Sequence record: MG592671.1 | Length of the DNA: 64,000 nt | Reading direction: 5' to 3' (one strand) | Shown here: positions 1-64,000 of the stretch, piece by piece | Position numbering within the stretch: position 1 is the stretch's first letter | Layout of the letters: each line of letters begins with the position of its first letter | The notes under the pieces: model-generated | What the model was told of the DNA's origin: nothing | Databases searched by the model: none | Seen by the model: only the letters and a program-made list of their open reading frames with translations | Made by a program: the position numbers and the translations under genes

Positions 1-1
1 C

Positions 2-3000
2 ATACCCGCCAGCATCTTTATCCAATGGAGCTTGTGATGCAACGTAATTGTCCCATTCTCCTGGTTGCACAGGTGAACGTACCCATTCTTTAAGGATAAT
101 TTCAGAACCTGGTAGCAATTTACCCCAGTTTTCTCGGCGGTACTTTCTTGTTAGTATCTCGTTTTCTGAGTTATCATTATTACGAACCGGCTGTGTATAA
201 TCTAGGTATAATGCAGCGCTCGTGTCCCACCACACTTTACCAACATGGTCCTTACCCCAAGCAGCTGATGTTGAATCATTACTGTTGTATAGAGCAGGGT
301 CTGTTTGCATTGTATATGAAACTTCAGAGCTCGCAACGCCAGGAACAATACCACGAAGTGGATCCCAAACATTCAAGTACGTTTCAGTTTTATTTGTGCT
401 TTGATTGTATATTACTGGTCGATTAAAAGCTTTAGTATTAACAACTGGAACAGTTCTATCTTCAATAAATGTGTTTCTTTCACCATAACTACCATAATCA
501 ACACGGTACGATACTAGTGTTGGGCTATCTGTTGAGAATGTTGTTGGAGTTAACACTGCATTGACAGTGATTTCTCTAGTAACAACAATATCTTCCCAAA
601 ATTCAGACCCGGTATCAGTTCCTGGTTCTTCTCCTACTGGTATAATACCTGCTGGATCGCTAATTTTAGCTTGGTATGTTCTATTCTGATGCTTAATAAT
701 AGTCGCAGCAGATGTATTTGGATCAATCTCGTTATATTCAACTGTTGGATTCCACTTTTCACCATCATACGTGTCTTCGATCTGTGTGAAGAATCTCTCA
801 TTTGTTAACGTAACTGGTGTTGTATCTCCTTGCACGTAAAACAACTGTCCACTACGTAGGTTGTGATCATGGCTGAATATTAGTTTAGATGCAACTTGTG
901 TAGTATCTGTCTCACTTAATTGTATTGATTCAATACCAATCAATTGAATATCTAAGAATCTGTCAATTGAATATAATTCCCAGTTATTAAAGTTGTCTTT
1001 AAGAACCCAAGCCGACTGTGCTTCTGATGAATTATTTGATTCCCAAGCTTTTCTACGCTCAGAGATGACTGTAAGGTCCTCAGTGATGAAATCAGCATCA
1101 TTTAAAGTCACAGGTCCTGCACTTGGCATATCAACAGTAAAATACTCATTTGATACCATAGGAAATTCTTGATTATCACTACTACGAGTTATCCATCTAT
1201 CATCAAGTCCTCTAGTTCCATAATATGTGATAGTATCATCTTTATCACTTTCATACGTATCTGCTGAGTTAAACGCAATAATCTGCGGGTTCTGCTTCAG
1301 TTCATCCTCACGAACGATAAATTGTAGCTTTTGATTTCCACCTAACTTACCATAGTCACCAACCTTGATCGCCCACTCTTCAAGAGTTCGATAGTTATTT
1401 GTGCTTAACGTTTTAGATGTTCTAAGGATTTTATCAAAAGATTGGAACGTACCTTTCTCTTTTACAAAACCTTTATAAAAATTAACTTGGTTTTTAGGAT
1501 TAAGTATAAGCTCACTTAAATAATCGCGAGTTTGGAATCCTATCATGTGCCTAGCTAAGTTGTTTAATTGAACAGAACTAGTCGGGTCTTCATTGTCGTA
1601 ATAATGACGAAAATCATCAACAAGCTTTTCAAAACCAGGTAGTGTGTTATCATCAGTAACCATGAAACCAGGAGCTTCAAGTCTTCCGTTCCAACCATCA
1701 GTAATTACACCAACAACGCGAAGTTTGTCTTGATATAATCCGTATTGAGTGGAGTACATGATATCATTGAATATCGTTTTGTTATCGAATATTATAGTAT
1801 GTTCAAACTCTCGAATATTAAGACGTAATAACATCATTCGCTTATCAGAATCTTGGTCAACTCGAACAGTCATAACATTACCGATGCGTGTTGTATCGAT
1901 CTCGTATGGATAGATACCATCACTGTTATCATCAAGTAGTGCCCATGTACCACCACTATATTGTGTCACACTATCAATAGCCCCAAACACAGAACCAAAC
2001 TTTGCAGTTTTTGCCGCTGGTGATAAAGAAATTAAATCTCCAATAATAGGTGCAGTAAAACTCCAATCAAGAAAATCATTACTAATTGTTTCCCAGTTGA
2101 ACACTGAGCCGTTAGTTTGGATATCTTCGAAAATCCACCCTTGTGCTTCTAAGTACATACCATAACCAATCAGGAAGTCAACCACGTCTTGTCTACTTTT
2201 AAGTCTAGTGTTGTATTTTAAAATACTAGAATCACTATTCCATGTTAGGTACTTGATAAACGACTTATTGTTTGACGTAAATGAAGACTTTTTACCAGTT
2301 TTGACTGGTGTTAGGTAATTAAACTGTGAAGTTAAAGAGTCGTAACCATTAACAATGTAACCAGAACCGTCCCATGTTATAGAAACTCCTGATAACGTCT
2401 CTTGGCGTCTTACAGACGACTTATTAAGTGTTAGATGTTGGTTCTCTTGTGATACCAGACCAAAACTATCAGACACAAACGTTAAATTCTCTAGTTTACC
2501 AAAACCACCTAAACGATACGCTAGTCTAACATCAACTGAGCGAACAACATCACCGTAATATGTAGTAACATTTTTATGATCTTTGCGTAAATTATCTGAA
2601 ACCCATTGTTGGTAACCTACAACCTCATTATTTGCTTCTCCATGCACTAGTTCGTTACTATCTAATATAATTCTATCAGATCCATCACGTTTCATCCATT
2701 GGATATCACCGTCAAAGTTGAAAGTTGTAAACTCAACACTATTCCAAAAATAGTTAGACCACTCAGCCGGTCTTGCACGGTATACTGACAGTGCAGTATC
2801 AAACGATGCAAGGTTAGAGTTCATGTAGCTATACTCGTTTGGTGATACATCACTAAACTTCCAAGGTAGACCTTTATCTAGATCAGTTTCAGGCGCTGCA
2901 TCTACCAATTTCAATTTGTCATCTGCTGGAGACAGAAGCTCGCCAGTTGTTTCGTTGAATGGCATTACCAAGTAGCTTCTAGCGAAACGAGTATCTACAC

Positions 3001-5899
3001 CAGCACGATCACCTAAACGTACTGTTCCGGTAACCAAATCTCCTTGCGGACCCCATAAATTATCATCACTATAGAAAGTAATCCCATTAATAGTTTCGGA
3101 TGTATACTCATTGTCCCACCAGGCTGGCTTTTGCGTGAACCCTAGCATTTCCCACGGGCGTGTATTCGGATTAACTGTATCAAAATGATCTAAGTATATC
3201 CCTCTCCAGTTACCACGAGCTTTAAGAGTTTCTCCATTTCTACCTTTGTAAAATGTGTAGTTTGTAGTTGACCAGTTCCACGATCTCCAATCTTCAGTAA
3301 CTGATGGTGACCCTAACGTAACGTGATTGTTGGCTGCCCAATTCGCGAACCCGATATTTGCAAAATTATCCCACTCATTAACCTGGTCTCCCATAGATGA
3401 TACGTATGGAGAATAATCAGTTAATCTATTAGCACTAGGTTTAACATCAAATTCTGACAATCTAGGAATGTATGCTGAATTGGTAAAATTAGCATTAATA
3501 GAGTTATAAATCATAGTCTCTAGCGCTAAAAATATAATATCACGTCTATTAGCATTCTCAGAATCATCATTAGTATCTTGGTTAAAAGACAGTGAGTATG
3601 CACCAGTGTGTGCAATATTGTAATATCTTGTATTTTTACCATCAAAACTCATACGAACTCTAATAGAAGGTTCGAATGTAGGCAACATTCCTAAGTATTG
3701 CGGTGTTGCTGGGATGTACGTGTTGTTTAATTCAGTTGTACTAGCCATACCTGAATATGCAAACGGCATATCAGTATTTTTACCAACATTAATACGACTA
3801 ATGATATCTCGTACTAGATTTTCAGCAGTATCTATTAGAACAGTTTCTCCAGAATTGTTCACTCTTGTTAGTTGACTAGCTCTATCCATCATTTCTAACG
3901 TATTCTTGAACTTATTCTTAAAACGATTGTACTCGGTCTGAACATAAATTGCTGCGTCAACAAGATTGATATTCTCATCAACATTATGAATCATTAATGG
4001 CAGTAACGAACCTTCATTTTGGATAATAAGACGACCTTTAGACATGTCCTGTGGCGTTTCCCAGAAGTTGTTAACTCCATTAGGATTGCCACTGAATCCT
4101 TCTTGGTGTTCAATGATATCCACAAAGTGGTTAAAGAACCCACTAATAGCAATTTCAGTTACTGGTTCATTTTTGGCATTACTAGCTAAATTTAATGGAA
4201 CCTCGTATGCTCCAATATTAGTATTTGGTGTCATGAAGCGGCTATATGTCTCAATAGAGAATAAATCTTCATCAAGAATAGTAAAATCGTCAACTAGAAG
4301 CTCAATTGTCGGAACATTGTTAACTGTGGAAACATTATAAAACTCAGGGTCCAATAGAAATCCACTTTGTTCAACTCTAACATCAAACGATCCATCAACT
4401 TCGTCAGGAGACATTGCTAACTCATAGCTTGATTTATAAAATGGCTTCGCTGGATCAACCTCGCCGTTTGCATCAAGCTCATACTGAACTTCAGGACGGA
4501 ACGTTTGTTTAACATATTGTTTTGAGCTATTCTCAGCTAGTTCCCAGTCAGTTCGTAGAGTGTCAGACGCAGGCACATATGCATCGTTAATTATACGGAA
4601 AAAACGAGTATTAGTTTGCTCAGTTAAAATTCCGTTATTTCTATAATAATACGAAGTGTTTGAAATTGTATTATTAAAGATAAATTGTTGGTATGAGTCT
4701 CTGCTCACACGAAGCCCTAACGTTGAATCATATGATGCAGTTGGACTAACTTGGTATTCAAACAAAGATGAACCGGCAAATGTTGACTCAGGATATACTA
4801 CATCATCAGAAAGAGATGTAAAATTGTAATCATACAGATTGAATTGTGGATACTGATTTCTAGCTTCTTTATTTTGTGAAAGTGTCCAGTTACTAGCATC
4901 CCAATGCACTGTCTTTGTACCATATACAGTTCCTTGCAAAACGTAGAAACTATCACCAGTTACTGGTGCACCAGTAGGGTGTTCTGAGTCAGTGAAATCT
5001 GGATCCAATGTAAGAGAATATAGCTCTACTCCGTTAACAACATTAGTCACAACTCGATATACACGATTATTTTCGCCAGTATTAATGATGTTTGTGAATA
5101 AAACTTTCATTCCGTTTCGTAGAAAAACACCATCAATAATGATATTATCTGATGTTGGTCGTAGCATGATATCTTCTGGTTCAATCGTATCACACAAAAT
5201 GTTTACGTCACCACGATACACTCTACCGTGATTAAGTAGCTCGATATTACGTGTATATTGAATTATAGGTCTTGATGCTGAAACAAATCTGCCAGACTCT
5301 AACTCTGCAGGTGTGATTATCAGATCACCATTTGCATCAGTCTCGTTGATATGGTACCAGTAATTGAAACGACTCCATGCGTTGCCATCAATTGCTCCTC
5401 GCTGAGAAACGATGTAATCTGTGTCATTCAAATTAGACACATTTTGAGTATCCCAGTAGTAGTTACTAAAGTTAATAATCATATCAGGGTTAATTGCAGG
5501 AGACCATGAGTAGTATCTAGCCGTTAGAAGTCTAGACTGATTCTCTTCCTCAGACCCATAGTGACCTAGGTTATCAATAAGATCTTGATATGTTAATTTA
5601 GATAGGATATTTTCTTGATCATCCATTGACACCATAGATGGAACTAATTGATAATACTCACGCTCTTTTGAGACTTCATTAATGAAGACTTTATTGTATG
5701 CAGCTTGAGAACTTCTATCGCCTATGTAGCCATCTAGGCTCTTACGTTGTTCTGGGGTGAACCAGTACTGTATAGAATCATCAAAGAACTGCTGGATTTG
5801 CTCAATATTCTGAGCCCATTGTGGCATTTTCTTAATAGCCAACTTTTTCTGGACTTCAGTAGCAACTGTTTTTGGGGAGAAATTATAATTTTCTGCCAT
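2..5899 (-). CDS. Giant virion structural protein (baseplate wedge-like), 3'-partial, about 1966 aa in window
   Basis: Not in the ORF track because it runs off the left edge. ATG at 5899 (MAENYNFSPKTVATEVQKKL...), RBS and late promoter at 5939-5946; same frame still open at the window edge (..EWDNYVASQAPLDKDAGGY). Frame was spot-checked, not read codon by codon. Lies in baseplate cluster. Confidence 0.75.
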   Translation of the reverse strand, partial: MAENYNFSPKTVATEVQKKLAIKKMPQWAQNIEQIQQFFDDSIQYWFTPEQRKSLDGYIGDRSSQAAYNKVFINEVSKEREYYQLVPSMVSMDDQENILSKLTYQDLIDNLGHYGSEEENQSRLLTARYYSWSPAINPDMIINFSNYYWDTQNVSNLNDTDYIVSQRGAIDGNAWSRFNYWYHINETDANGDLIITPAELESGRFVSASRPIIQYTRNIELLNHGRVYRGDVNILCDTIEPEDIMLRPTSDNIIIDGVFLRNGMKVLFTNIINTGENNRVYRVVTNVVNGVELYSLTLDPDFTDSEHPTGAPVTGDSFYVLQGTVYGTKTVHWDASNWTLSQNKEARNQYPQFNLYDYNFTSLSDDVVYPESTFAGSSLFEYQVSPTASYDSTLGLRVSRDSYQQFIFNNTISNTSYYYRNNGILTEQTNTRFFRIINDAYVPASDTLRTDWELAENSSKQYVKQTFRPEVQYELDANGEVDPAKPFYKSSYELAMSPDEVDGSFDVRVEQSGFLLDPEFYNVSTVNNVPTIELLVDDFTILDEDLFSIETYSRFMTPNTNIGAYEVPLNLASNAKNEPVTEIAISGFFNHFVDIIEHQEGFSGNPNGVNNFWETPQDMSKGRLIIQNEGSLLPLMIHNVDENINLVDAAIYVQTEYNRFKNKFKNTLEMMDRASQLTRVNNSGETVLIDTAENLVRDIISRINVGKNTDMPFAYSGMASTTELNNTYIPATPQYLGMLPTFEPSIRVRMSFDGKNTRYYNIAHTGAYSLSFNQDTNDDSENANRRDIIFLALETMIYNSINANFTNSAYIPRLSEFDVKPSANRLTDYSPYVSSMGDQVNEWDNFANIGFANWAANNHVTLGSPSVTEDWRSWNWSTTNYTFYKGRNGETLKARGNWRGIYLDHFDTVNPNTRPWEMLGFTQKPAWWDNEYTSETINGITFYSDDNLWGPQGDLVTGTVRLGDRAGVDTRFARSYLVMPFNETTGELLSPADDKLKLVDAAPETDLDKGLPWKFSDVSPNEYSYMNSNLASFDTALSVYRARPAEWSNYFWNSVEFTTFNFDGDIQWMKRDGSDRIILDSNELVHGEANNEVVGYQQWVSDNLRKDHKNVTTYYGDVVRSVDVRLAYRLGGFGKLENLTFVSDSFGLVSQENQHLTLNKSSVRRQETLSGVSITWDGSGYIVNGYDSLTSQFNYLTPVKTGKKSSFTSNNKSFIKYLTWNSDSSILKYNTRLKSRQDVVDFLIGYGMYLEAQGWIFEDIQTNGSVFNWETISNDFLDWSFTAPIIGDLISLSPAAKTAKFGSVFGAIDSVTQYSGGTWALLDDNSDGIYPYEIDTTRIGNVMTVRVDQDSDKRMMLLRLNIREFEHTIIFDNKTIFNDIMYSTQYGLYQDKLRVVGVITDGWNGRLEAPGFMVTDDNTLPGFEKLVDDFRHYYDNEDPTSSVQLNNLARHMIGFQTRDYLSELILNPKNQVNFYKGFVKEKGTFQSFDKILRTSKTLSTNNYRTLEEWAIKVGDYGKLGGNQKLQFIVREDELKQNPQIIAFNSADTYESDKDDTITYYGTRGLDDRWITRSSDNQEFPMVSNEYFTVDMPSAGPVTLNDADFITEDLTVISERRKAWESNNSSEAQSAWVLKDNFNNWELYSIDRFLDIQLIGIESIQLSETDTTQVASKLIFSHDHNLRSGQLFYVQGDTTPVTLTNERFFTQIEDTYDGEKWNPTVEYNEIDPNTSAATIIKHQNRTYQAKISDPAGIIPVGEEPGTDTGSEFWEDIVVTREITVNAVLTPTTFSTDSPTLVSYRVDYGSYGERNTFIEDRTVPVVNTKAFNRPVIYNQSTNKTETYLNVWDPLRGIVPGVASSEVSYTMQTDPALYNSNDSTSAAWGKDHVGKVWWDTSAALYLDYTQPVRNNDNSENEILTRKYRRENWGKLLPGSEIILKEWVRSPVQPGEWDNYVASQAPLDKDAGGY

Positions 5900-5964
5900 T
5901 TTTGAGTCTCCAATGGTTATATTCTTTTAATATGTAGTTATTTATATTAGTTACCGATAAAAAG

Positions 5965-5986
5965 AAACCCTGCATATGCAGGGTTT
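5965..5986 (-). terminator. Rho-independent terminator after gp6-like gene
   Basis: AAACCCTGCA-TA-TGCAGGGTTT with flanking A/T tracts. Confidence 0.65.
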
Positions 5987-5990
5987 TGTG

Positions 5991-8900
5991 TTAGAATCCA
6001 ATTCTAATATTGTTTACTGTTAGTGCATCGATTATATTAACCTCATTAACACTAGCTGTGTTCACAAATACTTGATCTGGCTCTGCGCTAATCTCAAATA
6101 AAGTGCCAAACTTTGAAGAGCTATTAGACGGAACGATAACTACTGATGCTATATCAGTAACCATTTTTTGATGTATATATGCTGCTAGTTCCGTAAAGAA
6201 AAAGCTTTCGCCGAAATCCCAGTTATCAACATCAAAAAAGGTGTTAGTTAGCGATATAACTTGTTGACGAATTTCGTCATCGCTAATTGAAGATCCTTGA
6301 GCTCGCACTACGCTAAATGTTGCTTGGTAATCTTCCTCAGCACCAGCACCGAATAACGGAATATACCTTGCACTATGCCAAATAACAGTGTCACTTATAG
6401 CCTTAATATCCTCAACCTCAGTAAATGTCTCTCTTAATTCAGTAGATGTTGGAGGCGCTGGTATTGCTATTGTAGTATCGCCGGCCGCCCATGCAACAAC
6501 TTGATCATTGTATGCTGTTGTTAACACATAAATGTCATGAATGTTGGTTATAGCTGGATCTATTCTGTGATTACTTGGAGCAAAATGTTTCCATAAAAAA
6601 TGGAGACTTATGCGTCCTTCATGATGTAGAATATTATCAACCTCTGTCATATTATACGCGTCTAAAGAAGCTATATCATTATATATGGTATTCATAATAT
6701 CAATAGTTACAAGAGCATTTGTTTCATCAATTGATGATGTGATTTTATAATATTTGTAGTCTACTTCATTATCAGGAATAAATGCAAATATAGTTCCCTC
6801 GGACCCGTATACTAATTGTCGCTTGCCGTAAGTTTCAGTAGGTTCGGTGTAGTTAGAAAGAATAAAGAACTCTACTAATGAATCGTATGTAATACGTTCT
6901 GTCTCATCACGTCTAACTAGCGTGAGATCCATGTACGATTCAGTATTATCATCGTTTCTACGCCAAAACACATCCTCAGATGCACCTCCTCCTAAAATAC
7001 TTTCCATTAAGCTAGGATTTAGTGGATTATTAAACAAATCTAATGTAGGTGCAACTTTAACTCTAGTGTAATCAGTATAACCATCAATCTGATACACATT
7101 CGCAGCTATATCTAAATCAGAATCCGAGTTGTACCCTAAACCTGAGTTGAATGGATCATGATTGGAGCGAAGGATTTTTATAAGATCACTTTGTGCTAAA
7201 CCAGTGTTAATATCTGGAACATCTTCTAATTTAGTAAAGTAAAAACCAATATTATCACCGTAAAATATGTAATCTATACCTGGTGATATAAAATCCCATG
7301 TTTTTGATGTATAATTGCATAAAACTACTGGATCATATATACTCGGCTCTGAACCATAAATTTTAGCCCAATTCGCAGGGTTAAAAGTTACACTAGTAAA
7401 ATCAGCAATAGCGATGTACAACGTTGTGCCATAACGAATCATGTCGTTTGTTTCATAGGATGTATTTTCTTCCCATAATCTAATATTTGGGTTTTGTGTA
7501 GGAACAAAAGCGTTTTCCCAATTTGACTCATTGAATATTAAGCCACTAGTGAACTCAGTAATACACTCATATACAGTTCCATCAACAACTACCTTTTGTC
7601 CTTGAGTATATGTAGTTAATGGCTCCCAATTACGAATAACATTAGATCCAACAAATACCCATTTAGAAAAATCAAATGTAGTATCTCCTGCATGAGCTTG
7701 GTCACATCTCCAAAGATCAGTTCCGTATATTACGAAATCCCCTTCAGTATATGGATTAGTGGTGCTCCAGTTATCGATAACTAATGGCAGATCTTCCCAT
7801 GTGTTGGATGTCCAAGTTGCTATTTGTGATGCAGTGACTGGGATTGTGTTCCAAGTGCTACTTTCTAAATCGTAAGTTAGACCAAAGTTTTCACTTTGTT
7901 CAAGCTTAGTGATAATTCTAGCAATCTCAGTAGAATTAAAAATACTTCGTAAATCTGGAAAATACTGAATTAACTGCCAATTAGCACTGCTTACTGCGGT
8001 ACTTAAAGAATATTCACCAGTAGCTGAATCATAGCTGTTGATGCTACTCCAAACTCGTTGTGTTGAATCGTTTGTGTTTTCAAAAAGAATAACAGCTCCT
8101 GGTCCGATGACAGGAGTAAAATCAGTCACAACCGGTGAAAATTTACCATATAATCCATACGGAGTCTTTCCTGGAGTTGGCTCCCACAATACTGATTCAC
8201 TAACCTGTACTAAGTTTTTTCTGTTTAACTCAGTTGTGTTATTATTCCAATAAATTCCATCATCGCCAGTTTCTTGATAAAGAGTTTTAGTGCTAAATTC
8301 TGATATGATAGGTTGGATTTTATTAATAATCACACTTTCCCATGAATTTAATGTAGGTAATATCTCATTAGTTTGCTGTATGGCATGATCATTGTACAAT
8401 ACACCATACTCAGAGAAGACATCCACATTTTGATATTTCCCTGTAGGATCATTTATGTCGATAAAACGAGAATGACCGCTATATGTTCGGTTAACTGCTT
8501 TGGATTTTAACACGAGATTGCCTTGTTGCAATGGCCCAATGTTGTAGTCTTCACCAGTAATTAACCTATTTTGCGTATAGTAGTTTTGTGGAGCTCTAAC
8601 TCGAATTTGATCAATAGTTTCTTGCGCTTGGGCATTTTGAACTTGATATTGCAAACTAAACTGCATATCTAGACTTTTTTGAGCGTTTGGCTCACTGGCA
8701 ACTGTATACGAGTAACTAACGCTGTTATTTTGAATATCATTAGTCCTAATAGTATAGCTCAGTCCATTTGATGTTCTATACCATATACGGAATGTTCCGC
8801 GTGGAACAGTGCCACTTAGTGAATCAGGGAACCTTATTGATATCTTGTCACTATCATTAGTTATAACTGAAAATATCTTAGTAACTTGTTTATCAATACT

Positions 8901-9854
8901 ATTATACGTGATATTCTGTGTACTTGGGACTTTATTCCAATGATCAGTTACTACCCCATCACTAGCAATTTCTTGTACCCAAACATCAATTTCATTGATG
9001 TTTGCAACATCAATATCTACCGTTCTATTCTCTATTTCTAAATCAAACTCGAAATCATCAAACTTCAACGCACCTTGTTTGAACATTAAAAAGAATCCAG
9101 TATCAGGAGATGAAAAGCCATTTCCATCAGAGCGATAAATCATAAATTTGGAATTTTGCGGTTCTGGGCTACGCTCAACGAAAGCTCCTGTTGAATCAAT
9201 GTCAGGGTTTACCACTTCAAAGTTCATACTTTGCCCGTTGACATTTGCTGAGAATTTCTCTGTAATATTACTAAATGCAACAGTGTTCATCTGATACATG
9301 TGCGATGTGATTGAGCCATCTGAGAATCTCTTAACTGGATTACCGAAAGGATTAGTGTCGATAAAACAACTATTCATTACTAGAATGAATTGCTCATACC
9401 AATCTGGATTAAGAGGATCATTCCACCTAATCGGAACTCCTGATAAAGAATTGCCATTAGAATCCCTAACATCGTATGTTGTTTGTATTTGGTTTAGTTT
9501 AACTAATCCCCTGGATGGATAATTCCTACGAGGGTTATACGAAAGCATACTTGCCAAACGCAGTACAGACTCTCGTCGAGAAGCAGTGTCGATAAAGTTC
9601 TCTCTAGTGTTTAAGTCCATACGGAATGCTAAATTTTGTCCTAAGTAGCTTATTGTATCTAAGATAAAGATAAACTCGTCATTCTCTATCCAGTCATTAA
9701 ATGTATCAGGATACGTCACACGAAGATGATTGACCATACTCTCACGTATAGTATCATAGTCGTAGCTTTGCAAATCGATCTGCCTAAATGCCTGATAGAC
9801 AACAGTCCAGTCCTCAGCAGCGAACAAATTAGATTGGCGATTTTGAATTGCCAT
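5991..9854 (-). CDS. Baseplate wedge subunit (T4 gp6-like) with inserted CBM5/12-like repeats
   Basis: N-term DLQSYDYDTIRESMVNHLR...ENFIDTASRRESVLRLASMLSYNPRR and EQIRVRAPQNYYTQNRLITGEDY are gp6/baseplate J-type motifs. Confidence 0.8.
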   Translation of the reverse strand: MAIQNRQSNLFAAEDWTVVYQAFRQIDLQSYDYDTIRESMVNHLRVTYPDTFNDWIENDEFIFILDTISYLGQNLAFRMDLNTRENFIDTASRRESVLRLASMLSYNPRRNYPSRGLVKLNQIQTTYDVRDSNGNSLSGVPIRWNDPLNPDWYEQFILVMNSCFIDTNPFGNPVKRFSDGSITSHMYQMNTVAFSNITEKFSANVNGQSMNFEVVNPDIDSTGAFVERSPEPQNSKFMIYRSDGNGFSSPDTGFFLMFKQGALKFDDFEFDLEIENRTVDIDVANINEIDVWVQEIASDGVVTDHWNKVPSTQNITYNSIDKQVTKIFSVITNDSDKISIRFPDSLSGTVPRGTFRIWYRTSNGLSYTIRTNDIQNNSVSYSYTVASEPNAQKSLDMQFSLQYQVQNAQAQETIDQIRVRAPQNYYTQNRLITGEDYNIGPLQQGNLVLKSKAVNRTYSGHSRFIDINDPTGKYQNVDVFSEYGVLYNDHAIQQTNEILPTLNSWESVIINKIQPIISEFSTKTLYQETGDDGIYWNNNTTELNRKNLVQVSESVLWEPTPGKTPYGLYGKFSPVVTDFTPVIGPGAVILFENTNDSTQRVWSSINSYDSATGEYSLSTAVSSANWQLIQYFPDLRSIFNSTEIARIITKLEQSENFGLTYDLESSTWNTIPVTASQIATWTSNTWEDLPLVIDNWSTTNPYTEGDFVIYGTDLWRCDQAHAGDTTFDFSKWVFVGSNVIRNWEPLTTYTQGQKVVVDGTVYECITEFTSGLIFNESNWENAFVPTQNPNIRLWEENTSYETNDMIRYGTTLYIAIADFTSVTFNPANWAKIYGSEPSIYDPVVLCNYTSKTWDFISPGIDYIFYGDNIGFYFTKLEDVPDINTGLAQSDLIKILRSNHDPFNSGLGYNSDSDLDIAANVYQIDGYTDYTRVKVAPTLDLFNNPLNPSLMESILGGGASEDVFWRRNDDNTESYMDLTLVRRDETERITYDSLVEFFILSNYTEPTETYGKRQLVYGSEGTIFAFIPDNEVDYKYYKITSSIDETNALVTIDIMNTIYNDIASLDAYNMTEVDNILHHEGRISLHFLWKHFAPSNHRIDPAITNIHDIYVLTTAYNDQVVAWAAGDTTIAIPAPPTSTELRETFTEVEDIKAISDTVIWHSARYIPLFGAGAEEDYQATFSVVRAQGSSISDDEIRQQVISLTNTFFDVDNWDFGESFFFTELAAYIHQKMVTDIASVVIVPSNSSSKFGTLFEISAEPDQVFVNTASVNEVNIIDALTVNNIRIGF

Positions 9855-10068
9855 TATATCTCCTTATAATATCAGTCTAGTAAAATAGGACAGTAACCTA
9901 GCAACGACTGTATTTTTATTGATTTTATGATGCTTTTGCAACATCGATTTGTTAAATCAAACTCATTATGGTTGAATTGTAGATGCCTTTACTCTTATAG
10001 TAAAGGGTCTGTGTTGATACCAACCATAGTAAACTCATATTATATATTTAGTCGTGTATACATGCATG

Positions 10069-10440
10069 TTATGATTGCATATCAATCATATTTTGATTGA
10101 ATGAAATGTACAGTTCATCAACAGTATCTAAAACGAGGAAATTTAGCCGAACAACAATATTATATCCATTTGGAACTAGCTCAATAGTTATACTAACTTC
10201 CTCCACTCTAGGATCCGTTTGGATTATTCGCCTTGTATCAGTTTCTAATAAACTTTGAGTATTAGGACGCTCTAATTCAAACAGCAAATCCCATCCAATA
10301 AACCCGTAATCTTGATTCATTGCTTTCTCACCTTTACGAGTGTAAAAGTGATTTAGTAAATCTCGTTTAACAAGATCAACGTCTTGCAACGTTACAGTGT
10401 TTCCTATTGCAGGTGATGCAAATCCTCTGAAAACCGCCAT
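10069..10440 (-). CDS. Baseplate wedge protein, gp25-like
   Basis: DLVKRDLLNHFYTRKGEKAMNQDYG...IIQTDPRV, GPW/gp25 family pattern. Confidence 0.85.
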   Translation of the reverse strand: MAVFRGFASPAIGNTVTLQDVDLVKRDLLNHFYTRKGEKAMNQDYGFIGWDLLFELERPNTQSLLETDTRRIIQTDPRVEEVSITIELVPNGYNIVVRLNFLVLDTVDELYISFNQNMIDMQS

Positions 10441-10451
10441 ATAAAATCTCC

Positions 10452-13103
10452 TTATACTAATGCTCTGATTCTATCAGCAGCTTGTTTAGCCCTTTTCGGT
10501 GTTTGGTTGTACCACGTTGAATCCAACATTTCATCAGCCGCAGTATTGTAGTTGTGCTCTTTTAATGCTTGTAAGAAATTCCTAAATCCCAGGACTCCAT
10601 TTTTCCCTAACTGAAAGCACATCTCAGCTAATACAAGTTGAGCATCATATGGTATCACTATACCATGAGAAGTCGCTATACTCTTAGCTTGGCCAATAGC
10701 AGTGCATGAATCATATGATAACAGATCATCTGCCTCTGTAGAGGTAATTCCTCCTGAGAAGTCCTCATTAGACTTAATTAAGTGACCATACCCGATAGTT
10801 AAATAACCTAACGAATCATTGTACGTTTGGAACTTGTCATTTCTGTATGTTCCAGTTGCCTTTTGATATTCAAGTGTGCCTTCATGTGATTTAAGATTCT
10901 CAAGCAAGGCGCTATCTCCGCACTCTATCATCCAATTAGTTGGTTCAGGATCTCCTATCAACGTTACTGTTTCTATTTGTGGTGGACCTGAGAATGGCAC
11001 TTTTGTAGGATAACTTCCTTTTGGTAAAGGATAAAATGTTGAACCTGATTTAGGAAACAATGATGCAATACTGCTAAAGTTTGTAGTATGGACAAGCTCA
11101 CTAGACGATGAATTAGAAACTTTTAATGGCTTAGCAGGATTAGTTAATACACCTTCAGATAAACTGGCACCCTCTGCATCTTTGCCTGATTGTGTTTTTT
11201 CTATAAAAAACAAACCTGGATCTTCTGTTCCAACAAATCCTTCGAATGATGATCCTTGTCTTCTAATCTCAAATAACCATGATGCGTTTGTTCTTGCTGT
11301 GCCTATCTGACGTTTTTGTTTTATTTCATCTCTGAGTTGAAATTGCTCAGTGTCAACGTCAATATACTTATATGTTGTCGCAAAGCCATTATCATGTGCA
11401 ATAACAATAAAGTTATTCCCTATAGCTGACACAATCCCGTCATACGAACATAGTACGTTAGATGAACCTTCGATGGTCCACCCACTGTTTGTGATGGTAT
11501 TCCCGTTAGGACCTTGGATGTTTTTGCCCCAAAACCCATATTGAGCAACCCTACCAGTACTAGGCATTGCCATACCCATCGCAGATCTACTAGAACTAGA
11601 TTCCACTCCAAAGTCGTTAGTTATTGATGTCTGAACTACGTCTTCAGCATCTACACTTACAACGTCTATTTTATCAGTTTTAACCACAGGTTCTGCTAGA
11701 TTCTCTGCTGGTGAGGCCTTAGCAACACTAACTGACGCACCTGCAGCGACTGGGGTCGGAACTGGCTCGGTTGTGAATGTTTTTCCACCGTTCGCTCCGT
11801 TACCTGTATCAGATGATATGTAGTCGTGTGTGTGAGATAAGAAGCTTAATCCATCATTTGCAGAACGTAGGGCAGAACCGATAACAAAGTTTGGAGCTGT
11901 AACGTCAGAATCAGATTTAACTCCGCTAGAAACCATAGAGATTGCTCCATTAATGCTGATGTCAGCACTTCCTCCGCTAAGTTCTATTGATGAAGTTCCA
12001 GTTATGTTAGTTTTAGGAGATTCTAACCTTAAATCTCCTTGAGCTTTTATGTCAGTAGTTCCATCACTGTTTAGTGATATCGTTTCATGACATAATACGG
12101 AATATTTCCCTGCGACTTCTGTTTTAGAGTATCCACCAATCGATGTAGTAATGTTGCCACCAGCTTCAATGTTAATATCATTCTCGGCTATTAAATTCAT
12201 ATCCCCTTTTGCTCTATAAGATATGCTCTTATACGCAGTCATAGTGATATTACCTTCAGCATCCATTTCCATTCTAGCAGTGCCATCTCTGTTAATAATA
12301 AAAACATTACCATCACTCTCAGATACTAAAATTTGAGCTCCTGATCTAGTTTTCAACACTATACCTTCGTCTTTTCTAGACCCTACTGAAGTGTCGTTAA
12401 CCGGGTTCCCTAATTCTGTGTTTTGGTATCCTGTTTGGTCATCATTCCATGATGGCTGTGACATCTCATCATCCGTCCAACCATCATCTAAGCATATGTG
12501 GTTGCCTCTAGGTGATGTCATGCCGTATGTTTGTGATGGAGCCTGGCGACGTGCAGATCTATTTGGTATTCCTTTTTGAGTATCATATAGTAAATTTTGC
12601 TGTTTAAGGCCGTTCGCTAATGGAACATTAACGTACGGTTCTGTTGATGAGTTCTGTGAATTTCGATCATACTCTGTAACTGGTACAGGTGAGTCTATTC
12701 CTCCAGATTGTAACACCTGAGTGCTAGTTCCTGGTACCATTCCGTTCATACCAAAATCATATGCAGAGCTAAACCAATATGATTTTTCTGTTTGACCATT
12801 AACAAAAAAGACAAAAACTCTAGTTTCTACATCAGGCGGCACTGCCCAAAAACCATATGATTTTGGGAAAGTATCATACGATTCAGCATTTGGAGTTCCA
12901 GAAGTTCTGCCAGCAAACGGTGAGGCATAGTCAGCAGTAATCCATGAGTTTTTATTGTTTTTATCAGATGCTGATCCTTCAACCCATACCTTCAACCTTC
13001 CCATCTTTTGCGGATCTCTGTTATCTTTTACTATACCAACCTGTATAAAGCCTGTATTGAATTTAGCGTCTTGAATTTGAGCATTTTTCTCAAACTTATT
13101 CAT
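10452..13103 (-). CDS. Baseplate hub/spike protein (gp5/VgrG-like OB fold) with M23-like domain and C-terminal T4-type lysozyme
   Basis: GIVKDNRDPQKMGRLKVWV...YGFWAVPPDVETRVFVFF (gp5 OB); LKSHEG...YNDSLGYLTIGYGH...MLDSTWYNQTPKRAK (GH24 lysozyme). Confidence 0.85.
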   Translation of the reverse strand: MNKFEKNAQIQDAKFNTGFIQVGIVKDNRDPQKMGRLKVWVEGSASDKNNKNSWITADYASPFAGRTSGTPNAESYDTFPKSYGFWAVPPDVETRVFVFFVNGQTEKSYWFSSAYDFGMNGMVPGTSTQVLQSGGIDSPVPVTEYDRNSQNSSTEPYVNVPLANGLKQQNLLYDTQKGIPNRSARRQAPSQTYGMTSPRGNHICLDDGWTDDEMSQPSWNDDQTGYQNTELGNPVNDTSVGSRKDEGIVLKTRSGAQILVSESDGNVFIINRDGTARMEMDAEGNITMTAYKSISYRAKGDMNLIAENDINIEAGGNITTSIGGYSKTEVAGKYSVLCHETISLNSDGTTDIKAQGDLRLESPKTNITGTSSIELSGGSADISINGAISMVSSGVKSDSDVTAPNFVIGSALRSANDGLSFLSHTHDYISSDTGNGANGGKTFTTEPVPTPVAAGASVSVAKASPAENLAEPVVKTDKIDVVSVDAEDVVQTSITNDFGVESSSSRSAMGMAMPSTGRVAQYGFWGKNIQGPNGNTITNSGWTIEGSSNVLCSYDGIVSAIGNNFIVIAHDNGFATTYKYIDVDTEQFQLRDEIKQKRQIGTARTNASWLFEIRRQGSSFEGFVGTEDPGLFFIEKTQSGKDAEGASLSEGVLTNPAKPLKVSNSSSSELVHTTNFSSIASLFPKSGSTFYPLPKGSYPTKVPFSGPPQIETVTLIGDPEPTNWMIECGDSALLENLKSHEGTLEYQKATGTYRNDKFQTYNDSLGYLTIGYGHLIKSNEDFSGGITSTEADDLLSYDSCTAIGQAKSIATSHGIVIPYDAQLVLAEMCFQLGKNGVLGFRNFLQALKEHNYNTAADEMLDSTWYNQTPKRAKQAADRIRALV

Positions 13104-13405
13104 TAATAGCTTCCTCCTAGAAGACGTTGCACTCTGTTATTTGATGGCACACGCAACGTGATACCTGCTTGAAAATCATATATAGGATCAGCAAGTAAGT
13201 CCATGTTGGCAAGAGTGAAAATATAATATAAACGTTCGTTATCATACAACTCTTTAGCAAGTTTAGCTGGATTTTCAGCATATTTCTCTGTAAGCGTAAT
13301 AAACAAATCATCATCTGCTTCAGTAATCGGCGTTGGCTCGTAATAACCCAAGTACCATGTTTGAGGTGTGCTTCTGTACACTGAATATCGTGAGTAATTA
13401 GCCAT
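13103..13405 (-). CDS. Baseplate wedge protein, gp53/LysM-like
   Basis: PAKLAKELYDNERLYYIFTLAN...DPIYDFQAGITLRVP pattern; position between gp5-like and gp48/54-like genes. Confidence 0.75.
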   Translation of the reverse strand: MANYSRYSVYRSTPQTWYLGYYEPTPITEADDDLFITLTEKYAENPAKLAKELYDNERLYYIFTLANMDLLADPIYDFQAGITLRVPSNNRVQRLLGGSY

Positions 13406-13465
13406 ATGACTCTCCTTTTACGAGATTTTTAGTGGATATGTGAATTTCTATAATTATTGGTAATT

Positions 13466-14188
13466 TTAGATAAATCCACCTTTAAGTAACAATTTACCTT
13501 TCTTAAATTCATTTAAATTAAAATCATTAGTGACGTAACTTGCTGTTGGTTGCTGTTCAAGTGACACATTAATGTTCATTACTTGAGGAACCCAAACTTT
13601 ATCATCTTTCTTAATAAAGCTATCAAAAAACGTGTCTTTTGTACCTTCAGTTCCATAAAAACCGAAAGAGTCAGTTGCTTGGATTGGCACTTGGATATAG
13701 TCTACATCATTTCTAAATTCAAAGTTTGTGTTCTTAACAACAACTGGAATGTCATTAAACATGTAGCTACCATATGCACTAAACAGCATAACAGGAGGAG
13801 GAGTTCCTCTTGTAGATGATGATCTGCCAAAATCCATTTTAGTTAAAGTACGCAAGAAATGAATACTAGCTAACAGGTAGTATGCTTCACTTGCATTACC
13901 AACATGAAATTCTCCAGCGACTGTGATTGTAGTATTTGCTGTATTTTCAAATGTATTATATGCTGCCACAGAATGGGTTGGTTGCGTTGACTCGTAGTTT
14001 GCTGCCTGTGACACGTTAATAGTTGGTGTGGTTGGCCAAATCATTCCGTTAGTGGTTCTTAGTATAGACAACAGCCCTGGCCGAACTGGTCCTTCTGATG
14101 CATCGTCGCCGTATACGTACCCTTCAGCACCATCTCTAGGACGAAGTCTTACTCTTCGATCTACTGCCATTATATTAGTCCTTGTCAT
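13466..14188 (-). CDS. Baseplate/tail tube initiator (gp48/gp54-like)
   Basis: FPTTP-like WPTTPTI, GTPPPVMLFSAYGSYMFNDIPVVV typical of tube-fold baseplate proteins; late promoter upstream. Confidence 0.65.
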   Translation of the reverse strand: MTRTNIMAVDRRVRLRPRDGAEGYVYGDDASEGPVRPGLLSILRTTNGMIWPTTPTINVSQAANYESTQPTHSVAAYNTFENTANTTITVAGEFHVGNASEAYYLLASIHFLRTLTKMDFGRSSSTRGTPPPVMLFSAYGSYMFNDIPVVVKNTNFEFRNDVDYIQVPIQATDSFGFYGTEGTKDTFFDSFIKKDDKVWVPQVMNINVSLEQQPTASYVTNDFNLNEFKKGKLLLKGGFI

Positions 14189-14240
14189 ATTATTTTAGGT
14201 ATTTATAGTATGTATCATATGAGTAGTAACCCAACACAAA

Positions 14241-14249
14241 TGTTATAAT
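14241..14249 (+). promoter_or_regulatory. Early/middle promoter motif TGTTATAAT (representative copy)
   Basis: Identical 9-mer also at 19048, 37092, 40329, 43756, 48261, 49874, 53426, 59048, 62951, each just upstream of a non-structural gene. Confidence 0.8.
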
Positions 14250-14275
14250 AAAGTAACTATTAAAAGGAGCAACAC

Positions 14276-15178
14276 ATGACCGCAAAGCCTAAACGACAAA
14301 AGGTTAATTATCTTAATAATGCTGATTTATTAGTTGAAATTCACAAATCAAAAATGTCTTTTTGTGAACTCACTGATCAACGATATAGTTGGTATGACAT
14401 TATTGTGTTTGAAGAATCAGATATCAATCATACCAATATAGAGCAAGGTAAACTAAACCGCGTAAAACGTATAAATTCGGAAATGCTACGAACAATACAA
14501 AAAGAACACAACTGTACCCCTAAAAAAGCAACTGAAATCTTAGGTGAAGACAAACTCATCACAATTGATGACATTAACGATGACGAAGTAGTTTTCAGAC
14601 TTATGTGTAATGATTGGATACCGCAGTGTCCTAAAAAAGAAGAAAACAAACTACGGACTAATTTTAAGCCGTTCAAGCAATTTATTATTAAAAATAATGC
14701 ACCAGTTGAAGTTGCGAGATCGCACTGGGTAGGATCGTTTATTGATGGTGAGTTCCACCCGCGTAGGGGGAGATTAACAGAAGAACTAGGTAAGATGATT
14801 ATAGTCCTTGCTAATAGAACCTCAAATAAATCAAACTTCCGAGGGTACACATACTTAGATGAAATGGTAAGTGATGCTACGTTGCAAGTTGCAACTAACG
14901 CATTAAATTTTGACGAGTCTAGAGAGACTATTCAACTTAATCCATTTGCATATTACACTACTATCATTCATAATGCATTTAGGCATATACTGAATACTGA
15001 AAAGAGAAATAGAAATATCAGAGACGATCTTCTCATTGAAAACGGGTACGAACCTAGTACTACTCGAATGGCAGAGATTGAAATACAAATGGTTAAGGAT
15101 AACGAAGAGCGTCGACTTAACGAGCAAACACCAAAAACCACTTTTGGCGATGAAAGTATGTGGGGCGATGAAGACTGA
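14276..15178 (+). CDS. gp55: Late-transcription sigma factor (T4 gp55-like)
   Basis: VNYLNNADLLVEIHKSK; NFRGYTYLDEMVSDA; NPFAYYTTIIHNAF; adjacent to gp47/gp46 as in T4-like phages. Confidence 0.85.
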   Translation: MTAKPKRQKVNYLNNADLLVEIHKSKMSFCELTDQRYSWYDIIVFEESDINHTNIEQGKLNRVKRINSEMLRTIQKEHNCTPKKATEILGEDKLITIDDINDDEVVFRLMCNDWIPQCPKKEENKLRTNFKPFKQFIIKNNAPVEVARSHWVGSFIDGEFHPRRGRLTEELGKMIIVLANRTSNKSNFRGYTYLDEMVSDATLQVATNALNFDESRETIQLNPFAYYTTIIHNAFRHILNTEKRNRNIRDDLLIENGYEPSTTRMAEIEIQMVKDNEERRLNEQTPKTTFGDESMWGDED

Positions 15179-15279
15179 TACTATATTACACTTGCATTGC
15201 TATTTTAAATACAAAAACAATAGATGTAGTATATCAACATGTGGGCTGGACTGGCCCACAAAACAATAGGATTATATAG

Positions 15280-16317
15280 ATGGTAAACGAAAATCAACTT
15301 TTTGATAAAGTTATTCTCTGGACAGATATCCATTATGGATTACGTAACAATTCAAAAGAACATAATGAAGAATGTAACGCCTTTATTGATTGGATGATAG
15401 AAGATGCTAAAAAGAACAACATTAAGGATTGTATATTTCTTGGAGATTATTTCCATAATAGAAGTTCAATAAATGTCAGTACTATGCATTATGGATTAGC
15501 TGGTATGCGAAAACTAAATGATTATTTTGATAATGTTTGGTTTATAGTTGGTAACCATGATTTATTCTATAAAAATAAAAGAGATATCACATCTGTTGAG
15601 TTTGCTGATGAATTTTCTAATATCCATCTTATAAATGAGATTACTGATATTGGCGGATGCACGTTTGTGCCGTTTCTAGTTGGTGACGAATGGGAATCCC
15701 TTAAGCAAAAGAATCCGAAATATTTCTTCGGTCATTTTGAGCTTCCAGGATATAAATTAAACTCTCTTGTTCAGATGCCAGATCACGGAAAAGAATCTGA
15801 TACTATGTTTAACTGTGATACTTTGTTTAGTGGCCATTTCCATAAAAGGCAAATGAAATCAACTGAGACTGATACTAAAATTGTATATATTGGTAATTGC
15901 TTCCCTCATAATTTTAGTGATGCATGGGATGATGCAAGAGGTTCAGTAATATTAGAGTGGGGAGAAAAACCAGTATTTCGAAATTGGCCAGATGCTCCTA
16001 AATTTAGAACTGCTGATATGTCTGACGTTCTTGAGGATCCATCATATTACCTAGGTCCTAAAGTCACAATTAAAGTAACATTGGATATTGACCTAAGTGT
16101 TGAAGAGTTAATATTCATTAAAGAAACATATACAAAGTTTTATGGGTTAAAGGATTTCAACATCGTACAAGCTAAAAATCAGTTAGGTTCGGTTGAATTA
16201 GATGGGTCAGAATTACAAGCTGAGTCAGTTGATACAATAGTCGCTGATCAAATTAGCAACATTGATTCAAACACATTAGAAAAATCATTACTATTAGAAA
16301 TATACAATAGCTTATAA
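15280..16317 (+). CDS. gp47: Recombination nuclease subunit (gp47/Mre11/SbcD-like)
   Basis: Metallophosphoesterase motifs TDIHYG, FLGDYFH, VGNHD, GHFE, SGHFH. Confidence 0.92.
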   Translation: MVNENQLFDKVILWTDIHYGLRNNSKEHNEECNAFIDWMIEDAKKNNIKDCIFLGDYFHNRSSINVSTMHYGLAGMRKLNDYFDNVWFIVGNHDLFYKNKRDITSVEFADEFSNIHLINEITDIGGCTFVPFLVGDEWESLKQKNPKYFFGHFELPGYKLNSLVQMPDHGKESDTMFNCDTLFSGHFHKRQMKSTETDTKIVYIGNCFPHNFSDAWDDARGSVILEWGEKPVFRNWPDAPKFRTADMSDVLEDPSYYLGPKVTIKVTLDIDLSVEELIFIKETYTKFYGLKDFNIVQAKNQLGSVELDGSELQAESVDTIVADQISNIDSNTLEKSLLLEIYNSL

Positions 16318-16325
16318 GGAACACA

Positions 16326-18482
16326 ATGAATATTATTTTCAAATATATCGAGATGCGCAATTTTTATAGTTTTGGTAATGTCGTTCAAAAAGTAGAGCTC
16401 GACAGCTCTCCTTTAACTCTTGTTTTAGGACAAAATAACGATGCATCAGGAGCAGAAAACTCAGACAGTGCACGTAATGGTGTTGGTAAATCCGCCATGA
16501 TCCAAGCTATCAATTTCGGCCTATACGGAAAATCAGTAGGTAATAAAGTAAAAGTATCCAACCTAGTCAATAAAACTAACAAGAAAAATTGCGAAGTTAC
16601 TATTGCTTTTGAAAAAGATGGAATTCCGTATCGAATTGAAAGAAAACGAAATCCAACAAGTTTGTCCCTTTACATTGATGATATTGACATAGAATCTTTG
16701 GATGATGAAGCTAGAGGCGAAGCTAAAGATACGCAGGAAGAGATTACTGACATTCTAGGAATGCCACAGGAAATGTTTAATCAAATCGTTACCCTAAGCA
16801 CTTCAGTTGAACCATTTTTAGGACAAGGGCCATCTAAGCAGCGTGAGCTTATAGAACAGCTTTTGGGTATCACGCAACTATCTGAAAAAGCATCAGTATT
16901 GAAGGACTTAATTAAACAGACTAAGTCAAGCATCACTAATGAAGAATTTAAGCTAGACACTGTTACTAAGTCTAATGAAAAAGTTCAAACTTCTATTAAA
17001 CATTTAGAGTCACAATCTGTTAAATGGGATAGAGATACTGAGGATGGTATTGTGGAGTGTAAATCAAATCTCTCACTACTGTCATCTGTTGACATTGATT
17101 TAGAAATCACAAATCAGCATCTAGCAGAAGAGGCAAGAAAGCACAATAACAAGCTTGATGATTTAAAAGACCAAGTACAGTCATACAAAGAACACATTGA
17201 TTCTTGGGAGAAAGATAAAGAAACCTCACTTAGTAATCTACAACACAAATACGATATTCTTTGTGAAATTGATATTGAGGATGAGTTGGCAAAACATAAA
17301 GAACTTAATGTATACAATGAAGAAAGTAGAAAAATTAACGATGCTATACAAAGATATGAATTTGTTAAAAAAGATGCTGTTCGTGTTAAACGAGATGTCA
17401 CTAGACATAAAGCTCAGTTAGACAAATATCAATCCCAGTTAGATATTGCTTTTGAATCGAAATGTCATACTTGTGGGCAAGTTCTTACTGACGAAGATCA
17501 TACTGCTATCATTAGTGATCTAGAAAACAAATTAAACTCTACTAAAACAAACGTTAATGATAGTGAAGCTGAATATAAAGATCTACAAGAAAAAATGCAA
17601 CACATTAGTGATTATGAGATATATGATCTAGGAGAGAAGCCAACAGTTCACTATGTTGATATAACACAAGCTTATGAACACGATTCTAAATTAAAACGTT
17701 TGTCTGAGAAGATAAACGAAACTTATGTGATGGCGTGCCCGATGAATAGCGCATTAGAGAGAGTTCAGGACGAAATTAGTAATTTTGTTGAGCATGAAGT
17801 GCCTCTAACAGTGTATGATACAGTGGCTGAAGCTTATGAGCATAAAAATATGGTACAAGCACTCACATCAGAGCTAGAAACACTTGAAGCTCAATGTAAC
17901 CCGTATGTTGATCAGATTAAGTCACTTAAGGCTGACTCACTTCAGAAAGTGGACTATGAAGAAGTGAATCGCCTACGTAAGTTGCAGGAGCATCAGGATT
18001 TCCTTGTTAGGTTGTTAACTAATAAAGACAGTTTTGTTCGTAAACGAATTATTGAGCAGAATATACAATTCCTAAATCAAAGACTAACTCATTATATTGA
18101 TAAGTGCGGTTCTGAACATAAAGTAACATTCATCAATGATTTATCAGTTGAAATAGATAAAATGGGAGAAAATTTTGATTTTGAGAGTTTATCAAGAGGG
18201 GAAAAGTGCAGAGTTATAATTTCACTAGCGCTTGCCTTCCGAGATACGTACGAATCTCTGTACGGAGCTAATAATCTATTATTAGTTGATGAATTGTTCG
18301 ATTCTGGTACTGATCCTGCAGGTATTGAAGCATGTTATAAAATAATCAAAGAGATGAGTAGAAATAGACATAAAAACATTTATGTTATCTCCCACAGGGA
18401 AGAACTAATTGCTAGATCAGAAAAAACAATGTTAATCGTTAAAGAGAACGGATTTAGTTCAATTGAGATTGATGAAGAATAA
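16326..18482 (+). CDS. gp46: Recombination ATPase (gp46/Rad50/SbcC-like)
   Basis: Walker A NGVGKS, zinc hook CHTC, signature LSRGE, Walker B LLVDE, H-loop VISH. Confidence 0.93.
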   Translation: MNIIFKYIEMRNFYSFGNVVQKVELDSSPLTLVLGQNNDASGAENSDSARNGVGKSAMIQAINFGLYGKSVGNKVKVSNLVNKTNKKNCEVTIAFEKDGIPYRIERKRNPTSLSLYIDDIDIESLDDEARGEAKDTQEEITDILGMPQEMFNQIVTLSTSVEPFLGQGPSKQRELIEQLLGITQLSEKASVLKDLIKQTKSSITNEEFKLDTVTKSNEKVQTSIKHLESQSVKWDRDTEDGIVECKSNLSLLSSVDIDLEITNQHLAEEARKHNNKLDDLKDQVQSYKEHIDSWEKDKETSLSNLQHKYDILCEIDIEDELAKHKELNVYNEESRKINDAIQRYEFVKKDAVRVKRDVTRHKAQLDKYQSQLDIAFESKCHTCGQVLTDEDHTAIISDLENKLNSTKTNVNDSEAEYKDLQEKMQHISDYEIYDLGEKPTVHYVDITQAYEHDSKLKRLSEKINETYVMACPMNSALERVQDEISNFVEHEVPLTVYDTVAEAYEHKNMVQALTSELETLEAQCNPYVDQIKSLKADSLQKVDYEEVNRLRKLQEHQDFLVRLLTNKDSFVRKRIIEQNIQFLNQRLTHYIDKCGSEHKVTFINDLSVEIDKMGENFDFESLSRGEKCRVIISLALAFRDTYESLYGANNLLLVDELFDSGTDPAGIEACYKIIKEMSRNRHKNIYVISHREELIARSEKTMLIVKENGFSSIEIDEE

Positions 18483-18507
18483 AAAAGGAGCCTTAAGGCT
18501 CCTTTTT
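18482..18507. terminator. Bidirectional terminator between convergent gp46 and endo VII
   Basis: AAAAAGGAGCC-TTAA-GGCTCCTTTTT. Confidence 0.85.
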
Positions 18508-18993
18508 GTTTATAGTCCACGTTCCATTGAATACCTTAAGAGTGCCGTCTTTAATTAGTTTTCTGGCTTGATTCGATCTTTTTTTAACGTTCTCAAAAGG
18601 CTCTAAACCAGCCTCAGTTAATAAACGTTTTTGTTCTGTCGCTTTTAAGCCTTTAAACTTTTTTATATCCATTGTCAGAGCAGTGTGGTGAATTTTATTA
18701 TTAGACACATCTGCTTCTAAGTAATCAGCTAAGTTCCTAAGCACTTCATGAAGTGGCTTATCAGTAAGGTGTTTCATATACCTATTAAAAGAATTTTGCA
18801 CTTTGCCTTCAAAGGTGTTGCAGGTTCTGTCTAGCACAGCCCTGCAACGTTGTTCGCCAAAGTGTTGGTGGTCTAAGCAACCATCTTTGATAATTTCTTT
18901 AGTAATAGGGTCTAACCCTTTCTGTTTTTTTAGAAGTTCACGTCTATATGACGCCGCTTCTTTCGAATTTTTTAAACGGTCATCCTTTGCCAT
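18493..18993 (-). CDS. Recombination endonuclease VII (gp49-like)
   Basis: LDHQH...CRAVLDRTCNTFEGKV...LRNLADYL; first CxxC replaced by DPIT. Confidence 0.8.
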   Translation of the reverse strand: MAKDDRLKNSKEAASYRRELLKKQKGLDPITKEIIKDGCLDHQHFGEQRCRAVLDRTCNTFEGKVQNSFNRYMKHLTDKPLHEVLRNLADYLEADVSNNKIHHTALTMDIKKFKGLKATEQKRLLTEAGLEPFENVKKRSNQARKLIKDGTLKVFNGTWTINKKEP

Positions 18994-19086
18994 ATAGTTC
19001 GCCTCCCGTCGTTCTACATAGTATTTATGGCTGCACGTCTAGCTTTATGTTATAATATATTGTAACAACATAATTTAGGAGGTTAT

Positions 19087-20787
19087 GTGAAACACACAGA
19101 ACTAAAACTCTATATACTTGACGCCATAGCTGGAGCAGGTAAAACACGAGCAATAATTTACGACTCAGTTCGTAATGCTGCAAATAATGAAAGGGTTCTC
19201 ATTATTCAAGAAACATTGGATTTATTAGATCAAACCTACGTAGATATTAATAATTGGATAAAGCAACGAGCTATTACTGATGTTAAGGTTAAGCGCATAC
19301 ATTCATTAAGTAAAGATTCGTCTAAAGGAGTAGCTGGTTCTGCACTAGAGAGATGTCGATCTAACCATGCAGGTGAAATACTTCTGTTGACGAAGGAAAC
19401 ATTTTTTGAAATTAGAACTAGAGGTTACGACTTTACTGGATGGGTAGGGTATGTGGATGAATTTTTGAATCCATTTAATGTAACTAAATTATCTACAGAA
19501 TGGAAATCAGCTGAGGTTTTTGAATCGTTATACATTCCTATTGAGGAAGATAGGGAATTTAATGAGATTGGCCCTAGTTCAGAATTGTATAAAATTTTAA
19601 AATCAAAGCCTGATGATTATGCGTATAATGCCATGAAAGAAAGTGGCGTAATTAGGTCTTTGTCTGCACCATACATTCGTTGTTTTATTGATGATAAGAA
19701 AGAACATCTAGCAACTCTTATAACTCCTGACATTTTTCAAAATTTTAAAGAGGTAACAATATGTGGTGCAAAATACAACTATCATGAAATGTCTATGTTT
19801 TGGAGAGATTATGACATCCTAGAATCACCACTTAAGTCTGAATTGTTGGAAGTTAAAACAGAAGCCACTGTCTGCATCGCATACGTAAACAAAGTACGTT
19901 GGAGTTCATCTCTTAAAAGATCAAGTGACTTGATGTCTGCAATTGGTAAGTCCCTTAACGAATGGTTTGTTAACGAGAACTATATTATATCAGAAAAAGA
20001 GCGCTTCAAGAATGATCTGGGCATTATTGAGTGGGGTATTGATAGATATACTAAGACTGAGACGACTGGTGGGGTTTTTATTGGGTGTAATGTGGCTGGA
20101 ATGAATAATTACCGACAGGATACCAATGCTGCTTTCCTGAGATCTTTAGGTAGACCAATTTCGTGGTACAAAGCGGCAAGGTCTATAATGGAGTTTTCAA
20201 TGTCTGATATTTTTGATCTCGAAATAAAATGTCATAATGCGTATTCTGCATATCAATTCCTATACAGAACTAATATACGAATCCCTACGTATAAAGGCGA
20301 GATAAACTACGTAGTAGGATCAGAGCTCATAGCCAGCACTGTTAAGGAGATGATAAATTCAGATAATGTTCTTTTATACGAACTACCTGTAGATATATCA
20401 GAAATTAAAGATAGTGACATGTGTTTTGCATTCCAAAGACTAGAATGGAAAGAAGAGGAAGAGCGAGTACAAGCTGAGTGTAAGCATATGATTTCTGAGA
20501 TTAACACGTTCCTCCGATCTGCATTAAACGACACTATTGCAATAGCTCGTTCTAAAAATCTTGCAAAGGATAAAAAGTTATGGGCGGAGACGCAGCTAAC
20601 TAATTATCGAAAAGCAAACAGAATTATAAGCACTAAGAGGGATAAGAAAAATCTCGAAAAAATAAAGGTTGCTCACCAATTAGTGTTTGGGGAAGATAAT
20701 ATCCCAGAAGTTCCAGAAGAAAAATCTCTTTCAGAAAAAGAACTTGTTATTTTAAGAGCATTAGAAAAGCTAAACATCATCAAATAA
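19087..20787 (+). CDS. P-loop NTPase, SF2 helicase-like protein
   Basis: N-terminal Walker A DAIAGAGKT and Walker B GYVDEF; own TGTTATAAT promoter and terminator. Confidence 0.6.
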   Translation: MKHTELKLYILDAIAGAGKTRAIIYDSVRNAANNERVLIIQETLDLLDQTYVDINNWIKQRAITDVKVKRIHSLSKDSSKGVAGSALERCRSNHAGEILLLTKETFFEIRTRGYDFTGWVGYVDEFLNPFNVTKLSTEWKSAEVFESLYIPIEEDREFNEIGPSSELYKILKSKPDDYAYNAMKESGVIRSLSAPYIRCFIDDKKEHLATLITPDIFQNFKEVTICGAKYNYHEMSMFWRDYDILESPLKSELLEVKTEATVCIAYVNKVRWSSSLKRSSDLMSAIGKSLNEWFVNENYIISEKERFKNDLGIIEWGIDRYTKTETTGGVFIGCNVAGMNNYRQDTNAAFLRSLGRPISWYKAARSIMEFSMSDIFDLEIKCHNAYSAYQFLYRTNIRIPTYKGEINYVVGSELIASTVKEMINSDNVLLYELPVDISEIKDSDMCFAFQRLEWKEEEERVQAECKHMISEINTFLRSALNDTIAIARSKNLAKDKKLWAETQLTNYRKANRIISTKRDKKNLEKIKVAHQLVFGEDNIPEVPEEKSLSEKELVILRALEKLNIIK

Positions 20788-20801
20788 TAAACACCAAAAA
20801 A

Positions 20802-20831
20802 AAAAGAAAGGCAACTAGTTGCCTTTCTTTT
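20802..20831. terminator. Bidirectional terminator between helicase-like and gp51-like genes
   Basis: AAAAGAAAGGCAAC-TA-GTTGCCTTTCTTTT. Confidence 0.8.
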
Positions 20832-21018
20832 GTCGTTCTATGTGTTTGTTATGTCGATTGAGTATCATAGACCTATCAGGTAAAGGCATTGTCCAAAGCT
20901 GATTGTAATCCATATTATTAATATGTATTAACATCTCAGCTAAGTTTTTCCTTATTTCCTTTTGGTTTAAATCCAACTCTTTTAAGTGCTCCTGTACTTC
21001 CTCTGGGGTACTAAACAA
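20815..21018 (-). CDS. Small baseplate hub assembly protein (gp51-like)
   Basis: 67 aa, NMDYNQLWTMPLPDRSMIL, immediately after gp26-like gene. Confidence 0.5.
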   Translation of the reverse strand: MFSTPEEVQEHLKELDLNQKEIRKNLAEMLIHINNMDYNQLWTMPLPDRSMILNRHNKHIERQKKGN

Positions 21019-21023
21019 GAGCT

Positions 21024-21866
21024 TTATTCGAAAAAATAACTAGGATCAAAACGTTGTCCTTTTTCTGTCCATTGATGTTGACAGTGTGGACACTCCACCT
21101 CTATCACTTTTTCAACACCAATATCATTTACTGTTTCAGTCATATCCTTAAGCTCACTTATTTGATCTTTATTAAGCGTATTAATAAATTCTTTAATATG
21201 GGACTTGGTATGGACTTTGTTGCCATCCGGAGTTTCGACATGATTAATACCATCCAAAACAATCTGAAAATTCAAATCAACCATGTTGGAATATGATTCC
21301 ATGAAAGTGTCGATCTTCTCTTGTTCAGACAGATGCTCTAAGGCTCCAGACTGCACACTCATTGATAGTTTTTGTTGCTCAAATGCAACACGAGCTACCT
21401 TTGTTGCTCTATCCCAAGAATTAGGACGTACATGTATTACTACGCCAGATGGTAGTGAATATGTAGTGTTATTGGTTATTTTAGTCACATTATCAAGACA
21501 GTGTTCGATATTTCGTTGTATTTCACCCTTTTTATCACAAGAAGGACATTTAACGCTAATATCGTAGGTCTCGTGGCCTGAGGCTTTATAGATACCTAGT
21601 AATAATATTTCAATATCGTTAACACATAAATTTTGAGGACGTAGTACCTCAGGCACGCAGTTTTTAATAACATCAATAACAGCCTTGCCGTTCATCAATG
21701 CACTAGGATTGTTGAATTGATATTCATCCCTAGCAGACATTGGCTTGATGCCGATTTCACTTACATCAGCATCTTCATTTAGTATACCTGGCGGGTAGTA
21801 TCTCGACGCAGCAAGACTTACATACACTTGATCAGGTATAGCGTATGACATTAATGGATTAGACAT
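21024..21866 (-). CDS. Baseplate hub subunit/assembly chaperone (gp26-like)
   Basis: IKPMSARDE...LMNGKAVIDVIKNCVP...DIEILLLGI; CPSC and CPHC zinc motifs. Confidence 0.75.
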   Translation of the reverse strand: MSNPLMSYAIPDQVYVSLAASRYYPPGILNEDADVSEIGIKPMSARDEYQFNNPSALMNGKAVIDVIKNCVPEVLRPQNLCVNDIEILLLGIYKASGHETYDISVKCPSCDKKGEIQRNIEHCLDNVTKITNNTTYSLPSGVVIHVRPNSWDRATKVARVAFEQQKLSMSVQSGALEHLSEQEKIDTFMESYSNMVDLNFQIVLDGINHVETPDGNKVHTKSHIKEFINTLNKDQISELKDMTETVNDIGVEKVIEVECPHCQHQWTEKGQRFDPSYFFE

Positions 21867-21899
21867 TATAACCTCCTTAGTTATATGCGAGTATTTATT

Positions 21900-23759
21900 T
21901 TACCCATTTGGGCCACTATTATCCTCAGAAGCTTTCAGTTGTTTTCGTCTATCACGAGCTGCTTCACTTGCAAGAGCATTTGTTTTTTGAACAGATGAAA
22001 TAAGAGTGTTCATTTGCTCTTGTGTAATCCCATTATATCCTGTTTTTGTTGAGCTGTTGGTCGTAGGAGCTACATGCGAGTTAGACATTACTGGTGTATT
22101 TGTAGTTTTTGGTGTTTTTGGGGTCATTGACGGGGTACCTCCTGCCCACACAGGCAGCCAACTGTTAGCTGTCGCAACAGCTGAATTAACAGTATCATTA
22201 ACAGTAGATGATATAGTATCTGTTATTGAGTCAGTGAGTGCTTCAAACCCAGTATCAGGTATAGTCCCATCAAACATGAAATCATTGAACCATTTAGGGA
22301 ATAAAGCGTCTGCTATAGTTCTCCAACTAGGTGGTCCAGAACTAAGATCTGTTGCAGCGCCAGTAACATAGTCAATAATAGGCTTCCCGTCAAGCACATC
22401 AACTAACCACTCTGGAAATAATCCCCTAACAAAATCCCTAACGTTAAAAACAAAATCGTACGTATCTGTTGCAAATGTCCAACTACCATCAATTAGCCAG
22501 TTAGCCCAGTCTTCACCCATCCATTGAGATAAGAACGCTCTAGGATTTAAAAATGCAGATGCTGTTTGTTCTTTAGCTTCGTGAGTCCATTTCTCAAACA
22601 CCCTGTTCAAGTTATTTGTCCATGTATCCCAGTTAGATTCCACACGTTCTAAATCATTATTTTTATTTTGAAGATCTGCAATCCATTTAAAAATTTGGCC
22701 AGATGTGTCGTTTAAATCTTTGAATATAAACGACGCATTTGAAAGAGCATCTGTGAACTCGCTGCCACCTAATATGTCATTTATCTTTGCTGCGCCTTCT
22801 TTAGTAGTGAGGTCGCCAGCAAGGATGTTATCACGTATTTGTACGAACGCATCGCTTACTTCTGACGAGTAAGTGAACAATTTACCCATTTCTGTGTCTG
22901 CATCAAAGTCCCCTTTATATACAAATCTCTGAAATTGCTCATTAAATGCTTCTCCAAAATCACCCATACCAGCTAATACTAGATTAAGATTCTTAACACT
23001 TGCAGCCGCATCTTCTTTCGAAAGACCATTCTGATGTAAGGTTAGTGCCATGCTTAAGCCAGTGGCCCCTTCAGCAGATTTATTAAGCTTTCTGGTAAGT
23101 TCGTCTGTACTCACACCTAATACTTTACTGTAATGATTTAGATCATCAATATATTCTCTATTAGAGTTTTGCTGTTCTATTCTACTAAGCTTATCAAACA
23201 CCCCATATGCTTTTTGTTGCTTGATATTACTAAAAATAGCTTGAGCAGCTTCTTGATTTGACATTCTAAGTAGACCCATGGAACGCTCAGTGTCTATAAC
23301 AGATTTCATCATATTACCAAAATCTTTAGCACCATCCTTTCCCATACTAGCCAACACACTCTCAGCTCCACGAGCTGCATTCTGGAACTCTTGGAAGTCC
23401 AGTCTACCATCAGCTAGAGCCATGTTAAGACCTAACATGCCATTAGTAGCATCGAAGCCTGCTGTATTGAATGCTTTAAATTGTTGTAGTGATGCATCCA
23501 TATAGTCATATAGTTTTTCACCAGCTTCAGCCATAAGAGCAATAGGTCCTGCAGCCTTGCCTGCAGCACTTGTTAATTTTCCTACTCCTTTAATGGCACC
23601 TTTAGGGCCTTTAATTGCATCAGAGAAATCATCCAATCCTAATGCCCCTATCCCTCCACCAGAGTTACTACTGTTTGGAGGGGGTGGAGCACTTCCAGGG
23701 GAACCACCAAGTTGTCGAAGAATATCCTCTAAGAGTTCTTCTGTTGTTCTTTGAGCCAT
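21900..23759 (-). CDS. Tape-measure-like tail/hub protein
   Basis: Ala/Gly-rich helical composition, periodic Trp/Phe in C-terminal half, position in tail module, late promoter. Confidence 0.5.
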   Translation of the reverse strand: MAQRTTEELLEDILRQLGGSPGSAPPPPNSSNSGGGIGALGLDDFSDAIKGPKGAIKGVGKLTSAAGKAAGPIALMAEAGEKLYDYMDASLQQFKAFNTAGFDATNGMLGLNMALADGRLDFQEFQNAARGAESVLASMGKDGAKDFGNMMKSVIDTERSMGLLRMSNQEAAQAIFSNIKQQKAYGVFDKLSRIEQQNSNREYIDDLNHYSKVLGVSTDELTRKLNKSAEGATGLSMALTLHQNGLSKEDAAASVKNLNLVLAGMGDFGEAFNEQFQRFVYKGDFDADTEMGKLFTYSSEVSDAFVQIRDNILAGDLTTKEGAAKINDILGGSEFTDALSNASFIFKDLNDTSGQIFKWIADLQNKNNDLERVESNWDTWTNNLNRVFEKWTHEAKEQTASAFLNPRAFLSQWMGEDWANWLIDGSWTFATDTYDFVFNVRDFVRGLFPEWLVDVLDGKPIIDYVTGAATDLSSGPPSWRTIADALFPKWFNDFMFDGTIPDTGFEALTDSITDTISSTVNDTVNSAVATANSWLPVWAGGTPSMTPKTPKTTNTPVMSNSHVAPTTNSSTKTGYNGITQEQMNTLISSVQKTNALASEAARDRRKQLKASEDNSGPNG

Positions 23760-23800
23760 GTTTAACTCCTAAAGTTATTTTTGGTATTTATTTAGTTTGA

Positions 23801-25924
23801 CTAATTATCGCCATTCGCTCTATTAACAGATCTCATTATAAACCCGCCTTTTAAGCGTTGGGTGAATTTTCCACCACTAAATGTACTTTCTAGATTAAAT
23901 ATTCGGTAAACAGTTTGCGACATTATCTGATCTCTTTGAGTCATAACTAATCCTAAGCTACTTATGTCTCTTGGTGGCTCTAGATTTAATAGCAAGTACG
24001 GCTCAGCTGTTATGTTATTCATAGTATATTGACTGTCCCCTGGATATGTGGTATATTCCTCTCCACACAAATTTCTAAGCCTATTAAGTAAAGTCTCTTC
24101 GGAATTTCCTAGCCAGTACGGATCCCCAATAACCTCAATATCTAAAGTTCTCATAAAAGCATCATTGTAATAATTCGATTTGATCGATCTTTTGATAACC
24201 TCGTCGTCAGATGCATTCTCTGTATCTGTTGAGCTTGATACCTCTTTTAGATTTCTATAATCAATAGGGATATTCAAATGATGATTCCAAGCGCTAGTAT
24301 CCTTTGTGTTAGTAGTATCGTAAAGCTCGTTAAAGTCTTCTAGATACCTAGTAGATGCAGTCACTGTATCTCTAGCTTGGCTAGATTCACCTTCAGTTTT
24401 AACAGTATTGGCACTATACGCGTTTTGTTTATTAACAGATGATGTTGTGTCAGCCTGTTCTTCGGATGTTTTAGTTTCTTTATTCGGAGTAGATGTGGCA
24501 TATTGCTGATCTTGGTTACTCGAATTAAGAATTTGATTCTCGATTATAGCATCGGACTTTTTAATACCTTTAAAATTCTTTTCTTGAATTAAGCTTTGTA
24601 TATTTCTAACGGCTGCATGATTATATTGTGAATCCATGCTAATATCTAATGATATAATCTCAGTATTAAGACCGCTGAACATGTAATCATATCTGCGCAT
24701 GTTTATTTTTTTTGTTTGCTGGTCATTAGTAGTTAGGATACCTTCTAGCGTTTCTTTCATGTCCACTGAACTATCTCTATTCCTAATATCTGATATATCC
24801 TGTATATCAGCTACTTGATAAGGAACAACATATACTTCATAACGATAAACTTCACGATTTAAGAGTTTATCGTATCCGACATAAAATTGAAATGGAATAA
24901 CATGTACGAACTGACGCAATTTACGTATCCCTGCATCCTCGTCAGTAACAGCACAATCAAGAATCTCATCTATAACTGAACCTAAAGTCTGAGATCCTTT
25001 AAAATTAAACTTCCTACCACCTGGGTTCCCTTTTTTATCAGCATCCACAAGTGTATCTTGCGTTGCATTTTTTATAATAGAGAGATCTCCTATAGTACCT
25101 TGAACAAATATCTTAAAATAACTATTAAGGTCAATATCATTAGGGAACTGAGTTGGCCAGTACCCATATTGTGCATTTTGAATACTATTCATTTTTTCCT
25201 CAAGCGCACTCAATGCAGACCCAACAGTGTTGCTGGTTATCAATTCTGATTGTTCCCCTAGCATCCATTTTGATAAATCTATCCCATATGCTCTAGTTGA
25301 CATTTGTAAATTATACATTGTTCCGGATGCAGATACTTTTCCTGGAGCTCTATCAATATTGACTCTCCAACGTTTTCTGCTGTTTGGAATAGTTACTGGG
25401 ATAGGGGATGGACTGTTAGGATCAAAGCCAATAAAACTCAATTCTAGCACAAGTGGGATATCTACAAATTTCTTGTATCCTAAATTAATAGATAACGCTG
25501 CCATTTCATCGATGAAATACATTCCTCTATTTTCCATTAAGTCCATTGTAAAACTCAATGCAGTTCCGTTTTTTGTGGCACTAGTTCCAGGAGCAGTCGA
25601 ACGCATTTCTACAGTATCTATAGTATAAGTCCCTGTCACACCAGATTCAGCAATAATTACCTTATCAGACTCTGTCTGTCCTTGGAACGTTTGAAATTCT
25701 TTATATTTGTTCACTGGAAAAGTGTAAAGCTTCCAGTGATATGTTACATTTTCATAGCCTAATAATATATTATCGTAAGGCTCGATAATATCATTTAAAT
25801 CTATCACGTTTGAGGTAGTGTTAGGCTCGGAATCTCGTTTCGCCTCCTGCTGACCTGCGTTAGTTGCAGGATATGATGGATCATCAACTGATTTGGCATT
25901 TGAGCGGTATGAGTTAGATGCCAT
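23801..25924 (-). CDS. Virion structural protein, probable baseplate hub (gp27-like)
   Basis: IIAESGVTG..IDTVEM, LDIEVIGDPYW, FSGGKFTQRL motifs of large myophage hub proteins; late promoter. Confidence 0.5.
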   Translation of the reverse strand: MASNSYRSNAKSVDDPSYPATNAGQQEAKRDSEPNTTSNVIDLNDIIEPYDNILLGYENVTYHWKLYTFPVNKYKEFQTFQGQTESDKVIIAESGVTGTYTIDTVEMRSTAPGTSATKNGTALSFTMDLMENRGMYFIDEMAALSINLGYKKFVDIPLVLELSFIGFDPNSPSPIPVTIPNSRKRWRVNIDRAPGKVSASGTMYNLQMSTRAYGIDLSKWMLGEQSELITSNTVGSALSALEEKMNSIQNAQYGYWPTQFPNDIDLNSYFKIFVQGTIGDLSIIKNATQDTLVDADKKGNPGGRKFNFKGSQTLGSVIDEILDCAVTDEDAGIRKLRQFVHVIPFQFYVGYDKLLNREVYRYEVYVVPYQVADIQDISDIRNRDSSVDMKETLEGILTTNDQQTKKINMRRYDYMFSGLNTEIISLDISMDSQYNHAAVRNIQSLIQEKNFKGIKKSDAIIENQILNSSNQDQQYATSTPNKETKTSEEQADTTSSVNKQNAYSANTVKTEGESSQARDTVTASTRYLEDFNELYDTTNTKDTSAWNHHLNIPIDYRNLKEVSSSTDTENASDDEVIKRSIKSNYYNDAFMRTLDIEVIGDPYWLGNSEETLLNRLRNLCGEEYTTYPGDSQYTMNNITAEPYLLLNLEPPRDISSLGLVMTQRDQIMSQTVYRIFNLESTFSGGKFTQRLKGGFIMRSVNRANGDN

Positions 25925-26054
25925 GATTCTTCTCCTATGGTAATTTTAGGTATTTATTTAGAGTGTGAACTGATATCAAAATGTTTTAATAGATAAATAA
26001 CTAACAGAATAGAAAGTTATGAGTGATGTAATACTATTGAATTATTAAACAAGA

Positions 26055-26606
26055 ATGAGCCTAGTAAACGTTATGAAGAAAAATAACTTAGGTGCAATAG
26101 CACCATCAGAAAAAAAGAAAGGTGTTACCAACGGAATTACCAATAAAATAGTTTGTTTGAGCGATGTGCAGGTATACTTAGATTCTGGTTGGGTTTTAGG
26201 AAAGACCAACATAACAGAAAAAGATAAAAACAAATACAAAAAAACATCAAAAAAACTCACAGGAAACACTGTTAACTGGTCAAAAGAAGCAAAACAACAA
26301 CGCAAGATAGACAACGCAGTAAGGCAGAGTAAAGGAATTTACCACACTCCTAAAGGGGACTTTTACAGTTCATCTGAGGCAAGAACTGCTAACGGAGTGA
26401 AAACCCAAGATTCTATTATAAACCGATGTATTAAATTAAATTTGAAAGTAATTGGCAACAAAGTAAGTAAAGGTGATATTAAGCCAGAGTGGAGAGGTAA
26501 GACTTGGGAAACTCTTGGATGGGGCTTTACCCCTAAAGAAAAAGTGGAAAATTGGGATTTAGTCGTGACTAAATACTTTACAGATTTATATAAGGAGGCC
26601 GACTGA
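26055..26606 (+). CDS. Homing-endonuclease-derived DNA-binding protein lacking a nuclease domain
   Basis: HTPKGDFYSSSEARTANGV...IINRC...WGFTPK matches the C-terminal part of the GIY-YIG ORF at 44766-45245; no catalytic motif. Confidence 0.55.
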   Translation: MSLVNVMKKNNLGAIAPSEKKKGVTNGITNKIVCLSDVQVYLDSGWVLGKTNITEKDKNKYKKTSKKLTGNTVNWSKEAKQQRKIDNAVRQSKGIYHTPKGDFYSSSEARTANGVKTQDSIINRCIKLNLKVIGNKVSKGDIKPEWRGKTWETLGWGFTPKEKVENWDLVVTKYFTDLYKEAD

Positions 26607-28336
26607 TGGCTACTTGGAAAAAGCATATTTCAGCAGTTAAGCTTAGAAATAAAAAAACTAAAAAAAGTAGAGGCGGGTCAGGAGCTAAACAGTCAAACTA
26701 TTCTTCTTATCTCCCAACAGTATATACTGGGATTACAAATAGAACGGATAGATACCAGCAATACGAGCAAATGATCCAGGATCCAGAAATTGGAACAGGA
26801 TTAGATATTTTAGCTGATTTTTGCACACAAAACGATGACGACCGCACAGGCCCATTTGAAATACTATACAAAGATGACAATATGGGCGAAATTGAAGTTA
26901 CTACGTTAGAAACATCATTAAGTAGTTGGATTGAGAAGAATGATTTTAAAACTCGTATTTGGGATATTTTTCGAAATACGCTTGTTATGGGGGATCAATT
27001 TTTTGTCCGTGATCCAGAAACGTATGAACTAATATGGTGTGATCCAGCACATGTTGAGAAGGTAACAGTTAACGAATCTGAAGGTAAAGAACCTACTGTG
27101 TACTTTATGAAAGATTTAAGTCTAAATCTTCGAGATAAAGTAATGTCCAATATGCAATCGCAAAACGATCAAGTAGCATATCCTGGAGCAATGCCAAACG
27201 CATTAGGTGGCGGAGGCGGAGGTGGCCAATTCCAATCATCAGGTGGATACTCCGGAAGCGCTGGAGGAAGTAGTTCTTCGTTCCCAGGAGATGCAGAAAA
27301 TAACGTGTTGCCTGTAGATGCAAAGCACGTTCTTCATCTTAGCTTAAGTACTGGTATGGATGCATTTTGGCCATTTGGAACATCAGTATTAGAGACTATT
27401 TTCAAAACGTATAAACAAAAAGAGCTACTTGAAGACAGTATAATTATATATCGAGTTCAACGAGCACCTGAAAGACGTGTTTTCAAAATTGATGTAGGTG
27501 ATTTACCAGAACACAAAGCCATGCAGTACGTAGAGAGGATTAAAAATGAGATACACCAACGTAGAATTCCTAGTAATAAAGGCGGTTCTACTAGTTTACT
27601 TGATTCAGCATATAACCCTCTATCTATACTAGAAGATTTCTTCTTCCCGCAGACTGCGGATGGTAGAGGATCAGATGTCAACGTTCTTCCAGGCGGTGAT
27701 AATTTAGGTCAAATCGATGATTTACGATGGTTTAATAACAAACTTATACGTGGATTAAAAATACCTAGCTCTTATTTACCTTTCGGCCCAGAAGATGGTA
27801 ATCATGTAAGCAACGATGGTGGTCAAGGTATGTTAATACAAGAACATCGTTTTAACAAATACTGCCAAAGACTGCAGGCACAAATAGTCCGTGTATTTGA
27901 TGATGAATTTAAGAAGTATCTTGAGCATTGTGGAAATAACGTATCTCCTAGCTCATTTGAAGTTATGTTTAGATCACCAACCAACTTTGCATCTTATAGA
28001 AAGGCTGAGCTTGAAAGCACAATGATGCAATCGTATGCTACTTTATTAGAATTTCCATTCATCGCCAAACAAACTGTTCTTAAGAAAATGGGTTGGACAC
28101 AGGACGAGCTTATTGAGAATGAAAAACTTTGGTTGCAGGAAAACCCAGATAAAGCAGCTCAAGGTAATGCTGCAACTCCATCCAGCAATGCTGCAGGGCT
28201 TGGCGCTGTCGGTGTTGAGAGCCCACAGGATTATGATCCAAGCTCGGATATAGACTTGTCAGGAGCTGAAGAAGGAGGTGACGTTACAGGGTCTCCTATC
28301 AGCGGGGATGAGAATAGTAATAACGAAACTTTCTAG
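26606..28336 (+). CDS. gp20: Portal protein (gp20-like)
   Basis: LLEDSIIIYRVQRAPERRVFKIDVGDLP, LSILEDFFFPQTADGRGSDVNVLPGGDNLGQIDDLRWF...LKIPSS. Confidence 0.95.
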   Translation: MATWKKHISAVKLRNKKTKKSRGGSGAKQSNYSSYLPTVYTGITNRTDRYQQYEQMIQDPEIGTGLDILADFCTQNDDDRTGPFEILYKDDNMGEIEVTTLETSLSSWIEKNDFKTRIWDIFRNTLVMGDQFFVRDPETYELIWCDPAHVEKVTVNESEGKEPTVYFMKDLSLNLRDKVMSNMQSQNDQVAYPGAMPNALGGGGGGGQFQSSGGYSGSAGGSSSSFPGDAENNVLPVDAKHVLHLSLSTGMDAFWPFGTSVLETIFKTYKQKELLEDSIIIYRVQRAPERRVFKIDVGDLPEHKAMQYVERIKNEIHQRRIPSNKGGSTSLLDSAYNPLSILEDFFFPQTADGRGSDVNVLPGGDNLGQIDDLRWFNNKLIRGLKIPSSYLPFGPEDGNHVSNDGGQGMLIQEHRFNKYCQRLQAQIVRVFDDEFKKYLEHCGNNVSPSSFEVMFRSPTNFASYRKAELESTMMQSYATLLEFPFIAKQTVLKKMGWTQDELIENEKLWLQENPDKAAQGNAATPSSNAAGLGAVGVESPQDYDPSSDIDLSGAEEGGDVTGSPISGDENSNNETF

Positions 28337-28344
28337 GAGAAAAC

Positions 28345-28587
28345 ATGAAATTAGTAGAATTATTTGAAGCAAATACGGATACACTGTATGATGCTGAGGA
28401 TGATAAGCGAGTATATTCATTAGATGATACTCGCAAACCTACACTTACTTTACGAGAGCTAAATAAACTCAGAAAGTACAGAGACTTCAAGAAAAGACAA
28501 GATGCAGAACGCGACTCTATTGCTGCTGTTGTCTATGCGTCCCCAGACGAAGGCACAAACATGCCATCTGGCGGCGGGGGCTTTTAA
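28345..28587 (+). CDS. Small prohead-associated protein
   Basis: Good RBS, between portal and core genes; TRKPTLTLRELNKLRK; N-terminal LFE possible protease site. Confidence 0.6.
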   Translation: MKLVELFEANTDTLYDAEDDKRVYSLDDTRKPTLTLRELNKLRKYRDFKKRQDAERDSIAAVVYASPDEGTNMPSGGGGF

Positions 28588-28683
28588 AACAGGTAAAAAT
28601 CCAGCTTTTTACGAGAAGCTGGTTTTACTCATATAAATAGAGTTATATAAAATATAAAGATTTACTTACCAAGGAGATATTCA

Positions 28684-29394
28684 ATGGCTAAGCAAGATAA
28701 ACTAATGAAAGCTTTCGAAGCATTCGTTAACAATGATATCGAGTCAGCTACTGATCACTACCGTCAATTTTTCATCGAGTCAGCACAAAAAATTAATGCT
28801 CAGCTAGAAGAAAATTTCGGTGGAGATATGGAAGAAGATTTCACTGATGAAATCAGTGTAGATGAAGAAGATGGCATGGAAGATGATTTCAGCGATTTTG
28901 AAGATGAAGACGACGATTTTGAAGATGATTTTGAATCTGATGAAGACGACGAAAGCGAAGATGAAGACGACGCTGAAGTACCATCTGCAGAAGAGTGGGA
29001 AAAGTTTGAAGATGCATTCGAAGAACTAGAAGCACTATTCAATGAAGTTAGTGGTGGCGAAATGGATGACGTAGTTGAAGAATCATTTGACTACAGCAAA
29101 GTTGCGCAGCCTTCAATGCAAGAAACAGATGCTGATAACACAGCGTCAACTACTGCTAAAGCTCAAGATACTGGTCCTACTGGTGTTAAGGCAACTGATG
29201 GTTGGACTAAAGACGGCACTGTTAAAGGCTCAAACGTTAAAGCAGAGTACCCTGATTCTGAAACTCCTAAAGTTGAAGATCACAACAATGTAATGCCTAA
29301 TGGTAAAAACGCGTATAAAAAAACAAAAACTCCTTCTATGAAAGAGACTGACGTTGACAATACACACTCTACCGTTAAAGCGTATAAGAAGTAA
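28684..29394 (+). CDS. Acidic prohead core protein (gp67/gp68-like)
   Basis: Very Asp/Glu-rich, TATAAATA promoter at 28632, precedes prohead protease. Confidence 0.6.
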   Translation: MAKQDKLMKAFEAFVNNDIESATDHYRQFFIESAQKINAQLEENFGGDMEEDFTDEISVDEEDGMEDDFSDFEDEDDDFEDDFESDEDDESEDEDDAEVPSAEEWEKFEDAFEELEALFNEVSGGEMDDVVEESFDYSKVAQPSMQETDADNTASTTAKAQDTGPTGVKATDGWTKDGTVKGSNVKAEYPDSETPKVEDHNNVMPNGKNAYKKTKTPSMKETDVDNTHSTVKAYKK

Positions 29395-29411
29395 CTTAAA
29401 AGGAGTCCACA

Positions 29412-30086
29412 ATGAAAGGATCAATGATTCGTGAGTGGAGTTCCTTTGAAGACTCCCAGCTTGTAGTAGAAAGTGTTGCTAACGCAAATGGCGGCAAAGA
29501 CTGCTACATGAAGGGTATCTTTATTCAAGCAGACCAACGAAACTTAAATGAGCGTGTGTATCCACTGCATGAGATTAGTAACGCCGTTCGCGGCATGAAT
29601 AGTCGTATTGGTAACGGGAATAGCATTCTTGGTGAATGTGATCACCCTGATACTCTTACTGTCAATCTCGATCGTGTTTCTCATATTATAACTGAGATGA
29701 ACATGAACGGAACTAATGGCATAGGAACACTAAAGATGCTCCCTACACCACATGGTAAGTTAATTCAAACCATGCTTGAAAACGGTGTTAAGTTAGGAGT
29801 AAGCTCAAGAGGTTCAGGTAATGTAGATCATTCAGGCCATGTATCAGATTTTGATATTGTTACTGTGGATGTCGTTGCACAACCTAGTGCGCCTGATGCT
29901 TACCCAACGGCTGTATTTGAATCACTGTATAAAACATCAGGTTATGCTATTATGGAGGATACTGCTAAAGCTGCCTTACAAGGCTCGAAAATGGCAGAAT
30001 CAGAAATTTGGGATCAAATGAATTACACAGCTACGCAAAATGAATGGGAAACATTCTACAATATATTACGTAATAACCAAAAGTAA
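29412..30086 (+). CDS. gp21: Prohead protease (gp21-like)
   Basis: MKGIFIQADQRNLNERVYP, GECDHP, NLDRVSH, LGVSSRGSG, DVVAQPSAPDAY. Confidence 0.95.
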   Translation: MKGSMIREWSSFEDSQLVVESVANANGGKDCYMKGIFIQADQRNLNERVYPLHEISNAVRGMNSRIGNGNSILGECDHPDTLTVNLDRVSHIITEMNMNGTNGIGTLKMLPTPHGKLIQTMLENGVKLGVSSRGSGNVDHSGHVSDFDIVTVDVVAQPSAPDAYPTAVFESLYKTSGYAIMEDTAKAALQGSKMAESEIWDQMNYTATQNEWETFYNILRNNQK

Positions 30087-30159
30087 TAAAAATCCTGCGT
30101 AATTATTAACCTAGATTTTAGATACATAAATATGTTTATACAGAATAAGGAGATATCCA

Positions 30160-31257
30160 ATGTCAAAGCTAGAACAGCTTCTTAAGGAATCCAATCTACC
30201 TACTGAATTTCAATCAGTAATTGTAGAAGCTTGGAACGAAGAAAAGCAAGAATTGGCAGCAGAAATCCGTGATGAAATGAAGACACGTTTTGAGCAAGAT
30301 CGCACTGCGATCGTAGAAGGCTTGAACGTAATGGCTCAAGAAGTTATTAACGAAGAAATGGCGAAAGTTTACAATGAGAAGCAAAAACTTGTTGAAGACA
30401 GAGCTGCTATGCGTGCTAACTTGAGCAAATTCTCAGATTTTTCAAACGGTGTATTGGCACAAGAGATTACAGAACTTCGCGAAGATCGCGCTTCTCTACA
30501 GGAAGGCGTACGTAAGTTTGCTGAATTTTCTAATAAAATTATTGCTGAAGAGTTGGTAGAGTTCCAACAAGATAAGCAAGAATTGCTAGAAACTCGTGTT
30601 AAACTAATAACTGAAGGAAAGCAAAAAATTGATGAAGCAAAGCGTCAATTCGTAGCTAAAGCATCAGTTAATGCTGCAAAATTCATCGAAGAACAAACAC
30701 GTAAAGAGTTTACACAACTACGCGGTCAACTACAAGAAGCACAGAAGAACATGTTCGGACGTAAGCTTTTTGAAGCATTTGCTGCTGAGTTTATGGCAAC
30801 TCAATACAATGAGAATAGCGAATTCCGCAAAATTCTTGAAAGTAAGAATATTGTTGAGCAGCAACTAAATGAAGCTAAAGAGCAACTTGAAGTTGCAGCT
30901 GATGTTATTGCTGATAGCAAACAACAAATTCGCATCATGGAAGATACTAGTGCTCGTAAAGCGAAACTAGGTCAGATGATGAAGCCTCTGAATCCAGAGC
31001 AAAAAATGGTAATGGAAGGTTTACTAGAGAAGACTCCAACTGCTGAGTTGGAAAAAGACTTCAAAAAGTATCTAAAACCAGTACTTAAAGAGAGTGGTCA
31101 ACCACGAAGCAATGCTGCTAGCCGTACTCCGTTGACTGAATCACAAAAAGAAGTAACAGGCGATCGCAAGCAAAAATTATTTGAATCTGATGAGAATGAC
31201 CAAGATTTCTCAATGGATCTAGATAGACTTACAAAAATCGCAGGTATTCGCAAGTAA
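30160..31257 (+). CDS. Prohead scaffolding protein (gp22-like)
   Basis: Long Glu-rich coiled coil between protease and major capsid gene; late promoter CATAAATA. Confidence 0.8.
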   Translation: MSKLEQLLKESNLPTEFQSVIVEAWNEEKQELAAEIRDEMKTRFEQDRTAIVEGLNVMAQEVINEEMAKVYNEKQKLVEDRAAMRANLSKFSDFSNGVLAQEITELREDRASLQEGVRKFAEFSNKIIAEELVEFQQDKQELLETRVKLITEGKQKIDEAKRQFVAKASVNAAKFIEEQTRKEFTQLRGQLQEAQKNMFGRKLFEAFAAEFMATQYNENSEFRKILESKNIVEQQLNEAKEQLEVAADVIADSKQQIRIMEDTSARKAKLGQMMKPLNPEQKMVMEGLLEKTPTAELEKDFKKYLKPVLKESGQPRSNAASRTPLTESQKEVTGDRKQKLFESDENDQDFSMDLDRLTKIAGIRK

Positions 31258-31270
31258 CTTCTATATGGCT

Positions 31271-31278
31271 TATAAATA
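31271..31278 (+). promoter_or_regulatory. T4-type late promoter TATAAATA (representative copy, major capsid gene)
   Basis: Also + strand 28632, 35583, 37870, 54722 (variants 25992, 30125) and minus strand 5939, 14200 (variants 19022, 21892, 23785, 25951, 37074, 62130, 62923); mostly ahead of virion genes; gp55 present. Confidence 0.85.
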
Positions 31279-31332
31279 AAGTTATATAAAGTAATTCGTA
31301 AAGAAATTTAAAAATTCAAAGGAGACATTATT

Positions 31333-32505
31333 ATGTCACAACTATTGACTGAATCTAAGTGGGCTACAGTAAAAGACAAACTAACTGAAGGCCTTAATGG
31401 TACTAAGAAGCAAGTAATGGAAACTGTACTTGACAACCAACGTAAGCAACTTATGGAAAGTGCAACAAATGGTTCTACTTCTGCAGGTAACATTGCTACA
31501 CTAAACAAAGTAATTCTTCCAGTAATTCGTCGTGTAATGCCAACTGTTATTGCAAACGAAATCATGGGCGTACAGCCAATGACTGGCCCTGTTGGTCAAA
31601 TCCACACTCTACGTGTGCAATATGCTGACAACGCTCCAGGTGTTACTGCTGGTGAAGAAGCACTATCTCCATTCAAAATCGCTAAAGCTTATTCAGGCGA
31701 GACTGGTTCAAGCAATACAGATCCACAAGCTGCACCAACATCACAACTTGAAGGTGTTATGGGTCGCCGTATGAACATTCGTGTTCTACGTGAAACTGTA
31801 GAAGCTAAATCACGTCGTCTATCTGCTCGTTGGACTATTGAATCTGCACAAGATGCTCAATCTCAACACGGTATTGATGTAGAAGCTGAAGTAATGGCTG
31901 CTCTTGCGCAAGAAATCACTGCTGAGATCGACCAAGAAATGCTACACAAGCTTCGTGCACTACCAGGTGCTGCTGCTGTTGAATACGATCAAGCTCGTGT
32001 TACTGGTGTTGCAACATTCGTAGGTGATGAGCATGCTGCACTTGCAACTCTTATCAACCGTCAGTCTAACCTTATTGCACAACGTACACGTCGTGGCGCT
32101 GGTAACTGGGCTGTTATTTCTCCAGCTGTTCTAACTGTTCTTCAGTCTGCAACTACTTCTGCGTTTGCACGTACAACTGAAGGTTCTTTCGAAGCACCAA
32201 CAAATGTTAAATTTGCAGGTACTTTGAATGGTACAATGAAAATTTATGTTGATACATATGCTGATGATCAAGAAGATGTTCTTATCGGCTACAAAGGTTC
32301 TTCAGAAGTTGACGCTGCTGCGTTCTACTGCCCGTATATTCCACTAATGAGCTCAGGCGTTGTTATGGATCCAAACACAGGCGAGCTTGTAGTTTCATTC
32401 CTTAGCCGTTACGGTTACGTTGAACTGAAAGATTCCACGAGTTCATTAGGGAATGCTGCGGACTACTTGTCTAAGATTTCTGTAGCCAACTTGGCATTCT
32501 TTTAA
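31333..32505 (+). CDS. gp23: Major capsid protein (gp23-like)
   Basis: PVIRRVMPTVIANEIMGVQPMTGPVGQIHTLR, EAEVMAALAQEITAEIDQE, TRRGAGNW, AAFYCPYIPL; optimized codon usage; TATAAATA at 31271. Confidence 0.96.
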   Translation: MSQLLTESKWATVKDKLTEGLNGTKKQVMETVLDNQRKQLMESATNGSTSAGNIATLNKVILPVIRRVMPTVIANEIMGVQPMTGPVGQIHTLRVQYADNAPGVTAGEEALSPFKIAKAYSGETGSSNTDPQAAPTSQLEGVMGRRMNIRVLRETVEAKSRRLSARWTIESAQDAQSQHGIDVEAEVMAALAQEITAEIDQEMLHKLRALPGAAAVEYDQARVTGVATFVGDEHAALATLINRQSNLIAQRTRRGAGNWAVISPAVLTVLQSATTSAFARTTEGSFEAPTNVKFAGTLNGTMKIYVDTYADDQEDVLIGYKGSSEVDAAAFYCPYIPLMSSGVVMDPNTGELVVSFLSRYGYVELKDSTSSLGNAADYLSKISVANLAFF

Positions 32506-32548
32506 TTTTTCCGCTGCAAAAGCAGTAGAATTATTAAGAAATCTTATA

Positions 32549-32575
32549 AAAATCCCGCTTCTTGCGGGATTTTTT
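32549..32575 (+). terminator. Terminator after major capsid gene
   Basis: AAAATCCCGC-TTCTT-GCGGGATTTTTT. Confidence 0.85.
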
Positions 32576-32625
32576 GTGACTATGTAAAACTATCATTATA
32601 AAGTGTTATAAAAAGTTATAATTAT

Positions 32626-33081
32626 ATGAGGTCTACTATGCGCATCTGCACTCTTGAAAATACAGAAAAACTACAACGAGAACTACAGACTGCGCTCTCT
32701 CGTCTGGGTGGCGGGTATTGGAATGGCCACTCATGTTTCGATCAAATTCAGCATATCCTAGAAGGTCGAGCTGCGAAGTACATTATACGAAGAGAGAAAT
32801 ACTCTCGTATACGAGGGCGTCAGTTCGATCGTGCCAAAACTGTTATTCGTAAATTCAAAAAACAATTTGCTAAACATCTTTCTGAGCACACCGAACAATA
32901 TATGAATTTAAATTTTGGTGATATATGGGTGAGACACGCTTATAATTACCTTAACGACAATATTCATCCCCAGCAACAAACCCGCCTTCTTACAAAGATG
33001 CCCTCTCTTGTTGAATACAAACGAGTACGAGATTTTAAGCTCAAATACAAACGTAAAGTAAAGAGAGGTCCTGGGAAATGA
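32626..33081 (+). CDS. Hypothetical basic protein
   Basis: 151 aa ORF after -10-like TATAAT elements; no recognised motif. Confidence 0.55.
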   Translation: MRSTMRICTLENTEKLQRELQTALSRLGGGYWNGHSCFDQIQHILEGRAAKYIIRREKYSRIRGRQFDRAKTVIRKFKKQFAKHLSEHTEQYMNLNFGDIWVRHAYNYLNDNIHPQQQTRLLTKMPSLVEYKRVRDFKLKYKRKVKRGPGK

Positions 33082-33395
33082 GTAGGAATCTCGTTATAAA
33101 GGAACTGGTTAACAACCCAGTTCATAAATGCATTCGTGGGAAACACAACCCATTTATACTTCTTCCTATATATGAAAATCACGATCTCTATGAAGAAGTA
33201 AAGTGTAACTACCGTGAAGCTATCAAAAACACAGAAGAAGAAATTTCTAGTTACCATTCTAATATTGCTGGGTACAGAATTAAACTACAGGAAATATATC
33301 GCAAACTTGATAATCTTAATGGATATCTTATAACTCTAGAAGAATTCGCAAGAGAACTCCCTGATGATGAGTTAATGACATATGAGCTATTATAA
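33078..33395 (+). CDS. Small helical protein, TYELL-array member
   Basis: NPFILLPIYENHDLYEEVK; ends LPDDELMTYELL. Confidence 0.7.
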   Translation: MSRNLVIKELVNNPVHKCIRGKHNPFILLPIYENHDLYEEVKCNYREAIKNTEEEISSYHSNIAGYRIKLQEIYRKLDNLNGYLITLEEFARELPDDELMTYELL

Positions 33396-33687
33396 ACAAG
33401 AATTGTCTGGCTTTAAAAAACTTCGCGTTATAGAGGCCTTTATTGCAAAAGATGAAGATGTTTTGTATGATAAACTTGATAATATCATGATCTTAATTGC
33501 GCACTTCAAATTAAAAGCACAAGAAAAACCTTCAAGAATCTGGAGTACGTCTGATCATTATTTGCAAGAACGTGTTAGACAAGCACAGAGTACCCTTATA
33601 TGGGTAGACGAGATTATATCTAAACTCGATGAAGAAGTACAAGCCACATTAGCATTATTAGGCTACGAGCCTTACATAAGGAAATAA
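33382..33687 (+). CDS. Small helical protein, divergent TYELL-array member
   Basis: Near C-term LDEEVQATLALL; ATG inside the TYELL codons of the previous gene. Confidence 0.65.
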   Translation: MSYYKQELSGFKKLRVIEAFIAKDEDVLYDKLDNIMILIAHFKLKAQEKPSRIWSTSDHYLQERVRQAQSTLIWVDEIISKLDEEVQATLALLGYEPYIRK

Positions 33688-33689
33688 AA

Positions 33690-34346
33690 ATGAAAACACG
33701 TTTATTGATCTGTCAGGAAGCAGAACTAAAGGAACTAAACAGGAAACATCATAAGCATAATAGCATTGCCAACCTGAAGGCAGAGCTAGAAGAACTTGGC
33801 GCTCAAGATGTTTTACCACTAAAAGCATACAGTAAAACTAACGGAATCTCTGCAAATGATGTAAAGTTGATGTATCTTCTCGGTGAAAAATCTGTTGTTT
33901 TTAAGGCAGAAGGCACTGATGAAGATTTTGATAACCTTGAAGTTTATCTTACTCTATCTGATATGGATTTCCGTATGTATCCATTCCCTAGTGAAGAACT
34001 AAAAAACAAGTTTAAAGAGACGTTTATTCCTATCCTTAAAGAGTGGAATAAAGAAGCGCACTTGATCGTCCAGTACTGGGCATATCGCTCCAACAGGGAA
34101 AGCAGCTACATTCATATGTCTGATAAAAAATGGCGAAAGCAGCTCTCGTTAATAACTGAGTTGCGTGATAAGAGCGGCCCTGCTGATTCTTATGATGCTG
34201 AAGCACGTGAAGGAAAACTATTCAGCGAGTTTACTAAGAAATTTGCTGCTGATGTTCCATCAGGAATGAAAACATTCGGTGATTTGAATCGTTACATGTA
34301 CCAAACTGCTGAATTCTTTGGATTAGATGTCACAAGGAAATACTAA
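33690..34346 (+). CDS. Hypothetical protein
   Basis: 218 aa ORF with RBS, tightly packed in operon. Confidence 0.6.
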   Translation: MKTRLLICQEAELKELNRKHHKHNSIANLKAELEELGAQDVLPLKAYSKTNGISANDVKLMYLLGEKSVVFKAEGTDEDFDNLEVYLTLSDMDFRMYPFPSEELKNKFKETFIPILKEWNKEAHLIVQYWAYRSNRESSYIHMSDKKWRKQLSLITELRDKSGPADSYDAEAREGKLFSEFTKKFAADVPSGMKTFGDLNRYMYQTAEFFGLDVTRKY

Positions 34347-34600
34347 TGGGCATATATTTTACTAGTGCATATAGAAAATGGAAGCTTGAGATTGATGAGG
34401 GTATTGAGAAAAATGCTGATTCTCTAAGAGAGCAACGTGATACACTAAACAAGTGGATATCTCGCTACACTCAAGGATTGAAGGACGGTACCCCTAATGC
34501 TGGAATGAATCTAGAAGTCTGTATGAATACTAGAGATAAAATGGATTCATATCTAGAATCATTATCAGAAGCCGATAGAATAACCTACGAATTATTGTGA
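34346..34600 (+). CDS. Small helical protein, TYELL-array member
   Basis: Ends LSEADRITYELL. Confidence 0.7.
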   Translation: MGIYFTSAYRKWKLEIDEGIEKNADSLREQRDTLNKWISRYTQGLKDGTPNAGMNLEVCMNTRDKMDSYLESLSEADRITYELL

Positions 34601-34607
34601 GAATACT

Positions 34608-34940
34608 ATGGTAGATCAAGCGGATAAGGTTAATGAGATATACAATGCATTGTACGTTCAAGAGAATCCATTTAAAACTTACCCTTTAATGGAGAATATA
34701 GAGCTGTACAGTGAACTAAAGAAACTCATCAATAGTGATATAATTTCAGCACTACATCTTGAATCTAGAATAAAAAGTTCGTTTAATACCTATATGAGTA
34801 TGGTTGACTATTGTGAAGCTAACCACATGTTGGCAGCAGCACAACATGATGTAGATCTAAGTAACATTTTACTTGAGCGCTTATCTAGCTACACACAAAA
34901 CTTCAACGAGGAAGATAAGGTAACATATGAACTTTTATGA
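34608..34940 (+). CDS. Small helical protein, TYELL-array member
   Basis: NPFKTYPLMENIELYSELK; ends FNEEDKVTYELL. Confidence 0.7.
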   Translation: MVDQADKVNEIYNALYVQENPFKTYPLMENIELYSELKKLINSDIISALHLESRIKSSFNTYMSMVDYCEANHMLAAAQHDVDLSNILLERLSSYTQNFNEEDKVTYELL

Positions 34941-35277
34941 TATACTTAACTCTAAAAAAGTTAAAATATTATCTTTGTGGTATTCTGGAAATACGCCATT
35001 CGATTTATTTCCGATATCGGAAAATATGGATTTGTATATTGATATTATTCGTGACATAAACATGGAATATGAGAACGCATTATTAGCGTATAATAACGCG
35101 TGTGTTTATGAATGGGGTAGACACGATCCCTTAAATCTACCTAAAGCAACTGTAGAGTTAAGTAGCTGTAGGCGTATCGCTAGATATTTTGACCAGTTTG
35201 TGACTAGTTTACCCATTGAGGATAGAGTAACTTTGGCATTGTTTGATGAGTGTGTTGTGCGAGGTTCTTATGATTGA
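34927..35277 (+). CDS. Small helical protein, TYELL-array member
   Basis: TPFDLFPISENMDLYIDII; near C-term LPIEDRVTLALF. Confidence 0.7.
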   Translation: MNFYDILNSKKVKILSLWYSGNTPFDLFPISENMDLYIDIIRDINMEYENALLAYNNACVYEWGRHDPLNLPKATVELSSCRRIARYFDQFVTSLPIEDRVTLALFDECVVRGSYD

Positions 35278-35587
35278 AAAAACCCCTGAGTATATAATAG
35301 AAGCCTTATCTCGTGGCGTAAACCGTTTCAATTTTGATCCGCTGTATTCTGATTTGGAAGGATGGGCAACAGTAAAGAACCATCTAGAAATGGAAATTGT
35401 ATCGCTAACATCAGAGATTATCTCTAGAAAAAAGAGTATTATGTTGGCAAAAACTAATAAACAGCAAATTATAGCCAAAGCTATGTATGGCGTAACTGAC
35501 TCTCGTTTAAAATGTTTTAAACGAGCAAAAGTAAATATTCAAAACTTTTTGTCTGACGAGTACATAGTAACATGGGAGCTTCTATAA
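35270..35587 (+). CDS. Small helical protein, TYELL-array member
   Basis: Start moved to ATG 35270 (RBS GAGGT at 35261); ends LSDEYIVTWELL. Confidence 0.65.
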   Translation: MIEKTPEYIIEALSRGVNRFNFDPLYSDLEGWATVKNHLEMEIVSLTSEIISRKKSIMLAKTNKQQIIAKAMYGVTDSRLKCFKRAKVNIQNFLSDEYIVTWELL

Positions 35588-35606
35588 ATATCTCAAAGGA
35601 GATAAT

Positions 35607-35960
35607 ATGGAAACTTACAAAATACTAAAGTGGGTAGGTATTGAAACGTGGCTACTTACTGAAAGTGGGGAAATCCAAGCCTGTCCTGATGATCTCATCT
35701 TGCAAGAAGGCAATAAAATTACCACAGGGTTTATGTCGGAATATCTGTCAGATGACTCAGTGGTAATATTAACACAGAACACTGTCTTGTACGAATGGGT
35801 AGATACTCCTAGTAAGTACGAAGAGATATACAAAACAGATCTAGAGCGTAGGAATCCCAATGCTCCGGTAATGTGTACTGTTGATCGATCAGGTCCTACA
35901 CTTCAATCCCAAAAGGCTAGGGATGTTGCGACTAACTTTGGCGTAACTTTTGGTAAATAG
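35607..35960 (+). CDS. Hypothetical late protein
   Basis: TATAAATA at 35583 and AAGGAG RBS. Confidence 0.65.
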   Translation: METYKILKWVGIETWLLTESGEIQACPDDLILQEGNKITTGFMSEYLSDDSVVILTQNTVLYEWVDTPSKYEEIYKTDLERRNPNAPVMCTVDRSGPTLQSQKARDVATNFGVTFGK

Positions 35961-35986
35961 TATACAAAATTAAAGGAGATATAGAA

Positions 35987-36343
35987 ATGGATTTTAGAGA
36001 AACACGAATGCTTTTAGAAAGTATTGAAGCTATGGGTAATACTGAGAGTGACGCTCTATCAAACGCTTTTTCATTAGAGGGTATTGGTGAGTTGATTGAA
36101 TATACATTCAGGGATGCTGACACCCCACAAGAGCTACAGCGAGGAATCATTGGTATGTCTACCGAATTACATAATTCCATGAAGGCGGGTGATTACAGTA
36201 TTGCGAACGATATGGGTATTAAACAACCAGAAGATATTAAGCAATTTTTAATCTTTGCCAAGGAAGTTGCGAGTAACCCAGAACAATTCTTTGCTGTGTA
36301 CCAAAACACATTAAATCCTACAGGCGTGCAAGGAGATGTATAA
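35987..36343 (+). CDS. Hypothetical late protein, possible internal head protein
   Basis: N-term MDFRETRMLLESIE carries an L-x-E gp21-type cleavage-like motif. Confidence 0.5.
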   Translation: MDFRETRMLLESIEAMGNTESDALSNAFSLEGIGELIEYTFRDADTPQELQRGIIGMSTELHNSMKAGDYSIANDMGIKQPEDIKQFLIFAKEVASNPEQFFAVYQNTLNPTGVQGDV

Positions 36344-36837
36344 TGGCTAGCAATTACGGGATACAATTTAAGAGAACAACAGTCCCTCAATCTCAGCCAG
36401 AAATAACCCAAATTACTGAAGGTGAATTGGCTATTAACTTAGTAGATAAAAAACTATATACCAAATATAATAACGAAATTATTAATATTGGGTTTGATTT
36501 CGACACGTATGTTGGGAATCAATTTCTGTCTAGAACTGGCGGACCATTATCAGGATTATTGTCTTTTGATACGTCACAATTTGTAGATTTAGATGATGAG
36601 ATATACAGCGGATCATCTTATAATTTAGTACATAAAGGATATGTTCAAACAATAAAAGACGAACTAGAGCTTAGTATAGAAACTAGAGTGCCTGCAGGTT
36701 CTATTGTAGTTTGGTATAATTCCACTCCGATACCTGATGGCTGGGAAGAGTGCAACGGGGACAATGATAACCCAAATATAACTCCAGTTAACTCGGCAGT
36801 AGGAACCACAACATACCCGTACATTATTAAGAAATAA
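36343..36837 (+). CDS. Tail fibre-related protein with tail-collar-like C-terminus
   Basis: IQFKR...ITEGELAINLVDKKLYTK N-term; PAGSIVVWYNSTPIPDGWEECNG collar motif. Confidence 0.65.
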   Translation: MASNYGIQFKRTTVPQSQPEITQITEGELAINLVDKKLYTKYNNEIINIGFDFDTYVGNQFLSRTGGPLSGLLSFDTSQFVDLDDEIYSGSSYNLVHKGYVQTIKDELELSIETRVPAGSIVVWYNSTPIPDGWEECNGDNDNPNITPVNSAVGTTTYPYIIKK

Positions 36838-36839
36838 AT

Positions 36840-36859
36840 AAAGCCCGCATGCGGGCTTT
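36840..36859. terminator. Bidirectional terminator
   Basis: AAAGCCCGCATGCGGGCTTT between convergent ORFs. Confidence 0.75.
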
Positions 36860-36863
36860 ATTG

Positions 36864-37049
36864 TTATCCTTTGTATTCTTCATACTGTGTTTTGCCATTA
36901 TGCTGGATTTCATCTAGCTTAGGCTTTTCAGCAGAATCATCTGTAGACGTTGCTTCTTCTAGAATATCAGCGTAGTAACGCAATTGCTGTGAAGGTAGCT
37001 CAGGGAACAATTCCTTAGCTCCATTAGCTGTTGGTATTATGTGACGCAT
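36864..37049 (-). CDS. Small late protein, possible internal head protein
   Basis: GATAAATA promoter (37074-37081, minus), AGGAG RBS, ILEE motif. Confidence 0.55.
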   Translation of the reverse strand: MRHIIPTANGAKELFPELPSQQLRYYADILEEATSTDDSAEKPKLDEIQHNGKTQYEEYKG

Positions 37050-37137
37050 AGTGTCTCCTTTTATAGATAAAAATATTTATCCATAAAAATATGTTATAAT
37101 ATATTAACAAGTGTTTTTAACTAAAATAGGACATAAA

Positions 37138-37452
37138 ATGAATATTGTAAATATGAAAGATAAAGTAGTCAACAAAGTCTCTGACTTTTATAACATAACG
37201 AAAGAAATTTGGATTCAAGCAGACACTACGTTTAAGGTATGTGTTAGCATTATCGCATGTATTGCCTTGCTTGAGATTGTTTTTTTAAATATTTCTTTTA
37301 TCACTTCAGTACTATTTTTGATGTTTTTATTCACGCTTGAATGTCAAAAAATGGTCATCTCTGATCAAGATGCAACAATCGAGCATTATAAAAATTCTAT
37401 TGCTGAGAATAATAGCAAGTGCGTTGACGAGCAGTCTAACTCTACTAAGTAA
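37138..37452 (+). CDS. Membrane protein
   Basis: Start moved to ATG 37138 (AGGA RBS); long hydrophobic stretch VCVSIIACIALLEIVFLNISFITSVLFLMFLF. Confidence 0.6.
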   Translation: MNIVNMKDKVVNKVSDFYNITKEIWIQADTTFKVCVSIIACIALLEIVFLNISFITSVLFLMFLFTLECQKMVISDQDATIEHYKNSIAENNSKCVDEQSNSTK

Positions 37453-37473
37453 ATGTCTTAACAAGGTGACGCT

Positions 37474-37854
37474 ATGCAATTGTTTCAAGCATTGTTGAGT
37501 ATTATTATGGTAATACTGAATTTGTTTGGTCCTCTTCTTAGATTTTTAGGACTCGTAATTCAAAGTATTCCAGGATCAAAATCTGTTTTAAAGTTCATCC
37601 CATTTATAAGTGGTGAGCCTAAAAAGAAAAAAATATGCTCAAGTACCCATTGGCCAAATGGCAAAAAAATATACACTAGGCATGATCTTATGAGGGATTA
37701 CTTAAATGATCCTGAAGTTATTGAGAGAATGAAGCTTGAGCGCATGCCACCTAATGCTAAATTAGCATATTTCAATAATAAGCATCTTACTACCATCCAA
37801 TATTCCCAGCCTAAAAATGTTACTATGACAGTAAAATTTAGCGGAAGAAAATAA
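37474..37854 (+). CDS. Membrane-anchored hypothetical protein
   Basis: Hydrophobic N-terminus followed by basic region. Confidence 0.55.
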   Translation: MQLFQALLSIIMVILNLFGPLLRFLGLVIQSIPGSKSVLKFIPFISGEPKKKKICSSTHWPNGKKIYTRHDLMRDYLNDPEVIERMKLERMPPNAKLAYFNNKHLTTIQYSQPKNVTMTVKFSGRK

Positions 37855-37904
37855 TACTAAAGCCATGATTATAAATATATGATAACTCATATATGGAGTA
37901 AGAC

Positions 37905-38663
37905 ATGGCTTTTATTTTTAATCACGTTGAACAAACTATTAACGTAACTGACACTTCAAAAGAAATAGTTTTAGATTCTTCTACGGCTATTAAAATACCT
38001 ATCGCAGCAAATACCACTCCATTAGTTTCAGAATACAGAAATACTGTGATCATTAATGATTCTCCTGTGGCTAATGTATCACTTTTAACCGATAGCTCCG
38101 GCAACACAACACAACTATCAGCTGATGGTAGATTGCACTTTCATGATTCAAACTCGTGGAAATCAATATCAGAATATTCTGATATTGATTTGATAAGAAC
38201 ACATAATACTATTCGTTTGGAACAAGTAGCATCTCCTATTGAAGACAGATTATCTGTCACTGAGGCTAAAGCTGCTCTGCCGACAGGAACGATCATGATG
38301 TGGAATCAAAGCACTCCTCCTGCAGGATGGGCATTTTGTAATGGTGCCAACGGCACCCCTGATCTACGAAATAAATTCATACTGGCTAGTAATAATTTCG
38401 AAAGTGGTACTGGCGGGATTGAAAAAGCAGAAGTGAGTATAACACAAATGCCAACACATGATCATGTAGCACCATGGGGAGAGCATGGAGCAAACGGGGC
38501 ACCATGGGGATATTATGGTGCAATGAACAACTATGGAGGTAATGGAGGGTCTGACTGGGATAACAATTGGCCATATAGTTCTAGAGTTGGATCAGGCACA
38601 GCGCCTACTCATAATAACATCCCTCCATTATATGCTCTAGCATATATTATGTACTTAGGTTAA
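37905..38663 (+). CDS. Short tail-fibre/tail-collar protein, paralogue 1
   Basis: PTGTIMMWNQSTPPAGWAFCNGANGTPDLRNKFI; MPTHDH; HNNIPPLYALAYIM. Confidence 0.75.
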   Translation: MAFIFNHVEQTINVTDTSKEIVLDSSTAIKIPIAANTTPLVSEYRNTVIINDSPVANVSLLTDSSGNTTQLSADGRLHFHDSNSWKSISEYSDIDLIRTHNTIRLEQVASPIEDRLSVTEAKAALPTGTIMMWNQSTPPAGWAFCNGANGTPDLRNKFILASNNFESGTGGIEKAEVSITQMPTHDHVAPWGEHGANGAPWGYYGAMNNYGGNGGSDWDNNWPYSSRVGSGTAPTHNNIPPLYALAYIMYLG

Positions 38664-38674
38664 GGATAATTATT

Positions 38675-39520
38675 ATGACTATTAGTTTTAACAACACCAC
38701 ACAGCAAATAACCAATTTAGACAATTCTAAGATATTAAGTTTCCAAAGTCCTGCAGGTCTTAAACTTCCTACTAACAGTTTTGACTTAATCAACCGTGAA
38801 GTTGACAATTTAGGTTTCATGGATAATAGCCCAGTAACAAACGTTCTATTAACAAATACAATATCAACATCAGCACAATCAGTAAATTTCAACCGAAGAC
38901 TACACTTTTATACTAGTGACTATTATTCGGTTATGACTATGGGTGATATTGAGCTTATTAAAGAACACACTGATGCCAGTCTTAGTAACAACTATAATTC
39001 CATTAACAGCCGAGTTGTGGCGCTAGAGAACAAAGCTGAAATCCCATTAGGAACTATAATTATGTGGTCAGGATCATCAGCCCCTAATGGTTGGTCATTA
39101 TGTAACGGACAAACAGTTAACGGATACCGAACACCTGATGTCCGTGATAGATTTATAGTAGGTAACCGTCATAACTGGGCTGGTGGATGGTTAGGGCATG
39201 ATCCTGTGAGGAAAAGTGGCTTCCGCTTAGGCGACTATGGGGGAGAATCAACTCATAGATTAACAGAATCTGAGCTTCCGTCTCATAAGCACGTAATGCC
39301 TTGGGGTGAGGCTTGGTTAGCAGGAGCTCCATGGGGATATTATGGAGGTGCTAATAACGCTGGAGGTAATGACGGAGCTGATTGGGATAATATATGGAGA
39401 TATACATCTAGTCAAGTTCCAGGAGCAGCTGGTGATCGCACTGAACCTGTTTCTGGAGGAGCTGCACACGACAATGTCCCTCCGTACTATAAACTAGCAT
39501 ATATTATGTACACCGGATAA
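38675..39520 (+). CDS. Short tail-fibre/tail-collar protein, paralogue 2
   Basis: PLGTIIMWSGSSAPNGWSLCNGQ...TPDVRDRFI; LPSHKH; HDNVPPYYKLAYIM. Confidence 0.75.
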   Translation: MTISFNNTTQQITNLDNSKILSFQSPAGLKLPTNSFDLINREVDNLGFMDNSPVTNVLLTNTISTSAQSVNFNRRLHFYTSDYYSVMTMGDIELIKEHTDASLSNNYNSINSRVVALENKAEIPLGTIIMWSGSSAPNGWSLCNGQTVNGYRTPDVRDRFIVGNRHNWAGGWLGHDPVRKSGFRLGDYGGESTHRLTESELPSHKHVMPWGEAWLAGAPWGYYGGANNAGGNDGADWDNIWRYTSSQVPGAAGDRTEPVSGGAAHDNVPPYYKLAYIMYTG

Positions 39521-39529
39521 GGATATATT

Positions 39530-40291
39530 ATGTCATTAACATTTAATCATGTGGAAGTTACTATTTCCACAACCAGTGATAAAAAACCAATCACACTAAA
39601 CAATACCGGAGGCGTGCGCTTTCCTAGAGTCGACGACTCTGTATTAATAGAAGACGGAACTATAGCTATCGGCTCAACAGAACCGGCTGGCAGATTACAC
39701 TATAAAAACAATGGAACAATCCGAGCTTCATCAGTACATACAGATATTAATATTATCAAAAATGAAATAGATACTTTAATTACTGATCGCTTTGCTACTA
39801 TAACATCTAGAATAGTTGCTGAGGAGCAAAAAGATAATATACCAAAAGGAGTGATTGCTGCATGGTGGTCTAGTTACGTGCCTGCAGGATGGGCCACGTG
39901 TAATGGACAAACAGTTAACGGAATTAAAACCCCTGACTTAAGAGATCGATTTGTTCCATGCGTTGAGAGTTTATCGACTAACGGACGAAATCTAGGGTCT
40001 AGTCCTACAATGAATAACTTGCGAATTAATGATTATGGAGGCGAAGCCACCCACAAGTTAACTACGTCTGAAATACCAGATCATAAACATGTTATTCCGT
40101 GGGGTGAAGCATATAGTGATCCAAGAGCGTATCCATGGGGTAGGTACACAAATAGTAGAAACAGTTATGGATCAAAAGCTGGACAAGACTATGATAACAG
40201 ATGGCGATACACCTCTCCGTCCGGCGGAGACCAACCACACAACAATCTTCCAAAATTATATTCACTTATGTTTATAATGTTCGTTGGATAA
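39530..40291 (+). CDS. Short tail-fibre/tail-collar protein, paralogue 3
   Basis: PKGVIAAWWSSYVPAGWATCNGQ...TPDLRDRFV; IPDHKH; HNNLPKLYSLMFIM. Confidence 0.75.
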   Translation: MSLTFNHVEVTISTTSDKKPITLNNTGGVRFPRVDDSVLIEDGTIAIGSTEPAGRLHYKNNGTIRASSVHTDINIIKNEIDTLITDRFATITSRIVAEEQKDNIPKGVIAAWWSSYVPAGWATCNGQTVNGIKTPDLRDRFVPCVESLSTNGRNLGSSPTMNNLRINDYGGEATHKLTTSEIPDHKHVIPWGEAYSDPRAYPWGRYTNSRNSYGSKAGQDYDNRWRYTSPSGGDQPHNNLPKLYSLMFIMFVG

Positions 40292-40316
40292 AAAAGCCCG
40301 CTTGAAGCGGGCTTTT
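40292..40316 (+). terminator. Terminator after tail-collar paralogues
   Basis: AAAAGCCCGC-TTGAA-GCGGGCTTTT. Confidence 0.8.
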
Positions 40317-40375
40317 CAGTCTTAGTAATGTTATAATAACTTAACAGCAACAAACAAACACAAAAGGATTTATGT

Positions 40376-40663
40376 ATGTCAAATATTTTCGATAAGAGTT
40401 TTAAGCCTGAAGAAGTTTCTAAACTAAAAACCATTCTTGACACGTGTCGAGTAAGCTTGCAGCATATCAAGGATATTCAAGAGCAAATGAAAGACGATAT
40501 TAGAGAAGTGGCTGAAGAATTAGATATTAAGCCATCTGAAATCAATCAAGCAGCGAAGGCACTTTTTAAAGAAGACATTGCAGCGAAACGAGAGAAGCAT
40601 GAGGCAGTTGAAGAGTTGCTTGAAATTGCAGGCTACGATACGTCTGGTCCTACAGACGTATAA
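40376..40663 (+). CDS. dsDNA-binding protein (T4 DsbA/GapR-like)
   Basis: IKDIQEQMKDDIREVAEELDIKPSEINQAAKALFK pattern; upstream of DNA polymerase. Confidence 0.6.
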   Translation: MSNIFDKSFKPEEVSKLKTILDTCRVSLQHIKDIQEQMKDDIREVAEELDIKPSEINQAAKALFKEDIAAKREKHEAVEELLEIAGYDTSGPTDV

Positions 40664-40828
40664 AGATATAGTATATCGAATTTAATACCAACATTACGTG
40701 TGGTCACTCCCACACGTAATGTTACAATAGAGTACACTAAAGATGTAACGTATTCTGCAAATAGTATTTTGTGGAAAGTAGATATTACACTTTTTGAAAA
40801 ACCACATATAAATTACAAGGAGCGTAAT

Positions 40829-43699
40829 ATGTATATTGACGCAATGTTTGATCGTAAGAAGGACTGTATTCGTGTCGCTGAGCGTATTAATGGTAAGAGA
40901 CTTTTACGAGATATTAGGCCAGTATACGAGTTTTATGCAGAAGATCCCCAAGGAACTATTACCTCAGTAACTGGTAAAGCTGTAACTCACCACCGTTTTT
41001 CATCAAATAAGGACATGAAACTAGCCGCAGCGTCATTTAAATCCCAAGGATTGGACGTTTTCGAATCAGATGTAAATGTCCTTAATAAGACACTAGCATA
41101 TGAATATAAGAACGAACCAGCACCAAATCCTAATATTGCGTTCTTCGATATTGAAACTGATTTTGATAAAATACGAGGTTACGCTCCTGTAGATAATCCG
41201 TTCAATAAGATAACTGCTGTATCTTTATATTTGGATTGGAAATCAGAGTTACTGATGTTGGCGTTAAAGCCACAAGCAATGTCACAGGCAGAGGCAGAAT
41301 CCATTGTAGGGGGATTTGATTCCCACGAAGGAACTGTTATTTTATGTCCTGATGAAAAACATATGTTAAATTTATTTTTCCAACTTATTGAAGACGCTGA
41401 CATTCTTTCAGGGTGGAACAGTGAGTTCTATGATATCCCATATATGGTAAATCGAACTGAAATGGTAATGTCAAAAGCTGACACTACTCGTTTTTGTTTA
41501 TGGGGACAGACGCCAAAGCCTAAAACAGTTGAGAAGTTCGGCACTGAGTCACCAACTTATGATTTAGTAGGACGAATCCATATGGATTATCTGGCGTTGT
41601 ATAGAAAACACACATATCAGGAATTGCCATCGTATAAACTAGATGCAATCGGCGAGCGCGAGGTTGGAGAGAACAAGGTTGAGTACGAGCGAACTCTAGA
41701 TCACCTGTACAACTTTGAGTTTGGTAAATTCTTAGAATACGGTTTGCAGGATAGTAAACTGTTAAAACTTCTAAATGACAAGCTAGATTACATTTCACTA
41801 CATAACCAAATGGCACACGATGAATCAGTTTGTATATCAACAACTATGGGATCAGTTGCTCTGATTGACACAGCTATTATCAACGAGATACATACATGGG
41901 GCGAGGTTGTTTTTGATAAAATGATTAAGCCAGAACCAGAGCATGGCGCAGCAGGTGCTTGGGTAGCAGACCCAGTTAAAGGCGTGCACGATTATATTGG
42001 GTGTATTGATTTAAACTCTCTATATCCGTCAGTGCTAAGATCACTAAAGATGTCAACTGAGTCTATTATCGGTCAAGTACGTCATATTTTCACAGATGAG
42101 CATTTAAAATCAGCTATTGACAAGCAACGCTTAGAGTTCAAAGGTCGACCTGAGAACTTCAAACCTAGTTGGACTGAAGCATGGCACGGACTTTTTGCTT
42201 GTATTGAACATACAAAAATTATGAATCAAACTGACGATGATATGATCATTGATCTAGAAGATGGCACAACGTTAGAGATGACTGCATCGGAAATTTATGA
42301 TTTTATCTTTAGTGAAGGGTCGAACATTGTTATTAGTGCTAATGGGACATTATACGACAACACAAAAAGAGGTGCTATCCCAAGCATACTTACACGTTGG
42401 TATCAAGAACGACAGCTAATGCAACGCGCAGTGATGGATTTTACGAGATTATCTGGATTTTCAGAAAATGAAGATGAGCGTGGGATGACTGATGATCAGA
42501 TATCAGTTGTTTTAAATGGATTTAATAGTAAGCAGTGGATAGAACACAATGTTCCAGAATTGACTTTGGAAAAACGAGATGATAATAAGTGGTATGCTAC
42601 TGATGGAAAACTGGCTAAAGTGAAAGCGGCATTCTACAAACAGCAACAACAAATTCGAAAAATCTTGTTGAACTCACTATATGGTGCATTACTTAATAAA
42701 GGGTCTCGATTTTTTGATCAGCGTTTAGGACAATCAGTTACTCTTACTGGGCGTAGTATTACTAAGCACATGGCATGTAAGATCAACGAAGAAATGACTG
42801 GCAACTTTGATTATGTTGGGGGACCAATCGTATACGGTGACACGGATTCAGTGTACTTCAGTGTCCAAAAATATCTAAATGAGCAAAATGATACTACTGC
42901 ACTGTCTAAAGAGGATGTTGTTGATCTTTACTTACAAGTTGCTGAAAATGTTGACGAATCATTTCCAGGATTTATGAATAGTACATTTAATACTGGATTA
43001 GGGAATGGTAAGATTATTGCCGCAGGTCTTGAAATTGCCGGCACTCGTGGACTGTTCTTGAAGAAAAAGCGTTATGGTATTTTGAAATATTGGGAAGACG
43101 GCTTCCGTTTAGATACTGGTGGCAAACCAGGAAAACTAAAGGCTATGGGTATGGAGATTAAACGTTCCGATACTCCTAAGTATATCCAAGATCACCTAAG
43201 TGACGTGTTCACTGATCTATTAGTGGGATCAGAAGCTCCTAAGCTAAAAGAAAAAGTTATGGAGTTTAAGAAGCAGTTTAAGGTGATGGACTCGTGGAGA
43301 AAAGGTGCTCCTAAAACAGTGAAAAACCTAACCAATAGAACTAAAGAATACAGAGATACTGGAAAATGCAAAGTAGGTCACGTACTAGCTAGCATCCATT
43401 GGAACGATTTGAGAAAAATGAATAACGATCACGAATCTCCTGAAATTATTGACGGAACGAAAATAGTAGTGTGTCAGTTAACAACAAACCCTTTAGGTAT
43501 GGATTCAGTTGCGTTTCCAGCCGAAATGATAGATAGGTTACCAGAATGGTATACAACACTGCCATTTGATGTTGGTGGTATGGAAGAAGCCATCTTAACA
43601 AAAAAACTAGATAATTTATTTGGTATTTTAGATATGGATTTAGGAATCTTCGAAGATCCTAACTCAGCAGCAAATAATACAGATTTATTTGACTGGTAG
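40829..43699 (+). CDS. gp43: Family B DNA polymerase (gp43-like)
   Basis: Exo I FFDIETDF, Exo II GWNSEFYDIPY, DLNSLYPS, KILLNSLYG, YGDTDS, KKRY. True start likely ATG 40829 (AAGGAG RBS) rather than GTG 40700. Confidence 0.95.
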   Translation: MYIDAMFDRKKDCIRVAERINGKRLLRDIRPVYEFYAEDPQGTITSVTGKAVTHHRFSSNKDMKLAAASFKSQGLDVFESDVNVLNKTLAYEYKNEPAPNPNIAFFDIETDFDKIRGYAPVDNPFNKITAVSLYLDWKSELLMLALKPQAMSQAEAESIVGGFDSHEGTVILCPDEKHMLNLFFQLIEDADILSGWNSEFYDIPYMVNRTEMVMSKADTTRFCLWGQTPKPKTVEKFGTESPTYDLVGRIHMDYLALYRKHTYQELPSYKLDAIGEREVGENKVEYERTLDHLYNFEFGKFLEYGLQDSKLLKLLNDKLDYISLHNQMAHDESVCISTTMGSVALIDTAIINEIHTWGEVVFDKMIKPEPEHGAAGAWVADPVKGVHDYIGCIDLNSLYPSVLRSLKMSTESIIGQVRHIFTDEHLKSAIDKQRLEFKGRPENFKPSWTEAWHGLFACIEHTKIMNQTDDDMIIDLEDGTTLEMTASEIYDFIFSEGSNIVISANGTLYDNTKRGAIPSILTRWYQERQLMQRAVMDFTRLSGFSENEDERGMTDDQISVVLNGFNSKQWIEHNVPELTLEKRDDNKWYATDGKLAKVKAAFYKQQQQIRKILLNSLYGALLNKGSRFFDQRLGQSVTLTGRSITKHMACKINEEMTGNFDYVGGPIVYGDTDSVYFSVQKYLNEQNDTTALSKEDVVDLYLQVAENVDESFPGFMNSTFNTGLGNGKIIAAGLEIAGTRGLFLKKKRYGILKYWEDGFRLDTGGKPGKLKAMGMEIKRSDTPKYIQDHLSDVFTDLLVGSEAPKLKEKVMEFKKQFKVMDSWRKGAPKTVKNLTNRTKEYRDTGKCKVGHVLASIHWNDLRKMNNDHESPEIIDGTKIVVCQLTTNPLGMDSVAFPAEMIDRLPEWYTTLPFDVGGMEEAILTKKLDNLFGILDMDLGIFEDPNSAANNTDLFDW

Positions 43700-43829
43700 C
43701 GTAATATGCAGCTAAACATTTGGCTGCATTATTTTTGATACGTTATCACGCAAAATGTTATAATTAATTAATAAACATAGCAAGACAAAGTTTTGCTAGA
43801 AAAAAAACTAAACTACAAGGAAATGCCCC

Positions 43830-44549
43830 ATGCAAGATATTCTAAGAGATGTTGTTCGCTCAACTAATGGTTTCGGATTTGAAGTAATTAAAATCACTGC
43901 AACTGATGAAGGTTGTACAATTGAAGCTGTAAACGGCGAACGCACTGTAATTATGAAAGGCAAAACAAAGGCGCCTGTTGCAGAACTAACTGGTACTTTT
44001 GGTATCTCAAACCTAGGCTTTTTGAATGGCATGTTGAATCTCCCAACGTATCAAGAAAGCTCTGCAACTGTTAGTATGTCTACAAATGCTAACAATGAAC
44101 CAGAAGAGATCGTATTTAAGAATGGCCGTTCTAAGTCAGTTTACCGTTTAATGGCAGAACGAGCAATTGTGAAACAGCCAAATTTCAAAGCACCAGCTTG
44201 GGACGTAGAGAGTACCCCAACTGTTGAAGCTGTTAAAACGTTTAAAGCTCACGCAAGTGTTTTTGGAGCTATTTCAGCACGATTCAAGCCTGAAGTACAA
44301 GGTGATGAGCTAGTATTTAATATTGGTGATAGTGCAGCGTCTAACCATAGCGATGTTGTTGTATTTTCAGAAACAGACGCTACTGGACTAAAAGGTGGCT
44401 ATGAATATCCGATTGACAAAGTACAGACTGCTCTAGGCATGTGTGCAAATGCTGATGTTGAACTAAAATTCAGCGAGAAAGGCGTTGCCCAAATTGATGT
44501 TGATACTGGCTTACTTGAGCTAAGTTTTGTGTTTCCTGGCCACGCCTGA
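43830..44549 (+). CDS. Sliding clamp (gp45-like)
   Basis: 239 aa, follows polymerase; FGISNLGFLNGML, KSVYRLMAERAI typical of T4-like clamps. Confidence 0.7.
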   Translation: MQDILRDVVRSTNGFGFEVIKITATDEGCTIEAVNGERTVIMKGKTKAPVAELTGTFGISNLGFLNGMLNLPTYQESSATVSMSTNANNEPEEIVFKNGRSKSVYRLMAERAIVKQPNFKAPAWDVESTPTVEAVKTFKAHASVFGAISARFKPEVQGDELVFNIGDSAASNHSDVVVFSETDATGLKGGYEYPIDKVQTALGMCANADVELKFSEKGVAQIDVDTGLLELSFVFPGHA

Positions 44550-45245
44550 TGGATTGGGGTAAAGATTACTACGGTTTTGTTTACCTCTGGTTTGATGCAA
44601 AAAGAAGAAAATTTTGTGTAGGGTCGCATCACGGCTCTACACAAGACGGATATATCACATCAACAGGTCATATGCCTAGAGCATATAAAAAAAAGACCAC
44701 AAGATTTCAAGCGTCGAATTTTACAGTATAACACTGATATAAATGATTTCTTAGATACTCAAAAATTGGAACAAAATTGGCTAAATTTAATCAAAGATGA
44801 AGAACTAGATTTGTCTGAAAATGCTAATACTGTCCGATATTACAATAGAAAGAAAGCTGCTACTGGTTGTGGTTTTAAAGGAAAACGACATACTAAGGAA
44901 TACTGTGAGACAATGAGTGCTAATAGAACAGGTACTCAAAATCCCATGTATGGTAGAGAGCAAACGGATGACGGACTAGCTGCATTACAGAAGGGTTGGG
45001 ATTCAGAAAATAGCATCAACAAAAGAGGATGTACTGATGAAGAACTATGTAAAGCAGTATGGGGTAGAGCTAAAGGTTGGTTTTTAACTCCTAAAGGATC
45101 ATTTATTTCTTCTCAGTTAGCAGCAGAAATAAATGACGTCCCAGATTATACTATTAGAAAATGGTGTCATAATAGATACGATAAATCTAATTCTAGAACG
45201 ATACTCCCTGAAGATGAAAACTTGTGGGGTTTTAAACCTAAATAG
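44549..45245 (+). pseudogene. GIY-YIG (Seg-like) homing endonuclease split by a +1 frameshift in an A8 run
   Basis: GFVYLW...FCVGSHHGSTQDGYITS; removing one A from 44687-44694 gives AYKKRPQDFKRRILQY...LEQNWL continuing into ORF 44766-45245. Confidence 0.8.
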
Positions 45246-45304
45246 AACAGATTATTTTTTAAGGGACTTGTCAAGTCCCTTTCATTAAGACTATAGGAGC
45301 AAGG

Positions 45305-47095
45305 ATGAAACCAGCAAAGCAAGACGCAGCTAGACTAAAAATACATAACGATTATAGACAGCGTCGTCCGTTAGATAAAGGACTTGAAGCACAAACTGTT
45401 GATCTAACAGTGAATCAAAAAGATTTTGCAGTGCATTTGCCTGCGAGCATGGAGATACCATTCAATATGACTCGCTGGGGTGAGAATGAACAAACAGGCC
45501 AACGTTGTGTTGATTTTATGCAAAAAGATAACGGTGCGTTTTACTATAATTGGTCATTGTACTCCGCTGGTCATGCAAAGAATGTGCCAACCCTAATTAA
45601 GAAAGATTTGTTTATCAACAGGGATCCTGATGGTATCTTGTTTGGAGATTCTGGCGGATTCCAAGCAGCAGTTGGATCAGGAGTGCATGGAGACATGGAT
45701 TGGTCACATATCCCGTCAGTGGATGATTTATGTCAAAAAACACTAGATTGGCTAGAAGCGACATCTAACTATTCAATGATTCTCGATTTACCAACATTTG
45801 TGTTAGGTAAAAATGATAAGATTGTATCTCACGAGCAATGCCTACAGCAGACAATGTATAATATTGAATACTTTCTAGCGCATCGAGAGCCAGGTAAAAC
45901 TAACTTCTTGAATGTACTACAAGGCCTTGATGAGCACGACACTGATGAATGGTATAACGCTGTTAAGAAATTTAATAACCCTGAAACTGTACTAGATCAA
46001 GAATATTACTACATTCCATTAGCACAAATGCCAAACCCCATTGAGCCTAAAGAGGTTGCTAAGCCAGAAAAGCTCTCTGAAAATAGTTCTTTAGCTGAGG
46101 AAGAGAAATTTAAAGAAGATGAGAAAAAGTACAAAAAGTATCGAGTCGAGTTGAATTTATATAAAAAGGCCTTAAAACGCAAACCGGAAACTTTAGCTAG
46201 TATTGTTGATATTGACGGTTTTAAGTACATTAAGGCAAAATCACCATGGGTAAAAAAGTTCGGTTCTAACACAAAGCTAGGAGACCGAGCACTTGAAGGA
46301 TGGGCAATGTCAGGACACATGGTACATAATGTTGATTTAGCGTTACGTCAATTCTGCATTTTATTGCGTGACGGGAACATCGATGATCGACAACACTGGG
46401 TACACATGCTAGGATTAGCAACTATGAAAGCTGCTGTAACGCTAACAGCGATACAGCGTAAGATTCGAACTCTGCCTGGTTGTGAAAACTTCGTCATTAG
46501 TTATGATAGTTCAAGCGCATCACAATTTATGCAGTTTGGCAAGATGATTATCGGAGCATACTCTGATCCAGTATCTAAGGTGGCTACATTCACGCTATGG
46601 AAGCCACCAGCAGACTATGGTTCGTGCGGCTCTAAGCAGTTAATTAAAGATTCATTAGCATACCATGATGCTAATCAGCCTAAGGAAAAGGAACTTAGGA
46701 CTGATTTAAAGAAAAATGAGATACGATTTGAAACTTACGTGATGAATAATATCAGTGTTGGTGATTTATGCTATAAGTTACCCACAGAGCCAGGAAATCG
46801 CCCGTGGGATACAACATCTAATAGTTTTGTTTACTGTCAAAATGTAGAAGCTATTATTCGTAGTTTTCAATGGATTAACGAAATGGCAGATGCTGATAGG
46901 ACAGATGTAGTAGAGCCGGAACTACTTGATTTTAAAAACAGAATCATACATGAGATTTTTTCTGATCCAGATCCAGTACAGGCAGTGACGCACTACCAAA
47001 CTATAATTAGGCCACTGTTCGCAAAAGAGATTATACCTAATAAGTGTAGTTCGCATCACAATGTTCTAAATAACAATGATTTATTTGGGTGGTAA
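45305..47095 (+). CDS. dpdA: tRNA-guanine-transglycosylase-like DNA-modifying enzyme (DpdA, probably DpdA2-type)
   Basis: TGT-fold motifs FGDSGGFQ, MILDLP, NVLQG, GWAMSG, HMLG, SYDSSS; no TGT CxCxxC zinc site seen; clustered with que genes. Confidence 0.8.
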   Translation: MKPAKQDAARLKIHNDYRQRRPLDKGLEAQTVDLTVNQKDFAVHLPASMEIPFNMTRWGENEQTGQRCVDFMQKDNGAFYYNWSLYSAGHAKNVPTLIKKDLFINRDPDGILFGDSGGFQAAVGSGVHGDMDWSHIPSVDDLCQKTLDWLEATSNYSMILDLPTFVLGKNDKIVSHEQCLQQTMYNIEYFLAHREPGKTNFLNVLQGLDEHDTDEWYNAVKKFNNPETVLDQEYYYIPLAQMPNPIEPKEVAKPEKLSENSSLAEEEKFKEDEKKYKKYRVELNLYKKALKRKPETLASIVDIDGFKYIKAKSPWVKKFGSNTKLGDRALEGWAMSGHMVHNVDLALRQFCILLRDGNIDDRQHWVHMLGLATMKAAVTLTAIQRKIRTLPGCENFVISYDSSSASQFMQFGKMIIGAYSDPVSKVATFTLWKPPADYGSCGSKQLIKDSLAYHDANQPKEKELRTDLKKNEIRFETYVMNNISVGDLCYKLPTEPGNRPWDTTSNSFVYCQNVEAIIRSFQWINEMADADRTDVVEPELLDFKNRIIHEIFSDPDPVQAVTHYQTIIRPLFAKEIIPNKCSSHHNVLNNNDLFGW

Positions 47096-47122
47096 TACAC
47101 CCAAAATTAACGGAGAATAAAA

Positions 47123-48235
47123 ATGTTTAACGAATTATTTGATTTCAATGATAGATATCGTAGCACTACATCTGATGAATTAGCAGACCAGATAGATAAG
47201 TATTTGACAACAACTAATAATCCTCCACTTAAGAAATACCAAGTTATGAGTACTGATTATGGTGCTGAATGGGAAATTGCAGACATTGACCGCAGTTGTA
47301 CGTTACCAGAAGGGCTAACTTGGGATGGCAAAGATCAAACAGTAATGAATACTAATGGCATTGCAACTGACCCGCACCTTAACTCTGAAATTAGAACATG
47401 GAATTATGGTGGTGAAATGAACACCAAGCCATGTAACACTATTGATGAAATAGTTGAGTTGTTTAAAACACTACTACGCAATCAACCAGAATGTACTGTT
47501 AATAACTCGTGTAACTTGCATAATCACTATAGGATTCCAGGATTGGACGTGGATGGATTGAAACGCGTCGTATCCTATTATTATGTCTATCGAGATGAAA
47601 TGATTGAAGTATCAGACTATATCCCTACACCTAGCGAGCAAGGGTATAACGCATCAAATTGCTCAACGAGCGATTTAAAGATAGTTGAAGACCGCTACAA
47701 ACATCACACTAAGCCATTAGGTGGGTCGAGACACGGAGATCTTCCAGAGTTTGTTCTGCTGAATAAGCTATTAGCAGAAGATGAAGAGTCATTCCACCAA
47801 GCAAGTGTTATTACACAAAGTGGGGTTGATACTTTAGATGCTAATGCTGCTCGAGCTAGTATTAACACGTGGCAAATGCGTAAATCTCGATCAAAAGAGC
47901 ATGCTGACATTGAATATGAGAAACGACCGTTTGCTGAATCTGGGACTATTGAAATGCGAATGCATCATGGAACAACTGATGTTGAAAAATACAAAAATAG
48001 TATTATTTGGGACATTAACATCTTAAACGCAGCCTTGAACACTGGTGAAACCCCACGTGAGATATTTGATCGTTTATGGGAAGGAAAATCCCAAAAAGAC
48101 GTTCTCCCAACATACATCCCTGTTGATTTAGAAAAATATAAAATCTTCAAGATGACTAAAAATGATGGATCAAACGCACGTAGGTCACTAGTAAAGGCCA
48201 CAATTAATGATCTCAAAAACACAGGCAAAATTTAA
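47123..48235 (+). CDS. Putative amidoligase (COOH-NH2 ligase, glutamine-synthetase-like fold)
   Basis: DYGAEWE, GGEMNTKP, NNSCNLHNHYRIP, SINT, TIEMRMHHGT match the GxExE / E..P / SCxxHxH / TxExR..GT pattern. Confidence 0.75.
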   Translation: MFNELFDFNDRYRSTTSDELADQIDKYLTTTNNPPLKKYQVMSTDYGAEWEIADIDRSCTLPEGLTWDGKDQTVMNTNGIATDPHLNSEIRTWNYGGEMNTKPCNTIDEIVELFKTLLRNQPECTVNNSCNLHNHYRIPGLDVDGLKRVVSYYYVYRDEMIEVSDYIPTPSEQGYNASNCSTSDLKIVEDRYKHHTKPLGGSRHGDLPEFVLLNKLLAEDEESFHQASVITQSGVDTLDANAARASINTWQMRKSRSKEHADIEYEKRPFAESGTIEMRMHHGTTDVEKYKNSIIWDINILNAALNTGETPREIFDRLWEGKSQKDVLPTYIPVDLEKYKIFKMTKNDGSNARRSLVKATINDLKNTGKI

Positions 48236-48297
48236 TTGAGTTGGTAGTCGCCAACTATAATGTTATAATTAAGTAACACAAAACACGGAGTTTAAAA

Positions 48298-49197
48298 ATG
48301 AGTATCGATAAAACTAAAGAACAGGCTAGCAAATTTCTTGGCAATGATGTTGAATATAAAGATCAATACGACAAGAGTTTATTAGTACCTGTTGAAAGAG
48401 TGCATAATCGCACTAAGTACGCTATCGAAGAGAATAACCTGCCGTTTGTAGGGTTTGACACTTGGAATGCTTTTGAAGTATCGTTCCAGTTAAAGAACGG
48501 GTTACCAGTCGCAGCAGTAGCTAAGATTAGCTATCCTTGTAACACCCACAGTATTATTGAATCAAAATCCATTAAGTTATATTTGAACAGTTATAACATG
48601 ACTAAGTTCGACATGACTAAAGGCGAAGCGTTGACGTTTGTAGGAGATCAAATTGCCAAAGATCTAAGTGAGATTTTAGGCGGCGATGTAGATTGTACTT
48701 TACACGTTAATGAGTTTGACGGCCCAGAGCAAGTTTTTGACACAAGTGAATTTACTGATATTGAGCAATTAGTTGACGGTGAGCACATTATTTTTGATCA
48801 ATATAATGAAACACCTGATATTCTAAAGAAAAAGCGCGGGAAAGGCGGATACATTGCAGTCTCTACTAGTTTACTTCGCTCTAATTGTCGTATTACTAAT
48901 CAACCAGATTGGGGTGATGCATATATTATTATGGATGGAGATTCTCTTCCAACTATGGAATCATTACTCCAGTATATTGTGTCTTTCCGTAAGGAATCGC
49001 ACTTCCATGAAGAATGTTGCGAGATGTTATTTAAACGACTTATGGACAAGTTTAATCCTGATGAGCTGATGGTAACTTGCTTATACACACGCCGTGGTGG
49101 CATAGACATTAATCCATCAAGAGCTACACACGAGTATTTGCTTCCGGAATTGCTTGCTGATACAGAGATTTTAACAGCTAAGACTATGCGTCAGTAA
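48298..49197 (+). CDS. queF: preQ0 (7-cyano-7-deazaguanine) reductase, bimodular gammaproteobacterial type
   Basis: IIESKSIKLYLNS, LRSNCRITNQPDWG, HFHEECCE, RRGGIDINP. Confidence 0.95.
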   Translation: MSIDKTKEQASKFLGNDVEYKDQYDKSLLVPVERVHNRTKYAIEENNLPFVGFDTWNAFEVSFQLKNGLPVAAVAKISYPCNTHSIIESKSIKLYLNSYNMTKFDMTKGEALTFVGDQIAKDLSEILGGDVDCTLHVNEFDGPEQVFDTSEFTDIEQLVDGEHIIFDQYNETPDILKKKRGKGGYIAVSTSLLRSNCRITNQPDWGDAYIIMDGDSLPTMESLLQYIVSFRKESHFHEECCEMLFKRLMDKFNPDELMVTCLYTRRGGIDINPSRATHEYLLPELLADTEILTAKTMRQ

Positions 49198-49243
49198 CTA
49201 CTACCTAAGGGGCTAGGTAGGTCCCTTATATTAAGGAGACATT

Positions 49244-49873
49244 ATGTTTAACCTAGAGTACAATATAAAAACATTAAGTTGTTTTTCTTTGTTCCATATA
49301 TTCATTATTGCATTGTCAAACTATGCAGTGCAATTCCCGATTAATTTGTTTGGGTTCCATTCAACATTAGGCGCTTTCACCTTCCCGTTTATCTTTTTAG
49401 CAACTGATCTCACTGTTCGTGTATATGGCGCACAAGCTGCTCGCAAGATAATTACTATAGGCATGCTTCCTGCACTTGTTGTGTCATATATAGTCAGTAT
49501 TGTATTTTTTAATGGCGACTATCAAGGACTTCAGGGATTGTACGAATTTAACACGTTTGTATTCCGTATAGCTCTTGCTAGTTTTGCAGCTTATACAATT
49601 GGACAGGTTTTAGACATTGTAGTATTCAACAAATTACGTGACTTGAAAACATGGTGGGTCGCGCCAGCTTGTTCTAATGTGTTTGGTGCTGCCATTGATA
49701 CGATTGTGTTCTTTAGCATTGCATTTTACATGAGTTCAGATGCATTTATGGCAGCTAACTGGGTAGAAATTGGCATTGTTGACTATTTCATAAAAATTGC
49801 GGTTGCTTTGTTAATGTTCCTTCCGTTATACGGAGTGCTACTAACAGCGATATCGAAGCGTATTCACAAGTAA
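49244..49873 (+). CDS. yhhQ: preQ0/preQ1 transporter
   Basis: Multi-TM; FPFIFLATDLTVRVYG, RIALASFAAY..GQVLDI.VFNKLR, WWVAP..S..FG..IDT. Confidence 0.92.
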   Translation: MFNLEYNIKTLSCFSLFHIFIIALSNYAVQFPINLFGFHSTLGAFTFPFIFLATDLTVRVYGAQAARKIITIGMLPALVVSYIVSIVFFNGDYQGLQGLYEFNTFVFRIALASFAAYTIGQVLDIVVFNKLRDLKTWWVAPACSNVFGAAIDTIVFFSIAFYMSSDAFMAANWVEIGIVDYFIKIAVALLMFLPLYGVLLTAISKRIHK

Positions 49874-49933
49874 TGTTATAATTAAAGTGTAGCCTAGCTA
49901 CACTTTAATAATCTGCGTAATAGCAGCCGGGAC

Positions 49934-49967
49934 AGCGGACCGTAACCCCGCTATATAAATTCAGGAG
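49934..49967 (+). ncRNA. preQ1-I riboswitch-like element (variant) overlapping the queC RBS
   Basis: Stem AGCGG/CCGCT, 9-nt loop ACCGTAACC, A-rich tail ATATAAATTCAGGAG ending in the RBS. Confidence 0.5.
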
Positions 49968-49974
49968 AAAATAA

Positions 49975-50736
49975 ATGAACTTAAAAGAAGCACTTGCTAT
50001 ATTACCAGAAACAAAAAATAATGTTGTATCTGTATTGTCTGGTGGTTTAGACAGCACTATCATGACTTATGTACTTGTCCATAAGTATGGAGCTAGTAAC
50101 GTCTTTGCACTATCATATAACTATGGGCAAAAGCAATCACTTGAGCTAAAGAAAGCTGAAGAAACATGTAACGCTTTGGGAATCCAGCATAAAATCATAG
50201 ATATTGGTTTTTTGGGCGACATTGTATCACCCGTTTGCGCAAACATTGCCACATCTGATGTAGCTATGCCAACCATCCATGAAGTATTAGGTGACCCTCA
50301 ACCACCATCATACGTTCCATACCGAAACTTAATTCTCAATAGTACAGCAATGGCATTTGCTGAAACTAACAACGCATCGTATATTTTTACAGGGTTGCAA
50401 GTTCATGATGAGTACGGCTATTGGGATACATCGCAAAAATTTGTTGATTCATTAAATGCAGTGTCATCATTAAATCGTATGCATAAAATTGAAGTTCGCG
50501 CTCCATTTTCAATGCTATCTAAATATGAGGAAATTAATATTGCTACTGAGTTAGGTAATGTGGATTTTACTAAAACATTAACATGTTATGATCCAAACAA
50601 CTTAGGACATTCATGTGGAGTTTGTCCTAGTTGCTCTGAGCGTATTAAAAACTTTATGCTATCTGGGATTGCTGATCCAATCAATTACTCGATTGATATT
50701 GATTGGGACAGTGGTATCAAACAACATAAAAAATAA
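49975..50736 (+). CDS. queC: 7-cyano-7-deazaguanine synthase
   Basis: VLSGGLDST, SYVPYRNLI, TCY...CGVCPSCSER. Confidence 0.95.
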   Translation: MNLKEALAILPETKNNVVSVLSGGLDSTIMTYVLVHKYGASNVFALSYNYGQKQSLELKKAEETCNALGIQHKIIDIGFLGDIVSPVCANIATSDVAMPTIHEVLGDPQPPSYVPYRNLILNSTAMAFAETNNASYIFTGLQVHDEYGYWDTSQKFVDSLNAVSSLNRMHKIEVRAPFSMLSKYEEINIATELGNVDFTKTLTCYDPNNLGHSCGVCPSCSERIKNFMLSGIADPINYSIDIDWDSGIKQHKK

Positions 50737-50768
50737 AGAATATTTCTAGGCATAAAAAGGAGACTACA

Positions 50769-51383
50769 ATGTGTGGTATATTTGCTTCTAAATCAAAAGA
50801 AAAATTTATTGAGTTAATGGAACTGAATGCGTATAGAGGAACGTTTTCTCATAGTATTGCTTGTGTTGATTTAACAACATCCAGCATTGTAGATCTTATT
50901 AAAAATGTTGGTCCGTTAGATGTCAACTCCATTCCTAATATTCCTAATGTTTACTATATAGGCCATGTGCAGGCACCGACAACGCAGGATGGGATGTGTG
51001 ACGCAAATATACATCCTGCGGTTGAAAACAACACATATATGTGGCATAATGGCATCATAAAAGAGAAATGTATTAGCGAGCTACAAAAAGAAACAGGTAT
51101 AGATAGTAATTGGGATACGCTATTACTACTGTCTTATATCAATAATAATCACAGTTTATCAGAAGTTGATGGAACGTTTGCATGTGTTGTAATCGACAAA
51201 AGTATTAAAATTTTCAGGAATGCAATATCCCCAATGTTTATTGATGATGAGCTCAACCTAAGCTCAGTTAGATTCAAAAACGCAAAACCACTAACACCTA
51301 ATGTTATACACAATATTATTGATAATACCATTGTTGAAACGGATAATCACTTCGTAACTAAAAACAACCCATATAATCTATAA
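50769..51383 (+). CDS. Class II (Ntn) glutamine amidotransferase, stand-alone
   Basis: N-terminal MCGI, NAYRG, GHVQAPT, WHNGII, WDT, DGTFA. Confidence 0.85.
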   Translation: MCGIFASKSKEKFIELMELNAYRGTFSHSIACVDLTTSSIVDLIKNVGPLDVNSIPNIPNVYYIGHVQAPTTQDGMCDANIHPAVENNTYMWHNGIIKEKCISELQKETGIDSNWDTLLLLSYINNNHSLSEVDGTFACVVIDKSIKIFRNAISPMFIDDELNLSSVRFKNAKPLTPNVIHNIIDNTIVETDNHFVTKNNPYNL

Positions 51384-51392
51384 TATCAAGCT

Positions 51393-51425
51393 ATGCGGTA
51401 AGTAATCCCGCATTAAAAAAACTAC
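51393..51425 (+). ncRNA. preQ1-I riboswitch-like aptamer upstream of folE
   Basis: Stem ATGCGG/CCGCAT, loop TAAGTAATC (U first, C last), tail TAAAAAAACTAC as in class I preQ1 aptamers. Confidence 0.65.
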
Positions 51426-51464
51426 ATCCAAAACATATTTTGGATCAAACAAGGAAAAATAAAA

Positions 51465-52331
51465 ATGTGCGATAATCATAAAAGTCAAGATGTACAATTA
51501 ATGGAAAATATTCTCAACGCGCTAGATGGTATCAATCTATCCGCAGCAGTGCAAGACGTATCGTCGTTAACTCCAGGAAATCTAGAAGACGAAAGATTAT
51601 TCATGGAAAAAATGATTAGCATTCTCGATAATGAATCTAAAAAAGCAACTCATGAACGAATTCGAGAGCGCATTCTAGAAGCTGATGCTAAGTTCCATGC
51701 TAATTCTAATATTGCAGAATTTATTAATGATGGTGAAATTGATGAGCTTATTGATGAATGTACTGTAGCATTTGAGAAAGTATTAGATTGTTTGATTATT
51801 GATAGAGAAAATGACCCTAACTCGATGGATACTCCACGACGTTTAGCTAAGATGTACATCTTAGAAACAATGAGCGGTCGATTTACTCCAGCACCTAAAG
51901 TAACAGCATTCCCTAACACGCATACAAACCGATCAGCCGGCTTTAGCGGCCTGTTAGTGGTTAAGACTGAAATCATCTCAATGTGTTCTCATCACCACCA
52001 GCCAGTAAAAGGCACAGTATACACTGGCATCATTCCAGGCGAAACAGTTTTAGGTTTATCAAAATATAGTCGAATTGCGCAGCACTTAGCAAAAAGAGGC
52101 ACGTTACAAGAAGAACTAGCAGAGGATATTGCTCAGAAAGTTATGGAAGAAACTGATTCTCCATCAGTTGCTGTCTATATCGAAGCCACTCATGGTTGTG
52201 TGACACACCGCGGTGTTATGGCGCACGACTCCACTACTCAAACAACAGTAGTACATGGTGAATTTATGTCAGATGGAACTCTTAGAAAGGAATTCCACGA
52301 CAATATCATGTATCAAAAATTAAACAAATAA
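51465..52331 (+). CDS. folE: GTP cyclohydrolase I
   Basis: DTPRRLAKMY, SMCSHHHQP, GLSKYSRI, LQEEL, HGCVTHRGV. Confidence 0.95.
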   Translation: MCDNHKSQDVQLMENILNALDGINLSAAVQDVSSLTPGNLEDERLFMEKMISILDNESKKATHERIRERILEADAKFHANSNIAEFINDGEIDELIDECTVAFEKVLDCLIIDRENDPNSMDTPRRLAKMYILETMSGRFTPAPKVTAFPNTHTNRSAGFSGLLVVKTEIISMCSHHHQPVKGTVYTGIIPGETVLGLSKYSRIAQHLAKRGTLQEELAEDIAQKVMEETDSPSVAVYIEATHGCVTHRGVMAHDSTTQTTVVHGEFMSDGTLRKEFHDNIMYQKLNK

Positions 52332-52334
52332 TTC

Positions 52335-52360
52335 AAAAGCAGCCGAAGCTGCTTTTCTTT
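52335..52360 (+). terminator. Terminator after folE
   Basis: AAAAGCAGC-CGAA-GCTGCTTTTCTTT. Confidence 0.8.
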
Positions 52361-52375
52361 CCCTAGGAGAAAAAT

Positions 52376-53083
52376 ATGTCAACTATCCCAACGTTTATTT
52401 CAGTAATTTTAGATGAAACTGGCTCAATGCGAGGTCAAGAGAAGAACGTGATTGACTCAACAAATGAATACATCACAGGTCACCGTGAAATTCCCGAGTG
52501 TTACTTCAACCTACTAAAGTTTGATGCTTACAATACATGGGTTGCACCAACATTTAATAACCTAAATGAAGCTTTTGACTCCAAGCCAGAACTAGACGTT
52601 CGTGTTCTTTGTGAAAAACAAGCCATCAAAGATGTTGATCTTCTCACAGAACAAGATTATAACCCACGTGGTATGACTAATCTATATGATGCTGTTGGTA
52701 CTGCTGTTACTCAGCTAGAAACACAGGTTGCTAATCTGAAAGAGTCAAATGTTATCTTGGTTATTAATACTGATGGTCAAGAGAACGCTTCAAAAGAGTA
52801 CACTGCTGAGACTATCAAAACTCTTCTAAAAGATAAGCAAGAGAATCATAACTGGCAAGTTATCTTCTTAGGTGCTGATCTAAGTAAAGCTCAATCTTCA
52901 CAGATGTCTGCTTCGATGGGAATTAGTAGTGACATGACATTTAGTTATTCTAAGTGCGCAACACGTTCAGTACATTCAGACTTAACAGCCGCATCAACTT
53001 TATATGCATCAGCAGCAAGTTCTGGCTCAATGTCTAACAATGATATCAAAGCCGCATTCACTAGTATGGACAAGTACAAGTAG
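52376..53083 (+). CDS. von Willebrand factor A domain protein
   Basis: MIDAS ILDETGSM, GMTNLYDAVG, INTDGQENAS, FLGA. Confidence 0.88.
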   Translation: MSTIPTFISVILDETGSMRGQEKNVIDSTNEYITGHREIPECYFNLLKFDAYNTWVAPTFNNLNEAFDSKPELDVRVLCEKQAIKDVDLLTEQDYNPRGMTNLYDAVGTAVTQLETQVANLKESNVILVINTDGQENASKEYTAETIKTLLKDKQENHNWQVIFLGADLSKAQSSQMSASMGISSDMTFSYSKCATRSVHSDLTAASTLYASAASSGSMSNNDIKAAFTSMDKYK

Positions 53084-53084
53084 C

Positions 53085-53420
53085 ATGCCTAACGATAATT
53101 TATTCCGACGGTGGAAAGGGGACTCAACAAGATCCCCTAATCTACAAAAACCTAAAAAAATGGACCTAGATAAAGCATACGATATGGTAGTTGCAGTATT
53201 ATCTGATAAAGAGCGAGTTTACGCAGAGGTTATTGCAGCGAAGCTCAATATTGAACGACATGTAGTAAAGCAAGTGTTCCACAAGTTAAACCTAGAAGGT
53301 AAAATGTCTAAAGCTCAAAAGTGGGGCGGTTGGAGAATGCACACTAGATATGACATGCACGGGGACGATCCAGTGCAATGGGAAGCTAATTGGTATAACG
53401 TTTATACGGATAAGTTCTAG
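53085..53420 (+). CDS. Winged-helix-like DNA-binding protein
   Basis: Start moved to ATG 53085; VYAEVIAAKLNIERHVVKQVFHKLNLEG resembles an HTH. Confidence 0.5.
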   Translation: MPNDNLFRRWKGDSTRSPNLQKPKKMDLDKAYDMVVAVLSDKERVYAEVIAAKLNIERHVVKQVFHKLNLEGKMSKAQKWGGWRMHTRYDMHGDDPVQWEANWYNVYTDKF

Positions 53421-53488
53421 TTAAATGTTATAATAAGTTATACAAAACAGACAGAGTTAGCTCTGTCTTTAATAATATAAGGAACATT

Positions 53489-53794
53489 ATGGGAGTAAGT
53501 TTTTACTCATGTAGTGCTTGTAATGAAGCAGTATATGAAGAATATATTAGATCATGTGAATGTTGTCAAGAAGAGATATGCTCAGATTGTGCAGGGTCAA
53601 GTAGTCAATATGGTGATGATGATCTTATGAATGATGATTATGAGTGGCTAGAACATAATTGCCCGTATTGTAATGGCACTGTGATAACTGACGCTGAGAT
53701 TATCAACTACTTATTTAATCACCAAATTGATCGAGATCGAGAAGAAGTAATGGAAGAATTCCATATCCATAGAACATTGGAGAAAGGTAAATGA
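53489..53794 (+). CDS. Cys-rich (zinc-binding) small protein
   Basis: CSAC, CECC, CSDC, CPYC. Confidence 0.65.
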   Translation: MGVSFYSCSACNEAVYEEYIRSCECCQEEICSDCAGSSSQYGDDDLMNDDYEWLEHNCPYCNGTVITDAEIINYLFNHQIDRDREEVMEEFHIHRTLEKGK

Positions 53795-54690
53795 TTAGGG
53801 AAAAACAATATCGCTATAGTGAGATTTTCGGAGAAACCTTTCAAGGAGAGGGGAATCACACCGGGAAGAATACTTTGTGGCTAAGATGGTTTGGATGTAA
53901 CAAAACCTGCTATCTCTTTGGTCAAGATAAAGAGAATCCCGTTCCTAAAAAAGAAATGTATTACGAAACTATTGATATCACTAATATAACTGATATTCAA
54001 CAGCTACCTATACAAAATATGGGATGTGACAGCTATCATAGTTGGCACCCACGATACCGTCATTTAGCACACAAAGACACAGCCAAAGACTTAGCGCAAA
54101 AGTTAATAGATCTTAATAAGAACGAACATAACCCAGAAGGGCTTTTTATTCATCCTAAATCAGGACAAGATATCCATTTATGCTTTACTGGCGGTGAATC
54201 AATGATGGCTCAAGATGGCATTATTGATGTGCTAAACGCGTTGATTTCCGTTGGTAATTATCCTAAAAATGTAACTATTGAATCTAATGGAACAGTTAAT
54301 CTAAGATCTCATCAAGACTGGACTAACATGTTTAATCAAGACATTACTTTATTTTGGAGCATTTCACCTAAATTAGAATCAGTTAGCGGAGAAGCTTGGG
54401 ATAAATCAATATGCCCGGATACGCTATACGGTTACAAGCAGATTGTTGATAACGGACAGTTGAAATTTGTTTGTGATAATTCAGATGAATCTTGGGAAGA
54501 GATTGAAAAAGCTATTCTTGAATACCAGCAACGTGGGGTTACTTGGCCAATCTGGATTATGCCAGAGGGCGCAGAGCAGTCAGCACAATCAAGACATGAT
54601 GCAGATATTGCAGTAGAAGCAGTCAAGCGCGGATATTACTTTGCATCAAGAGTACATGCTACTGTATTTGGTGCGGTCGCTGGTAAGTAA
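53791..54690 (+). CDS. queE: 7-carboxy-7-deazaguanine synthase (radical SAM)
   Basis: ETFQGEG, RWFGCNKTC...CDSYHSW, CFTGGES, TIESNG, ISPKL, RVHA. Confidence 0.92.
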   Translation: MIREKQYRYSEIFGETFQGEGNHTGKNTLWLRWFGCNKTCYLFGQDKENPVPKKEMYYETIDITNITDIQQLPIQNMGCDSYHSWHPRYRHLAHKDTAKDLAQKLIDLNKNEHNPEGLFIHPKSGQDIHLCFTGGESMMAQDGIIDVLNALISVGNYPKNVTIESNGTVNLRSHQDWTNMFNQDITLFWSISPKLESVSGEAWDKSICPDTLYGYKQIVDNGQLKFVCDNSDESWEEIEKAILEYQQRGVTWPIWIMPEGAEQSAQSRHDADIAVEAVKRGYYFASRVHATVFGAVAGK

Positions 54691-54694
54691 TACT

Positions 54695-54718
54695 AAGGAG
54701 CCTTGGGCTCCTTTTTTT
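54695..54718 (+). terminator. Terminator after queE
   Basis: AAGGAGCC-TTG-GGCTCCTTTTTTT. Confidence 0.85.
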
Positions 54719-54756
54719 GTCTATAAATATTCGTATACTTTTCTGAGGATATAGTT

Positions 54757-55887
54757 ATGACTAGACTTACAAGATCAAATGGAGTTTTCTATTCGAATAT
54801 TCCAGAAAGGGTTGTGTTGGGCCCTAATACAAATAACAAAACAATAACCCCGATTAACCTAATCGGGCAGCAGCACATCTCTTACGGCAAAGCGCAAAAT
54901 GAAAATTACGTGTGGTTAGTTGAAAATTTCGCAAGTTCAACCTCTCCAGATCATATTTTAGGACAAACGTGGTATAAGCCTTCAACAAGTAACACTGGTG
55001 AATTACTCATCGCGCCTAACGATAATATCGGAACATCTGACTGGTTAACCGTACCTGTAATATCGCTCGTGCAAGCAGAGCCTGCTATAAGTGATTCTAT
55101 GCCAGGTCGTATGATTATACAAAATAATAATTCGTTAAAGATGCTCATTAATGGATCATGGAGAACTATCCCGACTAGAGTGTCAGGAGAACAATACACA
55201 GAAAGACTATTAACTATTAGATACGATCCTGAATTATATGCAGAAGGGGAAATAGTTGAAATTAATGACCCTGAATTCAATGGCACTGGTAAACCCACTT
55301 TACTTGTGAACTCAATTAGACACAATGCAAGTTGGAGCAACGTGGCTAGGTTTAACGAAGGTGGGGCGTTTACTTCGTTACTGGATGTTCCAAACGGCCT
55401 AACTGTATCAGGAACTGACGCATTGAGATTTGGCGGTAATTATTTTTGGAATGCTGAGGTCCAAGCAAAAGATGTTAGAGATCCTAGTAAGCAAAAATCA
55501 TGGGAATTGAGTGGTATATTCAATGTTGACTCATCAACAACACAAGTTTCTAATTTACCAACTGACTCATCTAGATACGTCAAGCCTGATCCAAGAATAG
55601 TAAGCGGAACATTAACCAATACTACAGTTATTTTTGATATTGTTAAAACTGTTGAATTAGAAGACGAAGGCACTGAAGATTGGGATGTTAGAGTTATAGC
55701 GGAAACTGAGTTTCCACTATTATCTGATATAACAGATCTTAGCTCTGGAAATATAGATGTTGAGCGTTATATAACGAATGGCGACTTATACGGTATAATG
55801 TTTCAAGGAACCACTAATGAAAGTGCTAATCTTCAATGGTCTATTGCGTTCACAGTGCAAGGAACCCCGAACACGACAATAGCGTAA
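54757..55887 (+). CDS. Late virion structural protein (tail fibre/baseplate-related)
   Basis: LIGQQHISYGKAQNENYVWLVENFAS...GQTWY N-term; TATAAATA at 54722. Confidence 0.6.
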   Translation: MTRLTRSNGVFYSNIPERVVLGPNTNNKTITPINLIGQQHISYGKAQNENYVWLVENFASSTSPDHILGQTWYKPSTSNTGELLIAPNDNIGTSDWLTVPVISLVQAEPAISDSMPGRMIIQNNNSLKMLINGSWRTIPTRVSGEQYTERLLTIRYDPELYAEGEIVEINDPEFNGTGKPTLLVNSIRHNASWSNVARFNEGGAFTSLLDVPNGLTVSGTDALRFGGNYFWNAEVQAKDVRDPSKQKSWELSGIFNVDSSTTQVSNLPTDSSRYVKPDPRIVSGTLTNTTVIFDIVKTVELEDEGTEDWDVRVIAETEFPLLSDITDLSSGNIDVERYITNGDLYGIMFQGTTNESANLQWSIAFTVQGTPNTTIA

Positions 55888-55949
55888 ACACTCATGCAAA
55901 ATGTGTTATATTAATGTACAAATTAATTTAATAGCATTGAGAGTTTATT

Positions 55950-56834
55950 ATGAAAAAATTGTTTATTATAGCCAGCGTTGTTGCTGGCTCTCTTGCCTTA
56001 GTAGGTTGTGGGCAGTCTGAGTCTGAAAAGCAGGCTGAGCATAAGCGACAGATGGAATGTCTTGACATGGGCTACGATAAACACTGTAATGTTATTCGTG
56101 ACCGAGTTAGAGTGCAACCAGTGCGAGCGCCTCAGTTTAACAATATTGAAATTGAGTACGATTACGGAAATGTACATTACGGCCCAGCCATGCCAGGCTC
56201 GTATGTCAATTATTATGGCGATACGCGTTACGGGTATTGGGATATTTTCGGCAACTTTAAATTTTACGACCCGTATAGTACATATGCCACTAATACAAAT
56301 AGTTTCTTACTTGGTGCTGGACTTGGTGGCCTAGTTGCCTACAAGATGAGTAAAACGGATTGGACATCAAAGAACCCGAATGGTTGGACATCAAAGTCTC
56401 GTAAGCTTGAAAAGCCGCGTGATAAAAACGGAAAAGTTATCACAGTCGCAGAAGCGAAAAAACGTGCAGAACAGTCTAAGCGCGATAAAGCTGCTCACGC
56501 TAAGAAGCTAAAAGCGAAAAAAGCTGCTAAGACTAAAGAGCTAAAAGCTAAACAGGCTAAAACTAATGCCAAGAAAGCTGCCAAGAAACCAACAGTTTCA
56601 GAAACTGCTAAGAAAAAGGCAGAATTGAAAAAGAAATTAGCAGATAGACAAGCCGCTAAAACTAACGGCAAGGGCAATAATAAGCTAGGCGGGCAGAAAG
56701 CTGCTGAGAGAAAAATTCAACAAAAAAATCTCTCTGCAACTAAGACTCAACCACGCAGTAAAAAAACAGTTAGTCAGCAAAAACAGTTTAAGGCTAAGTC
56801 TACTTCATCATATAAGTCTAAGAAACAGTACTAA
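55950..56834 (+). CDS. Lipoprotein with Lys/Ala-rich C-terminal half
   Basis: Signal peptide with lipobox LVG|C; C-terminal half dominated by K and A. Confidence 0.75.
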   Translation: MKKLFIIASVVAGSLALVGCGQSESEKQAEHKRQMECLDMGYDKHCNVIRDRVRVQPVRAPQFNNIEIEYDYGNVHYGPAMPGSYVNYYGDTRYGYWDIFGNFKFYDPYSTYATNTNSFLLGAGLGGLVAYKMSKTDWTSKNPNGWTSKSRKLEKPRDKNGKVITVAEAKKRAEQSKRDKAAHAKKLKAKKAAKTKELKAKQAKTNAKKAAKKPTVSETAKKKAELKKKLADRQAAKTNGKGNNKLGGQKAAERKIQQKNLSATKTQPRSKKTVSQQKQFKAKSTSSYKSKKQY

Positions 56835-56896
56835 TCTATCGCCAATATACTAGTATATTGGCTCATTAACAATTAACCTTTAGACAGGAATATACA

Positions 56897-58243
56897 ATGT
56901 CAGACCAGAACCATGAAGTTCAAGTTGTTGCTCTAAAAGCAGTTCGACCACACACCAACGCCGACCGCCTACAATTGGCTACTATCTTTGGTAACCAGAT
57001 TGTTGTTGGCTTAGATCATAAAGATGGCGATCTAGGTATCTACTTCAACTGTGATCTACAGCTATCAGAAGAGTTTGCAAAAGCAAACGATCTTGTGAAG
57101 CGAAAAGATGACGAAGGTAATCCAGCTGGCGGTATGTTTGAAGAAAACCGTCGTGTGAAATGTCAAAAACTCCGAGGAGAAAAATCAGATGGATTTTTTA
57201 TACCACTTAGTTCTCTTGAGTTTGCTGGTAGTACCGCTAAGTTGAAAGTTGGTGACTCATTTAGCGAGTTCAACGGAACTCCAATTTGTTACAAATACGT
57301 ATCAAAACTATCTAAGTCGTGTGGTAAAGGTGGTCTTGGTAAGCATCAAGCAGGCCGTAAAAACTGTATGTTCAACGAACACAAGAGCACGTCTCATGCT
57401 GGTCGTAACATGCACCAGATCATTGATACTAATGCTCGCATTGTTATCACTGAAAAGCTACACGGGACATCACAACGTTACGGTCGTGTTCTAGTTGAGC
57501 GTGAACTAACTTGGTTAGAAAAGCAAGCGCAAAAGTTCCTGTCTAAGTACATCAAAGTACAAGACACTATGTGGGGCTACATGAACGGCACACGTCGTGT
57601 TGTTATCCGCAATGTGCATGAGAATGGCAACGCTCCTCATCAACCACAACTGCGTGATATGGCAGTAGAACCATTCAAAGATAATCTACACAAAGGTGAA
57701 GTAATTTACTTTGAGGTTGTTGGTTTTACTCCAGAAGGCAAGCCTATCATGCCTAGTGTAGACACTAAGAAAATGCGTGACAAGGCATTCACTAAGCAGT
57801 TCGCTAATGTTGGTGATAAGCGCACAATGCAGTACTCATACGGCTGTGAAGAAAAGCAACACGATGTTTACGTGTACCGTATTACTCAAGTTAATGAGTC
57901 AGGTAAAGAGTTCGAGCTGTCTTGGGATCACGTTAAAAAGCGTTGTGACGAGTTAGGCGTGAAGTACACTCCTGAAGTGTTTGCTGGATCAGTAGAAGAA
58001 CTTATCAGAACTACACTAATAGACGATTGTGAAGATGAAGTTTCTGAAGAAAATTTACTTCGCTCTTTAGATAACATGTCTGAAGGTGAAAGCATCGTTG
58101 ATCCATCACATGTTCGTGAAGGTATTTGTATTCGATTAGATGGTTCTGAGTGGGTTGTGTTTAAGCACAAGTCATTCACATTTAAGACTCTAGAATCAAT
58201 TGAAAAAGATTCCGGTGTTGAGAATATGGAAGATCAGTCGTAA
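56897..58243 (+). CDS. ATP-dependent RNA ligase (DRB0094/Rnl-like with N-terminal OB-like domain)
   Basis: HTNADRLQLA N-term; motif I ITEKLHGTS; YFEVVG; REGICIR; FKHKS. Confidence 0.85.
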   Translation: MSDQNHEVQVVALKAVRPHTNADRLQLATIFGNQIVVGLDHKDGDLGIYFNCDLQLSEEFAKANDLVKRKDDEGNPAGGMFEENRRVKCQKLRGEKSDGFFIPLSSLEFAGSTAKLKVGDSFSEFNGTPICYKYVSKLSKSCGKGGLGKHQAGRKNCMFNEHKSTSHAGRNMHQIIDTNARIVITEKLHGTSQRYGRVLVERELTWLEKQAQKFLSKYIKVQDTMWGYMNGTRRVVIRNVHENGNAPHQPQLRDMAVEPFKDNLHKGEVIYFEVVGFTPEGKPIMPSVDTKKMRDKAFTKQFANVGDKRTMQYSYGCEEKQHDVYVYRITQVNESGKEFELSWDHVKKRCDELGVKYTPEVFAGSVEELIRTTLIDDCEDEVSEENLLRSLDNMSEGESIVDPSHVREGICIRLDGSEWVVFKHKSFTFKTLESIEKDSGVENMEDQS

Positions 58244-58288
58244 GATCTATGGTGCTGCTTAGGCAGCACTTATTAACAAGAGGTGAGT

Positions 58289-58408
58289 ATGCAAAGTAAT
58301 CTAAACTGTGAATGTTGTGCATCTGTAATGCAGACCGACTTTAGTGGTAACGTTTGGTGCACTATTGTTAAAACGGCAGTAACTGTTAAAGGTACGCTAG
58401 ATGAATAA
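58289..58408 (+). CDS. 39-aa Cys-containing small protein (below ORF-track cutoff)
   Basis: GAGGTG RBS; MQSNLNCECCASVMQTDFSGNVWCTIVKTAVTVKGTLDE; overlaps next start. Confidence 0.5.
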   Translation: MQSNLNCECCASVMQTDFSGNVWCTIVKTAVTVKGTLDE

Positions 58409-59024
58409 AATTGAAGCTTATCAATGTAGTATCTGTGGTATTGTCCACGCAGATGAAAACTATATCAAAGAGCACGAAGATTACTGTATTGCTGAAGTTC
58501 AATATGAGCTCAAGCGCCATGCTGAACAAAACAAAGCTCGCGAGTATCTAGGAACTTTCCGCACTAGAGCTGCATCTGTTCGTCATCTAATTCAGTTACT
58601 AAATGATGAGCGTGAGGAAATAGTTGACGCACACTGTGTGATAGAATACTACAACACTCCGAAAGCTATCAGTCCTTTAATCATCACTGGATACAAATCT
58701 CATGGCTTTGCAACCCCGCAAAAACCCCACCCTAAACCAGCAAGTCACTCAGCTCCTATAGGCAAGAAACTATGGAATATGTGGCCAGGACAGCCGAAAG
58801 AAGAGCAGGCATTGGCGTTTGAATTAGAGTTCTACACAGCTCAGCAAAAGAAAGATATAAAATACTCGTTTGATTGGATATTCACTCATATCGCTGGGGT
58901 GAACCAAGGTAGTGCTGGTAGCTGGGGACCATCCACGTGTCATACCAACCATTGCTCTGATGACACTACGCACCACCATTATATTACATTCTGGATAGAC
59001 GATTGGTGTAAGGGATTTGCATAG
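58401..59024 (+). CDS. Hypothetical protein with N-terminal zinc-finger-like motif
   Basis: YQCSICGIVH...HEDYC. Confidence 0.6.
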   Translation: MNKIEAYQCSICGIVHADENYIKEHEDYCIAEVQYELKRHAEQNKAREYLGTFRTRAASVRHLIQLLNDEREEIVDAHCVIEYYNTPKAISPLIITGYKSHGFATPQKPHPKPASHSAPIGKKLWNMWPGQPKEEQALAFELEFYTAQQKKDIKYSFDWIFTHIAGVNQGSAGSWGPSTCHTNHCSDDTTHHHYITFWIDDWCKGFA

Positions 59025-59153
59025 GTGTGATACACTCCTATATTAAATGTTATAATGTAATATAACAAAAAATAAAAGCAAGAATGAAATAGTCAAGATA
59101 GAGAACCCACAGCCAAACGCATGTGGCAATATTTAGAATTAGGAGATAAAAGG

Positions 59154-59816
59154 ATGTTTGAGATTAGTAAGCAGATTTCACTCTGTTATGGGCACCGAGT
59201 CTGGTCACAAGACTTAGAAGAGGAATTTTGTGCATCTGGAGACACTGCCTGTAAGTGCAAGCACCAACATGGTCATCAAGGTGAGATTCAAGTCTTTCTA
59301 GAAGCTTCTGATGTAAATCATCAAGGCTTTGTGACAGATTTCAAACATCTAGGCTGGCTTAGAGATTTTGTAGATAATTATTTTGATCACAAAATGATTT
59401 ATGACCTAAATGACCCAGGTCTAGGCTTCTTGTGTAATGGGATAGTTCGTATGGGCTTTGCTCAAGATTACAAGATCAATAATGAGATAGTTCGTTTTGA
59501 AAAACCAGAAGCATTTGAACTATACAGTCAATGGGACAATTTGATTATTCCGATGAAAGAGATTACAGTTGAAGGAAAAACAGCTGGATATGTGCTTGAT
59601 TTGGAAGGTTTCGAGGATCAGTTAGAATCGTCACACTATGAGATTCTAGAAGGTTACTTCTTTGTTAATTTTGTTCCTACTTCTGAAAATCTTTGTAAGT
59701 TCATTCACGGGCTGGCACAAGAAAAGATGAAAAAGATTGGCGTTACTGTATCAAAAGTCCTGTGGCAAGAAACTCCTAAATCACAAGCAACTTTCATCGC
59801 CAAACCATTGAAATAA
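59154..59816 (+). CDS. queD: 6-carboxy-5,6,7,8-tetrahydropterin synthase
   Basis: CYGHR, CKHQHGH, TDFKHL, DHKMI, PTSENL, ETP; start moved to ATG 59154 (RBS AGGAG/AAGG). Confidence 0.9.
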   Translation: MFEISKQISLCYGHRVWSQDLEEEFCASGDTACKCKHQHGHQGEIQVFLEASDVNHQGFVTDFKHLGWLRDFVDNYFDHKMIYDLNDPGLGFLCNGIVRMGFAQDYKINNEIVRFEKPEAFELYSQWDNLIIPMKEITVEGKTAGYVLDLEGFEDQLESSHYEILEGYFFVNFVPTSENLCKFIHGLAQEKMKKIGVTVSKVLWQETPKSQATFIAKPLK

Positions 59817-59825
59817 GGAGACACA

Positions 59826-60110
59826 ATGTCTTTACGTATGTTATCAGACTATATTCTAGTCGAACTAAACGAGGCTGAAAGTACCTCAGCTGGCGGTATT
59901 GCTATTGTTAAAGCAGAACAGCCATGTGTTGGAACTGTTATTTCAGCAGGGCCAGGAAAGCACGACCAACGTGGTAACTTTATTGAATGTCCCCTCAAAG
60001 GAGGCGAGACTGTTATCTTTGGTAAAGCTTCTTTGAATCAAACGCTTGAGCATGAAGGCGTTAATTATCACGTTATGCGTTATGAAGACATTTTTGCGAT
60101 TGAGGCTTAA
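59826..60110 (+). CDS. groES: Co-chaperonin GroES (gp31-like)
   Basis: LRMLSDYILVE, SAGGIAI, GTVISAGPG, GETVIF, VMRYEDIFA. Confidence 0.9.
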   Translation: MSLRMLSDYILVELNEAESTSAGGIAIVKAEQPCVGTVISAGPGKHDQRGNFIECPLKGGETVIFGKASLNQTLEHEGVNYHVMRYEDIFAIEA

Positions 60111-60146
60111 GGGCCTCAATCCTTATTAATCTTGTAAGGAAATAGT

Positions 60147-60743
60147 ATGAAACAAAAACCATTAATACCCTTTTCTTGGATGCCTGGAAGCTGGGGACTT
60201 AAAGGCACGACTCGAGATAGAGCCAAAGCTGAATATGAGCTCGATGGATATGAACTTGAAATAGCCCTAGCTAAGATTGACTTTAACGGTAAAGAACTGG
60301 AAACAGCAATATTAGAAATAGACTACAAACACAATAAAATTGATGATGAAAAGTACGAAGCCCAGAAGATTGAGATGATGGATGATTCAAAAGAAAAACA
60401 GTTGCTGGCTGTTGAATCTCTATTAAAATTTGGGCATATAACTGATGTTGAAGCTAGAAAGCGTCATGCAACCATTTCCGGTGAACCATTTTTCGATTTT
60501 GATGTAGTTCTCGTTGATGGTGAATTAGAGATTGAAGTTGAGTACAATCAACTATTTGTTGAGCATATCCGACAATTTGGGTATGATGATGAATTGGAGT
60601 CTGATGCTATCGATGCATACATATCAGATTTAGGTAGAAAAATATCACAAACCGAAGATGAGCAGTTATTAGATGCAAACGATGCATTAGATGATCAAAT
60701 CATTAAAGCAGAGCGTGATGGTGAATTTACTTCTTATAGATAA
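60147..60743 (+). CDS. Hypothetical acidic protein
   Basis: 198 aa ORF, IPFSWMPGSWGLKG N-term. Confidence 0.6.
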   Translation: MKQKPLIPFSWMPGSWGLKGTTRDRAKAEYELDGYELEIALAKIDFNGKELETAILEIDYKHNKIDDEKYEAQKIEMMDDSKEKQLLAVESLLKFGHITDVEARKRHATISGEPFFDFDVVLVDGELEIEVEYNQLFVEHIRQFGYDDELESDAIDAYISDLGRKISQTEDEQLLDANDALDDQIIKAERDGEFTSYR

Positions 60744-60773
60744 AAAAAAAAGTCCGCAATGCGGACTTTTTTT
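60742..60773. terminator. Bidirectional terminator
   Basis: A-tract-GTCCGC-AAT-GCGGAC-T-tract between convergent ORFs. Confidence 0.85.
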
Positions 60774-60794
60774 ATGACTTTTTATAATAGATAA

Positions 60795-61499
60795 TTAAAG
60801 CACAGGATTCCAAACGTTAGCTGAACCTGGGATACCTACCATTTTAACGCCATAGTTACCAGCAGCAGATGTTGCTGACGCTTCTAGCGGAATGTCAGTA
60901 CCTGTCGTTGACAATAGATTAATACCAGCTAATGCATCTTGAAGGTTTTTGCCCTCAACGATAACGTTAAGTGGTTGTCCATATACATCTGTACTATCTT
61001 GGTTAAACACATTTGCGCGTTCAACAAGGAATGTTACTGCAGAGCCTGAAGTAATTGCTGTACCTGCTCCTGCAACGTTGCCAGTCGTTGGATTAAACAC
61101 ATCATCAGCTACAACAACAGCAATGTCAATATCTGTTTCAGACGTAGCTGCGATAACAGCGCGTTGTTGAACAGTATCAACTAGGCGTTTGAAGTTTTCT
61201 TGAGACGCATGTGCTGAAACATATGCAGCATCGTTTGCAAGTTCTGCAGTTACACCTTTAGTACCAGTTGCAGTTACACCCTCAAAAGTACGTTGATCAG
61301 CTGCCAAGACACTAATGTCTTGAGTTTCATCGAGACTATGTACTCGCTTAAATTCAGCTAAAGGAGCAACAACGTTACTTGCGAAAATTGTAGCCAACGA
61401 ACCTGCGTTGTCAACAACGATTGTTGCAAATGCGTTATCACCGAAGAAATAACCTAAGCGATTCTCTTTAGAACCACCGTGATATCTTTGAAATGCCAT
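60795..61499 (-). CDS. Late virion protein, paralogue family member 3
   Basis: LVDTVQQRAVIAATS...VTFLVERANVF; Ala/Thr-rich, optimized codons. Confidence 0.65.
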   Translation of the reverse strand: MAFQRYHGGSKENRLGYFFGDNAFATIVVDNAGSLATIFASNVVAPLAEFKRVHSLDETQDISVLAADQRTFEGVTATGTKGVTAELANDAAYVSAHASQENFKRLVDTVQQRAVIAATSETDIDIAVVVADDVFNPTTGNVAGAGTAITSGSAVTFLVERANVFNQDSTDVYGQPLNVIVEGKNLQDALAGINLLSTTGTDIPLEASATSAAGNYGVKMVGIPGSANVWNPVL

Positions 61500-61518
61500 A
61501 ATATAGTTCTCCTATGAA

Positions 61519-62073
61519 TTAAGCAGTTAGAATTGGCGGAAAAGCATTAAGGATGGCAATTTGCACATCAACAGCTTGTACATCAGCACCAGTCGTGTCA
61601 CGGAAGAAACCGTCAGTAGTAATAGCAGCAACCATTTCATCCAGAGGATTAACAGCATACACTCCTGGGTTTACTGCACCAGGCTTAGCTTCTTGTTGAG
61701 TGAACACATCAGCTCGCTCAATCAAGAATGAAATTGCTGAATCGCCAATAGCAGGGGTACCTGCAACAGTGGTATTAAGCACATTTTCACCAGTGAACGT
61801 AGGAACTGCGTCTGTATCACGAATATCAGATGTTGCAGTGATAACTGCACGTTGACCTACTAGTTCTGCAATTTTGAATTGGTTATACTCAGCTGCTGAT
61901 TTAGCAGTTGCGTATGCATCAGAATCAACTGGTTCTACAGATGCAGTTTCACCTAGCTCTGCGCCAATACTTGCCATGTCAATTGCAATAGTAAACCAAC
62001 CACTATTACCGAAGAAAAACTCTCTTGCATTAAGAGATGCACCGTAGTTACGGTCGAATGAATTAAGAGCCAT
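61519..62073 (-). CDS. Late virion protein, paralogue family member 2
   Basis: IAELVGQRAVITATS...ISFLIERADVF; late promoter 62130. Confidence 0.65.
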   Translation of the reverse strand: MALNSFDRNYGASLNAREFFFGNSGWFTIAIDMASIGAELGETASVEPVDSDAYATAKSAAEYNQFKIAELVGQRAVITATSDIRDTDAVPTFTGENVLNTTVAGTPAIGDSAISFLIERADVFTQQEAKPGAVNPGVYAVNPLDEMVAAITTDGFFRDTTGADVQAVDVQIAILNAFPPILTA

Positions 62074-62145
62074 AAGGATCTCCTTTTAAATTGTTGCCAG
62101 TATGAACTTAATATTCCCTGGCTTAAATCTATTTATCCAAAATAA

Positions 62146-62174
62146 AATTTAAGCAGCAAGAAGCTGCTTAAATT
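62146..62174 (-). terminator. Terminator between late paralogues
   Basis: AATTTAAGCAGC-AAGAA-GCTGCTTAAATT. Confidence 0.65.
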
Positions 62175-62182
62175 AATGTTAC

Positions 62183-62866
62183 TTATAGAAATGGTGTAAT
62201 GACGTTTGTTACGAAACCACGAGCACCATCTGCTTTAAGACCAACATCGACTGAATAATCAACTGTTAATAATTCACCAGTTGTTCCATCAAATTGACCT
62301 TGCCCGGCACTACCTCCAGCATCAGCAATCGCATCACCAGCAAGGAAGAAATCATCATTAATAAATTGATTAAGAACTTCTTGAATAGGATCAGTGACAG
62401 TCGCTGCTAGATCTGGATGTCTATATGTTGGGAGTGTATTTGCAGTGAAAACATCAGCGCGCTCAACAAGAACTGAAACAGCAAGGGCATCGGTACCAGC
62501 AAGGGTTCCTGCTGTTCCTTCAGCTAGTAGTTCTCCAGTGAATCCGAACGGAGAAACTGAGCCAAGCGCAGGGGTAGTTCTACCTCCTTCAACGAATGCA
62601 GTAGTAACAATAACCCCTTTTTGAGCTAGTACTTCCATAACTCGTGAATAGTTATATTCTGCATTAGCCTTATATACTGCTTGAAGATCAGTGACCTTCT
62701 CGCCAGATTGTAGTGCATTCCAAATAGCTAGGTACGTTGCGTCGCTAGTTGTCATAAAAGGAACGTCAGTGGTTTCAATAAAAACAGTTACGAAGCCATT
62801 TTGACCACCCCAAGTAGTTCTTTCTGGCGAAGCTGAACGATAATTACGAGCTAGATAATCTGCCAT
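62183..62866 (-). CDS. Late virion protein, paralogue family member 1
   Basis: VMEVLAQKGVIVTTA...VSVLVERADVF; late promoter 62923. Confidence 0.65.
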   Translation of the reverse strand: MADYLARNYRSASPERTTWGGQNGFVTVFIETTDVPFMTTSDATYLAIWNALQSGEKVTDLQAVYKANAEYNYSRVMEVLAQKGVIVTTAFVEGGRTTPALGSVSPFGFTGELLAEGTAGTLAGTDALAVSVLVERADVFTANTLPTYRHPDLAATVTDPIQEVLNQFINDDFFLAGDAIADAGGSAGQGQFDGTTGELLTVDYSVDVGLKADGARGFVTNVITPFL

Positions 62867-62993
62867 AATAAATCTCCATTAATTAGTTTTCCAGGCATAG
62901 CAGGGAGCTTTCCTGGTTAATGTATTTATTAGGGGATACTCCACTTTAAATGTTATAATTAAATAACTTGCTAAAACAAATATAGGATTTGTT

Positions 62994-63992
62994 ATGAAAA
63001 AATACTTACTAATTGATACTAATAACTTGTTCATGAGAACATTTATGGCCCAACGTAACATGGACTCTATGACAAAAATAGGTCTATCCTTACATACTGC
63101 TTTTAACTCAGTTAAAAAAGCATGGGAGAAGTTCGGAGCAGACCATGTTGTGTTTTGTGGAGAAGGTAGGTCTTGGCGCAAGGATTATGATACTGCGTAT
63201 AAGCGCAACCGATCTGAGAAGAGAGCGTTACAGACTCCTGCCGAAAAGGAAGAAATGGAAGATCTCTTCACTATGATGAATGAGTTCACTGAATTTATTG
63301 ATAAAAAAACAAACTGTACATGGCTACAACAACAGGAATGCGAGGCTGATGACCTAGTGGCTGGATGGATCCAGACCCACCCAGAAGATATGCATTATAT
63401 TATTTCAACTGATAAAGATTTCCATCAACTTCTAAGCAATAATGTGCAACAATTCAATCCAACTCAAGATTTCACGTACACTATTAATGGCGTATTTGAT
63501 CCAGATGGTGGAATTGCACAGAAGAAGAAGGGAAAGGATATGGTTGATATCGAGTGCCCGGATCCTGAATTTTCATTATTTGAGAAATGTATCCGAGGTG
63601 ATAAAGGCGATAATGTTTTCCCTGCATATCCTGGAGCACGTATGAAAAGTTCTAAAAAAGCTGTAGGTATAACAGAAGCATATGAAGACCGTATTAATAA
63701 AGGTTATGCATGGAACTCCTTTATGAATGTTAAATTCCCTGATAAGGATGACCTTAAAAAGGACATCTCAGTAAAGACAATGTATGATAGAAATATGATA
63801 TTAGTTGATTTAACTGCGCAGCCAGCTTACATCAAAGAAAAGATGGCTGAGGTCATTGAAGAAAAGAAAAATGATGACGTTAAAAAGATGATTGGGATTC
63901 AATTCCTTCGTTTTACTGAAATGTATGATCTTAAAAATCTTCAGCAATGGCCTGACAAATATGTCGCATTTTTATCAGCAAGAAATAATTAA
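62994..63992 (+). CDS. rnh: RNase H / 5'-3' exonuclease (T4 Rnh-like)
   Basis: LLIDTNN, YKRNR, CEADDL, ISTDKDFHQL, IRGDKGDNV. Confidence 0.9.
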   Translation: MKKYLLIDTNNLFMRTFMAQRNMDSMTKIGLSLHTAFNSVKKAWEKFGADHVVFCGEGRSWRKDYDTAYKRNRSEKRALQTPAEKEEMEDLFTMMNEFTEFIDKKTNCTWLQQQECEADDLVAGWIQTHPEDMHYIISTDKDFHQLLSNNVQQFNPTQDFTYTINGVFDPDGGIAQKKKGKDMVDIECPDPEFSLFEKCIRGDKGDNVFPAYPGARMKSSKKAVGITEAYEDRINKGYAWNSFMNVKFPDKDDLKKDISVKTMYDRNMILVDLTAQPAYIKEKMAEVIEEKKNDDVKKMIGIQFLRFTEMYDLKNLQQWPDKYVAFLSARNN

Positions 63993-64000
63993 GGAGATTA

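Follow-up and report, generated by a model that had tools for sequence, protein, structure and literature searches.

A preQ1-I-like structured RNA element in the folE and queC leaders of a T4-like Vibrio phage

A short structured RNA, made up of a hairpin and an A-rich tail, is located in front of folE in Vibrio phage 2.275.O._10N.286.54.E11. It is conserved in related phages, its stem covaries, and it resembles the aptamer of preQ1 class I (preQ1-I) riboswitches. In the 64-kb stretch of phage DNA analyzed here, referred to as the window, the element is limited to the leaders of folE and queC and is absent before other genes with the same promoter. We tentatively favor the reading that the folE-leader element is a divergent preQ1-I-like sensor of preQ1 or preQ0, which would dampen folE translation. 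It is also quite possible, with somewhat more doubt, that the element represents a previously undescribed phage-borne preQ1-I subtype, or a new aptamer class derived from it, with two copies per genome, before queC and folE; it would allow marine phages of the T4-like group to gauge the pool of their own 7-deazaguanine precursors and to adjust the pathway supplying their nucleic-acid base modification. A search of the openly accessible literature found no paper linking riboswitches with phage 7-deazaguanine genes, and none combining DpdA with a riboswitch.

Results

The que gene cluster and its transcripts

The window is part of the 349-kb genome sequence MG592671.1, and the host of the phage is V. 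cyclitrophicus. Genes for the Gp20 portal, the Gp23 capsid and baseplate proteins identify the phage as T4-like. Phage 2.275.O is marine and lytic. The window genes around the element encode a complete route from GTP to preQ1 (FolE, QueD, QueE, QueC, and QueF), together with the YhhQ precursor transporter (Table 1). The window FolE carries an N-terminal extension that is specific to its clade, in which it measures 60–150 aa (alignment A1). Upstream of queF are two conserved unknown proteins, neither with a sequence match in the PDB. The preliminary description had treated the phage as a dpdA phage with a DNA-modification pathway. As no TGT/DpdA domain was found among the window ORFs of at least 150 aa (Pfam, PHROG), we only infer from the gene set that the phage modifies nucleic-acid bases ("DNA").

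Table 1. Coordinates of genes and leader features in the window.
Feature	Position	Strand	Evidence or remark
queF (48298–49197) and YhhQ/Vut_1 precursor transporter (49244–49873)	48298–49873	+	
TGTTATAAT extended −10 type promoter motif before queC leader	49874–49882	+	
Two conserved hairpins of queC leader (49884–49906 and 49913–49926)	49884–49926	+	
Sister element, queC leader	49934–49967	+	Model R2: 30.0 bits, E 2.4e-6
queC	49975–50736	+	Pfam PF06508, 1.6e-50
Glutamine-amidotransferase-like (Ntn) protein, between queC and folE	50769–51383	+	Pfam GATase_6 weak; phrog_12378 7.7e-40
Two overlapping TATAAT hexamers, inside/just past upstream ORF end	51372–51384	+	Sequence
P1 5' strand, folE-leader element	51393–51398	+	Sequence, RNAfold, covariation in A3
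9-nt loop: U first, internal GUA, UC last	51399–51407	+	Sequence
P1 3' strand, folE-leader element	51408–51413	+	Sequence, covariation
A-rich tail (L3): one U, seven A, then CUAC	51414–51425	+	Aligned to AAAAAACUA part of RF00522
Second hairpin, perfect 8 bp, 4-nt loop	51426–51445	+	Sequence, RNAfold; starts directly after tail
Shine-Dalgarno AAGGA of folE	51451–51455	+	Sequence; 9 nt 5' of ATG, predicted 95–96% unpaired
folE, GTP cyclohydrolase I	51465–52331	+	Pfam PF01227 (GTP_cyclohydroI) 4.9e-38, record annotation, alignment A1
GC-rich 9-bp hairpin with A and T runs on flanks, directly 3' of folE	52335–52356	.	
QueE-like radical SAM enzyme	53791–54690	+	phrog_2076, 1.1e-37
queD (PTPS family)	59121–59816	+	Pfam PF01242, 3.1e-22

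The extended −10 type motif TGTTATAAT occurs 10 times in the window, always on the plus strand and always before plus-strand genes. Copies precede queF, queC, the queE unit and queD, and none precedes folE. The two overlapping TATAAT hexamers near the end of the upstream ORF are a possible weak −10 with neither a TG extension nor a −35; at 51372–51384 the promoter scan found no sigma-70-type site, and the TGTTATAAT motif is absent there too. The GC-rich hairpin directly 3' of folE is the probable end of a queC-gat-folE transcription unit. Because folE lacks a TGTTATAAT promoter and is followed by this hairpin, it is most likely the last gene of the queC-gat-folE transcript, and the element is most likely intercistronic. 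In the relatives described below, the motif is also found 5' of que leaders, and the element begins 6–15 nt past a TGTTATAAT-type promoter. The lack of a promoter of the phage's usual type in front of folE, like the sister element in front of queC, goes beyond the preliminary description.

Architecture of the folE leader

The folE leader is an 81-nt gap between the stop of the amidotransferase-like ORF at 51383 and the folE ATG at 51465. Its first hairpin (51393–51413) has a 6-bp stem, referred to as P1, and a 9-nt loop whose last two bases, UC, occupy positions 51406–51407. The final C (51407) is the candidate ligand-pairing base. The RNAfold minimum-energy structure of the leader consists of just the two hairpins, which alone have energies of −6.4 and −5.6 kcal/mol. 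The hairpin, the tail, the second hairpin and the ribosome-binding site before folE are thus exactly as first described. In terms of overall stability, a 97-nt folE leader is only mildly above its shuffles (z = −1.8), and the tail 9-mer AAAAAACTA is not rare in the window (5 found versus 2.2 expected).

The combination of features was assessed with a loose descriptor, composed of a 5-bp stem, a U...C loop, an AAAAC tail, and at least 3 bp of loop–tail complementarity. In 2.39 Mb, both strands, about 9 unrelated matches were among those listed. Arithmetic from the matches listed gives a chance expectation of ~0.001 for the que-gene leaders in the window, which total ~0.45 kb.

Conservation and covariation in related phages

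The public phage collection contains no close relative of the window phage. In ENA and Logan assemblies, a protein search turned up FolE that shares this N-terminal extension, on contigs with a common neighborhood of DNA polymerase, queF, YhhQ, queC, folE, queD, and Cpn10. Homologous folE-leader elements are present in 12 related uncultured phage contigs; the element-bearing contigs are L083, L205, L206, L210, L211, L212, L213–215, L298, L299, L317/318, and L345, of which L317/L318 were added by a single metagenome scan. The FolE proteins of the element-bearing relatives are 53–71% identical to the window FolE, and FolE identities of 53–82% indicate that the relatives are not assembly duplicates of one another.

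In alignment A3, four of the five P1 pairs show compensatory changes on both sides, and 91.7% of the cells are paired. The P1 covariation score was reached by none of 500 shuffles, and when the partner strand was slid by one to three columns, pairing fell to 36–55%. The top G-C pair of P1 is identical in all eight sequences while the remaining pairs covary. Invariant in the folE-type members (A3, A6) are the closing G-C, the U after P1 (column 6 of A3), an internal GU, the C immediately 5' of the P1 3' strand (column 15), and the tail AAAAC. Conservation is stronger in the loop sequence than in the stem: the loop is nearly identical in the window, L083, and L210 despite their differing stems, and a second loop type, U-GGCGU-xxC-C, is common to L205, L211, L298, and L318. 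These relatives are few and phylogenetically clustered, and the alignment boundaries were picked after the motif had been seen.

The folE copy is not universal in the clade, since L082, the closest FolE relative, has other hairpins before folE, and L084 and L207 have no intergenic space there. Farther out, the descriptor and model R1 (see below) placed no element near folE among the matches listed for 160 IMG/VR loci of folE homologues with distant FolE. Exact-pattern scans of IMG/VR, using the loop plus tail, the queC leader, or the GGCGU-type loop, returned matches that were almost all due to chance or coding sequence; L345 was the sole true member, and a match in L161 was rejected as it lies inside a 595-aa ORF. 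Loci found by way of the amidotransferase-like protein that lies upstream of folE were also rejected, since they lack a downstream folE.

A sister element in the queC leader

We built two covariance models, for both of which the E-values are rough owing to short calibration. Model R1 was made from the folE leaders of seven relatives, with the window left out and P1 as the only structure. Its top match in the 64-kb window is 51394–51425, at 22.7 bits and a rough E-value of about 0.006; the next match has 13.9 bits. In the window as well as in five relatives, the weak secondary matches of R1 all lie shortly before queC. Model R2 was built only from the queC leaders of six relatives. It finds only two sites in the window, the sister element in the queC leader and 51394–51423 (20.3 bits, E 0.001), and the next match has 10.9 bits. 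Since R2 finds exactly these two sites, the folE and queC elements are, judging by the models, paralogues. Neither model places an element in the queF or YhhQ leader of the window. R1 has no convincing match in the Dp-1, nt-1, GR11A, and NCTB phages, and to judge from these searches the element family is specific to this phage clade.

The queC sister element has a P1 of 4–5 bp closed by a G-C pair, a 9-nt loop ending in CC, and an A/U-rich tail, followed by the SD. Most loops of the queC type start with A, not U. In the R2 alignment, the window queC element has a 6-nt deletion, by which the 3' strand of the relatives' pseudoknot is missing. The queC leaders share the order of TGTTATAAT promoter, two hairpins, element-type hairpin, A/U-rich tail, and SD. 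The second of the two hairpins, followed by CCG, is kept in L205, L206, L210, L213, L298, and L317/318.

Pairing between loop and tail

A defining feature of the proposed fold was pairing of a loop AG with the CU of the tail. In the window this pairing is possible, but it reaches 3 bp only, in two mutually exclusive registers (51401–51403 with 51421–51423, or 51402–51404 with 51423–51425), and is matched by 73% of loop shuffles (p = 0.73), in a test that is weak for single sequences. Pairings of 4–6 bp are found in L205, L211, L212, L298, L299, and L206, and of only 2 bp in L210 and L213. In L212, L345, and L299, where P1 is weak, the loop–tail pairing is the predicted main helix. Three different base-paired versions of the loop–tail helix occur in folE leaders across the subgroups, and in the model-fitted alignment A6 the window tail is in another register than the main subgroup. 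In the queC leaders, the loop pairs in several versions with the tail segment just before the SD; column pair 12:34 of alignment A5 (queC leaders) occurs as CG, AU, and UA. A pseudoknot is plausible for the element family from these alignments, and possible, as a marginal 3-bp candidate, at the folE element of the window.

Comparison with known RNA families

At gathering thresholds, Rfam yielded no family anywhere in the window. A permissive scan of 51330–51520 (191 nt) with 4227 families gave Clostridium-PBP, KRAS_3UTR, freshwater-2, PreQ1, and CrcZ, of which PreQ1 (RF00522) is the sole riboswitch family. PreQ1 aligns to 51394–51424 with 12.5 bits versus a gathering score of 39; its E-value of 3.6 over 4227 families corresponds to a single-hypothesis E-value of ~1e-3, which is rough at such scores. 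The alignment covers model positions 6–38 of 45, with a 3-nt deletion in the loop and a well-matching tail. In the leaders of four to six relatives (L213, L211, L210, L083, L205, and L206), searched as 111 nt or 2 kb, there was no PreQ1 match at E ≤ 10. A low covariance-model score with no conservation had been named as grounds for giving up the aptamer; the score is indeed low, but the element is conserved and covarying. In the proposed extension of the search to other folE and queC leaders, the element is found in the related contigs; in eight other phage que loci, including those of Streptococcus phage Dp-1, Vibrio phage nt-1, vB_VcorM_GR11A, and phage NCTB, Rfam at gathering thresholds gave no family. 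Within this limited sample of phage que clusters, there was hence no canonical preQ1 riboswitch. The THF-II/folE motif is an example of a folE-associated riboswitch; the permissive Rfam scan of the folE leader gave no family of this kind. The preQ1-II model (RF01054) aligns to the queC leader (49872–49977) at 14.6 bits and E 4.1 versus a gathering score of 47, and has no match in the folE leader.

Three preQ1-I types are described. In type I, the P1 3' strand is preceded by UC, the 5' strand is followed by UU, and the tail has a conserved C; type II has AC before the P1 3' strand; type III has UU and AC, and its pyrimidine-rich loop pairs with the SD (PMC11625349). In preQ1-I structures the closing G-C pair forms the pocket floor, a C is the specificity base, and the tail lies in the minor groove of P1 (PMC11625349). 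The window element shares the size of about 33 nt, a P1 of 5–6 bp closed by G-C, and a loop that begins with U and has C adjoining the P1 3' strand; the base 5' of this C is U, which corresponds to subtype I. At the sequence level it also shares an A-rich tail with a conserved C (seven A then C, 51415–51422). An H-type pseudoknot between loop and tail is possible, and the element lies in the leader of a gene of the queuosine/preQ1 pathway. On the other side, the window loop is 3 nt shorter than in the model, and its second base is A (G in most relatives) versus U in types I and III. Relatives that include the largest subgroup (L205, L206, L211, L298, and L318) have CC before the P1 3' strand, which fits no subtype, and the pairing register of the relatives has the tail C itself paired. 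Moreover, the SD in the window is outside P2, 25 nt downstream behind the second hairpin, there is no terminator, and the carrier is a lytic phage.

The preliminary description had held that all preQ1-I features are matched, which is too strong given the short loop, the A at its second position, the marginal pseudoknot, and the lack of an expression platform. What stands is a conserved structured RNA with the gross anatomy of class I before folE; its RF00522 score is below gathering. Because the RF00522 model and several signature positions fail, we class the element as a preQ1-I variant rather than as a member of RF00522. It may descend from preQ1-I.

Two other kinds of element were compared. 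The queC leader aligns end to end with the three-hairpin model of freshwater-2 (RF02980), an uncharacterized cis-regulatory candidate, in the order of hairpin, hairpin, GCGG...CCGC hairpin (whose loop ends in C), SD, and AUG. However, 22.3 bits for the queC leader and 15.8 bits for the folE leader fall far short of the gathering score of 49.9, and the SD–AUG stretch accounts for most of these bits. In T4, the pseudoknot of the gene 32 leader and the hairpin operator of gene 43 serve autogenous translational control by the gene's own protein product. The window element is similar to such operators in being a small hairpin or pseudoknot that a T4-like phage carries near a ribosome-binding site, in an early- or middle-gene leader. 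It differs in preceding two enzymes of one pathway and in mimicking a metabolite aptamer.

Expression platform

Structure prediction leaves the folE SD, which starts 25 nt downstream of the tail, about 95% unpaired. In the folE leader (51384–51464) the scan found no terminator, and neither hairpin is followed by a T run; the second hairpin, which had been noted to lack a U tract, indeed has none after it and so does not qualify as a terminator. No alternative fold or anti-SD is predicted in the leader within 3 kcal/mol. In the relatives the SD is mostly open too, often in a hairpin loop. The spacing between tail and SD varies: L299 has the SD adjoining the tail strand without a gap, in L211/L212 they are 5–6 nt apart, and in the window and L210 the gap is filled by a hairpin, which in the window ends 5 nt before the SD. 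Hence, the preQ1-I platform with an SD inside or abutting P2 is present in L299 and nearly so in L211/L212.

The preQ1-I pseudoknot of Carnobacterium antarcticum (type I) attenuates translation without pairing to the SD, at distances of up to 10 nt from it (PMC10018353). Such steric attenuation is the only kind of mechanism that fits the open SD here. The spacers of up to 10 nt are unstructured there, in contrast to 25 nt with a stable hairpin in the window; the relatives L211/L212 and L299 fall in the 10-nt range.

Discussion

Our tentative reading of the folE-leader element as a sensor would work as follows. The element would sense an intermediate of the 7-deazaguanine pathway, which could be preQ1, or preQ0 as the product downstream of both regulated enzymes. 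The ligand would be bound between the G-C top of P1, the first U and the last C of the loop, and the last A of the tail, and its binding would fix the tail to the loop in an H-type pseudoknot. We infer that this pseudoknot would stack on the adjoining hairpin (51426–51445, 5 nt from the SD) and so reduce the loading of 30S subunits on folE. The GTP-consuming first step of the pathway would thereby be throttled when its product accumulates. This reading is favored by the invariant positions of the folE-type members, which coincide with those that form the pocket floor, provide the specificity base, and make up the tail in preQ1-I (PMC11625349). Against it are the RF00522 score, signature bases unlike those of all three subtypes, the marginal pseudoknot of the window and its absence in L210 and L213, and the missing tail strand of the window queC element. 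Neither an alternative fold, nor a terminator, nor sequestration of the SD is predicted.

Several of the same observations suit a translational operator, in which a phage or host protein would bind the hairpin loop and the A/U-rich tail and so co-regulate queC and folE. The phage is T4-like, as its Gp20, Gp23, and baseplate proteins attest, and the element is a short hairpin near a ribosome-binding site whose loop sequence is better conserved than its stem. It does not pass the riboswitch model RF00522, the pseudoknot seems dispensable in the window queC leader, L210, and L213, and the clade FolE has its unexplained extension of 60–150 aa. We nevertheless consider an operator unlikely: no candidate RNA-binding protein emerged, the invariant positions are those of the preQ1-I pocket, the loop–tail pairing covaries in the relatives, which a simple hairpin operator does not need, and the element is tied to exactly the pathway whose product is bound by the look-alike aptamer. 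A structural role with no sensing is rather unlikely too. The element would then be a stabilizer at the 5' end or between cistrons, an RNase processing site, or a transcriptional pause, and the tail an AT-rich spacer. At 6–15 nt past the promoter in the relatives it would indeed form the 5'-terminal hairpin of the mRNA, hairpins are found in many other intergenic regions of the window, and thermodynamics predicts no switch. However, a stabilizer needs no conserved loop, no invariant U...C frame, and no AAAAC tail, the window folE copy is internal to its transcript rather than 5'-terminal, and the models place the element at queC and folE alone, with none at other genes that have the same promoter.

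An aptamer of the same fold might instead recognize another guanine-like ligand, such as guanine, 7-carboxy-7-deazaguanine, or the final modified base of the phage. With C, the element has the candidate specificity base of guanine-faced ligands, the neighboring loop bases differ from every described preQ1-I subtype, and the additional amidotransferase-like gene, located between queC and folE, hints at an end product that is not the standard one. Nothing found speaks positively for any of these ligands, though, and the regulated genes are common to all 7-deazaguanine routes, so that the context does not discriminate; we regard another ligand as improbable. That an ordinary intergenic hairpin and an A run in an AT-rich genome resemble the aptamer by chance is highly improbable. 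The low Rfam score, the frequency of AAAAAACTA, and the modest stability of the leader would allow it, but the compensatory stem changes are conserved across 12 other contigs, the leave-one-out models R1 and R2 detect the window element, and the element stands before two genes of one pathway.

Models R1 and R2 offer a practical way to find more members of the family. Were the element a protein operator after all, it would mark a dedicated regulator of phage 7-deazaguanine synthesis. If the tentatively preferred sensor is real, it would account for the lack of matches to these phages in standard Rfam annotation, and the smallest known riboswitch fold would gain a fourth sequence subtype, unusual in its loop and in its pairing register. 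The sensor would also be a naturally occurring aptamer that acts on an open ribosome-binding site from some distance, and the first metabolite-sensing RNA tied to phage 7-deazaguanine synthesis, with neither SD pairing nor a terminator. Should it bind preQ1 or preQ0, lytic phages would bring along a riboswitch-type feedback of their own, acting on an auxiliary, GTP-draining pathway.

Leaders of queC and folE

The queC leader is composite. An extended -10 type promoter, TGTTATAAT, is followed by two conserved hairpins and then by the sister element, a paralogue of the preQ1-I-like candidate in the folE leader. When the leader was compared with Rfam, freshwater-2 scored 22.3 bits and preQ1-II 14.6 bits, both of which are sub-threshold. 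The TGTTATAAT motif occurs ten times in the window, exclusively on the plus strand, and each copy lies a short way upstream of a plus-strand gene. It is also found upstream of the que leaders, which precede genes of the 7-deazaguanine (preQ1) pathway, in related phage contigs. TGTTATAAT is probably the early or middle promoter consensus of Vibrio phage 2.275.O.

The folE-leader element was also compared in three related uncultured phage contigs, L211, L212, and L345. L211 and L212 encode an identical FolE protein, but their leaders differ. The P1 stem of the L212 and L345 elements has an internal A.G mismatch, and the two elements differ in its outer pair, G.U versus A-U. For these two versions, the main structure is predicted to be the loop-tail helix. 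Separately, two giant-virus MAG contigs contain matches to our loose descriptor of the element. In each, a 5-bp hairpin with a U...C loop precedes an AAAAC tail, and loop and tail are complementary over 5 bp.

FolE and neighbouring genes

In the alignment of FolE proteins, members of the phage clade have a poorly conserved N-terminal extension of ~60-150 residues before the catalytic domain. The 229-aa marine FolE homologues are devoid of this extension. In several relatives, homing-endonuclease-like ORFs with GIY-YIG or NUMOD3 matches are inserted between queC and folE on the opposite strand, while in the window a NUMOD3 ORF is located near the DNA polymerase instead. Members of two anti-defence families, Acb1 and Tad3, are encoded close to folE in one and two relatives, respectively.

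Directly upstream of queF, the window encodes two conserved proteins, and the relatives have ORFs of similar size at the equivalent position. Neither protein has a sequence match in PHROG or PDB. Each is a candidate for one of the base-exchange or tailoring enzymes that are missing.

Coordinates of features in the window and in related or matching contigs
Feature	Location	Strand	Remark
Composite queC leader	window 49874-49977
TGTTATAAT copies	window 14241, 19048, 37092, 40329, 43756, 48261, 49874, 53426, 59048, 62951	+
queC-leader hairpin 1	window 49884-49906		upstream of sister element
queC-leader hairpin 2	window 49913-49926		CCG follows; upstream of sister element
Leader-element variant	L211 2825-2858
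Leader-element variant	L212 887-919
Leader-element variant	L345 ~540-575	-
Descriptor match	L152 ~3046-3077	-	reverse-complement coordinates
Descriptor match	L165 ~1637-1668	-	reverse-complement coordinates
FolE N-terminal extension	window 51465-51680		residues 1-~70
Homing-endonuclease-like ORF	L205 4884-5618	-
Homing-endonuclease-like ORF	L206 4825-5553	-
Homing-endonuclease-like ORF	L213 3797-4528	-
Homing-endonuclease-like ORF	L298 780-1571	-
NUMOD3 ORF	window 44766-45245
Acb1	L082 6968-7462
Tad3	L083 1971-2537
Tad3	L206 9004-9588
Conserved protein, 596 aa	window 45305-47095		upstream of queF
Conserved protein, 370 aa	window 47123-48235		upstream of queF; borderline Amidoligase_2 match
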